This document shows, one piece after another, positions 1 through 64,000 of a stretch of 64,000 bases of DNA. The position numbers were made by a program, and so were the translations under genes. The notes under the pieces are model-generated. The model did not search any database and was not told the origin of the DNA. It saw only the letters and a list, made by a program, of their open reading frames with translations. Source of the DNA: Macrostomum lignano (lineage: Eukaryota); NCBI GenBank assembly GCA_002269645.1, contig NIVC01000702.1, forward strand, positions 248,001 through 312,000, written 5' to 3'. How positions within the stretch are numbered: the first letter of the stretch is position 1; every line of letters starts with the position of its first letter.

Positions 1-144
1 GAGATTTCAACACTTTGAGATTAAACCAATTACCGATTATTCACTGCCGAATATGCAGTTCAATTAAATGATTATAACCATATTAAAGTCTGATAAAAGA
101 TCGTTGAACTAAGAAAATATTGTAAATGTGACATTTCATTCAAC

Positions 145-660
145 CAATGAATAGTCAGTCGGTCAATCAATCAATTAATCAATCAATCAAATCAATCAAT
201 CAATCAGATCTATCAATCAATCAGATCAATCAATCAATCAGATCAATCAATCAATCAAATCAATCAATCAATCAGATCAATCAATCAATCAGATCAATCA
301 ATCAATCAGATCAATCAATCAATCAGATCAATCAATCAATCAGATCAATCAATCAATCAGATCAATCAATCAATCAGATCAATCAATCAATCAGATCTAT
401 CAATCAATCAGATCAATCAATCAAATAAATCAATCAATCAGATCTATCAATCAATCAGATCAATCAATCAATCAGATCAATCAATCAATCAAATCAATCA
501 ATCAATCAGATCAATCAATCAATCAGATCAATCAATCAATCAGATCTATCAATCAATCAGATCAATCAATCAAATCAATCAATCAATCAGATCAATCAAT
601 CAATCAGATCAATCAATCAAACAGATCAATCAATCAATCAGATCTATCAATCAATTAATG
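145..660. repeat. (ATCA)n / ATCAG microsatellite
   Basis: Direct reading; produces spurious SINQ ORF. Confidence 0.95.
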
Positions 661-808
661 AATTAAATAACAAATCAATAAATTATCAAAGCGTACAATC
701 AAACTACAAATTAATCAAGGGAAATAGCATTCGCTGTCAATAGATTATTACAATCTTTCACAATCTCTATTGTGAATCTCTATTACAATCTTATCAAGTT
801 TTGCATAC

Positions 809-1125
809 CTTCCAGGTTCCACTCGCCACTCTCAACATAAGTCGATATGTCGCCAGACCCTTTCTCCGAACAGTTTTTCGGGTCCTTCAGGATTTTCTCG
901 GTCGTGTCCAGGTTGGGGTCGTCGCACTTGAACCGCAAATCCACGGTGCCCCCATCATAAGTCCAGGAGCCGAACTTCAACTCGCATTTCTGAGTATCGA
1001 ACGGAAACCAGGTGATGTCAATTTTGCAGGTGGACTTGAACATGCCAGGCGGGATGTAGTTCATGCTGCCGTAGTGATTTATGACCACATTCGTCGGAAA
1101 TGTGCCGTCGAACTTCTCGTCCGCG
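809..1125 (-). CDS. nAChR exon 5 (Cys-loop, loop B, loop F)
   Basis: ADEKFDGTFPTNVV...CKIDITWFPFDTQKC...FGSWTYDG...SGEWNLE G|GTATGC; phase 2 start continues exon 4. Loop C and TM exons lie outside the window so alpha/non-alpha cannot be decided. Confidence 0.95.
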
Positions 1126-1269
1126 CTGGGAATCCAAGAGGGATAATTATCCTCTAATTATTCTTGCCTTCTGGCTCGTGAACTTTAGAGCTGAAATATC
1201 GGATATATTCTGCAAAATCCAGAGATACTCTTTATTATGCCTAATATCTCGTAGAGGTGCGATACCAAC

Positions 1270-2500
1270 TCATCTCAGGGTGAAATTCTAATTGATTTCT
1301 AGGAATGAGATTCTCATTGATTTCTAAAAAGAAGATTCTAATTGATTTCTAGGAAAAATATTCGTATTGATTTCTAGGAAAAATATTCGTATTGATTTCT
1401 AGGAAAAATATTCGTATTGATTTCTAGGAAAAATATTCGTATTGATTTCTAGGAAAAATATTCGTATTGATTTCTAGGAAAAATATTCGTATTGATTTCT
1501 AGGAAAAATATTCTAGCTCGTAATTGATTTCCAGGAATGACATTTTCTTTGATTTCTAGGAATGAGATTCTAATTGATTTCTAGGAAAAAGATCCTAATT
1601 GATTTCTAGGAAAATAATTCTAATTGATTTCTAGGAAAATAATTCTAATTGATTTCTAGGAAAAATATTCTCATTGATTTCTAAGAATGATTGGATTCTC
1701 ATTGATGGCTAGGAAGATTCTATTTCATTTCTTGAAAAAATTCTTTTTGATTTCTAGGAAAAAGATTCTAATTGATTTCTAGGAAAAAGATCCTAATTTA
1801 TTTCTAGGAAAATAATTCTAATTGATTTCTAGGAATGAGATTCTCATTGATTTCTAGGAATGAGATTCTCATTGATTTCTAGGAATGAGATTCTCATTGA
1901 TTTCTAGGAATGAGATTCTCATTGATTTCTAGGAAAAAGATCCTAATTTATTTCTAGGAAAATAATTCTAATTGATTTCTAGGAATGAGATTCTCATTGA
2001 TTTCTAGGAAAATAATTCTAATTGATTTCTAGGAAAATAATTCTAATTGATTTCTAGGAAAATAATTCTAATTGATTTCTAGGAAAATAATTCTAATTGA
2101 TTTCTAGGAAAAAGATTCTAATTGATTTCTAGGAAAATAATTCTAATTGATTTCTAGGAAAAAATATTCTCATTGATTTTTAAGAATGAGATTCTCATTG
2201 ATGGCTAGGAAGATTCTATTTCATTTCTTAAAAAATTCTCTTTGATTTCTAGGAAAAAGATTCTCATTGATTTATTGGTATGAGATTCTATTTAATTTAT
2301 AGGAATCAGATTCTCTTTGATTTCTAGCGATGCGATTCTCATTTATTTGTAGAAAAAATTCTTCTTAATTTCTTAAAAAGGTTCTAACTGATTTTTTGTA
2401 AAAGGATTTTAATTGATTTCTAGGAATAAGATTCTATTTGATTTCTAGGAATGAGATTCTCATTTATTTCTAGGAAAAGGCTTCTCATTGATTTCTAGGG
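1270..2500. repeat. ~25-bp AT-rich minisatellite in nAChR intron 4
   Basis: Unit ATTGATTTCTAGGAAWRADATTCKH repeated dozens of times. Confidence 0.9.
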
Positions 2501-2590
2501 ATGACATTTACGTCAACTTCTATGCATGATATTTTAACTAGCTGTTCCAAAAAATCACAATTTGACAAAAAAGCTGTCAGATAAACCAAC

Positions 2591-2700
2591 CTGTTGTACA
2601 ACAAGATGTCGGGTTTCCACACCTTGCTTGGGTCGATGTTAATCTTGGTGATGTTCCCGTAGTCTGCTGGGTCCCACATGAAGTGATAATCGCTCCAAGT
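2591..2700 (-). CDS. nAChR exon 4 (110 nt, loop A)
   Basis: CAG|TWSDYHFMWDPADYGNITKINIDPSKVWKPDILLYN AG|GT; WKPDILLYN motif; 110 nt equals alpha7-type exon 4. Confidence 0.95.
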
Positions 2701-2819
2701 CTGAATGGAAATAAGTTTGTTTTGTTATAATAAATATTGCAACACGCGTTGACGGTTTAAATTGGTGCCATTTTTCCGACAGTACGCTCGTATTTAACAA
2801 GTTTTAAAACGATGTTGGT

Positions 2820-3730
2820 CTATTTGTCTGTATTTGTGTGTCCCAGTGTCTGTCTGGATGTGTCTCAGTATTTGTCTGGATGTGTCTCAGTGTCTGTCTG
2901 GGTGTGTCTCAGTGTCTGTCTGGGTGTGTCTCAGTGTCTGTCTGGGTGTGTCTCAGTGTCTGTCTGGGTGTATCTTAGTGTCTGTCTGGATGTGTCTTAG
3001 TGTCTGTCTGGATGTGTCAGTGTCTGTCTGGGTGTGTCTCAGTGTCTGTCTGGATGTGTCTCAGTGTCTGTCTGGATATGTCTCCGTCTGTCTGGATATG
3101 TCTCCGTCTGTCTGGATGTGTCTCAGTGTCTTCTGGATGTGTCTCAGTGTCTGTCTGGATGTGTCTCAGTGTCTGTCTGGATATGTCTGTGTCTGTCTGG
3201 ATGTGTCTTAGTGTCTGTCTGGATGTGTCAGTGTCTGTCTGGGTGTGTCTCAGTGTCTGTCTGGATATGTCTCCGTCTGTCTGGATGTGTCTCAGTATCT
3301 GTCTGGATATGTATCAGTGTCTGTTTGGGTGTGTCTCAGTATCTGTGTGTCTCAGTATCTGTCTGGATATGTCTGTGTCTGTCTGGGTGTGTCAGTGTCT
3401 GTCTGGGTGTGTCAGTGTCTGTCTGGGTGTGTCTCAGTGTCTGTCTGGGTGTGTCTTAGTGTCTGTCTGGATATGTCTCCGTCTGTCTGGATATGTCTCG
3501 TCTGTCTGGATGTGTCTCAGTATCTGTCTGGATATGTCTCAGTGTCTGTCTGGATATGTCTCCGTCTGTCTGGATATGTCTCCGTCTGTCTGGATGTGTC
3601 TCAGTATCTGTCTGGATATGTCTCAGTGTCTGTCTGGGTGTGTCTCAGTATCTGTCTGGATATGTCTCAGTGTCTGTCTGGGTGTGTCTCAGTGTCTGTC
3701 TGGGTTGTCTCAGTGTCTGTCTGAATGTGT
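2820..3730. repeat. ~22-bp minisatellite in nAChR intron 3
   Basis: Unit TGTGTCTCAGTGTCTGTCTGGR. Confidence 0.9.
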
Positions 3731-3897
3731 TTCAGTCTTTCTGGGCGTGTTTTCAGTTCAAAAGTATCGACTATTTCCAAGCCAAAAGTGGCAAGCCAAT
3801 AAATCACTTTACTGATTAATTATTTAATACCGCCAATAAACTGCATATTAAAAGATAACAAAGTCCAAGTTGCTCAAATAAAATTTTCTCCACTTAC

Positions 3898-3942
3898 CAG
3901 GTCGAGCCAAATGTTTGAGAATAGAATCTGATTCTTCTCGTC
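3898..3942 (-). CDS. nAChR exon 3 (45 nt, loop D)
   Basis: CAG|DEKNQILFSNIWLDL|GTAAGT; 45 nt equals the conserved alpha7-type exon 3 size. Confidence 0.95.
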
Positions 3943-3984
3943 CTGAGGATGTGCAAAAATGGGTTTTGGGTTGAATTGGGCACT

Positions 3985-4500
3985 AGATATGAGATCTAGA
4001 GATGATAATTGAGATCTGGAGATTATAATTGAGATGTAGAGATGATAATTGAGATCTAGAGATGGTTATTGAGATCTAGAGATGATAATTGAGATCTAGA
4101 GATGAATATTGAGATCTAGAGATGATAATTGAGATCTAGAGATGATTATTGAGATCTAGAGATGATAATTGAGATCTAGAGATGATAATTGAGATCTAGA
4201 GATGATAATTGAGATCTAGAGATGATTATTGAGATCTAGAGATGATTATTGAGATCTAGAGATGATTATTGAGATCTAGAGATGATTATTGAGATCTAGA
4301 GATGATAATTGAGATCTAGAGATGATTTTTGAGATCTAGAGATGATTATTGATATCTAGAGATGATTATTGAGATCTAAAGATAATTGAGATCTAGAGAT
4401 GATAATTCAGATCTAGAGATGATAATTGAGATCTAGAGATGATAATTGAGATCTAGAGATGATAATTGAGATCTAGAGGTGATGTTAACTGAGTTCTAGA
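3985..4500. repeat. 20-bp minisatellite in nAChR intron 2
   Basis: Unit GAGATCTAGAGATGATWATT. Confidence 0.92.
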
Positions 4501-5047
4501 GATGAGATTTGAGATTTGAGACTTCGAGATGAGATCTGTGATCTACACTGTAGAGAGATGAGATTTAATAACTAAAAAATGAGATCTGTGATCTAGAAAT
4601 GAGAACTGAGATCAAAAGAAGAAATCTGTGATTTAAAGATGAGATCTGAAATCTTTGCAATATTTTTTAACGATTTGACAGTTTATAACTCAGGAGCATA
4701 AGCAGTAGGCTATAAATTATTAAAGAAGTCTCATAGCCATAAAAACTCCGTCGGAAATAACTCAAACAAGTTCTTGAGCTAAATAATGCTAGTTCAATGA
4801 GTCCTTTGCTGCCTGACTCTGAGAACAGCTGCACACAGCTGGCGGGGTCATGTGAGCAGGCGCTTAGGCCGGTCAGTCAGCGGATTGAGTTCAGTCACCC
4901 GCATCAGATTGAGCTGGGCTGCACTTGCTTTGGTTTTGCTGCAATTTCTATGGAGATCTTTTTTGTATTGGTTAAAAGCAGCTGGTCATGTCGGCTCTGG
5001 AACTGGCAGAGGGCTTTGCTGTTATTCTGCTGCAGTTTTTTAGATAC

Positions 5048-5335
5048 TGGTGCTGGCGTCCCCGGTGCTGGCTCCCCCGGTGCTGGCGTCCCCGGTGCTG
5101 GCTCCCCTGTGCTGGCGCCCCCTGTGCTGGCTCCCCGGTGCTGTCTCCCCGGTGCTGGCGCCCCGGTGCTGGCGCCCCCGGTGCTGGCGCCCCCGGTGCT
5201 GGCGCCCCGGTGTTGGCGCCCCAGTTCTGGCGCCCCCGGTGCTGGCGCCCCGGTGCTGGCGCCCCGGTGCTGGCGCCCCTAGTGCTAAAGTCCCTAGTGC
5301 TAAAGCCTCTGGTGCTAAAGCCCCTGGTGCTCCCA
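5048..5335. repeat. 15-bp GGTGCTGGCGCCCCN minisatellite (degenerate copy of dispersed family)
   Basis: Same unit as 61025-61470; grades into GTGCTAAAGCCCCT variants. Confidence 0.88.
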
Positions 5336-5445
5336 ATCGGGCTGTTGGTACATCATGAAAGATCAAGGCTCACACAGGGTGTACAGCGGCTTCGGCTATG
5401 CTAATTCAAAAGCCCTTGCTCAACTGCAAGCCCGTCAATACGCAC

Positions 5446-5600
5446 CACATCAATGATCTGCTGCAGGGACACTTTGAACCAGACGTACAGGACTGCTGAG
5501 TCATTCTGTACGGGCCGCTCCATGGGGTTGTGCCGCAGGCTCTCGTTCTTGTTGTCGAACAGATCTCGCAACAGCCGCTTCTCGTGATGGCCCGCCTCCA
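5446..5600 (-). CDS. nAChR exon 2
   Basis: VEAGHHEKRLLRDLFDNKNESLRHNPMERPVQNDSAVLYVWFKVSLQQIIDV; CAGCAG tandem acceptor (start 5600 or 5603); GTG|GTGCGT donor; matches the nAChR N-terminal helix and RPV motif. Confidence 0.92.
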
Positions 5601-5689
5601 CTGCTGGGCGTCCGGTTCGAAAATTGAAAGTTGAGAGCCATTTTCATAGTAAAAAATATTTGAATTTTTCGATACTGTAGTTCCGATTG

Positions 5690-5880
5690 AAGTTCAGGTG
5701 GAGTTCAGGTGGAGTTCAGTTGGAGTTCAGGTGGAGTTCAGGTGGAGTTCAGGTGGAGTTCAGGTGGAGTTCAGGTGGAGTTCAGTTGAAGTTTAGGTGG
5801 AGTTCAGTTGAAGCTCAGGTGGAGTTCAGTTGAAGTTCATGTAGAGTTCAGGTGGAGTTCAGATGCAGTTCAGGTGCATT
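5690..5880. repeat. 11-bp minisatellite
   Basis: Unit GGAGTTCAGKT. Confidence 0.85.
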
Positions 5881-6436
5881 TCATGCAGTTTCATAATCAA
5901 AGAATCCCCAAAACTCGCACAAAACATTTGCAGGGAATTCTGTCTGAATTGACAAATTCCGAAGTAGCCAGTGAATGATGCAAATATTTTTAGCCATTAT
6001 ATTCACTTAATCTTCAAGCAGATAGATGAACTGCAGAGTCTTAATGGATAACTTTGCGAGATATGCGAGAACCTATTCAGGTACAGCTTCGGGTGACCCC
6101 TCCTTCAACCTATCCCTTACCTAGCTGTTGGCCAGTTCTAAGATCCCCATTTTTTGGATCGATTACGGAGATCCCGGAGCCCAACCTGCTCTGACTGTGT
6201 GTTGTCAGGGCTGCTGCTAATCCTCTTGTGAAAAAATCCATACAGCCAACCCACCACTCTTCTCGGAAAACTGTCAATCTAAGCATTCTCTTACCTTAGT
6301 AGTTCGTAATAATATAAGCTCAGCATAGAAGCTGTTAAAAGATCAGACTGCATCTGAGTCTGAGCAGCCGGTGTTCACCGATTCCGCTTGGAGCTTTGGG
6401 AGTCTCTGTTTACCAGCGGTGAGAAGGTAATTATGG

Positions 6437-7335
6437 GGGGATTTCTCGACTACTGATGCTGGGAATTCAGTCAGTGGGGAATTTCTCGACTACTGATGCT
6501 GGGAATTCAGTCAGTGGGGAATTTCTAGTCTACTGATGCTGGGAATTCAGTCAGTGGGGAATTTCTCGTCTACTGATGCTGGGAATTCAGTCAGTGGGGA
6601 ATTTCTCGACTACTGGTGCTGGGAATTCAGTCAGTGGGGAATTTCTCGACTACTGGTGCTGGGAATTCAGTCAGTGGGGAATTTCTCGACTACTGATGCT
6701 GGGAATTCAGTCAGTGGGGAATTTCTCGACTACTGATGCTGGGAATTCAGTCAGTGGGGAATTTCTCGACTACTGATGCTGGGAATTCAGTCAGTGGGGA
6801 ATTTCTCGTCTACTGATGCTGGGAATTCAGTCAGTGGGGAATTTCTCGTCTACTGATGCTGGGAATTCAGTCAGTGGGGAATTTCTCGTCTACTGATGCT
6901 GGGAATTCAGTCAGTGGGGAATTTCTCGACTACTGATGCTGGGAATTCAGTCAGTGGGGAATTTCTCGTCTACTGATGCTGGGAATTCAGTCAGTGGGGA
7001 ATTTCTCGACTACTGATGCTGGGAATTCAGTCAGTGGGGAATTTCTCGACTACTGATGCTGGGAATTCAGTCAGTGGGGAATTTCTCGACTACTGGTGCT
7101 GGGAATTCAGTCAGTGGGGAATTTCTCGACTACTGATGCTGGGAATTCGGTCAGTGGGGAATTTCTCGACTACTGATGCTGGGAATTCGGTCAGTGGGGA
7201 ATTTCTCGACTACTGATGCTGGGAATTCGGTCAGTGGGGAATTTCTCGACTACTGATGCTGGGAATTCGGTCAGTGGGGAATTTCTCGACTACTGATGCT
7301 GGGAATTCGGTCAGTGGGGAATTTCTCGACTACTG
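6437..7335. repeat. 40-bp minisatellite, ~22 near-identical copies
   Basis: Unit GGGAATTCAGTCAGTGGGGAATTTCTCGACTACTGATGCT; no spacers. Confidence 0.95.
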
Positions 7336-7859
7336 GTGCTTTCTCACCGAACTGAAGCTGGAGAATTCAGTTAGGGGGGGGGGAATTCAGCTAACTCAAA
7401 CTCATTCGTCAAAGATTATTGTGCACACGCAAAATCTTTTCAACAGAGAAATTCACATTTCATTTACTGCGCCTCAAATGGGATTTACTCAACAGATCGT
7501 TAAAAGAAATTTCTCGGCTTTGAGAAATTCCTAACTCAGAATAGTGGCGAGGCCAAGTGCTCAAGCTGGTGTTTGAGCAGCTGCTAGATTCACGCCATAA
7601 AAATTGTCTTCTGTTAGCAACTAAACTTTCGATTTTTACTACAGCTATGACCCGTGGAAACCTGGGCAGCAAATTCTGCCTGCTCTTGTGTTAATGTGCA
7701 GCTCATAAAACTTTCAACAGTTCAAGTATTAGATGTAGATCAGAGGTTGCCATTTTTATTCAGTGCATTGATGGCCGGACCACTGACTGCGAGAGGCCGG
7801 CATATCAGATGGGGAGACAGACGATTACGAAGAGGGAGAGGTAGAGAGGGGAAGGGGAG

Positions 7860-7930
7860 AGATGAGAGTTACGAAAGTAAGGCGAAAGAGAGAGGGAGAG
7901 ATTGAAAAGGGGAGAGGAGAGAGAGACAGA

Positions 7931-8004
<74 letters not shown>

Positions 8005-8300
8005 CAGAAAGAGAGACAGAAAGAGAAAGAGAGACAGAAAGAGAGAGAGAGAGGGAGAGAGAGGGAGAGTAAGAGAGAGAGGGAGAGGGAAAGGGAGAGG
8101 GAGAGTGAGAAGGAGAGGAGAGAGAGAGAGAGAGAAAGAGAGGGAGAGAGTGAGAGGGAGAGTAAGAGAGAGAGGGAGATAAAAAGGGAGAAGGGGAGAG
8201 AGAGGGACAGAGGTAGAGGAGAGAGGGAGGGGTGGAGAGAGGTAGAGGGAGAGAGGGAGAGAGGGAGAGTGAGAAGGAGAGGGAGGGAGAGAAAAAGTGT
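7860..8300. repeat. GA-rich microsatellite/low-complexity tract
   Basis: (GA)n and GAGAGG variants. Confidence 0.92.
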
Positions 8301-8393
8301 GAGGAGTAGGGACAGCAGAGTGCAGGACATCGCTAGAAGCGGGTTGGTTTTGTGATTGATTTATTTTTAAACTCCTTCGCAAGCTAGCCATTA

Positions 8394-9709
8394 CGAGGGG
8401 TGATCAAAAAGTTCTGCAAGTGACCTCACAACTCTGTGCTACAGCAGCCGAGGCGTCTAATCAGTGTCACATTCCCTTAAAGTACTTTCCACCACTATCT
8501 ATGCACCGTCGCATCCGTGTGCACCATGTCTGAAAGCAGTCATGGTACTCCGAAGTTGGTATACCCTGTAGAGCTGAATTTACCGCTTGGGCAAGGTCTT
8601 GCATGCGTGAAAACGGCCTCCCAGAAATGACGGATTTGATCCTCGGGAACAGCCAAAAGTCGCACGGTGCTAGGTCTAGAGAGTAGGGTGGATGGGCAGC
8701 AGCCGGACCCCTGCTGCTCCAGGTACGCCATGGTTGAGGCCGCTCTGTGCGGTGCCGCATTGTCATGGTGCAGCAGGAGTCGAGGTCCATGCCTGGTTCG
8801 CGCACGTTCCTGCCGCTCCTGCAGCACGCCTGGCAGAACAGTGTCTGTGTAGTACCTGGCAGTCACTGTGGCACCCGCTGGAAGGATGTTCACCGCTACA
8901 ACACCCTGAGAGTTGAAAAAAATGGTGAACATCCGCTTCGGACTGCGGAATCCGGTCTTCAGCACCTCAGGCCTTGGCTCATCTTCTGCTAGCCAGACCA
9001 TGTTGGACTGCTTATCCTTCATGGTAAAGAAGGAGATCCAACATTCGTCTCCTGTGATGACATCCGACAGTTGTCGTGGGCCGTGGGGCTCAAACATTTG
9101 CAGCCACAAGCGACAGATGCGCACCCTCTCTGCTTGCTGCTCCGGAGTGAGAAGATGGGGTACCCACCGAGCGCAGGTCTTTGTGCGGCCCAGTTGCTCA
9201 TGCATGATTTTATGGGCACTTCCATAGCTGACACCAAGCTCATAGGCAATGAATCTTAGCATAATGCTCCAATCCTCACGAATTATTGCATCGGCATGGG
9301 CCACGACATCTTCGGTCACAGATGTCCGGGGTCGGCCAGACCTCGGTTCGTCGTTGAAGCTGTCCCAGCCTTCCAAGAAATGGCGCAGCCAGCGGGCAAC
9401 CGTGTCAAATGATGGAGCAGAGTCAGCTAAAACATTCACCAGATCGGTGTGAGTCTCAGTCACTTTGCAACCAAGTTGCATGCGCATAAAGATATAGAAG
9501 CGAACACTGTTTTTTGATGTTTCCATCAGCTACTGAAAACACATGGAAAATATATGGCTGTGAAATTTTACTGGAGCACATTTGGAAGCCAAAAATGCAT
9601 ATATATATAGCAAACAGATATAGCCGCATATGTGTAAGTTTTTGGCTTTTGCCGATTCTATAACTAAAAGCTATAACAAAAGGTTGCAGAACTTTTTGAT
9701 CACCCCTCG
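8394..9709 (-). mobile_element. Mariner (D,D34D) DNA transposon, 1316 bp, in nAChR intron 1
   Basis: 26-bp perfect TIR CGAGGGGTGATCAAAAAGTTCTGCAA at both ends; TA duplication at 8392-8393 and 9710-9711; transposase motifs WVPHLL, ITGDE, HHDNA, YSLDLAPCDF. Confidence 0.96.
8467..9526 (-). pseudogene. Mariner transposase with frameshift near 8690-8712
   Basis: ORF 8540-9526 and ORF 8467-8805 join if one G and one C are restored in homopolymer runs (EQQGVRLLPHPPYS); restored spacing between 2nd and 3rd Asp is exactly 34. Confidence 0.88.
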
Positions 9710-9944
9710 TATTTTGACACAAATGACGCGCAAAAACGAACTAAAAATTGCGATAAAAACGGTATTTCAACAGTCACCGGAAGTTAAAAGCAATTTTCGT
9801 AGTCAAATAGACTGCAAAAAGGTTTATAATGGGTCTTTAACTTTTCCCAGACTTTATTCCAGCAATTTTATCATACCAAAACAATCACTAAATAAATATG
9901 GTTCAAACGTATTTAACATTGTTTTCTATGGCTTGCGAATAATC

Positions 9945-10630
9945 TAGTTTGTAAACTTTCCAGTTTGTAAACTGCCCCTAGTTTGTAAACTGTCTAGTTT
10001 GTGAATTGTCTAGTTTTGTGAATGGTCTAGTTTGTGAATTGTCTATTTTGTGAATGGTCTAGTTTGTGAACTGTCTAGTTTGTGAACTGTCTAGTTTGTG
10101 AACTGTCTAGTTTGTGATCTGTCTAGTTTGTGATCTGTCTAGTTTGTGATCTGTCTAGTTTGTGAACTGTCTAGTTTGTGAACTGTCTAGTTTGTGAACT
10201 GTCTAGTTTGTGAACTGTCTAGTTTGTGATCTGTCTAGTTTGTGATCTGTCTAGTTTGTGAACTGTCTAGTTTGTGAACTGTCTAGTTTGTGATCTGTCT
10301 AGTTTGTGATCTGTCTAGTTTGTGATCTGTCTAGTTTGTGAACTGTCTAGTTTGTGAACTGTCTAGTTTGTGAACTGTCTAGTTTGTGATCTGTCTAGTT
10401 TGTGATCTGTCTAGTTTGTGAATAGTCTAGTCTGTGAATGGTCTAGTTTGTGAATGGTCTAGTTTGTGAATAGTCTAGTCTGTGAATGGTCTAGTTTGTG
10501 AATGGTCTAGTTTGTGAATGGTCTATTTTGTGAATGGTCTAGTTTGTAAATGGTCTATTTTGTGAATGGTCTAGTTTGTAAATGGTCTATTTTGTGAATG
10601 GTCTAGTTTGTAAATGGTCTAGTTTTGTGA
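9945..10630. repeat. 16-bp minisatellite next to nAChR exon 1 donor
   Basis: Unit TGTGAACTGTCTAGTT. Confidence 0.92.
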
Positions 10631-10698
10631 ATGAACTTCTCAATCCAGTTCCAGATTGAGGACCCTGCCAGACTCACCCTCAACCCTGCCAGACTCAC

Positions 10699-10765
10699 CC
10701 TTCAAGACCAGTCCAACTAGCAGCAGACCCGATGTCATCACCAAAGCTGCAGTCGCGGATGTCAT
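10699..10765 (-). CDS. nAChR (alpha7-like Cys-loop receptor subunit) exon 1, signal peptide
   Basis: ATG at 10765; MTSATAALVMTSGLLLVGLVLK then G|GTGAGT phase-1 donor; joins in frame to the phase-1 acceptor of exon 2 giving LVLK(A)VEAGHHEKRL. Confidence 0.8.
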
Positions 10766-11877
10766 CTCCCGGATGCTTCTATGCTAGCCGTTCAATTTAA
10801 TATTTGTTAGAACTGATCCACTGCCTCTAGGCTAAGAGTAGAAATCTATGAAATCAGCACATAGAAATCTGAAGCTCAACTCTACTTTTGAGACGACGAG
10901 AGCTCGAGGGTCTGCTACTTTTAATTAAAGCCTCGATGAGAAAGCAAAGGAGTGAGAGTGCACTCGGGAGAGCTAAGAGATGCAGGCATTGGCTGAAGCG
11001 GTCAGGCCAACCAGAGTTGAGTTGGGTTGTCTGCCACAATTCCTAAATATTCCTTTGAGAAGAGTTTGGTGCTGGAAAAGAAATTTGATGCGAAATTAAG
11101 AGAAAAAGGAGCGAAACGACACACAGTGGGACAGACAGACAGACATACAGACAGACAGACAGACAGGCACTAAGACAGATAGACAGACAGGCACTAAGAC
11201 AGATAGACAGACAGGCACTAAGACAGACAGACAGACAGTCACTGAGACCGTGAAATTTCCACTGTCGAACTCCCAACAAAAATCCCCCCTGAAGTTTTGG
11301 AAGCAAAATTTAATTGAACCTGACTCGAGAAAGGGTCAGTGGGAGAATCAGACATTTAAGTGGAGGCGCTTTCTCTAGCAAGAGTGGGGCAATAAAATTT
11401 CGGTAGACATGTGTTTCCTTTTAGCGCCCAGCAACCGCTTCACCCGCCACCTACACCGCCAGCGCCAGCATGCACATGCGCAGATGCACACCATATCTAA
11501 ATATATAAGCCTATTGATTTGCATTGGCTACTGGCTGAGTAACTCCATGTTTTATATCATTTTATTCTAACCGCTGGGTTCTCTGGGTGGCTAAGGGGAA
11601 TTATTAAAGTGGGAAGGGAGTTGGTAGTAGCCAAATCCCCTCCTGATGCCAAACTAGACCAAGTGAGCACAATCGCACAGTTTAAACAACCCAGCTCAAA
11701 TGTGTGCCGAAGGCAAACAGACCATCGCAATACAAGCCCAGCTCCCATCCAGTTTGTTTTGATAGCCTGTCTGCCACTGATGTGTGCTGCGATTTGCATT
11801 GTGTGCCAGTGACTTGCTGATTGGCTAATCTGTGTTGGTATAGTTGCACGCAGAGGATAGAAACTTTGTTACACGCT

Positions 11878-12530
11878 CAGTCAGTCAGTCAGTCAGTCAG
11901 TCAGTCAGTCAGTCACTCAGTTACTCAGTCAGCCAGTCAGTCAGTCAGTCAGTCAGTCAGTCAGCCAGTCAGTCAGTCAGTCAGTCAGTCAGTCAGTCAG
12001 TCAGTCAGTCAGTCAGTCACTCACTCAGTTACTCAGTCAGCCAGTCAGTCAGTCAGTCAGTCAGTCAGTCAGTCAGCCAGTCAGTCACTCACTCAGTTAC
12101 TCAGTCAGTCAGTCAGTCAGTCAGTCAGTCAGTCAGTCAGTCAGTCAGTCAGTCAGTCAGTCAGTCAGTCAGTCAGTCACTCAGTCAGTCAGTCAGTCAG
12201 TCAGTCAGTCAGTCAGTCAGTCAGTCAGTCAGTCAGTCAGTCAGTCAGTCAGTCAGTCAGTCAGTCAGTCAGTCAGTCAGTCAGTCAGTCAGTCAGTCAG
12301 TCAGTCAGTCAGTCAGTCAGCCAGTCAGTCAGTCAGTCAGTCAGTCAGTCAGTCAGTCAGTCAGTCAGTCAGTCAGTCAGTCAGTCAGTCAGTCAGTCAG
12401 TCAGTCAGTCAGTCAGTCAGTCAGTCAGTCAGTCAGTCAGTCAGTCAGTCAGTCAGTCAGTCAGTCAGTCAGTCAGTCAGTCAGTCAGTCAGTCAGTCAC
12501 TCAGTCAGTCAGTCAGTCACTCACTCAGTT
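11878..12530. repeat. (TCAG)n microsatellite
   Basis: Direct reading; spurious SQSV ORFs. Confidence 0.96.
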
Positions 12531-12984
12531 AATCCCTCAATCATTCACTCGCTTATTCACTCACTCAGGTACTCAGTGACAAGCTGTTTTTAATTATAAT
12601 CACTTTCTCAGTCGCTCACTTCAGAAAAAACATTACTAAAACTCACTAAAGAGTTAATTATTTTATTAGTAATTTACTATAGATATAGTTAAATTATTAT
12701 TGTATTAAATTAGTAGACTTTAAACAGTAAAAACAAAGAGCTGCACTTATTCATAAGATTATAACAAAAACGCGAACGGGTAATCGTTTCAATTTTGTTG
12801 ACTACTTGCTACGGAAAATTTATAACGAAATTGAATTAAATTTTAGAGTGTCACTGTTAATAGCAAATCTTATACAAGCATTTTCTTCTGCAAAATAATG
12901 AATAAAATAGGACGCTTGTAAGTGCAATTATTCAAATTAGCATAGCCGTTAGCTGGAGGAAATTCTGGATCAACTGAAGGTGGA

Positions 12985-13490
12985 AGGAGAGGAGAGGAGA
13001 GGAGAGGAGAGGAGAGGAGAGGAGAGGAGAGGAGAGGAGAGGAGAGGAGAGGAGAGGAGAGGAGAGGAGAGAAGAGGAGAGGAGAGGAGAGGAGAGGAGA
13101 GGAGGGGAGAGAGAGGAGAGGAGAGGAGAGGAGAGGAGAGGAGGGGAGAGGAGAGGAGAGGAGAGGAGAGGAGAGGAGAGGAGAGGAGAGGAGAGGAGAG
13201 GAGAGGAGGGGAGAGGAGAGGAGAGGAGAGGAGAGGAGAGGAGAGGAGGGGAGAGGAGGGGAGAGGAGAGGAGAGGAGAGGAGAGGAGAGGAGAGAAGAG
13301 GAGAGGAGAGGAGAGGAGGGGAGAGAGAGGAGAGGAGAGGAGAGGAGAGGAGAGGAGAGGAGGGGAGAGGAGGGGAGAGGAGAGGAGAGGAGAGGAGAGG
13401 AGAGAAGAGGAGAGGAGAGGAGAGGAGGGGAGAGGAGAGCAGAGGAGAGGAGAGGAGAGGAGAGGAGAGGAGAGCAGAGGAGAGGAGAAG
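12985..13490. repeat. (GGAGA)n microsatellite
   Basis: Direct reading. Confidence 0.96.
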
Positions 13491-13786
13491 GGTGACGAGG
13501 AGAGAGGAAATACAAGAAAAAGTCTTAACAAAAACAAAATCAAAAGTAAATTACCAAAAATATTATTTCAATGGCCAATTTTCAATTCCTTGCAGCCTAA
13601 GAATAGCTAAAGAAATTATCCAGACAAATAAATAAAATAATAAGTAAAAAGTAACTCAAGGTCAAATACTACAGCAGAACAGAGTGTTAAAACTCTCTGT
13701 TTAGAATATTCAATTACAGATCAGAAATTGTCAGCAGTGATATCTGAAACGGCAGTATTAATTATCAGGGACAGACCACTAAAAAG

Positions 13787-14434
13787 TCATTCCCGCAGGT
13801 ACCTTCTGTAGAAATCCTGCACATCCAGCAGCACGCGGGATCTGTCCCGCATCCGCACCTCAACAGCTTCAATTTCGGGCAGGTGCACATCCCGAATGCC
13901 GAGGCGAATCGGTGGCAGTTGCGGCTCCAGCGGCTGCTGCGGTTGAGGAGGCGGCGGAGGTTGAGAAGACAGGAATTTCTGCTGCTGCTGCTGCTGCATC
14001 GGAGGCTGCGCAGCTCTTCCTGTGTACACATCCGGGTTGGATTTGTAAGCTCCCACATCCGGAGGCGGTGGCGGACTTCGCGACCGAGAGATCCGGTATT
14101 GATAAGGAGTCGAGGGCGGCGGCTGCTGCTGTTGAAGCACTTGACGCTCCACGGCTGTAGGCTGCTGAAGAGGCTGCGGTGGTGGAGGCGGCGGCGGTGG
14201 CGCCGGCGGCCCAGCGGCTGCACCATAGCGATCCAGAGTGGCTGGCGGAGGTGGCCCTCGGACACTGTCCGCCGGTCGGTCATGAGGTTCCGGCGATGCG
14301 GCCGGAGAGTCGTCCGCTGCTCCGGCTGCGAATGTCGGGTGCTGCAGCGGCGGCAGGTGATGCGGCGGCGGCGGTGGTGGCGGCGGCAGAGACTGCGGCG
14401 GCGGCGTCACGGGAGGATAGCGGGCCAGCTGCTG
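13787..14434 (-). CDS. Unknown Pro/Gln-rich protein, exon 2
   Basis: Pyrimidine-rich acceptor TTCCACCCTCAG| phase 0; poly-P/poly-Q then ordered segment PPIRLGIRDVHLPEIEAVEVRMRDRSRVLLDVQDFYRR; ends at TGA 13787 or at a weak AG|GTACCT donor (13803). Confidence 0.68.
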   Translation of the reverse strand, partial: QQLARYPPVTPPPQSLPPPPPPPPHHLPPLQHPTFAAGAADDSPAASPEPHDRPADSVRGPPPPATLDRYGAAAGPPAPPPPPPPPQPLQQPTAVERQVLQQQQPPPSTPYQYRISRSRSPPPPPDVGAYKSNPDVYTGRAAQPPMQQQQQQKFLSSQPPPPPQPQQPLEPQLPPIRLGIRDVHLPEIEAVEVRMRDRSRVLLDVQDFYRRYLRE

Positions 14435-15404
14435 CTGAGGGTGGAACATGATTCATGCTTCAACTCAGTTGCTTGAACTGGTACAAGACAACCCATCTGG
14501 TGGAATTTAGTGTACACAAGCCCCAAATGTCATGGTTCCACCTTTGGGGCGGACTTTAATTTTGATGAATTTGGGATCATTTTAGGCCAGATTTTCTGCT
14601 CCTCTTTTTTGACAGTCACGCAAGCGACCATAACTCATTGGAGCTTCAATCGATACCTCAATCTGTCTTTTTTGACCCGTCACAGACTGTCTGTCTGGCT
14701 CCCAAGAGTCTGTGGACGACAACAACAATGAAGAGTAAATATTCTTCCTTCGAAATCGAACGGGAGTGCGGAGGGGGGAGACGAGTTCGATCAGATTAGA
14801 GCTAGCCAGAGGCTGGTCTCGGGTCAATAAGTTCATCTGGAGCTCTGTCAGCACCGGGTGGGCGAGCGCTCTCCATCTCCAGCCTCCCAGAACCCAAGAA
14901 TCCACAGCAGCTGCCGTGAGGCCGCAAGTCTCAACTTTTCTCCCTGCAACCCTCTCTCTTCTTTCTCTCGAATTCGTCGCCAGGGGGGGGTTCCTAGGCA
15001 TAGATTTCCAGTCTCTCGACCTCTCCTATACTTGATGAAGAAGCGGTTTCGCTAGGCATGTCGAGTGGACCAAACACAGACCAAGAGGCGGCGGCGAGGG
15101 TGTGTGTGAGAACAGGGCGGGCGAGTGGGAAGTTCGACACTCCCCCAAAGTCGCGAATTAATTTATTTCGTTTCCCCTTGGTCTGAAGCTCGACGGTTCT
15201 TCCAAAGAAAGTCGATGATTGACTTTTCAAGCTGCCTGACTTTCGAGGGCGTCGCCTTAGTTGCGTCAAGTCCAGCATATAATTATCTTTTTTTCATTCT
15301 ATATTTTCGATTTTACTCGATTTTAAACGGCTTTTTAATGGCGATTGGTTTGTTGCTGACCGAATAAGAGAGACGTTGAATGATTATGGGAAGTCTCGTC
15401 ATCA

Positions 15405-15660
15405 AAACAGTGATTCAGGAGCTGAGGTGAATCAAAGACAATGATTCAGGTGCTGAGGTGAATCAAAGACAGTGATTCAGGGGCTGAGGTGAATCAAAGA
15501 CAATGATTCAGGTGCTGAGGTGAATCAAAGACAGTGATTCAGGTGCTGAGGTGAATCAAAGACAATGATTCAGGTGCTGAGGTGAATCAAAGACAGTGAT
15601 TCAGGGGCTGGAGTGAATCAGACAGTGATTCAGGGGCTGGAGTGAATCAAAAGAATGATT
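15405..15660. repeat. 31-bp minisatellite with internal dyad
   Basis: Unit AGACARTGATTCAGGKGCTGAGGTGAATCAA; TGATTCA-N10-TGAATCA; lies in the intron of the Pro/Gln gene. Confidence 0.88.
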
Positions 15661-15757
15661 CAGGGACTCAAAGAGCAAAAGATTCAGGCTAACGATGACC
15701 TAAATTCTAATTAAGAAACAAAACAACCGTTAGAACAGGGACTCAAAAATACAATAC

Positions 15758-16006
15758 CTGCTGCAGCTCAGCCTGTTGATCCTGCAGTCTTACGAAGCCA
15801 GCAGGAGCCCTATACTGCCCGTCCCTCCGCAGGAAGTCGCCATACTCAGCCGCAGTGGTGGGAGTTCCCGCCTTCCTGACATCCAGATCGTAGTTCTTCA
15901 ACCGGTTGGGCACCGTAATGAGTGACACCTTGCCGCTGTCATAGAAATTTCCGTAGGCGTCGTTACTAGTGAACGCCGGGACGTACGAGTTTCGGTAGAA
16001 TGACAT
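15758..16006 (-). CDS. Unknown Pro/Gln-rich protein, exon 1
   Basis: ATG with upstream in-frame TAG; 83 codons MSFYRNSYVPAF...DQQAELQQ; CAG|GTATTG phase-0 donor; GC3-rich codons. Confidence 0.68.
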
Positions 16007-18214
16007 TCTCTGTCGCTTTTCTTCGTCAACTTTCTAGAAAACTCTGTTAAGCTCTGTGGCTACAGGCTTGCTCTCTAACTTAAAAAAGACTGTCAAAGCG
16101 TAGAGCTGAGGAGGGAAGGTGCAGAGATAGAGACCATAGCAACAAAAGGCGTCAAGCCCTCTTCCCGCGGCCCCAAACTGGATGAATTTTGAATAACGAA
16201 CGCAACGTTAGTCTTCTACGTCTTTCTCTCTATACTTTCTCTCTATAAAGAGATTGGAGATTTAGCCGAGCACACAAAGGCAGGTTGCACGATCCGCTGT
16301 TGCACGCAGCAGCTTTTTCTCTCTTCTCTTCTCTTCTCAGAAGATTTATTCTTGGTCATTAAGGCAAGCAACTCTTCTATCCAATGCCAACTGCATCTTT
16401 CAGCACTTTTTTTAATTTACTAACTTCTACCTAATTTGCCTTATCCTACCATGCAGATGTGCTGTGAATTTATTTTTTTGTACGTACATGTACATGTTTC
16501 ACACACGTGCTTTATATATTAGTCACTATGTACGTTTTTTTGATATTCGAATTAAATTTTGCACAGGTCTCCAAATCTTCTTGCAAATCGGTCTCCATGC
16601 TCAAAATTCGGAACAAGATTTCTCTGCCTTTCATTCATTCCGTCCTCCCCATGCTAATATTGCTGAGAAAACTGACCTTGCAGCCGGATAAGCCGTTAAT
16701 AGTGTAGTAGGGCTTAGTATTAGGAATAGGTTAGATATGCTTTTTCACTACTGACAATAGTTTCAACCAGAGAAAATAATTATGGCAGGGTAAATCGCGA
16801 ATTTTGGGCTTCTTTATAATACAACTACTTGCAGTTGCTTGTTGTTGTTAAACGGGGGTGGGAAGCTTTGCTACCCGCGGATCAGCCCGGGGTGGGCTCT
16901 GCCGCTGAGGGGCACTACCAGGGGCCAAGGCATTAGCTGTCCAGGGCCCGAGATACCCGATGGATACATTGGGATTGGACCCGGCTCAAAGCGCGGGTGG
17001 GCGAGTTGACCCAAGCCTACGGTACAAGACACCGCCAACCCAAAAAGTGGAATCAGGGACGGTGCTAGGACCGAGTCCACCCAGGCCACCCCCCCAGCTA
17101 GCGAGTCCTCGGGAGTGCGCAGAACTTGCAGTTGCTTAGTGAAACTGAATGATTGGACTAAATTTATTCTACAAGCATTGAACTTAAAATACACTATTTG
17201 CGTAGGAGCCCCCCTAGGGCTGAAGCGCAGGGTAATTTTTCTATGGCCCAACTTATCATATGAAAATGAAACTTAGAGTTGCTTAGTGAACAATTCTGTA
17301 TCAAGGAATTGCGTCATAAGCTATTTTGGTAATGTATCCTTTTGAAATTATACACAATAACGCTATTCAGAGTCAATGCCTTATACACAGCTGCCATGCC
17401 CATAACGCGTCGAGGCCTACCGGGGCTATAGCAGTTGTGTGAAAAGCCTTACCTCCAAATAATCTATCATTGTCTATAGACAGAGCATTAACAAGTCAAG
17501 TAAGAGAGAAGACAAAGGATCGAGGAAGCTACCAACAAAGACGATACGCAAGATCGGCGGCCAGTCGCCAACCACAAGAACTGAACGCTCTCTACCCCAA
17601 GAACTAAGTGAAACAGGTAGCCAACCGTTGCTACAGTTAACATCTAGCAACTGAGAGTTAAGTTATACAGAACACTTTAGCCGCAATATTGATTGTCCCG
17701 CGGATTCTGCAAGATAAAGCAGAGTTATGCACGGTTAGCAGAGAGCAATTTATAGCTCCATCTTGAAAGCCGAACTCGCGGTGTTGCAGTTCAATCAGCA
17801 CAAAAGAGGACTCCCAACAACTGGATTATGTACTGACAGCTGGAGCGGATCAAGAAAGTTTCTCACCTACACTAAACTCTGTGCACCAAGAGGCACCTGC
17901 TCGAAAACAGCTAAGCCAGAGGAATTAACGACCGACCGAGATCTGTCTCGTCCAGCTTCCTCAGTTCAAGGAGACACGTCGGCATCGATTGGAAAAGCTT
18001 GCCAGCAACCGCCGCTCAAGACTGCATGAAGACGCACTTTTTGCTGCCGGCACAGAGGCATGGAGGACTGGTTAAGTCTGTCAGTCCCTCACAAATAGAT
18101 TGCAATCAAACTTAGTCGAAATACAATGAAACCTAATCGAAAACCTTCGATTTAGTACTACGAGGAGTGTTCGGAAAGTTCTGACACTTTTAAACAGGTG
18201 GAGACCATGCTTGG

Positions 18215-18379
18215 GCGCAACCTAGGGATTCACCCGGCCGTTTCTATTGGCAACACACACACACACACGTAAGTCGCTATTGGACAGAATAATAGTCACG
18301 TGACTGCTCTCAGCCAATAGCGACTTACATGTGTGTGTTGCCAATAATAGAAATGGCCGAGTGATTCCCAAGGTTGCGC
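18215..18379. repeat. Imperfect fold-back inverted repeat (MITE-like)
   Basis: Arms GCGCAACC...GTAAGTCGCTATTGG and CCAATAGCGACTTAC...GGTTGCGC around a central GTCACGTGAC palindrome. Confidence 0.75.
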
Positions 18380-18494
18380 ATGTGTGGAGACTGCAGTGTC
18401 TGTTAGGAAAGCTGTATTGAACGGTTGATGATGATAGTTAAAGACAACAGTTTGTTTCTAAAAGTACAAAAACCATCGCTTTCTATATCCCATA

Positions 18495-18662
18495 ACCCCC
18501 CCAAGGCGCAGTAAAGTGTACATGCCTAAGGATAAATAAAGTCAGGGCATCTGCACACTCCTGTGTGAGTGTGTGCCTGCTCAGGGGAGTCGGCGGAATG
18601 GGCAGCAATGCCTCTCGCCGGTTGTGTGACAATGTCGCTTAAAGTGCGCCAGGGTGCACACA
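18495..18662 (+). repeat. Truncated copy of SINE-like repeat seen at 49411-49733
   Basis: Long near-identical blocks e.g. CTGCTCAGGGGAGTCGGCGGAATGGGCAG and GTCGCTTAAAGTGCGCCAGGGTGCACAC. Confidence 0.8.
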
Positions 18663-19019
18663 GTCTCCATGACTCCAATAAAACAAAAAGCAAAATACTT
18701 TTGCTTTGAAAAAATTTTCGGTATACAACAAAGAAGTTGTATAAACTGAAAGAAAAAGCGTATTAAATTTAAACATATGATCGTATATTTAATCGGCTGT
18801 TAATAGGAGAAACTAAATTTTGCTTACAGTGGCCAGACTTAAAAAAATAGCAAATTTGCTTTTAATAGTCAAATCAGTTACGAGAAAAAAAAGACAAAAA
18901 ATATTAAACAAAAATGCAGGAGATTTTAGTTAGCAGTTTCACTGCAACAAACTGCACTATTATAGTAGAACAATAACATAAAAATCCTAGATTTCAAATA
19001 CAGTCAAAGTACAACATTT

Positions 19020-20270
19020 TCCCAATTTCACAAATATCCTATTATCCCCAAATTTACAAATATCTCATTATCCCCGAATTCAGAAACATCCCAGTATCCC
19101 CAAATTCACAAATATCCCATTATTCCCGAATTCACAAATATCCCATTATTCCCGAATTCACAAATATCCCATTATCCCAACTTCATAAACTTCCCCTTTT
19201 CCCCAAATTCACAAATATCCCATTACCCCCGAATTCATAAATATCCCATTATCCCCAAATTCATAAATATCCTATTATCCCCAAATTTACAAATATCTCA
19301 TTATCCCCGAATTCATAAACATCCCATCATCCCCAAATTCTAAAATATCAGATTATCCCCGAATTCAGAAACATCCCAGTATCCCCAAATTAAAAAATAT
19401 CCCATTATCCCAACTTCATAAACTTCCCCTTTTCCCCAAATTTACAAATATCCCATTATACCCAAATTCACAAATATCCCATTATCCCCGAATTCATAAA
19501 TATCCCATTATACCCAAATTCACAAATATCCCATTATCCCCGAATTCATAAACATCCCATTATCTCCAAATTCATAAATATCCCATCATCCCCAAATTCA
19601 TAAACATCCCATTATCTCCAAATTCATAAATATCCCATCATCCCCAAATTCTAAAATATCTCATTATCCCCGAATTCATAAACATCCCATTATCTCCAAA
19701 TTCATAAATATCCCATTATCCCCAAATTAAAAAATATCAGATTATCCCCAAACTCACAAATATCCCATTATCCTCAAATTCACAAATATCCCATTATCCC
19801 CAAATTCAAAAATATCCCATTATCCCCAAACTCACAAAGATCACAAATATCTCATTATCCCCAAATTCACTAATATTCCATTATACCCAAATTCACAAAT
19901 ATCCCATTATCCCCAAATTAAAAAAATATCCCATTATCCCCAAACTCACAAAGATCACAAATATCCCATTATCCCCAAATTCACTAATATTCCATTATAC
20001 CCAAATTTACAAATATCCCTTTATCCCCAAATTCAAAAATATCCCATTATACCCAAATTCACAAATATTCCACTATCCCTAAATTCACAAATATCCCATT
20101 ATACCCAAATTCACAAATATTCCACTATCCCTAAATTCACAAATATCCCATTATCCCCAAATTCACAAATATCCCATTATACCCAAATTCACAAATATCC
20201 CATTATACCCAAATTCACAAATATCCCATTATCCCCAAATTCACAAATATCCCATTATCACAAATCTCCT
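19020..20270. repeat. ~26-bp minisatellite
   Basis: Unit CACAAATATCCCATTATCCCCAAATT. Confidence 0.92.
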
Positions 20271-20298
20271 ACAAATCGCATTACTCATTCCCAGCTAA

Positions 20299-20554
20299 CT
20301 AAGCGTCATTATCATTACTATTGTGCCCAGAATTGTGCGCAAGCGACTGTCGGGAACTCAGCTGCGACTCCGGCGGCGGGCCAAAGAACTCGCATTCCAG
20401 ATACTTCAGCCAGAGATCCAAGGGCGCGTCAGAGGGCGGCAGGATGCAGCCGGGCGGCAGGCAGCCTCCGGGCTGTACGGAGACCACCCGTATCGCTCGC
20501 TCAGAGCCAATGTCCAGCTCCACGATGTCCATACCGCGCCTGCCCGCCATGTAC
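20299..20554 (-). CDS. Unknown protein, terminal exon
   Basis: CCCTTGCACAG|G TAC phase-2 acceptor matches AA|GTAAGC donor at 21145; YMAGRRGMDIVELDIG...LWLKYLECEFFG...DNDA-stop. Confidence 0.72.
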
Positions 20555-20689
20555 CTGTGCAAGGGTGAGTAGAGAGCTGACAATAAGAAAATGGATTGGG
20601 ATTATGGGATAAAGAGGGGAAGGTCGAGGCTGGGGATAAGGCAGAGTCAAGAAGGGGTCAGAGAGAGTTCAGAAAGGATCAGTCAGGAT

Positions 20690-21110
20690 TTGGAAAGGGT
20701 CGAACTGACAAATACGGAAAGGGTCAGACAGTATCCAGAAAGGGCCAGACAGGATCCAGAAGCGGTCAAACAGTATCCAGAAAGGGTCAGAGCGACAATA
20801 CGGAAAGGGTCAGAAAGGATCCAGAAGGGGTCAGAAAGAATCCGGAAAGGGTCAGACTGACAATATGGAAAGGGTCAGACAGAATGCGGAAAGGGTCAGA
20901 CAGAATGTGGAAAGGGTCAGACTGACAATATGGAAAAGGTCAGACAGAACTCGGAAGGGTCAGACAGAATGCGGAAATGGTCAGACTGACAATATGGAAA
21001 GGGTCAGACAGAATGCGGAAAGGGTCAGACAGAATGCGGAAAGGGTCAGACAGAATCCGGAAATGGTCAGACTGACAATACGGAAAGGGTCAGACAGAAT
21101 CCGGGTGGTC
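20690..21110. repeat. 21-23-bp intronic minisatellite
   Basis: Unit GGAAAGGGTCAGACAGAATGC and GGAAAGGGTCAGACTGACAATAT variants. Confidence 0.85.
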
Positions 21111-21144
21111 AGACATGCCTTGAAGCTTCAGAACACGCGCTTAC

Positions 21145-21916
21145 TTGAGTCTCCCAGCTTCGCGATCCCAGTCAATAGGAAATGCGCTCCTCAGCTTCAA
21201 CACTTCATCCTCCATCGCTTTGGCCCTCGCGGCGGCTCTAGAACGCTCTCTTAGCTGAGCAACGTCTTTCACCTGGAAGCTAGCAGCGCCACTACTTCCA
21301 TCTTCTCGAACCCGGATGTTAACAACGCTAAAGGGATCGCCATGACAGAACTGAGCAATAGCGCTAGATGTTTCCATGCGAACTTCAACCTGACCGGAAG
21401 CTAAAGCACTCAGACTATTATCATTGACTCTGTCCGACTGCACACTGGACAGAAAGGCGGGTATAGCGCCAGACTTTTGAAGGCTCTGTTCCACACTGAA
21501 GGCAAGACTGCTTGCTGCAGAAGCAACTGTGGTATTATTGTAAGAAGAAATTTCCAAGCATTGAGGCGTTGTTGGCGGAGTTGTCATAGCAACTGGTGAC
21601 GGGTTTTTCGATTGAATCCACAAGTTAGTCTCTTGTTTGATCAATTCTAACCAACGATTGTGCAGTTCTGGCAGACTGCCAACTGGCTCAGATTCCATAG
21701 TTGAAGATAATTTAGTCAGGGCAGAATCAGCAATGCTAATTGGCAAGCCACGTTCTACTAAAAGACCACGACTCATTTCTGCGAGATCTTCCAAATCATT
21801 GTCAGTCTCATCATCATAGTTGAGATTATCAATAGTAGAAGCTAGACAATTAAATAGGCGAATAGTTGATTCGAGCTTATCTGAATGTTGATCAGCCGAT
21901 GTCATTGTGGCATTGG
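21145..21916 (-). CDS. Unknown protein, penultimate exon
   Basis: Strong acceptor TTGCTTCTTTTTCTGCAG| (phase 1), 257 open codons, AA|GTAAGC donor; upstream exon not located. Confidence 0.72.
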
Positions 21917-22134
21917 CTGCAGAAAAAGAAGCAATTTATTTTTAATTTAGATAAACAAAAAGCTAGAGTGAGTAAAATGAATAAATGTGTCACAAGGACT
22001 GCACAAAAGTTAACATATTGAAGTCATTTCAAAAGTTTTTTTTTTTTCAAAACTTGTGTGAATTTTCCTAGTGACTCAATGATATTAGTCTGGGTGGTAA
22101 TTGTTTATGTTAATTAAGATATTGAATTTAAGAC

Positions 22135-22369
22135 TGTAGTGAGTGAAACGAGGCTAGACTGCTTGTTGTAGTCGATAGTTGCCGAATGCTTGCAGGCGAG
22201 AATAATAGCGATCAGTATATTTATTGAATTATTGAGCTGAGTCAGAATGGTGGCTAAAGTCGCACCATGCACATTTGATATTGTACGCATAAGGGTTGAG
22301 CTAGCAGAGTCACGCGGCGCAGCCGCTAACAACCCCCCAACACACACACGATAGTAGGCGCTGCCTACA
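22135..22369 (-). repeat. 3' LTR of Mag-like element
   Basis: 233/235 identical to 26720-26954. Confidence 0.96.
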
Positions 22370-22483
22370 CTTCTCCCCCCCAAAGGAATTAAAAAAAAAC
22401 TTCGAACTAAAGAAAATTAGCTGTTTACGAAGTACACCGCTTCAGCTTGAGTTATGCCGCTTCGGGCAATGCGGATCAGATAC

Positions 22484-24440
22484 TTAACTCTTATAGCACT
22501 TCGGCGTGTCGCGGGCTGCTCTTGGATGCCGTCTCTGAGCCACAGACTCTGCTTCTTGACTAGCGGACTGGCCGGCGTACTGGCCGGCGGCCTGGCCGGC
22601 GTACTGGCCGGCGGCCTGGCCGGCGTACTGGCCGGCGGCCTGGCCGGCTGACTGGCCGGTGGACTGGCCGGTGGACTGGCCGGCTGACTGGCCGGCGGAG
22701 TGGCCGGCTGACTGGCCAGTGAACTGGCCGGCTGACTGGCCGGCTGACTGGCCGGCGGACTGGCCGGTGGACTGGCCGGCTGACTGGCCGGCGGACTGGC
22801 CGGCTGACTGGCCAGCGGAGTGGCCGGCTGACTGGCCAGTGGACTGGCCGGCTGACTGGCCGGCGGACTGGCCGGCTGACTGGCCGGCTGACTGGCCGGC
22901 TGACTGGCCGGCGGACTGGCCGGCGGACTGGCCGGCGGACTGGCCGGCGGACTGGCCGGCGGACTGGCCGGCTGACTGGCCCGACGGTTCCATCAGAGGC
23001 CGCAGCTGGGTCACGTGCCGCATACAAGACTGCTGGCCTCGCCGTAGGATGCAGGTGTCGCCTCGAACCTCCTGCACCGTCCATGGCTGAGTTTCGAATG
23101 GCAGCTGCGTTTTTTTGCGTGCCTGCTGCTTACGAAGAACACTCGTGCCGGGAACGATGCGGTGCTCCTTTGCGGCCGTGCGCCTGTCGAACGCACTCTT
23201 CATCTGCTGCGTGTACCGCCGGTTCCAGTCCTGCACGGCTTCCTGGCTGACATCAGATGACTTCGGCTGCCTGCTGGCTGGGATTCCGTCGTTGATCGGC
23301 CTGCCCATGAGGAGCTCGGCCGGAGTCCGCCCAGTTGCTCGGTGAGGCGTTGTGCGGAACGCCAGAAGCCAGTCGTCCAGGGCCTCTCTCCAGTTCCGAC
23401 CTTCAGCGACAGCAGTCTTCACCACCTTCCCGATGCTGCGGTTGACACGCTCGGTGGCTCCGTTGGACTCCGGATGCAGCGGACAGATGAGACGATGATG
23501 AACTCCGTATCCGCTGAGGAAGCTGCGAAAGTCGGCAGAGTTAAAGGGCGGTCCGTTGTCCGTGATGACCTCAGCAGGGATGCCGTGCCGACCGAACAGC
23601 CGTCTCAGATGCGGTGTCACATTGCCGGCCATCGTTGACTGCATGATGTCGACTTCCGGGTACTTGGAGTACAGGTCCGTGGTGACCAGCAGCATCTGAC
23701 CTTGCACCGGGCCGTAGAAGTCCATGCCGAGCAGTTGCCAAGGTCCGTCCGGCATCTCCGTCGGCTTCAAAGGCGTCTGGTGCACGTGCGTGGCCGCTGC
23801 TTGGCAACCGACACAGCGCTTGACGAATACTTCGCAGTCGCTGCGCATCTTTGGCCACCAGAATTTGGTCTGCAGTCGCTTCAGGGTTCTGTCCGCACCG
23901 AGATGTCCCGTATGGGCCAGCTGCAGTATCGGTCTCCGCAGCGACTCGGGGACAACGATGAGATCTCCGCGGAGCAGAATTCCGTCGCTCTCGGAAAGTT
24001 CGCTGCTGCTGGACTTAAGTGCGCGTTGCACCGGGTCGAGCATGTTCCAGCTGCCGGTTCTGATCGCGCTGAGCGCAGCCTGGATCTCCGTGTCAGTCCT
24101 TGAAGAGTCTCGGATCTGCTGAAGGCTGAATCCCTTTGGCACGGCACCTGCTGACACAGCACTGACGAATGCCGCATCGATGACCTCGCCGATGTTTGGC
24201 CTGGGCTCCGGTAGCGGCTGGCGGCTCAGCAGATCGGCCGGATTGGCAGGTCCTGGCCGGTACAACAAAGTGAAGCGGAGGTGCTGGATGCGGAGGGCCA
24301 TCCGCTCTATGCGCGGCGGAGGACGAGACCCCGGCTTGAAGAGCGGCACAAGAGGTCGATGGTCCGTCACGACGGTGAAGTTCGGGTCGCCTGCCAGATA
24401 ATGCTCGAACTTCAGGCAGGCAAACTTGATGGCCAGCGCC
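22484..24440 (-). CDS. pol: RNase H C-terminus plus integrase with (AGQS)n tail
   Basis: EALAIKFACLKFEHYL...VTDHRPL; HHCC (HTGH...CVGC); DDE core GMDFYG, ITDNG, TERVN; 12-bp in-frame repeat at 22566-22980. Confidence 0.9.
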
Positions 24441-26685
24441 TCCCGTTGCGGTCGAAGAACGCCAGCGTGTCGGCTCCGGCGATGGCCTTCTTGATTGTGC
24501 TGAATGCTTCAGTGTGGCTGGCAGTCCATTCCCATGGCTGGCCCTTCTTGGTCAAATGGCGCAGCGGGGCTGACACGTCGGCGAATCTTGGGATGAATTT
24601 CGCCAGAAAGTTTGCGGTGCCGAGAAACGACCGAACATTTGAGACATTGGCGGGCTGCCGGAAGTCTTGCATTGCGCGGATTTTCTCAGCAGCTGGTTGG
24701 ATGCCCTTGGCTGACAGGTGCATCCCGAGAAATTCGACAGCCGGCTTGGCGAACTTGCACTTGTCCTTGTTCAGCGTGATGCCGAATTCGCGGAGGCGGT
24801 GAAGGCAGGCGTCCAGTCTGTCGTGGTGCTGCTTGGCATCCGCGGCGTAGACGATGACGTCGTCGTGGACCCACCTGACACCGTCGATGCCGCTGAGGAT
24901 GCCCAGCATGACCCGCTGAAGGATCTCCGAAGCGTTGGTGAAGCCCATACTCAGCCTCTTGAGTCGCATCAGTCCGAGCGGCGTGCTGAACGTGAAGAGA
25001 TGGCGGCTGTCCTCGTGCACCGGAATCTGGTAGAAGGCTTTCCGGATGTCCAGCTCGCTGAACAGCTTGGCTCCGGACATCTCCTCGGTGACCTCATCCA
25101 GGGTCGGAATCTGCTGCTTTTCGGGGACCACAAAGGCGTTCAGGTCGCGAAGGTCTTGGCAGATCCTAACGCCGCCATCGGTCTTGGGCACCACGACCAT
25201 GCGTGCCACCCAGGCGCTGGGACCCTTGACTGACTCGATGATGTCCTGCCGCTCCAGTGCCTTCAGCTCATCCACCACGGCTGCTCTCAGGTGCGCCGCC
25301 ACCCGGGATGGCGCGTGGCAGACTGGCACGGCGTTGTCTGACAGCTGCACTCTGACCTGTACACCTTTGATGCATCCGATGCCTTCGAAGACTGCTTTGT
25401 GCCGGTGTAGAATGTCCTGAAGCTGTGGCGACGGACGCGCCGAGTCGCTGTTCGAATTCACAACTTCCGTCGCATTGAACTCCGGGCGCTGAATTTTGAG
25501 AACTCCGAGCCTGAATGCGGGATCGCGACCGAGTATTGTGAGACCATCGCCATCCATGATGTGGAAGGGCACGACAGTGCTGACTGCTCCGACGCGAACT
25601 TCCAGGTCGGCGATTCCGAAGATGTTGAGTGGTGCAGAGCAGCCATAGGCTCTGACTTCCGATTCTGGAGTTCGCAGGTGAGGCCGATTGAGCGTCTTGA
25701 AAGTGCGGCTGCTCATAATGCTGCAGCTGGCACCGCTGTTGATCATCATCGAGAGCTGCCGACTTCCCACTTGGACTTTCAGCGAGACCTCAGCCGGGTA
25801 GGTGCCGTTTCTATGCAGGGTGAACACGTCTTCGCTGGCGACGGCGTCAGGGACCGTGCAGTCTGCGTTGGCGTGGATCTGCTGCCGGGCTCTGCTGCCG
25901 GCTGAGCGCGGTTGACGGCACGCCTTGGCCAGGTGATTTGGCTTACCGCAGTTATTGCAGATCCTGCCCCTGGCTGCGTCGCAGGTGGCGTGGCCACGCT
26001 CGCCGCATCGGTAGCAGGTGTTCATCTGGCTCGGCTTTGGTCTCGGTTCGCTGGCGGGTCCGCGTCTGTCTGTCGCTGTTTTGCTGCTCCTGGCCAGGCT
26101 AGCTACCTGGGCGTCGGTGGTCTTCTCCATCTCAGCAGCCTGCTCTTCCGCAGCCTCGAATGCTCTGACCTTCCGCAGGGCATCCTCCAGCGTGATGTCT
26201 GCTTCTTGGAGCAGCCGTCTGCGCAGTTTGTCGGAGGTGCATGTCGCGACGAGCTGGTCCCGGATGAGCGAGTCCCTCAGGTTTTCGAATTCGCACGGTT
26301 CGGCTGCCGCCCGCAGTCTGCTGTGCCAGGCCTCGATTTTCTCACCGGCTTGTTGGATGCACAGGCGAAATTGGTATCTCGCAAAAACGATGTTTTTCCT
26401 GTCGTCGAAATGGCGCTTCAGTCCGTCGAAGATGCTGGCCAATGTGTGCTCTTTCTCTTCGCCTTCAACCTGAGGCTTTGGTAGCTCGCGAACGATATCA
26501 GAGACCTCCTTTCCGGCAGTGTAGCAGAGCAGCTTGCACTTCTGGTTCTCATTTGCAACTCCGGACGCCTCGATAAAGTCTGTGAAGCGCGCTGCCCATT
26601 CGCGCCAACGCTTGCCAGCGTTGTGAGGGTCGTCAGAGATGACAAATGGTTCGGGGGGCGGTAGAGCGATGTAATTTGTGGCCAT
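24412..26685 (-). CDS. gag-pol: gag-protease-RT polyprotein (Mag-like), truncated in RNase H
   Basis: Two CCHC knuckles (CYRCGERGHATC, CNNCGKPNHLAKAC); protease MINSGA (Asp to Asn); RT LDIRKAFYQ, MGFTNAS, WVHDDVIV; frame lost after LAFFDRN. Confidence 0.9.
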   Translation of the reverse strand: MATNYIALPPPEPFVISDDPHNAGKRWREWAARFTDFIEASGVANENQKCKLLCYTAGKEVSDIVRELPKPQVEGEEKEHTLASIFDGLKRHFDDRKNIVFARYQFRLCIQQAGEKIEAWHSRLRAAAEPCEFENLRDSLIRDQLVATCTSDKLRRRLLQEADITLEDALRKVRAFEAAEEQAAEMEKTTDAQVASLARSSKTATDRRGPASEPRPKPSQMNTCYRCGERGHATCDAARGRICNNCGKPNHLAKACRQPRSAGSRARQQIHANADCTVPDAVASEDVFTLHRNGTYPAEVSLKVQVGSRQLSMMINSGASCSIMSSRTFKTLNRPHLRTPESEVRAYGCSAPLNIFGIADLEVRVGAVSTVVPFHIMDGDGLTILGRDPAFRLGVLKIQRPEFNATEVVNSNSDSARPSPQLQDILHRHKAVFEGIGCIKGVQVRVQLSDNAVPVCHAPSRVAAHLRAAVVDELKALERQDIIESVKGPSAWVARMVVVPKTDGGVRICQDLRDLNAFVVPEKQQIPTLDEVTEEMSGAKLFSELDIRKAFYQIPVHEDSRHLFTFSTPLGLMRLKRLSMGFTNASEILQRVMLGILSGIDGVRWVHDDVIVYAADAKQHHDRLDACLHRLREFGITLNKDKCKFAKPAVEFLGMHLSAKGIQPAAEKIRAMQDFRQPANVSNVRSFLGTANFLAKFIPRFADVSAPLRHLTKKGQPWEWTASHTEAFSTIKKAIAGADTLAFFDRNGRRWPSSLPA

Positions 26686-26719
26686 GCCCCGCGCTGGATG
26701 CGGTTGCTTGCGACGCCAC

Positions 26720-26954
26720 TGTAGTGAGTGAAACGAGGCTAGACTGCTTGTTGTAGTCGATAGTTGCCGAAAGCTTGCAGGCGAGAATAATAGCGATCAG
26801 TATATTTATTGAATTATTGAGCTTAGTCAGAATGGTGGCTAAAGTCGCACCATGCACATTTGATATTGTACGCATAAGGGTTGAGCTAGCAGAGTCACGC
26901 GGCGCAGCCGCTAACAACCCCCCAACACACACACGATAGTAGGCGCTGCCTACA
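26720..26954 (-). repeat. 5' LTR of Mag-like element
   Basis: 233/235 identical to 22135-22369. Confidence 0.96.
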
Positions 26955-28000
26955 AAGACCTTAATTAAAACTTGGTAATATAACTATAGTGCATACTATA
27001 ATATAGCACATACCATTTAGAAGTAAAAAACTAAAAATTTAGGCCTAACTAGGATTTAAAACACACTCTTTAGCTAAATAAATTCTTGAAAGAATAATTA
27101 TTGTTGATATGCTTTGCAATGAAATATATTTAGGTCATTCCATAAAAATTTCAATGAGCTTCAATGATAATAAGTTTGAAGTCAAAGCCCATTGACTTGC
27201 ACTTGGGAATTCCATCATTTTACCTAGTTGTACTGCTACTGTATGCTTATTTATTCAATAACTTAAACCAATTCCAATAGCTTAGATCATAGGCCTACTT
27301 ACCTTTCAGCATAGAATTTTACCCTCATTTTATTATCTAATATCAAAACATTATTCCTTTCTTATTACCTAATAAAGTTGACAATGAAGGCCTACATTAA
27401 TGTGCAAAATGTATCAAAATTGAGATATTAATTAAATGTTGATTTTTAGCTTGTTTCTATTTATTGTCAAGCAAGTAACACAACCAAAATGCCTAAAAGG
27501 TTAGTTTTAGGCCTAAAATGCTCAAGAAAAATGTCAATGCTCAAATTCAATTAATAACATATAGCCATGCACAAAATAGCCAATAGCCATATGTCAAAAT
27601 AGCCACACTATATTGTTATAACTAATTTATGAGCTTTATTAAGAGAATTGCTTAGATGTAAAGGCTAACTGGGGGTATTGCTAAAATGTCAAGGCTTGGA
27701 AGAATTGCTAATATATCAAGGCTTATTAGAGGAATCCCAAGGTAGCCTAGTTTAGGACTTTAGGCAAAAAGTAGAAATTTAGTAGTTAAAGAATTTAGAT
27801 CATTGTTTGCCACTTGACACTGCTACTAGGACTAGGGCCTACTTCATAATATAAGAAGTCCTAGACTAAAATCTAGTTAGTAAGGAAACTTACAAGGAAA
27901 CTTATAAGTAAATAAGCCTACAACAACTTGGTGATTTGGCAGTAGGAATTTATATAGGCCTATGGCAGAAGACACCCCCACCTTAGAACTTAGTGACTGC

Positions 28001-28950
28001 TAGGGGTTGGACAATATTGAATTTTCAAGATTTTTGAAATTCGAGATTTGCCTCTTTGAGATATTCAAGATTCAATCGAGATTTGAGACATATAGTGGAA
28101 CAACAAAAAAATATTTAATATTATTTAAAAATATTCAAAAAGAAATGTGAAATATTCGCTTACAACTGATAGCAAAGTAATGGATCAGGTGAGGTGGCTT
28201 TGGAAGATATGATCTTGTGGGAAAACATGGTACTTAGGCTGAATACAGTTCAAGATCTGATGGGAAGCATTCTTTAATAGCTTCAAGTAAAAATGAACTT
28301 GCAAATGGTAGGTCTATTAGACGAGCTCCCAAGAACCATTTCTGAAGCCACAGAATTCAAAATGTTAAATAAAATATTGCCAACCCAGTAAAACAAAGTA
28401 TTGCCAATCATCATCAGCAAACAAAAATTTAACTAATTGAAATAACTGGATTACACATTAAATATTCCCAGCAGATATGAGCTACCAACCAACAAACTGG
28501 CAAGACAAAAGAAACTATCAATGTCTCATGTTGAGTGTTGATCTTGGACTGTCAGCTTCAAGTAGCCAATGAATTGCTGGAACATTATTTGTTTGAAGCA
28601 GAAATCCATTACATTACCAATAAATTGACAATAGTAAATATATTGTTCAAAATAGCACACTAGGAAGCTAACTAATGGAAGCTAACTAGGCCTATCTTTA
28701 TGCTATAAACTATACATTCTTTGTAACATACAAAATTTAAACAAAATATTGACATTGACAACATTAGGCTCTATGATATGATGCTGCATGCTTCTTATAG
28801 ATCGAAATGTTTTCTCAAACATTTGTTTCTATCTCAAATCTTGACATTTTTTGAGATCATGAAGTTAAGATTGAGATTTGAGAAAATCCCAAGATCTTGG
28901 ATCTCGATCTCAAGAATAAAGATCAAGATTAAGATCTTGTCCAACCACTA
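28001..28950. mobile_element. Non-autonomous hAT-superfamily element, 950 bp
   Basis: Perfect 8-bp TSD GTGACTGC (27993-28000, 28951-28958); TIR TAGGGGTTGGACAA/TAGTGGTTGGACAA; CAAGAT/ATCTTG subterminal repeats; possible decayed NSVASE dimerisation-motif remnant on minus strand. Confidence 0.85.
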
Positions 28951-29160
28951 GTGACTGCGGTAGGATTTTATAGAATAATTCAAGTACCCTACAACACTAA
29001 TTTGAAATGAAAGGATTTCTAAAAAGCATTTTTGATTTATTTGAGTTTAAGAAATTAACTTATTCAAGTAAAATTAGTTGAACAATAGAATATTTTTTGA
29101 AAATAAAAGTATGTAGGCCTTTTAATATATACATAAAGCTACTATTGGCAATAGGCCTAT

Positions 29161-30241
29161 TGTGGCAGTTGGGGCTGCCACTAACAGTTAATGAAACGCT
29201 TTCTCTAAATTTTTGAAATAGTTGTTGGTGTATTTCATCATTTTCCCCATTCTTGTGACAGTTTTCCCATACCTTTCTCTGGCCTTTTGTGTCCCCTTTT
29301 TGGTAACTTTGTTTGACTCCCATTGTTTTCCGTGTTAAGTTTTCTGTTCTTTGCTTGGTCTCCGTGACCACCTTTTGCCTCCAGTGTTTGACCCCAATAG
29401 TCCATCTGTTGCTTTTTTAATCCCTATTTAATGGTGCCCTTGGAGCTGCCCATTTCTTATCCTTCCTTTTCCCCATTTGTTTTCCGTTCTCCCTCCCGCT
29501 TTCATCCCCCTTTTCTTTGCCTTGCCTTTGCCCATTCAATTTAATTGATAATCTTTAATTCTGCCCAATTTATTACAAGTGTTTAGTTTGTTAGTTCATT
29601 AACAATCCAGTAGTGCACTGCGGCACCAGCCAAATCAATCCACCGGAGTAGGCTCTATTATTTTAATACTCAGCTAATTTCGCACGTCTGCCAATCTATT
29701 TGGCTGACTGAGCCAATCATTATCTTACAGCTCATAAACTCCAATAAAAAAGTTGATCTGCTATTTAATTTTCGTTAAATAATCTGAAGCCTAGCATATC
29801 TTGAGTCATTTGCCCGTGGGGCGTAAAATAACCCAGTCTTATCTCGAAGTAAGCTCTGAGACTTCAACCTTCCATAATACACAAATTACAGTAGTGGCAG
29901 CGCTATTCTACTGTTAGTAACAGGTCAAGCATATGAGATACGTTAAGCTTTCGGTATTGGAGGACCCGTTCTGAACACTCGTGCCAACGAAGACCACACG
30001 ACTATGAATAAACTGCCCTCCCTCTGGGATTGAGGACCCCGGCAGTTGGAGTATCAGGAGAAAATTTGTTGAGTTTTGTCTGCGCAATATTTCTGGATTT
30101 ACTTCGTGCAAACTCAACGTCAGCAGCAATTCAAAGTAAAAAAAAAACCACCCCACCTCATTGGTGTCAGCAAACCAGTTAGAATTCACTGCCATTTATT
30201 TAAAAAAAATTAAATAATTTCTTTTCTCCACCCCCACCTCA
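29161..30241 (+). repeat. 5' LTR of old Gypsy element
   Basis: Colinear with 34555-35660 with many substitutions and indels. Confidence 0.86.
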
Positions 30242-30329
30242 CTGGTGTCAGCTAAGTGGGATATCGAAACCCACAACCCATTTGATAAGTAGTTCAGAAA
30301 CTACATTATGGCTTCAATTACTAATAATT

Positions 30330-31490
30330 CATTGGCCTGCGGACGCAACAGCTGATGCTGCAGGCTCCAACAATTCAGCAATGAGACCGACCTACAATGA
30401 GATGATTCGTGCGGTGACCAACAAGGTGCACCCACATTTGGAGCAGACCAGCCTGGGCCAGCCGCAATACCATCACCACGTGTACTAGCAGCCCCAGTAG
30501 CAGGATCGAGCTCTGGCGCCAAAACTGGTTAAGATTCAGCGGTACATACAGAACCAAGAATTTGATGTCTGGATTTAGACCCTAGAGGAGCAATGTGAGC
30601 TCAACAGGATCACAGACGACAGACGAAGGCGGAGGTCCTAGTGAATTTGGACATTGCTACAACCTATCCTGCAGTTGTCAGGATAGAGTTGCCAGACAAC
30701 CTAACGTTTGGTAAGTTCAAACAGCGATTGTCTGAATGCTTCACGCATGTGGCCGACACACTGGAATACCGGGAGCAGTTTCGGAGCTGCCAGCAAGGCA
30801 AGAATGAGAGTGTTGACGACTACAGCAATCGATTAATTGCTCTGGCCGATAGAGCATTTCCGCACTTTACCCCGATTCAGAAGCAGGCTGAACTGGTGGA
30901 TCAGTTCATGGTTGGAGTGCGAATCGCCCAGTCGGCCTGAGAACAGCTAATCCCGGTGAGACTGCAGAATCTGACCGCCACGAGAAGGGCTGTGCTACAC
31001 CTGGAGACAGTAGCTAGCCTGGCTCAGCGAGTAGCACCACTGCCAGCGGCGAGACATGTACGGGTCCTTGAGAATGACGTCAGTCAGATGCCCACTGCAG
31101 TGCAACACAACGTCAAGTCATCTTGGCCCAAGGAGAACTGGTTGCGGGAAGTGATGGAACAGCAAGTGGAAACTCTGCAGGAGCAGTGACGAATTCTAGA
31201 AACATTAAGCAATGAAATGCGAGAGTTCTACTCGCGGGGATTGCGCTGCAACGACACCCTGGAGCCATGGGATTGTGGGGCCAATGCTCTAGATGTTTGG
31301 TACCTCCGACTCCTTGCCGCAGCGCTGATGGAAGTGCCCAATTTATGACACCCGGCACATGTAATGTGCAGCATCAACAGTTCCATCAGCTTCAGCAACC
31401 GCGAGATGGCAGCAACCCGCTGCCGAGGACACTGCTAGCAGGAGGTCAACGACAACAACAGCAGCAGCAGCTGCAGCAACAGACGAGTTT
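30330..31490 (+). pseudogene. gag: Decayed retrotransposon gag
   Basis: EYREQFRSCQQGKNESVDDYSNRLIALADRAF...LVDQFMVG is a typical gag capsid motif; several stops and frameshifts. Confidence 0.8.
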
Positions 31491-31509
31491 GCGCCATGAA
31501 GAACCAGTG

Positions 31510-32355
31510 CGCCAAAACAATAATCACGCTCCTGCAAGAGCAAGTCTTTCCGATCACCGGAATCCCCGCTTGGATTCATTTAGATCAAGGCAAGCAGTTT
31601 ATAGGGCATGAGTTCCGACACTTCTGCGAAGTCTATGGCATCAGGCAGATGACGACGCCACCATATTTGCCCTGGGCTAATGGACAAGCTGAATCCTGCA
31701 ATAAGAATATTAAGAAAGTTCTTACCTGTCTCCTCAAAGACCATCAACAGTGGGACAAAATGCTGCCAGCCACTTTGACTGCTCTAAGATCCGCCATCAA
31801 TTGTACTACTGGATTCTCGCCACATTATGTAGTCTACGGAGTGCCCTATCAATACCCTATCAACAACACCCTAGACTGCTTGGATGTATCGGCTGACCTC
31901 CCAGAGTACATTGCCAAGCATCAGCACAGACTGGCTGAGACCAAGCGCATTGTTCGCCAGCGACTGAGAGCAGAGATCCAATGCTGAGAAGAGTACTATG
32001 AGAACAGGCTGAGGCCAGCAGAACTGCAGCCCGGAGACAAGGTCTGCCTAGCCAACCTGAAGCTCAAGTTGGGAGAGCTGCCTAAGTTTTCCGGCTGTAT
32101 AAGAGCATGTATAAGATTGTTAAGAAAGTCGGCAAAGTTGCCTATTGGATCAGACCCACCACTGCACAACAAGGACGCCCAGCTGAGGTGCTTATCCACT
32201 GGAACAATATCATCAAAGTGCTGCAAACAATGGCTGAACGACCACAGGAGCCGCTGCAACAAACTGAGTGGCCGATGTTGCCCTACGAGTCAAGCGGGGA
32301 AAGCGAAGCTGATTCAGCTAATCAGCCTGTACCAGAACAGCAGACTGCAGCCTAG
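31510..32355 (+). pseudogene. Integrase core/C-terminal remnant
   Basis: GIPAWIHLDQGKQF, PPYLPWANGQAESCN, TTGFSPHYVVYG, YKIVKKVGKVAY; N-terminal half missing. Confidence 0.85.
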
Positions 32356-33779
32356 CCTGACCTGCGAGGCAGCCAATTATTTGAACTGAGCCTGCGCCAT
32401 CCTAAAGTGCTAGACGAACATGATCCAGACCTGCCAGACATCGGAATGGAGGTCAAAATTTAAGGTAATTAACCGCGAAAATTTATATGTGTGTGCTTTC
32501 TGCAAATTTTATTTGCACACTACTGCCAGTAGTCACGTTGCGAATGCGTTTAATTTTTCCTGCTGATTGTAAAACCTTCTCTGCACCTGCTAATGTGCTG
32601 AAGGTTAGTTTAATTTCTCTACTTTAAACCTTATGCTTGAGGGTAAAAGCAATTTCTCTACTGTAAACCTTATGCTTGAGGGTAAAAGCAATTTCTTTAC
32701 TGTAAACCTTTTGTTTGAAGGTAAAAGCAGTTTGTTTAATGTAACCTTTTGCTTTCCTGACTGAAGCAATATCATTCTCTTCTCCTTAAGCTTTCCGGAT
32801 AAAAGCTGTAAGCTATGTTTCTATGTGCTCATGCTTATGTGATGCGTTATAATAAGCCTGCACCACTGCGCTCATATTTAGCCTTAGGCTTTCCGGTAAA
32901 AGCCCGCACTAATGCGCCTCTATTTATCCACCTGCAATACTGCAACTTTGCGTGAATTATCCTTGCTATTATGCGAAACTTTGCAATAAATTTCTCAGCA
33001 CATGCCCAAAGTGCTGAAATTTTGCACCCTTCTCTATAACATAATTGCGTAACAATTTCAAATTACTTTGCAAGCCTTCTTAGCTCCTCGTTCAAAGCTG
33101 AAGGTAATTTTGTTCAACCTGCCATTTTTTTACTGCCCTGCCACACCCAGGTCAGGCCTTCTTTGTTTGAGGCCGTGTCCCCAGTGGGGGCACCTGAGGT
33201 GAATCAAGGCTCCCATTCTCTATTCAGATTGAGCCAAGTCTAGGAAAATCTTCCCAGTGCCTTTTTTCTCCTCCTCTCTGTTTGTATAGCTCCTTATGGA
33301 TGAACTGCATGCCATTTCAGTTATTATCTCTTATTCTGCTATTTCTATAAAATGTTGGTTGGGCACCTAGATTTTGTTCTTTTACCACTGTTTATATAAT
33401 TCTCAAACTCGTGTTTGCGATTCTATAGTTTCACAAGCAACCCCCCCGTTCTTATGAGCCCAATTGGGGCCTTCTCATTTTCATCAATCCAATGCCCAGT
33501 CCAAGATTTTAGACAAGGTGGCACCACACCCCTATCTCGTGGTTTACCAATTTTATGGCTTCTCTTCCCCCCCCTCATCTCTCTGCGTAACCTCAATTGG
33601 AGTGCATGGCAGGGGGTAGTGTATCTGTTATTACCCAGCTTTTGGCCCTGCTGGCCAATATCTGGCCTGTTGAAAAGTATTTAAGGAGGCATTTAATTTT
33701 ATTTGAGCCCCAAATCGGTTAACTTTGATTCTTCCTCCATGCGACATTGTCTAATTAAGTTTTTTTTATTCGCTATAAA

Positions 33780-34532
33780 TTGCAAGTCCCTGTTCATATA
33801 TATCTCCATTGTATATTATCCCTCTTTGCCTATTATCGACTATATTCATCATCACTGCCGACTGTCAACTGCAAATCCGCTATCGCCATATACAACAATG
33901 CCAAACTGGGAGCAGCTAGCCACCTGACTCTGGCACCCAAACTCTTGTCTGCACGAGCACCCTGGCTCTGCAGAGGCAAACCCAAGGAGCTGTGGACTCT
34001 ATCTGCCGCACTGACCAGCGCAGCCCCCATCTGTCTGCGGCTAAAGGAAGAACTAGATGAAGCCTAGAGACTGGCATCCTGGCGAGGGCAAATTCAGCTC
34101 GATGCACCCTGGTGCCTTCTACTGAAGATAATGCGGACCGAGCACACCTGCGACCTGCTTGATGAGCAATTGTGCCAAGCCGAAATCTGTTTACTATAGC
34201 GCGGAGGAACCTAGCATCTGGCCCTGGCCCTTTTTCTTGCCATCGCCTATAGGGAGGCGGGCCATCTCGCCGACGGGTGGATTCCTTGCCTACGTGTCTT
34301 TTGGGACATGGCCGTGGCCAAATGCCCTGAGCATTTGCGGTATGTCAATGGCCAAGTTCAGCTCGTAGGCTGGCCATTATGCCCAGCCCCACCGACCTCA
34401 ACCTTGACCAGTGCCCTGCCAGACTTGCAAACAGTGGCCTGCCCCGCGGCACCCGGCAAGCCAATCGCGGAGGCCACGCCATCGCTATGCAAGGACGTTT
34501 CCAATGAGGACTGGGAGGTCCGAAGCTTTTGA
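33780..34532 (+). pseudogene. Decayed extra 3' ORF of the old LTR element, unknown product
   Basis: One reading frame of ~250 codons interrupted only by three TAG codons, ending just before the 3' LTR. Confidence 0.5.
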
Positions 34533-34554
34533 AAAGGTGCAGCTCCCCCAAAAC

Positions 34555-35660
34555 TGTGGCAGTTGGGGCTACCACTAACAGTTAATGAAATGCTTTCTCT
34601 AAATTTTTGAAATGTAAAATTATTTTTTAACACTTATTAAACCACCCTGTGACCATTCTCCACTATCCCCAGTTTTGGCCCTGTGTGTCCACCCTGTGTC
34701 CCCAGTTTTTGGTGTATTTCGTCATTTTCCCCATTCTTGTGACAGTTTTCCCACACCTTTCTTTGGCCTTTTGTGTCCCCTTTTTGGTAACTTTGTTTGA
34801 CTCCCATTGTTTTCCGTGTTAAGTTTTCTGTTCTTTGCTTGGTCTCCGTGACCACCTTTTGCCTCCAGTGTTTGACCCCAATAGTCCATCTGTTGCTTTT
34901 TTAATCCCTATTTAATGGTGCCCTTGGAGCTACCCATTTCTCATCCTTCCTTTTCCCCATTTGTTTTCCATTTCTCCCTCCTGCTTTTATCCCCCTTTTC
35001 CTTGCCTTGCCTTTGCCCATTCAATTTAATTGTTAATCTTTAATTCTGCCAATTTATTACGACAAGTGCTTAGTCTGTTAGTTTGTTAACGATCCAGTAG
35101 TGCACTGCGGCACCAGCCGAATCAATCCACCAGAGTAGGCTCAGTCAACATCTATTATTTTAATACTCTTAGCTAATTTTGCATGCCCGCCAATCTATTA
35201 GGCTGACTGAGCCAATCATTATCTTACAGCTCATAAACTCCAATAAAACAGTTGATCCACTATTTAATTTTTGTTAAATAATCTGAAGCCTAGCATATCT
35301 TGAGTCATTTGCTCTTGGGGCGTAAAATAACCCAGTCTCATTTCAAAGCAAGCTCTGAGACTTAATACGCAAATTACGGTGGTGGCAGCGCTATTCTACT
35401 GTTAGTAACAGGTCAAGCATACGAGATATGTTAAGCTTTTGGTGTTGGAGGCCAACGAAGACTGCTTGACTACGACTAAACTGCCCTCCCCCGGGATTGA
35501 GGACCCTGGCAATCAAAGTATCAGGAGAAAATTTGTTGAGTTTTGTCTGTGCCATATTTATGGATTTAATTCATGCAAACTCAACGTTGGCAAACCAGCC
35601 AGAATTTACTATCATTTATTAAAAAAAATTAAATAATTTCTTTACTCTGCCCCCACCTCA
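34555..35660 (+). repeat. 3' LTR of old Gypsy element
   Basis: Colinear with 29161-30241; followed by TSD CTAT. Confidence 0.86.
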
Positions 35661-37073
35661 CTATAAAACTAATTTGAAAGTGTAATAGTGGTACCTTGTT
35701 TCTAAGAAATCTGCTTTTCTAATTAGTGCGAAAATTCTATACTTGTTTGTTTTAATATGCGAAATATTCTCAAGTTGAAAGTTTTGTTTTAAATACATAC
35801 GATTTATTGGTATAAATAGGAGAGAGTTGAAGGAATGGAAAGACAACTCATTTGCTGGCTATAAGCTCAAAACGTGTTTGATAAACCATTCTTAGATCAT
35901 TGCTCATTTTATTCTAAAGAAGTATTGAGAGTCAGAATTGGGAATTCATACAAAGGGAATTAATATTAAGAGTAATTGCTGTGACCCTCTAATCTTGGTA
36001 ACGCCCAGACTAGAGAAAAAGAGAGAAAGTACATATACCAGTAAGACTGCTCAGGCCATATAGGCCTACTAAGAACGCTACTAGACTATATACTAAGAAC
36101 GATACCAGAACACTACTAAGAACGCTACCCAGAAAATATATGAGATTCTAAGAGATAGTTAGAAACATTAAGGCAAGATTTAGTAGAAATTTAATACAGG
36201 GAAATTAAAAACCCCTAGCACAACTTGGTGGCATTTAGTGGGATTAAAATTGATACAGTAGGAGGTAAAAGCCCTGTAACAACTTTGGTGGCAGTTAGTA
36301 AGATAGTTGGAGTACAGAAGTAAGCCCTAGGACAACTTGGTGTCAACAGAGGGATAGAGTGTCAGTGAGAGCAATAACCCCTGTTACAAAAGCATTTTAA
36401 GATAGGCCCCTAATTGAGTTAAAAAATAAAAATAGGACTAATGTATTAACAATGTCTATAGGCCTAATAGTATTAGTATTAGTATTATAGGCCAATTAAA
36501 GATTTATCAAAATTGCAAATCATTGGCTCAAGAACTTTAAGTGACTTTGGTGGCTGACTAGCATTTACAAAATAAATAGGCCTAGCTAGGCCTAGGCCCT
36601 AATTATTTAATTACATCTGAGATGGGGCCATACTCCATAGGCTTAGGTTAGGCCTAATTGCTTTGAAAATTTGGCAGTCTTCCTTACACCTTTGAGGCCT
36701 AGGCCTACTCTGAAGGCCCTTAGTAAACCAAACCAAATTCAAAGACTGAAATACAAATACTGGTCTCCTGGTCAGATCTCAAACATTTAGTTAAAGAAGA
36801 TTTAGTAGAATAGTAGGCGTATCTAAGAAGACTAGGGCCTAGCCAGCCACTCATAGAACATACTTACATACATTTATAAAAAACTGCTTTAGTCTTTTTG
36901 TTACATTGTCATTTTCTTCTCAGATTTTGTCAAATATAGGCCGAAGAAAATTATCTATTAACTTGAGAAAAGTAACGGCGCGTGCGCGTGCACGCAGTAG
37001 TCTGGCCAGCACGTTGTAACTGAGGTCGGGGGGGTTTGAAAACTATTCTCAGCTGCTGGGCTTCTTGAAATTC

Positions 37074-37414
37074 TGTAATAGTGCTCAATTTGCGTGCGCG
37101 TGCACTTCTAGTGTTTTCTCCGTATTTCTTTCTGCGTCACCCCACCCCTGCGTATAGCCTTTTCTAGAAATTTCTTTTTGTTTCTGATTGGCTGAAAACG
37201 CGTGAATAACGAGCCCCAACCAATAGAGTGCTTAATTAGTGCCTACCCTATCGGCGAAATCCGATTGGTTAGGATTTTCTAAGCTGCGTTTTTCACCCTG
37301 CCCTCCCCCATCGCGGTCAGTCTATTTAATCAAGCAAGCTGGAACGCAAATAAATCAAGTTTTTCTCTGACTAAAGAAGTCCCGGCAGCCCAAACTCAAG
37401 AATACGCGGCTACA
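37074..37414 (+). repeat. 5' LTR
   Basis: TGTAAT...CTACA. Confidence 0.97.
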
Positions 37415-37438
37415 TTGGCGACCACGCCAGTTTTCCAC

Positions 37439-38563
37439 ATGTGGAATAACGACGACTACCTGGAACTACGTGGACGTCTCGTCGAGCGACGGCGCAACGC
37501 AGGCGACGAGGCAGCTTCCGTTTCTACAGAGTCTACGAACGCGTCCAACCCCTTCGTGTCGATGTCCACAGTCAGCGAAGCCACAAATCCCTTCCTCGTT
37601 GCCAACGACCTTCAGAGGGCACACCCGGCGGAAGTCTCAACCAACCCGTTCCTTGAAGACATCGACCAAGCGTCAGGGCAGGCCTCAGCAATTCAGCAGT
37701 ACGCCTATCCTCCAGCTCATGGATACGCAGCGCTGCCAGACTACAATCCCGGACCGGCTCTTCCGCCAGTACCTAAGCCTGCACCGTACAACGGTCGGGA
37801 GGATTTCGACGACTTTCTCATCAGGATCAGCGCCTATATTAGCCGGTTCCCAGGCATTCGAGACGCCGACAAGATCAACACCCTGACTGCGTTCCTCGGA
37901 CCGGCCTTTGCAACGTACACCACCTGGCTGGCGATCCAGTGTGCCTACGTCGGACTGCCACCGGGGACAACCCTGGACCAGCTACCTGGTGTCCGCTATG
38001 AGGGCCTCGTTGAACACCTCCGGTCTCGTCACGGCGGGGCCAAGAGTGCAGCGCTACTTCGCCGCGAGTTCCGTGCTCGGCAGCGTCGACCAGAGGAGAG
38101 CTTCGAAACGTACCTGACGGAGCTTCAACGGCTAGCTGCAAGGGCATACCCGGACCCAAGAGCTCAGGCTTACGTCCAACAGACAGTTAGCGAGCAGTTC
38201 ATGCATGGTCTCAATGACGGCTACGTCACCGAGCGACTACTGAATCAACCAACACCACCAAGCACTGTGGAGCAGGTTCTACGAATAGCCCAGCAGCTTC
38301 GAGAAACCCGGGCCTACATGGATGCTGGCCGTGGCGAAATCCAGCCCCAGCAACCGAGACCACCACAGAGCCAACTTTCAGCGCCACCGAAACCACTAAT
38401 GCCTCAGCAGCCTGCCTCATCTGGCGGTCGAGGACAGCAACGACAGCAATCACCGGCTAGTTCCAACTGTTTCGGCTGCGGTCAGCCGGGCCACATCCGA
38501 CGCAATTGCCCAAACGCCGAGGGGGCTGGTTCACGAGGCCAGCACCGGCCCTCTCAGCACTAA
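37439..38563 (+). CDS. gag: Gag with one CCHC zinc knuckle
   Basis: First ATG 37439; PAPYNGREDFDDF, RQRRPEESFETY, CFGCGQPGHIRRNC. Confidence 0.92.
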   Translation: MWNNDDYLELRGRLVERRRNAGDEAASVSTESTNASNPFVSMSTVSEATNPFLVANDLQRAHPAEVSTNPFLEDIDQASGQASAIQQYAYPPAHGYAALPDYNPGPALPPVPKPAPYNGREDFDDFLIRISAYISRFPGIRDADKINTLTAFLGPAFATYTTWLAIQCAYVGLPPGTTLDQLPGVRYEGLVEHLRSRHGGAKSAALLRREFRARQRRPEESFETYLTELQRLAARAYPDPRAQAYVQQTVSEQFMHGLNDGYVTERLLNQPTPPSTVEQVLRIAQQLRETRAYMDAGRGEIQPQQPRPPQSQLSAPPKPLMPQQPASSGGRGQQRQQSPASSNCFGCGQPGHIRRNCPNAEGAGSRGQHRPSQH

Positions 38564-38570
38564 CGCATTC
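38509..38570 (+). promoter_or_regulatory. Candidate -1 ribosomal frameshift signal
   Basis: C CCA AAC heptamer in correct X XXY YYZ phase just after the CCHC, followed by GC-rich sequence able to pair (GCTGG/CCAGC; GAGGG/CCCTC). Confidence 0.6.
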
Positions 38571-41500
38571 GGCCTCAACACCACGCCTCAGCAGCTGCCA
38601 GCCTGGCCAGGTGCGCTTCGTCACAGCGCGCATCCTTAGACGACGGCGCCACTGTCTGATCGACACCGGGGCAGAGGTGTCCTGCATCAGCGATGACATA
38701 TGTAAGAAAGCTAGGCGGCGGCTGCAGCCCAGCAGCATCATCATAAGAGGCGTGGATGGCAACCTACAGTCTGTGCTGGGCGAGACTACTTTGGCAGTGA
38801 CTCTGGGAACCGTACAAGTCCATCATCGTTTCGTCGTACTCGAGAAGCTTCACCCGACGTCCGTCATCCTGGGCTGTGACTTCCTCAGTGAACACGACGT
38901 CTCGGTCCATCTCCAAGCCGGTTGCATCACTTTCAACAGCCTAGGCGTGTCGATTCCAGCTCGAAAAAGTAAAGAGGCAGCACAGACCTGCAAGCTCGTA
39001 TCAGCGGCCTCCGTGCAGCTGCAGCCAGGGGAGCGCTGGATAATCCCCGTTAAACCAGCAAAGTCGGCCTCGTGGACGCGATCGGAGTGTCCAGGAGTCG
39101 TCACCGGCACAAGATCACAGGGGCTCCTGGTGGGTCGTTGTGTTGCCAAGCTGGTCGAGAGAGGCATGGGCCTAGCAGTCATCAACGTCGACGACCACAC
39201 GGTCAACATCAGCGACGGCGACATTGTTGGCATCTTTTCCCCGCTAGGAAGTCAGCCATTCGTTCAGCAATCGGGTGCCGCTGGCAGCACGGCGGCGACG
39301 GCCGCTGGCAGCACGGCGGCGACGGCCACTGGCAGCACGGCGGCGACGGCCGCTGGCAGCACGGCGGCGACGGCCGCTGGCAGCACGGCGGCGACGGCCG
39401 CTGGCAGCACGGCGGCGACGGCCGCTGGCAGCACGGCGGCGACGGCCGCTGGCAGCACGGCGGCGACGGTCGCGGTCAGCACGGCTACATCAACAACAGC
39501 TTTAGCGACGGACTTACCTCGCACCAACTGGCTGAACGACGTGCACATCGAAAGCTCTATCTCCGTCGAAGAGCAACAGTCGGTCAAGGATTTGCTGTTA
39601 GAGTTCAGCACCGTTTTTGCATCCCCTGGCAATGCTGGTCGAACTGCAGTCCTGCAGCATCGCATCGACACCGGCGGGCAAGGCCGATCCGGCAGGGTTT
39701 GCGGCGTGCAGCGCGTCCAGTCATCGACAAGCAGGCCGAATTGATCGACGACATGCTGACCAAAGGAGTAATCCGGCCGTCTTCATCGCCTTGGGCTTCG
39801 CCAATCGTGCTTGTTCGTAAGAAGGACGGGACAGCGCGCTTTTGCTTAGACTATCGACTGCTCAATGAGGTCACCAAGCCGGACGCTTTTCCAATTCCGA
39901 GGATCGACGACACACTCGATGCGCTGCAAGGCAACGCCTACTTCTCGGCACTCGATCTGGAGAGTGGCTACTGGCAGGTTGAGGTCGAGGAGCGCGACAA
40001 AGAGAAAACTGCTTTCATCTGCCATCAAGGCCTCTTCGAGTTCAACGTCATGCCGTTTGGTCTGCGCAATGCCCCGGCAACCTTTCAACGCCTCATGCAG
40101 CTGGTGCTCCAAGGCCTGACCTGGCAAGCGTGCCTGGTCTTCATCGACGACGTTATTGTCATGGGCCGGACTATCGAGGAGCACAACTATCGGCTGCGGG
40201 CGGTGTTCGAGCGGCTGCGGGACGCGAACCTACGCTTGAAGCCATCTAAATGCCATTTCGCCAACACCACGATGATCGTCTTGGGTCATCGAGTTTCCAA
40301 GTCGGGTATCACCGTCGACGAGTCAAAGACTGCTGCGATCCGAGACTGGCCTACACCCCGAACTTCCAAGGAGGTCAAGAGCTTCCTAGGTCTCGCAGCC
40401 TACTATAGACGGTTCATTCGGGATTATTCAAAGATCGCCGAGCCGCTACGACGCCTGACGGTTCCGACAGAAAGGTTTCAGTGGACGTCCAAGGCCCAAG
40501 AAGCATTCGACCAACTGAAGGCAACACTGACCTCTGCTCCAATCCTCGCCTTCCCGGATACTAGTGCGACCAGCTCGGAGTTCATTCTGGACACTGACGC
40601 CAGCGACTGCGCCATTGGTGCGGTACTCTCTCAACTGCAGGCGGGCGAAGAACGAGTCATCGCGTACTCCAGCAGAGCACTAACAAAAGCCGAGCGCAAC
40701 TACTGTGTAACGAGGCGGGAGCTGCTGTCCGTCGTTGAGCATGTCAGGAAGTTCCGGAATTACCTGCTGCCTCGGAAGTTCACCGTGCGGGTCGATCATC
40801 AGTCTCTAACGCACCTGCTGACATTCAAGGAGCCCGAAGGTCAACTCGCGCGGTGGCTGCAGACGCTAGACGAGTTCGACTTCAGAGTACTCTATCGGCC
40901 GGGCCGTCAACACAACAACGCCGATGCGCTGTCCCGTCAGCAGCAGCGCTGTACCAACCAGTGTCGGGTGTGTCGACCAACAAATGAGACCACCAGCAGG
41001 ACGACATCCTCGGTTGCCTGCCAGACCGACGCCAACAGTGATGCCGCCGCTGCCGCCCAGATCAACGCAGCGACCATCAAGCTAGTGTCGACGGCTACCG
41101 ACGAAGCTGTTCAGACCGACAATGTGCATGTCTGCGTCGGCACCGTGCCATCAAGGCGCAAGCAAATCCATCAGCCCCGGTCGGACGACAGCGAAGAAAG
41201 CAGCAGCAGCGAGGACGACACCAACGAAGATGAATCCGCAGCGCCAGCGGCAGACAACAGGCCACCGACGCTACGTATGCTTCAGCTGCAGGATCCGGTT
41301 ATCAGTCCGGTGTTCCGACTGCTGGCCGACGGCAAGACTAGGTTTACCGACCGACAACGCGACCGAGTACCGCCGGAGAGCCTGGTGCTGGCGCAGAAGG
41401 TGCATGACTTGTGTTTCGTGAACGGTACACTGCACAGGCTGGTCAACACAAAGCCAGTACCCGTCATTCCCCGCTGCCGACAACGCGAATTTGTCGACGA

Positions 41501-42620
41501 GATTCACAACGTCGGCCACCTGGGCGAAGTCAAGACGCTGGCCAGCCTAAAGACGCGTTGCTACTGGCCAAAAATGTCGGAGAGCGTCCGGTTGGCCGTT
41601 CGGTCATGCCAGGTTTGCCAGCGGGCAAAGACTCCGGTTATCAAGCGGGCGCCGCTACAGTCCATCACTGCAGGGTTTCCAATGCAGCGTGTCGGGTTCG
41701 ACATTGTCAAGGTCGGCGCTTCCAGAAACGGCAACGATCGGATCCTGAGCATCGTCGACTACTTCAGCAAGTGGACGGAGCTGGTGCCGATTCCGGACGA
41801 GAAGGCGACGACAATTGCCAAGGCCCTCTTCAACAACTGGATCTCCAGGTGGGGTGCTCCGCATATTCTCCACTCCGACCGCGGCAAGAGCATCGATGGC
41901 CGCATCATTCGCAGTCTCTGTACACTATTGGAGGTCGACAAGACTCGAACGTCGGGCTATCATCCTCAATGTGACGGCCTCGTGGAGAGATTTCATCGGA
42001 CACTCCATCAGATGTTGCGCTGCCACCTTCAAACTGTCGATCCGCTGGACTGGGAGGACGCCCTGCCGTACTGTCTCCTAGCCTATCGAAGCAGCATCAG
42101 CGCGACGACCGGATTTTCCCCACATTTCCTGATGACGGGCCGGGAGGTGGTTCTGCCATTGGACGTTGTCTATCGGTCCCCAGAGCCTCCATCCGTCGTC
42201 GGCCAGTACGCAGTAGAGACCATTCAACGACTGCAGGACGCCTTTGACGCTGTGCGGAGGTCAACTGGCGCGGCTCAACGACGGCAGAAGCGGTACTACG
42301 ATCTGAAAGCCCAGAAGCGCAAGTTTCGCACCGGCGATCTAGTGTGGCTGTTCGTTCCGCCTGCTGTGCTGTCCAGGACCAACTGTCTGCCTCCGAAGCA
42401 TCAATCACCGTGGACAGGCCCATTTAAAGTCATGCGCAAGACATCACCTGTCAACTACTTGGTGCGGCCGATCAATTACACGGACGGGGAGATCAAGGGG
42501 CGCGTCGTGCATGTCAACAAGTTGAAGCGAGCGTGTCTGCAACGGACCCAGTCTGCTCAGCGTGCTGATCAGGACGCCAGTAGTGACGATGAAGGGCAAC
42601 TTGTTGACGCTGAGGACTGA
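38509..42620 (+). CDS. pol: Pol (PR-RT-RH-IN), -1 frame to gag, one 1-nt frameshift near 39677
   Basis: LIDTGA protease; LDLESGYWQ, FGLRNAP, FIDD; LDTDAS RNase H; HNVGH...CQVC; GFD/HSDRG/VERF; WTGPFKV. Confidence 0.92.
39280..39475 (+). repeat. 24-bp in-frame repeat encoding (AAGSTAAT)n in pol
   Basis: ~8 copies of GCCGCTGGCAGCACGGCGGCGACG. Confidence 0.92.
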
Positions 42621-42876
42621 CTAACGCACGTTGAGGACTGACTGACTGGTTGTAGCCAGCAGTTTTGCTTTATAGGTCGTAGGTCTAGAACTTTTTAATA
42701 GCGTCTATCTATTAGCTTAGTAATCCTGATTTAGATTTAATTGTTCGAAACCCGGTTATCTCGAATTGTTCTATTTGCTACAGCTGGTTCTGTTCTTCCC
42801 TATTGGAGTAGCTTTCATCTGTCGTTTCCACCCCTTGGGTTTAATGAGGACATTAAACTGTTGAAAGGGGAGCTTT

Positions 42877-43213
42877 TGTAATAGTGCTCAATTTGCGTGC
42901 GCGTGCACTTCTAGTGTTTTCTCCGTATTTCTTTCTGCGTCACCCCACCCCTGCGTATAGCCTTTTCTAGAAATTTCTTTTTGTTTCTGATTGGCTGAAA
43001 ACGCGTGAATAACGAGCCCCAACCAATAGAGTGCTTAGTGCCTACCCTATCGGCGAAATCCGATTGGTTAGGATTTTCTAAGCTGCGTTTTTCACCCTGC
43101 CCTCCCCCATCGCGGTCAGTCTATTTAATCAAGCAAGCTGGAACGCAAATAAATCAAGTTTTTCTCTGACTAAAGAAGTCCCGGCAGCCCAAACTCAAGA
43201 ATACGCGGCTACA
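42877..43213 (+). repeat. 3' LTR
   Basis: TGTAAT...CTACA. Confidence 0.97.
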
Positions 43214-46200
43214 ATTCGTTCGTTCTCGTCCGTTCGAATCGGTGCGCTTTGTCGTTTCAAACAAACTTAACGAAGATTTCGGCTTGTAGATGACGGGGAG
43301 CTCCGCTGCTGAGTTCCTCAGGCTCAGGGGGAGGGTAGCTGTGGTCGCGGCTGAGCGGTCTAGTATGCCGACGTTCAGGAGGCCGAATGCAGAGATTTGT
43401 AGCCGATGAGGGGCACTTCAAAATGAACTAAAGTTTCTCGAGAGTGTTACTAATAGTAGTAGGTCGCTGCCACCAACGCGATTTTACGCGGGAAAAGCTC
43501 TAAAGCTGAAAACTAGCTCGAGTTTGCTCTAGCGCTTCTCGATAGACCTCTAAGGGTCAAAATAAAGTGCTTGAGGTCACGAAGCTAAGACACCGTTTCA
43601 CACACAGAACTAAATGGGCCGGTATAAATATTTGGCCGAAAACTGGGTAATTATTATTATCAGGCGGCACTAAGTGAAGTAGCAGGATTAAGTATAACAA
43701 AACAATTCGCTTAATATTAGACTTAGATTGGTGGACGAGGAGCTGGTCGGGTCGGGATACTGGGCTTACAAGATAGGGGCCTCTCGTAGTGGTCTGAGTC
43801 GGGTCGGCGGGATTCCTTGGAGTTCGGGCAAAGGACACGAGAGTCTGGCTGGAAAGGCGGGGCGCAGACTCTTAAATTAGGTTCTTAGGAACCACCGGGC
43901 GGAAGCGGGTTACCCCGGGTGGGACCAAAGAGACACACGGTGGGGAGAGGGGAGGGTACACCGGGTGGTGACGACTAAACAACGGGTGGACCCTATGGAA
44001 AACGCAGTAAAACAAAATTTGTCAGGGGGTGGGAAGTAAAATTACATTTGCGTAAAACGCTTTCCGCGCAGGGAAAGTGACGTCAAAGTTCGGAATCCAC
44101 TGAGTAAAATCCTCCACACCGTGGAAAATAAGGTTACATTCAGTGGGAGGTAGTGGGAGGCCTCGCCTACCACATTACCATAGGAAAGTTTAAATGAAAT
44201 CTAAGAAAATAAGCAGTATAACTGTTTCAACACCATAGCTTATTTTTATAAGTTATATTTTGCTTGAATATAGCAGCATTAATATTAAAAATTTACTTGA
44301 ATCTGAATCCTCTTTAGGGGTAAGAAAGTTAATATCTGTAAAATAGATCTGGCTAAAAACGCCTTTTTCGGCTTTTGTTTTTTTATTGTATTCTTTAACC
44401 GGAATGTTCGAGAATTATAAGTCAGTTACATCGAGTATGGGATGAGGACACACCTTTTTTTCCAAATTTCACGCTCGCACATGGGCTTCAAACTTGCCAG
44501 CCTATTAACAGCAGGCTCATGGACAACTAGAGTACTAGAGTAGCGGCATTTTATGTAATTTTTTCTAGAATTCGTCCTATAGTAGGATCTCTGTAGCTTA
44601 TATGATTTTGCCATACTTGTAGTTATAATAACATAGGTGCAGTTTTTGCTACTTTTGGGGTCATAAATCATTGCTTTTGAGCTTGGTCTGACTGCACCTG
44701 CGCTTCACTCAATGCTGCAGAGGCTGGCGCCAGATGTCTGAGAGGATGGCGGGCGGTAGCTTTTTCTCATCATTTTTGACAGGCCATCAGATTTATGAGG
44801 TCAGGGCCTATTGTTCGTGTTCACTCAAGCGTTTGACAGCTTTGACAGCTATGCGTTTTACCCCTAAAAGTACTTTGACATTAGCGATTAGTGATTTCTC
44901 TTCACCGTCTTCACTTTCTACTTATGATCTCTCTAAACGAATGTTTTTTCATTGATTTTCGTAATTCCTACGCGAAAGGTCATAATTATCATTGTGTAGC
45001 GATTTTGAGTGATTTATGACAACACACTGCACCTGGCGTATTTTATGGCCCCGAGGGAACTGAGGATCTTCTGGTCGCGTGAGTTTAGGTAGCAACAAGC
45101 TCAGCCAATCAGAAAATTCGACGTCAGGTATAACAATTCGGCTCAGCCAATCAGCGTCGAGGTGTTCCATATAACAAATTGCGGTCAAGTTGGCGGCTAT
45201 AAAAACCTGCGTTTTTGGCCCGCTCGGACTTTAACTTGGTCGGTCGCGTGTCACTTAACCTGGCCAAACACTTGCCCGGACCCATGCAGTACACAACTTC
45301 TGGTTCCCGGAGCTCGACCATCGTCTCTTGATCCCCGGATCGCGACCTCCCCCATCATCATCAAAGACGAATTCCCCCGGACAACAGCAACGATCATCAA
45401 GAATAAGATCATCACCTGCTAGCTGAGTTGCGAAGTTTGTGACAGCATCATCCCGGGCCTATAGCTGCAAAGCACTAAGCCGATTCGGTCACTGTGGATT
45501 ACCTGGTCTCCGGCTGTTGAGTTTCTGATTGGTTGGGTGAGAGGCTATACCTATATTTGCTTGATCATCGGCCGGGTGATCCCTTAGTGCAAAATCGGCG
45601 CTAGAGGTGTTCTCTGTGCACTTCTAGATTCACCAAGCGGCTCGGGTAATGAAGCATGTGGTCTCTGAGGTTCGAGTTAGCCTATCATCAGCGCTATGAG
45701 AGGCCATTTGGAGCCCGTGTGTGTTTTGGGTGATTTTGCTTCGATCGCGATTTGGCTACTGAGCTTTCCGCTTGTCCTATTCATTTTACGGGCTATCCGT
45801 TCCCCAGCATATGTCTCCATGCAGCTACATGTAGTTTGCTGGCTGGCAAGATGGCCATCCGCTTTGAGTCTCTCTGCTTCACCGTCTCACGCTTCTCCAA
45901 TACAGCAGCACGGTTAACTCCCTCCGACCCCCACTCTTAAGTTTTTATATGTTACTTCCTCAAAGACGATCCTATATATCCTGTCCAGGCCACTTTAATT
46001 TCCCCGATGACTCATCAGATAATGACTCATTGTTTGACTCATGGGCCTTCATGCGCCCACCCAAATCTTTTTCTTCACCTCAACTGCATCCGCTCTTTTT
46101 GCGGATTTTGTTCGAAATCACTGCATGAACATCCACTGCACTGGATCACGCCACACCTCCACAATGAACTCCACACCTACATGTAGCCTGCAAGCCATTC

Positions 46201-47224
46201 TCCCAAGTTACATGTATGTACGTGATGTCCCCCATTTCCCCCACCTACTAAGCCAGGCATCCACCCGATTTTAGTAGCCGGGCTTAGGCAGGCTAGGTGA
46301 CGGCTATAGTAGGCAGATTGCATGACTACATGTACTACGTCGCTCGGTTGCTTATAGCGACGCTGGTCAAGGGCAGTTCAAGGTCGTCCCAGCTGTGCAT
46401 CACGAGTCACGCGCATGGAACGTGAAATTCCAGGCTCTACTTGTATAAGGCTAGGCAGCTCATTTTTCCTGATCCACTCTCTCACCCAGTCGTAGACTTA
46501 TATGCCCTGGCCGACGTGTGGGCTCTTGACTCTGGTTTCGGACGTGCTCTTGCAAAACGCTGCGTGAATATCACATTCTAATTCGCTGATACCTTTTAGA
46601 TCGACCAGGACTAAGATCCTAAGCATTGGATGCAAATTCGTCTCCCGTAGCAGGCTGGGGAGTCCCGTCTCATTAGAGAAAGTTTCCCGGATGTACGTTT
46701 TACGCATGCAGCCGCTTGTGGCTGATGGCGCGGCTACACGCCTTTGATGTGTGGCTATAAAACACACACAGGAGCCGTTAGTTTTAGTTTGAAGGACCAG
46801 CTTGGCCCCTCAGACACAGCACAAACTGAAACTGTTTACTATCAACCCAGGGGGCCGGAGGAGTGGAGTTTGAAGAAACCGATCGGGCCGACTTACCAAA
46901 TTATCTAAAAATAATGTAGCATGAAGCAGACGCGAGCGCTTAAGTCGCATAAATCCGCAGATTATTGTCATAAAATTTTACACCGGGTTAATATCTATGG
47001 GCAATGCTCACTTTCTTTAGTATAGGCGGATATTTGCCCAGTGCAATAAGCGAAATCAATTTCGACAATAGCCAGAAGTGCACTTAATAATCAAATGATG
47101 GAATTTAAGTTGCAAGCTTCAAATCTGGGCGCTTGATGCGCCAAGCCGCCTATCTGTGTCTGGACTCGACTGACAACAACGGGATTCGGTAAAAGCGAGC
47201 GCCGCCGCCGACGCCGCCGCCATC

Positions 47225-47665
47225 ATGTCGGGGCCGCTCACCCCAAATATTTTTATGAGCGGCGCATCGATGGGTACAAAAGTGCTCATCCGGTATCGCC
47301 TGCTCGAGTGCAACATCAAACTGATGGGCGAAATCGGCGTCGATAACGTCTTCGTCACAAGCGTCGGCCCGGCTGCGGACGAAGTGATGGACTTCCGTCT
47401 GCAGGTGTCGGTCTACGATCAGGTTTTTGTACGATCGGCATTCGACTTGGCTGAACGAGGCGCCGACATGCTGCTGGAGGCGCTGGTGATGCGGTCTGTT
47501 GGCAAAGTCAAGACCCTGGTCACCAGGCTGACCGGAAGCTGCCAGCAGAGCCAGAGCAGCGGCGGTCAAATCGAGCTGGTCGGTCGCTTAAAAAAGGTGT
47601 CGGAAGAAGAAGTGAAGCAGAGCATATCAGACGCCTGCCGGCAGCTTAAGGTTGGCTCCAACTGA
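47225..47665 (+). CDS. Intronless 146-aa protein of unknown family
   Basis: GCCGCCATCATG context, upstream in-frame TGA, strong C/G third-position bias, globular alternating beta/alpha pattern. Confidence 0.7.
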   Translation: MSGPLTPNIFMSGASMGTKVLIRYRLLECNIKLMGEIGVDNVFVTSVGPAADEVMDFRLQVSVYDQVFVRSAFDLAERGADMLLEALVMRSVGKVKTLVTRLTGSCQQSQSSGGQIELVGRLKKVSEEEVKQSISDACRQLKVGSN

Positions 47666-48271
47666 TCGATGCATTACTGCTGAGTCTGCGTCTTTCAAAT
47701 ATTGCTAAAATACCAACGGTTTGTCCTCTGGCGTCATCGATATTGCTTTGACGTCAATGTTTCGCTTTAATAGCCGCGTATAGAAAATACCAAATAGCAT
47801 CCTTTTTATTTCTGAGCCGCTTATTTTCTGATTTTTCCACCAGCAAAAAATATAACTGAGTTTTGAGCCCAGACCTCAGAATGCTTTGAATTTTCAATGA
47901 CTCATCATCGTCATCTTTCCCAATTGTCACCTCAGTTTTTGATTGCGCGAGAACTGTTTGTTATTTAGAAAGCTGCCGTACGTCTGTCAAATGCAAGTTT
48001 AAATTCTGGTAACCTTTAAATATTTTATATTTAGAATAAGGCAACAGAGCAGAAAAGATCTGTCATAAAATTGTAGTTAATAGTGTTAGTGTTGCGCGAA
48101 CGTCCGTTAAAGATTATTAATCATGCAACGCGGTCATTAGCTATATAGCTGTACGAGTATTTGAAGATATTATCTTAATTATCGGAGTTAAATAATTAAA
48201 GATAGAAGTTTTAATTGTCTGTATTTTACGATAAAGAAGCTTTTTCGTTATGTCTGGAGTATTTTAACAAT

Positions 48272-49007
48272 CAGAGGCATTGCCGTGGATTTTATGGTGG
48301 GTGGGGGACAAAGCCAAGAATTGTACATCTACATGTACACGACTAAATTTATACATGTAACATTATTTTCAGAATAGAAATTGTCAGCGATCATATTAGC
48401 TCCGCAGGCACTCATTTTAGCGCCGCAGGCACTCATTTTGGCGCCGCAGGTATTCCTTTTAGCGCCGCAGGCACTCATTTTAGCGCCGCAGGCACTCATT
48501 TTGGCGCCGCAGGTATTCCTTTTAGCGCCGCAGGCACTAATTTTGGCGCCGCAGGCACTCATTTTGGCGCCGCAGGTATTCCTTTTAGCGCCGCAGGCAC
48601 TCATTTTAGCGCCGCAGGCACTCATTTTGGCGCCGCAGGTATTCCTTTTAGCGCCGCAGGCACTCATTTTAGCGCCGCAGGCACTCATTTTAGCGCCGCA
48701 GGCACTCATTTTAGCGCCACAGACACTCATCTTAGCGCCACAGGCACTCATTTTGGCGCCGCAGGCACTAATTTTGGCGCCGCAGGCACTCATTTTAGCG
48801 CTGCAGGCACTCATTTTAGCGCCGCAGACACTCATTTTGGCGCCGCAGACACTCATTTTAGCGCCACAGACAGTGTTTTCGTTTGCAGGCGCTATGTTTT
48901 GTCGCCCTGAAGCAAAATTTTTGATTTCCATAACAGGTCAACAAAGGTGGGGTGGGGGACAAAGCATTGGCATGTCCCCCCTGTCCCCCCCGGCGGCAAC
49001 GCCCCCG
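48272..49007. mobile_element. Probable MITE containing a 21-bp tandem array
   Basis: Degenerate TIR CAGAGGCATTGCCG / CGGGGGCGTTGCCG; subterminal GGGGGACA...TGTCCCCC; no clean TSD. Confidence 0.45.
48400..48870. repeat. 21-bp minisatellite
   Basis: Unit GCGCCGCAGGCACTCATTTTR, ~22 copies. Confidence 0.93.
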
Positions 49008-49410
49008 CTAAAATAAATATTATGGAAACTATAGCTATAGTGAAAGTAAAGGACGCATTTGACATTAACAACCATCAACTCAGTCAATATCGTCTTCGAT
49101 CAGCGAGGCTGGTGAAAAGCTGGTCACTATGGTGCGAAGATGTCGAGTAAAGTTGCGCAATTCAGACAACGCGCGTGGCTGCTCAACTTTCTGCAATTCA
49201 AGAAATTTAAATTCCTAGCTATAGTGATGTAGCTAGTTAAGCAAGGAAAGTGTCTATAGGTAAAAGGCCTTCGAGTCAAAATTTTATTCTGCGTTGTTTT
49301 TAAACAAATATTTCTAAGCTGTGCTATAGAAGTTCAGACAGAGCAACAGAATCGAGCTCGTGGCATGTTTTTTTCCGGTGTATTTTGTTAAAACTAATGT
49401 AATACTGCCA

Positions 49411-49733
49411 GGGGGTGTGCCAGCGACCCAGGCTCGATTCCAATTGCAGTCACATTAATTTGGGGCTGAATTGGAATCTCGGCTTGGCTCTGCTCGTGCA
49501 ATTAACGGCCTTGAGGGCCAACCCCCCAAGGCACAGTGAAGTGTACATGCCTAACGATAATCTAAAGTTAGGGCCGCTGTACACTCCTGGGTGAGTGTGT
49601 GCCTGCGTACGTATCCGCGCGCTTGTATGCCTGCTCAGGGGAGTCGGCGGAATGGGCAGTAATGCCTCTCGCCGGTTGTGTGCCTATGTCGCTTAAAGTG
49701 CGCCAGGGTGCACACAACCCCCTGCGTCTAATA
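49411..49733 (+). mobile_element. SINE-like / 5'-truncated non-LTR insertion
   Basis: 15-bp direct repeat AATGTAATACTGCCA on both flanks (49396-49410, 49734-49748); B-box-like GGCTCGATTCC; second partial copy at 18.5 kb. Confidence 0.65.
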
Positions 49734-49752
49734 AATGTAATACTGCCATTTT

Positions 49753-50094
49753 TGTAGCCTATAGTGGTGTCGCGACTTTCCTTAGTCATTTCTTAGTTCA
49801 CCTTCACTTGTCTCTGTTTACTCTGTTTTCTCTCTCTCTGTCTAGCTCAATCTTGTTATTCTTATCTCTCTTTCCCTTGCTGCCTTCTGATTGGCTCTCC
49901 ATTCTCGCCTCTCTCTTTAGTCGCGCAGTCCAACCCCCTCTCCTTATTATTCTGGACTCAACCCCGCCCCCCCAAAGTTAAATGTTCTATAAATATATCG
50001 GTTTGGGCCCTGCGCCCAAATTTTCAATTAACTCAATTAACTTATTCAATTTAACTCCAAGTTACTCTCTAGTTTTTCTCTACATGGCGCCCAA
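49753..50094 (+). mobile_element. Possible orphan LTR with PBS
   Basis: TGTAG...CTACA ends, internal ATTGG and TATAAATA, followed by TGGCGCCCAA (tRNA-Lys-type PBS); no partner LTR or TSD seen. Confidence 0.3.
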
Positions 50095-50306
50095 TCTCTA
50101 GTTTTTAGGCTTAGTCTTATTTTCTCTACACAAGTGGTTACAGCGTCGGAGTCGATTCGGGTTCAATTTTTTACCCACTCGGAACAATTTGTGTCCTTGA
50201 CATAAATCTGCATTGCTTCACTTCACCCAGCTGTAAAATTGGTGCCAGCATTAGCTGGGGTAATATTGAGGGTGTGTGGCGACCGCCCAGTCCTTGGACT
50301 GAACAG

Positions 50307-50369
50307 TCAGTCGTACGCAGCCTTCAGATGCGCAGCGCAATAGCGCAGTGGGTTGCACATCTGGCCCAA
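50307..50369 (-). CDS. cGAS-like/Mab-21 gene, exon 3
   Basis: 89-nt intron with (AAT)n and CTTAC branch-like site; CCCCAG| phase 0; LGQMCNPLRYCAAHLKAAYD-stop; three exons total 1655 nt, one short of 552 codons. Confidence 0.65.
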   Translation of the reverse strand: MGQMCNPLRYCAAHLKAAYD

Positions 50370-50391
50370 CTGGGGCAGGTGTAAGTTGTTA

Positions 50392-50431
<40 letters not shown>

Positions 50432-50458
50432 TATAAAAACAAGTTGCAAATCACTCAC

Positions 50459-51698
50459 TCGATAGTTGATCAGCATTGGCAGCAAAGGAGTGCTTTGAAG
50501 CATTTCGGTGAACACATTTGCAACACTGGGCACTGTTCCATCGCGCATCGCTGCAATCAGTTTGGCCAGAGGCGTCAGCTCATTCTCAAGGGTGCAGGCC
50601 ACGATTTTGCCATCACGAAGCTGCAGCCTCAACGGGTTTGGCTCTTGCAACATTCCCAGGATCGCTGATTTTGCTCCATCAAACTGAACCTCCGGTCCCT
50701 CTGCGGGACATCGCATCCCCTTGCTTATTGAGAACTGGAATGCCTCTGCGGCAGCATCCAACGATTTACCAACCCTGAGATATGCAAGCGCTTTAAGCCA
50801 ATCTTTGCTGACTCTGACGCAATCCGGAAGTTCGGAAATTTGCTTTAACAGTTTCTTCAAGTGGCTATCTAACGAATCTTCTGTTGGAACTTCAGACACG
50901 GCCACGTGGCGTCTCGAACTTCTCCGAAAGCGCTGATGATGGCATCCCGCTCGGTCCCAGTGGCGGCAGCAATATGGACTTCGGCAAGCAGATGCAAGGA
51001 GAATAAGGCGTGAAACTGCATCCCTCCGACTGGGAGTTCTGTTAGACTGTCCGCAAACTTGCCGATTTCCTCGTGAATTTTTACTAGAGTTTGCTTCACG
51101 GAAGCGACGATCTCAGCCTTTTTCTTGTGATCCTTCTTGAAGTACACGTTTGCGTCTCTGAGAAAGAAATGCTTCATGCACGCGTCTTCGGAGTCTGTGC
51201 TCTCCATCATTTCTACGAGAATTTCCAGCGAGGTACGCACAAGCTCGATTAGGTGGCTGCCCGTTTGCCATTTTTCCACCGGAGTTTCGTCAAGCATGTA
51301 GAACAGCAGGTTCTTGGCAATGTACGTTTTCAACCCGATATCGCTCAGCACTCGCTTGATAAGAAACTTGACGATGATGAAAAACTGGCCCTGAATGTCC
51401 GTGAGGTGTTGCATCACGGATCTCTCGAGCAGCGTCGTGCTGACCCGCATGCAACTGCCTGCAGGGAGATTCGGTGGTGACGCGGCTACCGCGTGGCACT
51501 TGGGTGAGTCGCCGAAGACCTCCGCTCGGAGCAGCTCAATGATCCGCTCTGGCATGCATGATGCTCGCCCTGTGCGAGTCCTGTAGCCGTCCTGCAGCAG
51601 CTCAATTGAAGGATAGGAGCAGCAGTCCAGAGCTACGATAATGTCGAAAGCATCAACCATGCCCAGCTTGGACTTCTCAATGCTGAAGTTCGGCTTAA
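50459..51698 (-). CDS. cGAS-like/Mab-21 nucleotidyltransferase, exon 2 (contains a 1-nt frameshift)
   Basis: TTTGCAG|TT acceptor in frame; FDIIVAL third Asp; RVSTTLLERSVM, LKTYIAKNLLFY, MKHFFLRDANVY Mab-21 motifs; TPR-like WLKALAYLRVGKSLDAAAEAF after the shift; CGA|GTGAGT donor. Confidence 0.83.
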
Positions 51699-51844
51699 CT
51701 GCAAATTTTTGTAAGAGAGCATCCTTTTTTAGCTTTATTGCTTTAACAGGTTTATTTTTTCTGTTTTCATTTAATGCCTACGTGACAGAAAGGCTTTCAA
51801 ACACGCTGCATGGCCTCTAAAGGTCCTATATTATGAGTGCGAGT

Positions 51845-51975
51845 GCTAAAGTCCCTTATGCTGGCACCCCTGGTGCTAAAGCCCCTTACGCTGGCGCCCC
51901 TTGTGCTAAAGCCTCTGGTGCTAAAGCCCCTTGGTGCTAAAGCCCCTAGTGCTAAAGCCCCTTGGTGCTGGCCTT
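51845..51975. repeat. Short copy of GCTGGCGCCCC/GTGCTAAAGCCC minisatellite family
   Basis: In intron 1 of the Mab-21 gene. Confidence 0.75.
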
Positions 51976-52054
51976 GTAATTAACAATACCCAATAAAAAA
52001 TCTCTGGATCTACTACCGCCTAGCTTCTCCAACTTTTAACGATAATCCACTTAC

Positions 52055-52406
52055 ATCCACTTCGGAAGAACACGTGACCGTCTTTATACTCAGCCAGCAT
52101 GTGCTCGGCCTGACAATTCGCTTCGAGTTGCGCATCAACTACAGGATGTATCGGCTGCCGACCGGACATAACTGTGACGTCAATATCGCTTGATGGCTCA
52201 ATGCTGCCGTCCAGCTTATCCAGACAGCTGCCCCATCCGTCAGCGTAGCTGCCAAACACGCGCAGACTGTCGGATTTCAACAGGAAGCTGAGCACGTCCT
52301 CCATACCGCTGGCCATTGCCGATTGAATTCGTGCATTAGCAGAACTGAAGCCGGCTTTGTACATCAAGCCGGACAGCCAGATACTCAGGGACTCTTCTTC
52401 GTCCAT
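52055..52406 (-). CDS. cGAS-like/Mab-21 nucleotidyltransferase, exon 1
   Basis: ATG 52406; RVFGSYADG...SSDIDVTV (GS...DxD catalytic motif); T|GTAAGT phase-1 donor. Confidence 0.85.
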
Positions 52407-52919
52407 TTTCTGATCTATAAATTCGTATTCTTCGATGCGTTGAAGAAAAGCAGAATTTGCAGTGCATTTCAGTTCCTAGTTGGATTTGCTCTGCACGTTA
52501 TAGTAAAGTCAGAGATTGTTGGACGTCAAAAGCCTTCCCGTAGTGTACTTTCTGATCTGACTTAATTCTCTCTCCTCTGTTTGTAGGCTCAATGTACGCA
52601 TCCAAAGTGTACAGTGCAGGAAATGTTTAGCACCCATCATGCGCTATTAAACACCCTGTCCTCTAAGTGTTTTCAGCGCTCTGCTTATCCAAAACTGTCA
52701 CAAGTCTATACTTTAGTAAGTTCCGGTACAAAATTCCAACGTTAACGTCGCTGTTCAGCGACTTCGATATTACATGTATATGACACTGCATCACTATATT
52801 TTATTTTTTTATACATCCCAAGAATAAAAATAATGTCTTTGGAAGTCATTTTATAGCTTATTGGAGGGCCAAACGACTCATTTACAGTGTATTTAGACCT
52901 GTCCTTTTACATGTAACTG

Positions 52920-53098
52920 TCAGTGCTTATTCCTTATAGAGTAGATATTGACATGCTCATCGTGACAGTTAGAAGATATCCAATGTCCTCGTGTGTAGGA
53001 GCACTCGATGCTGTCATTGGAGAACGGGTGGCCACCAAACCATGCCGTATATGAGCCCTTCTGATAGCCGTCCATCCACATCCAACAGTGGCTTTTGC
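52920..53098 (-). pseudogene. C-type lectin gene B, CTLD2 second exon
   Basis: ATGCAG|GC AAA; KSHCWMWMDG...AWFGGHP...ECSYTRGHWISSNC; final conserved Cys replaced by Ser. Confidence 0.8.
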
Positions 53099-53579
53099 CT
53101 GCATTTTACAATTTGTTAAATACAGCCAGGTCCAACAGGTGGGTTTCACGAATGCGAAATTTCATAACCGCTAAAAGCACTGGCTTTCATAAGCGCGAAA
53201 CTTCACAACCGTGAAAATTCACAAACGCTAAATGTCATCTACTTTAACAATCGCGAAACTTCATAACCGCTAAAACTTTTGCACTTACTTTCATATACGG
53301 CAGTCTTTTTAGCGGTTGTGAAGTTTCGCGGTTGTGAAAGCAACCCGCTCAACGTACATGTTACAACTTTTGCCTCCATGGCTACCTACTTATTCTCTAA
53401 CGATTTTAGAAAGAGGAGGCGCTGCTGCTCAGGCTCTGAGGTGTGCCCTGTGACGTTGATGTCTTCACAAACTGATCTAACCTAAGACTTGATTTGTACG
53501 TGTTGTTTACCTTGAGCTGTATTGCGTTCGACAGAGCGGAATTCAGGAAGCGTTTCATCCAAGCATCCAAACTACTTAC

Positions 53580-53796
53580 CAGGGTCAGTAATACAGGGTC
53601 GAACCTTCTCCAGACCAATCCAAGCATTTGTACTGCAGCCAAGAGCCAATGTGAGCTCAGTGTGCTCCCGATGGCTCCTCACGCTGGCCACGGTAGCTCC
53701 CATGGATTCGCAGCTGATCTGGGCGTTGAAGTAGTTGGTCCGGTTCGACGAGATGAAGAAACAGTCATTATCAATGTCTAGCCAGCCTTTAGGACA
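53580..53796 (-). pseudogene. C-type lectin gene B, CTLD2 first exon
   Basis: 217 nt, same length as gene A; CPKGWLDIDNDCF...AWIGLEKVRPC; G|GTAAGT donor; acceptor reads CGG instead of CAG. Confidence 0.82.
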
Positions 53797-54207
53797 CCGC
53801 AGAGGTTATAAAGCCTACATTTTATAGTAGAATTAAAAAAAGAGTTAGTGAGTTAGTGAGGCTAATGGCAAACTACACTCTTTAGACGGCAATTTTGAGA
53901 CGCTCTTCTTATCTAAAATGAAATTGACTGAATTAGTTTTAGGACGCATTTTATATACAAGTGTAGAATTTAGGCGCAAGTTTGTCTCAAGGATCTATAA
54001 TTAATCTATCATTTCATGACTGGCAATACAAAACTGCATGAAAGTTAACCCGGAAACTCAAGCAGAAAAATTACGATGTACGAGTCCATAGCAAATTCGT
54101 TTCTTATTTCATGATTATGACTTCGCAATCGCCCTATTTATCTGAACGTTCTGTAATTTCTATTGATAATAAAATCCTATCGAATTAGTTTCGTATGTAT
54201 ATTTATT

Positions 54208-54592
54208 TCAGAGACTATTTTTCTGCAAAGTAGATGGCCGAACCATGCATACACTTCGCAATCGAAAGTCACAATAGTGACTTAACCATTTTGGTGAGCT
54301 AAAACTGGCTTCATGATACGCGCAGTCATTATGTCTTTCGCTATTCACAATTCACGGCTCCGTGTAGTTTGTAGGCATATCGCTCCACCAAGTGAAGGTT
54401 TTACTCAATATTTCAGTTTTAGCCATTCCAATCCACATGCTGTACAAGCAGCGGCCCAGCGCCTGCAGGTGGCCACCAAGCCGCTGACAGGCCTTCTCCG
54501 AGCCAAACCAGCCTTCAAAGTTCTGTAGACAACAAGTAGCACCAGTCGTTGAAGTAGTGCCACTCAGCTTCGCCATTATCAGGCCCCGCATG
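54208..54592 (-). pseudogene. C-type lectin gene B, CTLD1 exon, disrupted
   Basis: WHYFNDWCY, GWFGSEKACQRLGGHL, MWIG, SVCMV align to gene A; +1 frameshift, 36-nt deletion and in-frame TGA. Confidence 0.85.
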
Positions 54593-54856
54593 CTAAAATA
54601 TTTAAATTTAAACTGACGCGTAAATAAACTAATTTGAAATCAAAGTCAAATTTAAACAAAATACTTTACAATCATGCGACCCAGAAGCACAGCAGAGCAA
54701 GACGGAAATCAGCACTACCGTGCGTGGAAGATTTTCGAGCATTTCAAAAACTATAAAATTGGTTTCCAAGAAAGAAGGTCATAAGGTCACTGCGAGCTAT
54801 GAGTATAAGTTCAAAGGTGGGTGTCTTGGCTGAGAGGGTATAGCAATAGTTAAAAA

Positions 54857-56237
54857 CAAGGGCCGGACAACTTTTTGTCTCAAGGGCCAGATTGAGAACC
54901 TAGAGCATGACTGCGGGCCAGGGGAGGGGGGTTAGGATAGGGAATAGAGAAGAGAAATAGGAGAAAGGAGAAAAGATGAGACAAATAGGGAAGGAGAGAG
55001 CAAATAGGAGAGGAGATAGGAGGGAAGGGAGAGGAAAAGGGAGATTAGAGGAGAGAAGAGAGGAGAAGAGAAGAGTGAGGAGACTACGTAGGCTCGTAGG
55101 AGAGTGTAGAGGAGAAGAGAGAAGATAGGAGAGAAGAGAGGAGAGGAGAGAAGAGAGGAGAGAAGAGAGGAGAGGAGAGGAGAGAAGAGAGGAGAGGAGA
55201 GAGGAGAGGAGAGAAGAGAGGAGAGGAGAGGAGAGAGGAGAGGAGAGAAGAGAGGAGAGGAGAGAAGAGAGGAGAGGAGAGAAGAGAGGAGAGGAGAGAA
55301 GAGAGGAGAGAGGAGAGGAGAGAAGAGAGGAGAGGAGAGAATAGAGAAGAGAGGAGAGAGGAGAGGAGAGAAGAGAGGAGAGGAGAGGAGAGGAGAGAGG
55401 AGAGGAGAGAAGAGAGGAGAGGAGAGAGGAGAGGAGAGGAGAGAAGAGAGGAGAGGAGAGAAGAGAGGAGAGAAGAGAGGAGAGGAGAGGAGAGAAGAGA
55501 GGAGAGGAGAGAGGAGAGGAGAGAAGAGAGGAGAGGAGAGAAGAGAGGAGAGGAGAGAAGAGAGGAGAGGAGAGAAGAGAGGAGAGGAGAGAAGAGAGGA
55601 GAGGAGAGGAGAGAAGAGAGGAGAGAAGAGAGGAGAGAAGAGAGGAGAGGAGAGAAGAGAGGAGAGAGGAGAGAGGAGAGGAGAGAAGAGAGGAGAGGAG
55701 AGGAGAGGAGAGAGGAGAGGAGAGAAGAGAGGAGAGGAGAGAGGAGAGGAGAGGAGAGAAGAGAGGAGAGGAGAGAAGAGAGGAGAGGAGAGGAGAGAAG
55801 AGAGGAGAGGAGAGAAGCGAGGAGAGGAGAGAAGCGAGGAGAGGAGAGAAGAGAGGAGAGGAGAGAAGAGAGGAGAGGAGAGAAGAGAGGAGAGGAGAGA
55901 AGAGAGGAGAGGAGAGAAGAGAGGAGAGGAGAGAAGAGAGGAGAGGAGAGAAGAGAGGAGAGGAGAGAAGAAAGGAGAGGAGAGAAGAGAGGAGAGGAGA
56001 GAAGAGAGGAGAGGAGAGAAGAGAGGAGAGGAGAGAAGAGAGGAGAGGAGAGAAGAGAGGCGAGGAGAGAAGAGAGGAGAGGAGAGAAGAGAAGAGAGGA
56101 GAGAAGAGAGGAGAGGAGAGAAGAGAAGAGAGGAGAGAAGAGAGGAGAGGAGAGAAGAGAGGAGAGGAGAGAAGAGAGGAGAGGAGAGAAAAGAGGAGAG
56201 GAGATGTGACCCGCGGGCCGGAGTTTGCCGACTCTTG
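54857..56237. mobile_element. Probable hAT-type MITE containing a GA-rich array
   Basis: Ends CAAGGGCCGGACAAC / CAAGAGTCGGCAAAC; subterminal GGGCCAGATT, GCGGGCCA, CCCGCGGGCCGGA; 8-bp flanks GTTAAAAA/TTTAAAAT (6/8). Confidence 0.5.
54940..56200. repeat. GA-rich array (GAGGA/GAGAA higher-order units)
   Basis: Direct reading. Confidence 0.95.
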
Positions 56238-56629
56238 TTTAAAATATGTAATCGATATTGCGATTTGCAAGAATCGAACCACAATATGTTCAACAACGAT
56301 GCTCCCTTTTTAGTTGCAGCAATGTTGTTGTGTTCACTCATGATCTGTTTGTCGAAGAAGCTGCCGAAAACAGAGATATTATTTCAGTTTTGAGACGGAA
56401 TTCAGTATTAAGTTTTTGACCATTGAATTGTCGCATTTTCTGATCTGAAGCTCAGACAAAAAATAAAAACGCTAAACTTCCCGAAACCGTTTTTAATGCT
56501 GGTGCTCATAACGGCACAGAGTATATTTCAACGGAAGAAGTCATCTTGAAGATTTCAGAATGCCATCACCACCCAGTCGAGAATTCAATCTGTTCAAATC
56601 TTATCGAGTTTTTGTATACCCAATGCAGC

Positions 56630-56796
56630 TCACTTCTTCTTGCAGACAAAGTTGTACTCATTATAACAGTTTGTGGTGTACCATCTGCCCAGAGTGTAGG
56701 TGCACTCAATCTCATTGGAGCTTGATGGATGCCCACTGGCCCAATCTGCGTAGCCGATCTCAGAGCCGTCCATCCACATGTAGCAGTAGCTTTTGC
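56630..56796 (-). CDS. Double C-type lectin gene A, last exon
   Basis: ATCCAG|GC phase 1; KSYCYMWMDGSEIGYADWASGHP...ECTYTLGRWYTTNCYNEYNFVCKKK-stop. Confidence 0.88.
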
Positions 56797-56879
56797 CTGG
56801 ATTGCAACATTTGTTCTTTCGCGGTGAATATTTGCAATGCTTGATTCATTCACGCATACCTGTTGTCTTATCTGACACC

Positions 56880-59280
56880 TCAGTGAAACCCAATAACACC
56901 TCAGTGTCTTCCAGGAAACTTCAGTGCCTTCCAGAAAACCCCAGTGTCTTCTATGAAACCTCAGTGTCTTCCAGAAAACCTCAGTGTCTTCCAGGAAACC
57001 TCAGTGTCTTCCAGGAAACCTCAGTGTCTTCCAGGAAACCTCAGTGTCTTCCAGGAAACCTCAGTGTCTTCCAGGAAACCTCAGTGTCTTTCAGAAAACT
57101 TCAGTGTCTTCCAGAAAACCTCAGTGTCTTCCAGGAAACCTCAGTGTCTTCCAGGAAACCCCAGTGTCTTCCAGGAAACCCCAGTGTCTTCCAGGAGACC
57201 TCAGTGTCTTCCGGGAAACCTCAGTATCTTCCAGGAAACCTCAGTGTCTTCCAGAAAACTTCAGTGTCTTCCAGGAAACCTCAGTGTCTTCCAGAAAACC
57301 CCAGTGTCTTCCAGGAAACCTCAGTGTCTTCCAGGAAACCTCAGTGTCTTCCAGAAAACTTCAGTGTCTTCCAGGAAACCTCAGTGTCTTCCAGAAAACC
57401 TCAGTGTCTTCCAGCTCAGTGTCTTCCAGGAAACCTCAGTGTCTTCCAGTTCAGTGTCTTCCAGGAAACCTCAGTGTCTTCCAGGAAACCTCAGTGTCTT
57501 CCAGGAAACCCCAGTGTCTTCCAGAAAACTTCAGTGTCTTCCAGGAAACCTCAGTGTCTTCCAGAAAACCTCAGTGTCTTCCAGAAAACCTCAGTGTCTT
57601 CCAGCTCAGTGTCTTCCAGGAAACCTCAGTGTCTTCCAGCTCAGTGTCTTCCAGGAAACCTCAGTGTCTTCCAGTTCAGTGTCTTCCAGGAAACCTCAGT
57701 GTCTTCCAGCTCAGTGTCTTCCAGGAAACCTCAGTGTCTTCCAGCTCAGTGTCTTCCAGGAAACCTCAGTGTCTTCCAGCTCAGTGTCTTCCAGGAAACC
57801 TCAGTGTCTTCCGGGAAACCTCAGTATCTTCCAGGAAACCTCAGTGTCTTCCAGAAAACTTCAGTGTCTTCCAGAAAACCCCAGTGTCTTCCAGGAAACC
57901 TCAGTGTCTTCCGGGAAACCTCAGTATCTTCCAGGAAACCTCAGTGTCTTCCAGAAAACTTCAGTGTCTTCCAGGAAACCTCAGTGTCTTCCAGAAAACC
58001 CCAGTGTCTTCCAGGAAACCTCAGTGTCTTCCAGGAAACCTCAGTGTCTTCCAGAAAACTTCAGTGTCTTCCAGGAAACCTCAGTGTCTTCCAGGAAACC
58101 TCAGTGTCTTCCAGCTCAGTGTCTTCCAGGAAACCTCAGTGTCTTCCAGAAAACCCCAGTGTCTTCCAGGAAACCTCAGTGTCTTCCAGGAAACCTCAGT
58201 GTCTTCCAGAAAACTTCAGTGTCTTCCAGGAAACCTCAGTGTCTTCCAGGAAACCTCAGTGTCTTCCAGCTCAGTGTCTTCCAGCTCAGTGTCTTCCAGG
58301 AAACCTCAGTGTCTTCCAGCTCAGTGTCTTCCAGCTCAGTGTCTTCCAGCTCAGTGTCTTCCAGGAAACCTTAGTGTCTTCCAGGAAACCTCAGTGTCTT
58401 CCAGCTCAGTGTCTTCCAGCTCAGTGTCTTCCAGGAAACCTCAGTGTCTTCCGGAAAACCTCAGTATCTTCCAGGAAACCTCAGTGTCTTCCAGAAAACT
58501 TCAGTGTCTTCCAGGAAACCTCAGTGTCTTCCAGAAAACCCCAGTGTCTTCCAGGAAACCTCAGTGTCTTCCAGGAAACCTCAGTGTCTTCCAGAAAACC
58601 TCAGCGTCTTCCGGGAAACCTCAGTGTCTTCCAGAAAACCTCAGTGTCTTCCAGGAAACCTCAGTGTCTTCCAGGAAACCTCAGTGTCTTCCAGAAAACC
58701 CCAGTGTCTTCCAGAAAACCCCAGTGTCTTCCAGGAAACCTCAGTGTCTTCCAGGAAACCCCAGTGTCTTCCAGAAAACCCCAGTGTCTTCCAGAAAACT
58801 TCAGTGTCTTCCAGGAAACCTCAGTGTCTTCCAGAAAACCCCAGTGTCTTCCAGGAAACCTCAGTGTCTTCCAGAAAACCCCAGTGTCTTCCAGAAAACT
58901 TCAGTGTCTTCCAGGAAACCTCAGTGTCTTCCAGGAAACCTCAGTGTCTTCCAGCTCAGTGTCTTCCAGGAAACCTCAGTGTCTTCCAGAAAACCCCAGT
59001 GTCTTCCAGGAAACCTCAGTGTCTTCCAGGAAACCTCAGTGTCTTCCAGAAAACTTCAGTGTCTTCCAGGAAACCTCAGTGTCTTCCAGGAAACCTCAGT
59101 GTCTTCCGGGAAACCTCAGTGTTTTCCAAGAAACTCAGTGTTTTCCAGGAAACCCGGTGTTGTCTAAAAAACCTTTGTGTCTTCAAGGAAGCCTCAGCGA
59201 TTTCCAAGAAACCCTGTGTTTTCTAAGAAACCCGATGTTTTCTAAGAAATCCTGTGTTGTCCAGGAAACCCAGTGTCTTC
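56880..59280. repeat. 2.4-kb 20-bp/14-bp intronic minisatellite
   Basis: Units CCTCAGTGTCTTCCAGGAAA and CTCAGTGTCTTCCAG variants; source of the 890-aa spurious + ORF. Confidence 0.96.
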
Positions 59281-59293
59281 CACTCAAACTCAC

Positions 59294-59510
59294 TGGAGTC
59301 CGACAGACAAGGCTTAACCTTCTCCAGGCCAATCCAAATTCTGGAATCGCAGCCCAGAGCCATGGTGAGCAGCACCTGTTCCCGACGGCTACTGACAGAG
59401 GCCACGGTGGCTCCCATGGACTCGCAGCTGATCTGCGCATTGAAGTAGTTCGTCCGCTTGGATGACACGTAGAAACAGCTGCCCTCGATGGCCAACCAAC
59501 CTTCAGGGCA
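59294..59510 (-). CDS. C-type lectin gene A, CTLD2 first exon
   Basis: TTCCAG| CPEGWLAIEGSCF...SCESMGATVASV...IWIGLEKVKPCLSDS A|GTGAGT. Confidence 0.88.
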
Positions 59511-59619
59511 CTGGAATGATATAAAAGCATTTATATAACAGCAGAAATATAAGCTAAACTGTTGTGTAAATTTTCAGTATTGGTAGCTAATATTAGACAT
59601 CTCCAATGATTTAACAAAC

Positions 59620-59651
59620 CATTGTCCTGTTGGTCAGCTCGTCCTTAGTAA
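59620..59651 (-). CDS. C-type lectin gene A, 32-nt linker microexon
   Basis: TTTTAG|TT ACT AAG...ACA ATG|GTTTGT; the only segment found that converts the phase-1 donor at 60551 to the phase-0 acceptor at 59510. Confidence 0.62.
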
Positions 59652-59764
59652 CTAAAATATTCGATAAGTATAGAAATGCGTTTGTTAGGGCAAATAATAT
59701 GCACAATGCCATAATAATACCATGCAAGATTTTGCATAGCTAAAGAAAACTACTATGAACCCTA

Positions 59765-60230
59765 TAAACCACGATCTACCCTAGAACCTCCCTATCTACC
59801 CTAGAACCCCACTATCTACCCTAGAACCCCATTATCTACCCTAGAACCCCACTATCTACCCTAGAACCCCGCTATCTACCCTAGAACTCCGCTATCTACC
59901 CTAGAACTCCGCTATCTACCCTAGAACCCCATTATCTACCCTAGAACCCCACTATCTACCCTAGAACCCCACTATCTACCCTAGAACCCCGCTATCTACC
60001 CTAGAACCCCACTATCTACCCTAGAACCCCGCTATCTACCCTAGAACCCCACCACTATCTACCCTAGATACCCACTATCTACCCTAGAACCCCGCTATCT
60101 ACCCTAGAACCCCACTATCTACCCTAGAACCCCACTATCTACCCTAGAACCCCACCACTATCTACCCTAGAAACCCACTATCTAACCTAGAATCCTACTG
60201 TCTAACCTAGAGCCCCTGTGTATAACCTAG
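59765..60230. repeat. 20-bp intronic minisatellite
   Basis: Unit CTATCTACCCTAGAACCCCR. Confidence 0.93.
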
Positions 60231-60550
60231 AACCTTAGTATCTCACCTATATTTAACTATTTTACCTTAAAGCTCAAATACCTACCTTGGAAACTTGCAA
60301 AAATCTACCTCAAAACCTACCATCCTACCTTAGAATTAGAAATTGACTATCTCCCCTAAAACTGTTTTAAAACTGTCTACTGCTAAGCTACTAATTCCAC
60401 TACAAAAATATGAATTTAGTAGTGGAATTAATAAAATTAGTAGTGGAATTAATAATAAATATAAATCCACTACAAAAATATGCACTTGCGTAAAATATAT
60501 ATAAATTGATTTTAATCCAGAATTCATAATTTTAAATTTTTGTATCGTAC

Positions 60551-60994
60551 CAGATTCATCAACTACAAGACCATTGTCAACATTTGTATGCTGCATCTTG
60601 GACTCTTCCCTAGCTGGCACCATGCATACACTGCGGTACTGATTCTGGCAATAGGTGTTGTACCACCTGCCATAGTTGCTACCAGACTGATAAACACAGT
60701 CGTAATAGGCGTTGATATTGATGGAGAATCTCTCTGTGTAGTTGAATGGCGCATCATCCCACCAGGAGAATTTCCTATCAGACACGTCAGTCTTGACCAG
60801 CCCGATCCAGGCATTCTGCTCGCACTGTCCGAGAGCCTGGACGAAACTGTTCTCCTCTCGGCTGGCGATGCTGGCCAGGTGGCCGCCGAGTTTCTGACAG
60901 GCCTTCTCAGAGCCGAACCAGCCTTCGGCAGCCTCGGACAGGGAGTAGCACCAGCCGTTGAAGTAGTGCCAGTCCTCGGCGTCTTCGGGGCACC
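60551..60994 (-). CDS. C-type lectin gene A, CTLD1 exon
   Basis: CTGCAG|GG; CPEDAEDWHYFNGWCY...ACQKLGGHLASI...AWIGL...DCVY...WYNTYC...SVC; G|GTACGA donor. Confidence 0.92.
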
Positions 60995-61024
60995 CTGCAG
61001 TTGATGGGGAAGTTTTTTAAATAT

Positions 61025-61470
61025 GGTGCTGGCGCCCCTGGTGCTGGCGCCCCTGGTGCTGGCGCCCCTGGTGCTGGCGCCCCTGGTGCTGGCGCCCCTG
61101 GTGCTGGCGCCCCTGGTGCTGGCGCCCCTGGTGCTGGCGCCCCTGGTGCTGGCGCCCCTGGTGCTGGCGCCCCTGGTGCTGGCGCCCCTGGTGCTGGCGC
61201 CCCTGGTGCTGGCGCCCCTGGTGCTGGCGCCCCTGGTGCTGGCGCCCCTGGTGCTGGCGCCCCTGGTGCTGGCGCCCCTGGTGCTGGCGCCCCTGGTGCT
61301 GGCGCCCCTGGTGCTGGCGCCCCTGGTGCTGGCGCCCCTGGTGCTGGCGCCCCTGGTGCTGGCGCCCCTGGTGCTGGCGCCCCTGGTGCTGGCGCCCCTG
61401 GTGCTGGCGCCCCTGGTGCTGGCGCCCCTGGTGCTGGCGCCCCTGGTGCTGGCGCCCCTGGTGCTGGCGC
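61025..61470. repeat. Homogeneous 15-bp minisatellite, ~30 copies
   Basis: Unit GGTGCTGGCGCCCCT, essentially invariant. Confidence 0.97.
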
Positions 61471-61823
61471 TCCCAAAGGAGGCCAATTTTAGAAAAATAA
61501 AACAGACTGTACAAACTGTTTCGTCGGTTTGTACCTAAACTGTGTGGTTTGATAGATTGATAAATAGATGGTTTTAGCATTCCTACTGCTGATAGTAGAC
61601 TATGATGAGAATAGTTTGAAATTAAAGTAGTAAAGTACTGATTCTCTCAGGTCTTAGAAGATGCGGCTATTTGCGCTTCACTACAGCATCTTCGGCTTCG
61701 CACCTGCCCTCACACCTGGGGGCCTCACTCTACAATGTAGGTTAGGCAAAAATGTCTATGGTACCGTAGCTCGTAGCTACACAATATCTTAGGGTGCACA
61801 GCTAGACAAAAGGATTAACTTAC

Positions 61824-61859
61824 TTCGCTGACGATGATGACTAGTTCCGGAGGCGAGTA
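61824..61859 (-). CDS. C-type lectin gene A, 36-nt exon after the (unlocated) signal-peptide exon
   Basis: TGGCAG|TA LASGTSHHRQR A|GTAAGT; phase 1-1, joins in frame to CTLD1. Confidence 0.65.
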
Positions 61860-64000
61860 CTGCCATTGACAAAACAACAATTATTGCTTTCATGTTCAGC
61901 ATTTTTAGTAATATTTACTTCAGTACTAACTATAGTTTTTGTCAAATGGTAATTTACTGAATAAAGCTGGTTGTAATTTGATTTTATTTTATACACACGT
62001 GTAACCGTCAATAGCAGGACGTTATCTGCAGGCGGAGTAGATAATAGGAAATTAAGTAGCAAAAACACATGTCTTACCGCAAACACGGGTTCATGAAAGA
62101 AATAAATCTGTCATGCAGTTGTCAGGCCAGTTACTACTGCAAATATAAAATTGCCTGATTCTGTGAGCATTTTCGCTGCGAATGTTGACAGATGTCATTG
62201 TTGACCATAGTTTGATTTTCAAGATTTGATATAGAGTTGTAATTCTTATAGTACCACAGTATAGTACGCTCTACTTTACCTTTTTGTGTGCTGGCGCCCC
62301 TTGGTGCTGGCGCCCCAGTGCTGTTAATTGTGAGAGACGAGATGAGACAAAAGATGATATGATAGGAGAGAAGAAGCTTAGAAGAGGAAGAGACACCAAA
62401 CCTTGAGTTTCAAAGGACTCTGAAAGAGAGGCTTTTGCAGTAGGCTGCATGAATATCGTCGCTCATGACGTCAGATTTACTCGCAATTCATAACTCGTGT
62501 GGCAGAGGCAAAGAGAAGTTAAGGGTGAGAGATGAGAGCACAACCCTAATAGTCTCGATGCACTTGCGATGCACCCGCGGACATTCGGTGTTTCGAATGG
62601 AAATTAGATTATTCACAATTAGTCTCATATGAAAATACAATGTGCAGAATACCTTTTTACTACAGATGTGCATCAGGATTATTCGCCGTTAAAACATAAT
62701 TAAATTTTATCAAGTATAGCGATCATAGAACAGGGATCGCACTACATGTAGCTGTTGTGTATGCGCGGCCGCTTGGCATGTCGCCTACTAGAGATTTGCG
62801 TTCTGACTGGCTGGGAGGTTTGTCTGTCTGCCCAGACCGGCATTGGCCGGATAGGGGTTTGGTGTTTGCTGAATCATGCTAGTTAGTTTAACTATAATAT
62901 ACATGTAAGTGCGCACTGGCCTTTCAAGCCTTTGACTTTTCCTACTCGCTTCTCGCATTTAGTTCACATATACACTGTGCTGAAATTTTAATAACATTAA
63001 ATTTATATTGGCGGCTTTTTGCCGAAGTTTCCCTCTTTCGCAGCCGACATGGCAACTGCTGTCGCCGCAATGTACAATTGTTTCTAAAGTGTCAAAAGTT
63101 GTACTTGTATAGTGACATGATGCCCTGGTAAAACAAATATCCGACATAATAAATGGTGAAATTTGCGAAGAGGACAACTAAAAAATCTTTTATATTTTAT
63201 AAATTGAGGAAAGTGGATAGTTAAAATTCCGAATTTTTTTGCACTCAGAAAAATAATTTATCGCATGTACGTATTTTAAAAATCATTTTCTGCGAAACTC
63301 GCGTACCGTCGCAGTGTGAGCTAGGGGTTGAATTATTCAATAGTTAGGCTTTTGGCCTATCTTAGAAAAAGGTTAGTATCAGTTTCAATTAAGTTAGGCC
63401 TATTATTTCTTGACAGCGAAAATTCAGAAAACTTATTTTAGTTTTAGTGATTTGCGTTTACTGGTATTTACGTACGTTCATATTCAAGGGATTGTACTTT
63501 CTGCTTCAGACGTTCATTTCTGTTCTGAGAATCTTTGTCTGAGACTGATTCTGATGTAGCTTTCTGTAAATCCAAAAATAGGCCTCTAATAAGAGCAATA
63601 CGAGTAAAGAAAGTCAAATTATGTAAATGGACTTTAAAAAGGCCATTAAACGTATGTATTTAATGCAATGCTAAACAATAAAGCTTATCTAGGACTAGGT
63701 GTACTTTCTACTTTCCTATCTAGAATAATTACCACTATTCTATTATAAGTCTAATTATAATTACTATTATCAGTTGTGTTGTATTTTTAATCTAAAATGA
63801 ATTTAATTTAATGAAGAATATCTTTATAAAATATTAAAATTAATTTAATTAAATAAATATAATAAGGACCTAAACTAAATAATGTCTAGTTAGGCCTACT
63901 ATAATTAAATAGTTGTTCTTTATAGAAAGCTTTTTAGCTATTATTTTTTTGGCTAGGCCATATACATTGAATTTTGATTTTTAAATAAATTCAATATAAC

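Follow-up and report, generated by a model that had tools for sequence, protein, structure and literature searches.

The closest described relatives of the gene analysed here are cGAS-like receptors (cGLRs) from its own species, the flatworm Macrostomum lignano. In 2023, Li et al. included M. lignano proteins in their curated set of cGLRs and cloned five of these (Table S3 #89–93), of which #91, PAA57558.1 / BOX15_Mlig007108g1, is the protein returned by our searches as P0003; the 15 active enzymes that they selected are identified by names in one column, and none of the five has a name there (PMC9980059). The same study gives the cGLR active-site motif as h[QT]GS X8-20 [DE]h[DE]h X50-90 h[DE]h, adds as further criteria homology across both lobes and AlphaFold similarity, and describes Mab21L1, Mab21L2 and Mab21L3 as being without a predicted functional active site (PMC9980059). 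Its Table S5 covers six flatworm genomes, all cestodes, with 0 cGLR and 0 STING; M. lignano is absent from that list (PMC9980059). Literature searches by locus tag and on cGLRs of Macrostomum turned up no paper on the locus described here, which is an uncharacterised member of a clade already catalogued as cGLRs. A preliminary description of the gene as an uncharacterised invertebrate sensor was right about the invertebrate, M. lignano; the clade itself had been recognised in the 2023 catalogue.

We consider it fairly probable that the locus belongs to an M. lignano-specific radiation of cGLRs, that its intact protein is a ligand-activated nucleotidyltransferase and that the copy in our window is defective. 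The window is a stretch of 64,000 nt from M. lignano contig NIVC01000702.1 (positions 248,001 to 312,000), and translation together with reading of the splice sites places in it a minus-strand cGLR gene with its ATG at 52406. The best match to the window protein, P0001, is M. lignano BOX15_Mlig010774g2, a protein of 567 aa that is 99% identical; P0001 is encoded on contig NIVC01001984.1 (L001), which matches the window at 98.99% identity along 5.5 kb, with synteny continuing further out. The features of the window copy are as follows.

52055–52406, minus strand: exon 1, codons 1–117 and the first base of codon 118
51699–52054, minus strand: intron 1, 356 nt, GTAAGT...TTGCAG
50459–51698, minus strand: exon 2, 1240 nt, GTGAGT donor after LINYR, reading frame broken within
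50908–50909, minus strand: frameshift site at codon 381, one base fewer than L001 (both copies aligned and translated in three frames)
50869–50871, minus strand: premature TAG stop in the shifted frame, closing a 393-aa product that ends ...GEVRDATWPCLKFQQKIR
50459–50908, minus strand: tail-coding part of exon 2, out of frame and open for 150 codons (HVAVSEVPTEDS...LINYR)
49191–50458, minus strand: intron 2, 1268 nt, GTGAGT...TTGCAG
49080–49190, minus strand: exon 3, KVEQPRALSELRNFTRHLRTIVTSFSPASLIEDDID and the TGA stop (49082–49080), with acceptor and stop read directly

Exon 1, which is 98% identical to P0001 residues 1–119 (tblastn), codes for N-terminal helices, G52-S53 (52253–52248) and D74-I-D76 (52187–52179). 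Exon 2 codes for D136 (51645–51643), the Mab-21 C-lobe and most of a family-specific tail, and the last 36 residues lie in exon 3 at 49190–49083, where they were located with P0001 residues 532–567 (tblastn). Intron 1 holds a 15/30-nt tandem repeat at 51843–51969 and in pairwise alignment shows no difference from L001 along its entire length; intron 2 holds an (AAT)n microsatellite at 50392–50431. Between 47 and 54 kb, Rfam gave no match. This gene model replaces an earlier one of about 551 aa with its 3′ end at 50307: the intact protein has 567 aa, the window as written encodes 393 aa, exon 2 ends at 50459 and the true last exon is 49190–49080. The end at 50307 arose because the earlier model read past the GTGAGT donor into intron 2, where (AAT)n was translated as poly-Asn; the frameshift had gone unnoticed in it as well.

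At the break in exon 2, L001 reads GAC GCT CAC GTG GCC and the window GAC GCC ACG TGG CC. With one base missing at 50908/50909, the frame ends at 50871–50869 and the tail is encoded in a different one, where it is 98.7% identical to P0001 residues 382–531 (tblastn); the three exons total 1703 nt, which is 1704 − 1, or 568 codons less one base. Among the GT...AG pairs at 50870–50940, just one short intron would restore the frame, a 41-nt candidate whose donor, GTGGCC, is poor, and this rescue was dropped in favour of a 1-nt deletion because the alignment to L001 shows the missing base. An uninterrupted reading frame, taken as a criterion of membership, is absent from the window copy, which stops at 393 aa. 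The catalytic core (about residues 1–345) lies upstream of the break and is retained entire in the 393-aa product, and the deletion at codon 381 costs the C-terminal third, conserved extension included.

A somewhat unlikely alternative is that the missing base is an assembly or consensus error and that the locus encodes an intact, fully functional 567-aa cGLR with its GS/DxD/D site. Single-base indels are a common fault of long-read assemblies, the frame downstream of the break is open for 150 codons, both splice sites are undamaged, as is the last exon, and the near-identical public copy has an unbroken open reading frame, all as an error of this kind would leave them. The deletion site, however, is no homopolymer run, and the shifted peptide ATWPCLKFQQKI also turns up in P0002, a UniProt model of its own that departs from the window at G52S, H215N and D307E; the deletion is thus present in two or more different sequences, and this favours a real variant over a random consensus error. 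The surroundings of the site likewise speak against an error: 7 differences cluster within 70 nt around the deletion (50846–50914) in what looks like a real haplotype tract, one that may result from gene conversion. In all, window and L001 differ by 10 substitutions in 1703 nt of exon and by 2 in 1624 nt of intron (Fisher p = 0.039). The window copy is most probably an allele or homeolog that is defective or truncated, as the comparison of sequences suggests, in what has been described as a hidden-tetraploid genome (PMC5704211, PMC12869490).

The public copy, L001, is intact in frame and carries G52S, a Ser for the Gly of the GS motif that is Gly in 47 of 49 paralog cores. Each copy therefore bears a different potentially damaging change, the window a frameshift and L001 this substitution. 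Such a pair of near-identical copies fits birth-and-death turnover in an immune-type family of a recently duplicated genome. At the level of the locus the result is modest: a corrected gene model and different lesions in two near-identical copies. The wider interest lies in the family to which both copies belong, and the rest of the evidence concerns its enzymatic site, its placement and its size.

The spliced product contains R-V-F-G52-S53, 20 residues, S-D74-I-D76-V, X57 and then A-F-D136-I-I-V. The GS...DxD pair and the third Asp (within FDIIV) that had been noticed earlier are thus present as G52-S53, D74-I-D76 and D136; translation confirms the long, 20-aa spacing between GS and DxD, and the Mab-21 helical motifs MRVSTTLLER, GLKTYIAKNLLFYMLDE, GLKTYIAKNLLFYMLDETP and CMKHFFLRDANVY follow downstream of D136. 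The window sequence agrees with the active-site motif of Li et al. with F at the [QT] position as its sole departure: the residue before GS is F in the window, V in most paralogs and Q/T in the published motif. Across 49 full-length paralog cores, the expected residue is found at G52 in 47, at S53 in 48, at D74 in 47, at D76 in 46 and at D136 in 44. The catalytic motifs rank among the most conserved columns of these 49 paralogous domains, where a non-redundant set of 21 cores averages about 39% identity per column, and they align to the motifs of curated cGLRs; for both reasons they are not a chance occurrence. Conservation at the catalytic positions is the main argument that an enzymatic function has probably been kept. 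Among the sequences retrieved, 84 show a clade signature, GS[FY]x[DE]GW[GA]...SDxD, and a 10-residue insertion in the GS-to-DxD loop, with an invariant Trp, distinguishes the flatworm clade.

That the window gene is a genuine member of the cGLR family, and a Mab-21/cGAS-like nucleotidyltransferase, is well supported. First, Pfam places the family, with the window protein itself near the threshold. Searched alone, it matches PF20266 (Mab-21_C) with an E-value of 5e-4 and 20.5 bits, under the gathering cut-off of 24.1, gives no match to PF03281 and matches Sp-cGLR1 in the PDB marginally. The paralog P0017 passes the Pfam gathering cut-off with 31.1 bits, and all 12 of 12 family members match Mab-21_C (best E 7.9e-7).

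Second, profiles of the family match cGLRs, cGAS and Mab21 only. A small family profile (A3) had no match in the PDB, and a broader one (A5), built from the cores of 21 diverse paralogs and searched against PDB sequences, did: it reached Sp-cGLR1 (8gjy) over the C-lobe at E 2.9e-7, about 38 distinct cGAS chain sequences (39 with a cGAS fusion protein) at E-values from 6e-6 to 9e-3, and MAB21L1 at E 2.4e-3, with no unrelated protein below E 0.3.

Third, the family aligns with curated cGLRs. Against eight bivalve-type cGLRs from Table S3 of Li et al., hhalign gave a probability of 99.4% and an E-value of 2.6e-21 over 172 columns; the alignment begins exactly at the D136 strand and pairs D136 with their invariant third Asp. 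N-terminal slices aligned weakly to the same sequences (E 0.0018, probability 15%), GS with GS and SDID with SDxD, and in this alignment the bivalve sequences have a 10-residue gap between GS and SDxD. Of the two lobes, the C-lobe is clearly homologous in sequence, and for the N-lobe the homology comes down to this weak match of the GS/SDxD segment. Four coral cGLRs aligned with A3 only in the segment RVSTTLLER/RLSFSLAET (E 0.11). A pairing of DAFD with the DEFD of Sp-cGLR1, seen when the single protein was searched against the PDB with phmmer, scored 2.3 bits and is spurious given the bivalve alignments.

Fourth, the predicted structure points the same way. An AlphaFold2 model was made of P0001, the 99% identical counterpart of the window protein (mean pLDDT 69.7, pTM 0.73), with the N-lobe of the nucleotidyltransferase modelled at low confidence (pLDDT 38–64 over residues 50–140). 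Compared with the PDB by Foldseek, this model has cGAS, Cv-cGLR1 or MAB21L1 as each of its best 50 matches, with E-values from 7e-6, target TM scores of about 0.5 and some 380 aligned columns (about 360–415). As modelled, then, P0001 appears to adopt the cGAS fold that the preliminary description had proposed to look for, and the structural homology named by Li et al. is likewise seen in the model, its N-lobe being of low pLDDT.

In the reading that we favour, the intact 567-aa protein would be a two-lobed nucleotidyltransferase of the Mab-21/cGAS fold in which G52-S53, D74, D76 and D136 would bind NTPs and two metal ions. An activating signal would lead it to make a nucleotide second messenger, which a receptor would read. 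The window copy would have kept the ancestral active site, with the 1-nt deletion at codon 381 ending its protein at 393 aa. An immune role is the putative function of the clade.

An active enzyme of different chemistry is improbable. Under this alternative, the protein would make OAS-like linear 2′-5′ oligonucleotides, or nucleotidylate protein or RNA, with the GW loop reshaping the acceptor site. The 20-residue GS-to-DxD loop does have the greatest length that the cGLR motif allows and contains an invariant D/E-G-W-G that is absent from cGAS, and the GS...G...SDxD spacing resembles the generic pattern of Pol-beta nucleotidyltransferases, which is shared by OAS and TUTases. Yet the best 50 structural matches, all to cGAS, cGLR or MAB21L1, include neither an OAS chain nor a TUTase, no Pfam family of OAS was matched, the sequence profiles are confined to cGAS, cGLR and Mab21, and the C-lobe aligns to curated cGLRs at the 99.4% probability given above. 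Highly improbable, too, is a Mab-21-like scaffold that lacks catalysis, as proposed for MAB21L1/2, and acts in development or structure instead of as a signalling enzyme: MAB21L1 is among the structural matches (ranks 37, 44 and 50) and the profile matches (E 2.4e-3), and the 15 active enzymes named by Li et al. include none from M. lignano, but top conservation of GS, DxD and the third Asp across 49 paralogs at about 39% mean identity is unexpected without catalysis, Mab21L1/2/3 are by the account of Li et al. without a predicted functional active site, and at least 71 clusters with ankyrin (ANK) and caspase fusions look immune and not developmental.

Beyond the core, the intact protein carries a tail of about 230 aa (residues ~338 to 567), which in AlphaFold2 models is helical with one beta hairpin. 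A helical C-terminus of about 170 aa had been noticed in the preliminary description, which left out the hairpin. The further suggestion that the tail is TPR-like finds no backing: it matches no Pfam family at E ≤ 1, its sequence profile found nothing better than E 0.063 in the PDB, and a tail-only model (pLDDT 64.8) returned a best Foldseek E-value of 0.27 with TM below 0.2 and no TPR protein among 50 matches. Most strong family matches reach profile positions 410–455, so the first 70–110 residues of the tail are a conserved family module and not a variable specificity element; the proposal that the tail may set ligand specificity is unsupported. This conserved part includes the motif [IL]PDCA...L.A.A..K.G, and the distal tail is variable.

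The family is large. The window protein has 12 matches; 11 of them carry a name, in each case Macrostomum lignano, and the remaining one, P0003, has the same sequence as PAA57558.1, also from M. lignano. A profile search over 1.84 billion representatives (clusters at 50% identity) returned 248 proteins at E ≤ 1e-3, 71 of them at E ≤ 1e-30, or at least 71 clusters of relatives. The named strong hits among those sampled are all from M. lignano, and the weaker matches include a bivalve protein. Many paralogs have long N-terminal ankyrin arrays, and one joins the cGLR core to ankyrin repeats and a caspase domain (Peptidase_C14, E 2.7e-25). This is a very large lineage-restricted radiation of cGLRs in a phylum otherwise described as lacking them, and a family notable for a loop insertion not shared by others, a C-terminal domain that had gone unrecognised and fusions to ANK and caspase domains. 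M. lignano is tractable to transgenesis, which makes in vivo work on ligand, product and receptor feasible.

A bolder idea, which we hold to be doubtful, is that this private clade of at least 70 divergent lineages signals by a route other than STING, if the species lacks STING. Were it true, the signal might, for example, pass straight to effectors, such as caspases, that are fused to the enzyme or partner with it, and the window gene would be among the simplest stand-alone members of such a clade. The same tentative picture has most flatworms having lost cGLRs. It also counts among its elements the unique Trp-containing insertion, there taken to lie in an activation loop, and the new conserved C-terminal domain.

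How, then, does the locus compare with known systems? P0003, #91 of Li et al., comes from the same species and clade and is 48% identical to the window protein over 95% of its length. It shares the GS[FY]xDGWG...SDxD signature, the C-lobe motifs and the C-terminal extension with [IL]PDCA...L.A.A..K.G, and differs in being another paralog, whereas the window copy is frameshifted. The bivalve-type cGLRs of Crassostrea and Mizuhopecten (Table S3 #81–83 and #94–98) share the N-lobe motif GSxxEG...SDxD and align with the flatworm clade over the C-lobe from the third-Asp strand onward; the flatworm clade is set apart from them by its own 10-residue Trp insertion and its own C-terminal extension.

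At a greater distance, Sp-cGLR1 (8gjy), Cv-cGLR1 (8gjw) and vertebrate cGAS have the same order of catalytic residues as the window family and, according to the model, the same two-lobed fold. Against these the window family shows 12–15% identity, no HMMER match to the N-lobe sequence, a much longer GS-to-DxD loop and an extra tail of 230 aa. MAB21L1 (5eog/5eom) appears, on the strength of the model, to have its fold in common with the family and is a weak profile match (E 2.4e-3). By contrast with Mab21L1/2/3, which are without a predicted functional active site (PMC9980059), the window family keeps its active site.

The window copy of the cGAS-like receptor (cGLR) gene and its public counterpart on contig NIVC01001984.1 (L001) differ within the active site itself. 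On sequence comparison, the window codon for Gly52 of the GS motif (52251–52253) corresponds to a serine codon in L001 (L001:10154), and this serine is found in both P0001 (BOX15_Mlig010774g2), the protein encoded by L001, and P0002, a separate UniProt model with a shifted peptide. Among the 84 retrieved relatives matching the clade signature, only these two carry SS instead of GS, and of the 49 full-length paralog cores they alone lack glycine at position 52. The window copy retains Gly52 but carries a frameshift; the L001 copy (P0001) has an intact open reading frame with Ser52.

Differences between the two copies are concentrated around the deletion, with 7 of 11 exon differences lying inside the 70 nt that flank it (50846–50914). 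Exons also differ more than introns (10/1703 compared with 2/1624, p = 0.039). Judged from sequence, this cluster and exon excess may reflect a gene-conversion tract or relaxed constraint.

In the public copy, a C-type lectin gene (Pfam Lectin_C) adjoins the cGLR gene at L001:1–5959; synteny with this interval places its predicted window counterpart beyond about 56.4 kb on the minus strand. The lectin is possibly another immune-type gene beside the cGLR gene. The rest of the window holds two Ty3/gypsy-type LTR retroelement coding regions, 22484–26685 (−) and 37415–42620 (+), along with other open reading frames (ORFs) and large minisatellite arrays.

Other features of the window
8540–9526 (−): 328-aa ORF, mariner-type transposase HTH and partial DDE domains
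22484–24370 (−): Ty3/gypsy region 1, integrase
24412–26685 (−): Ty3/gypsy region 1, gag zinc knuckle, protease and RT
37415–38563 (+): Ty3/gypsy region 2, gag
38506–39744 (+): Ty3/gypsy region 2, protease
39072–42620 (+): Ty3/gypsy region 2, RT-RNaseH-integrase
47225–47665 (+): 146-aa ORF, no Pfam match; counterpart is a called gene, L001 14725–15165
48391–48869: minisatellite, 21 nt ×23
55047–56204: minisatellite, 17 nt ×68
56898–59282: minisatellite, 20 nt ×124
59769–60234: minisatellite, 20 nt ×23

The long multi-frame 'ORFs' at 54.9–59.5 kb are artefacts of the minisatellite repeats there.

Finally, two M. lignano proteins, P0065 (BOX15_Mlig012150g1) and P0163 (BOX15_Mlig018330g1), share a 90%-identity cluster. 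A domain scan of P0065, the one of the pair so examined, places ankyrin repeats and a caspase (Peptidase_C14) domain after the cGLR core; P0163 is annotated at its source as a caspase p20 protein. The predicted architecture of P0065 is that of a sensor–effector fusion inside the cGLR family to which the window gene belongs.
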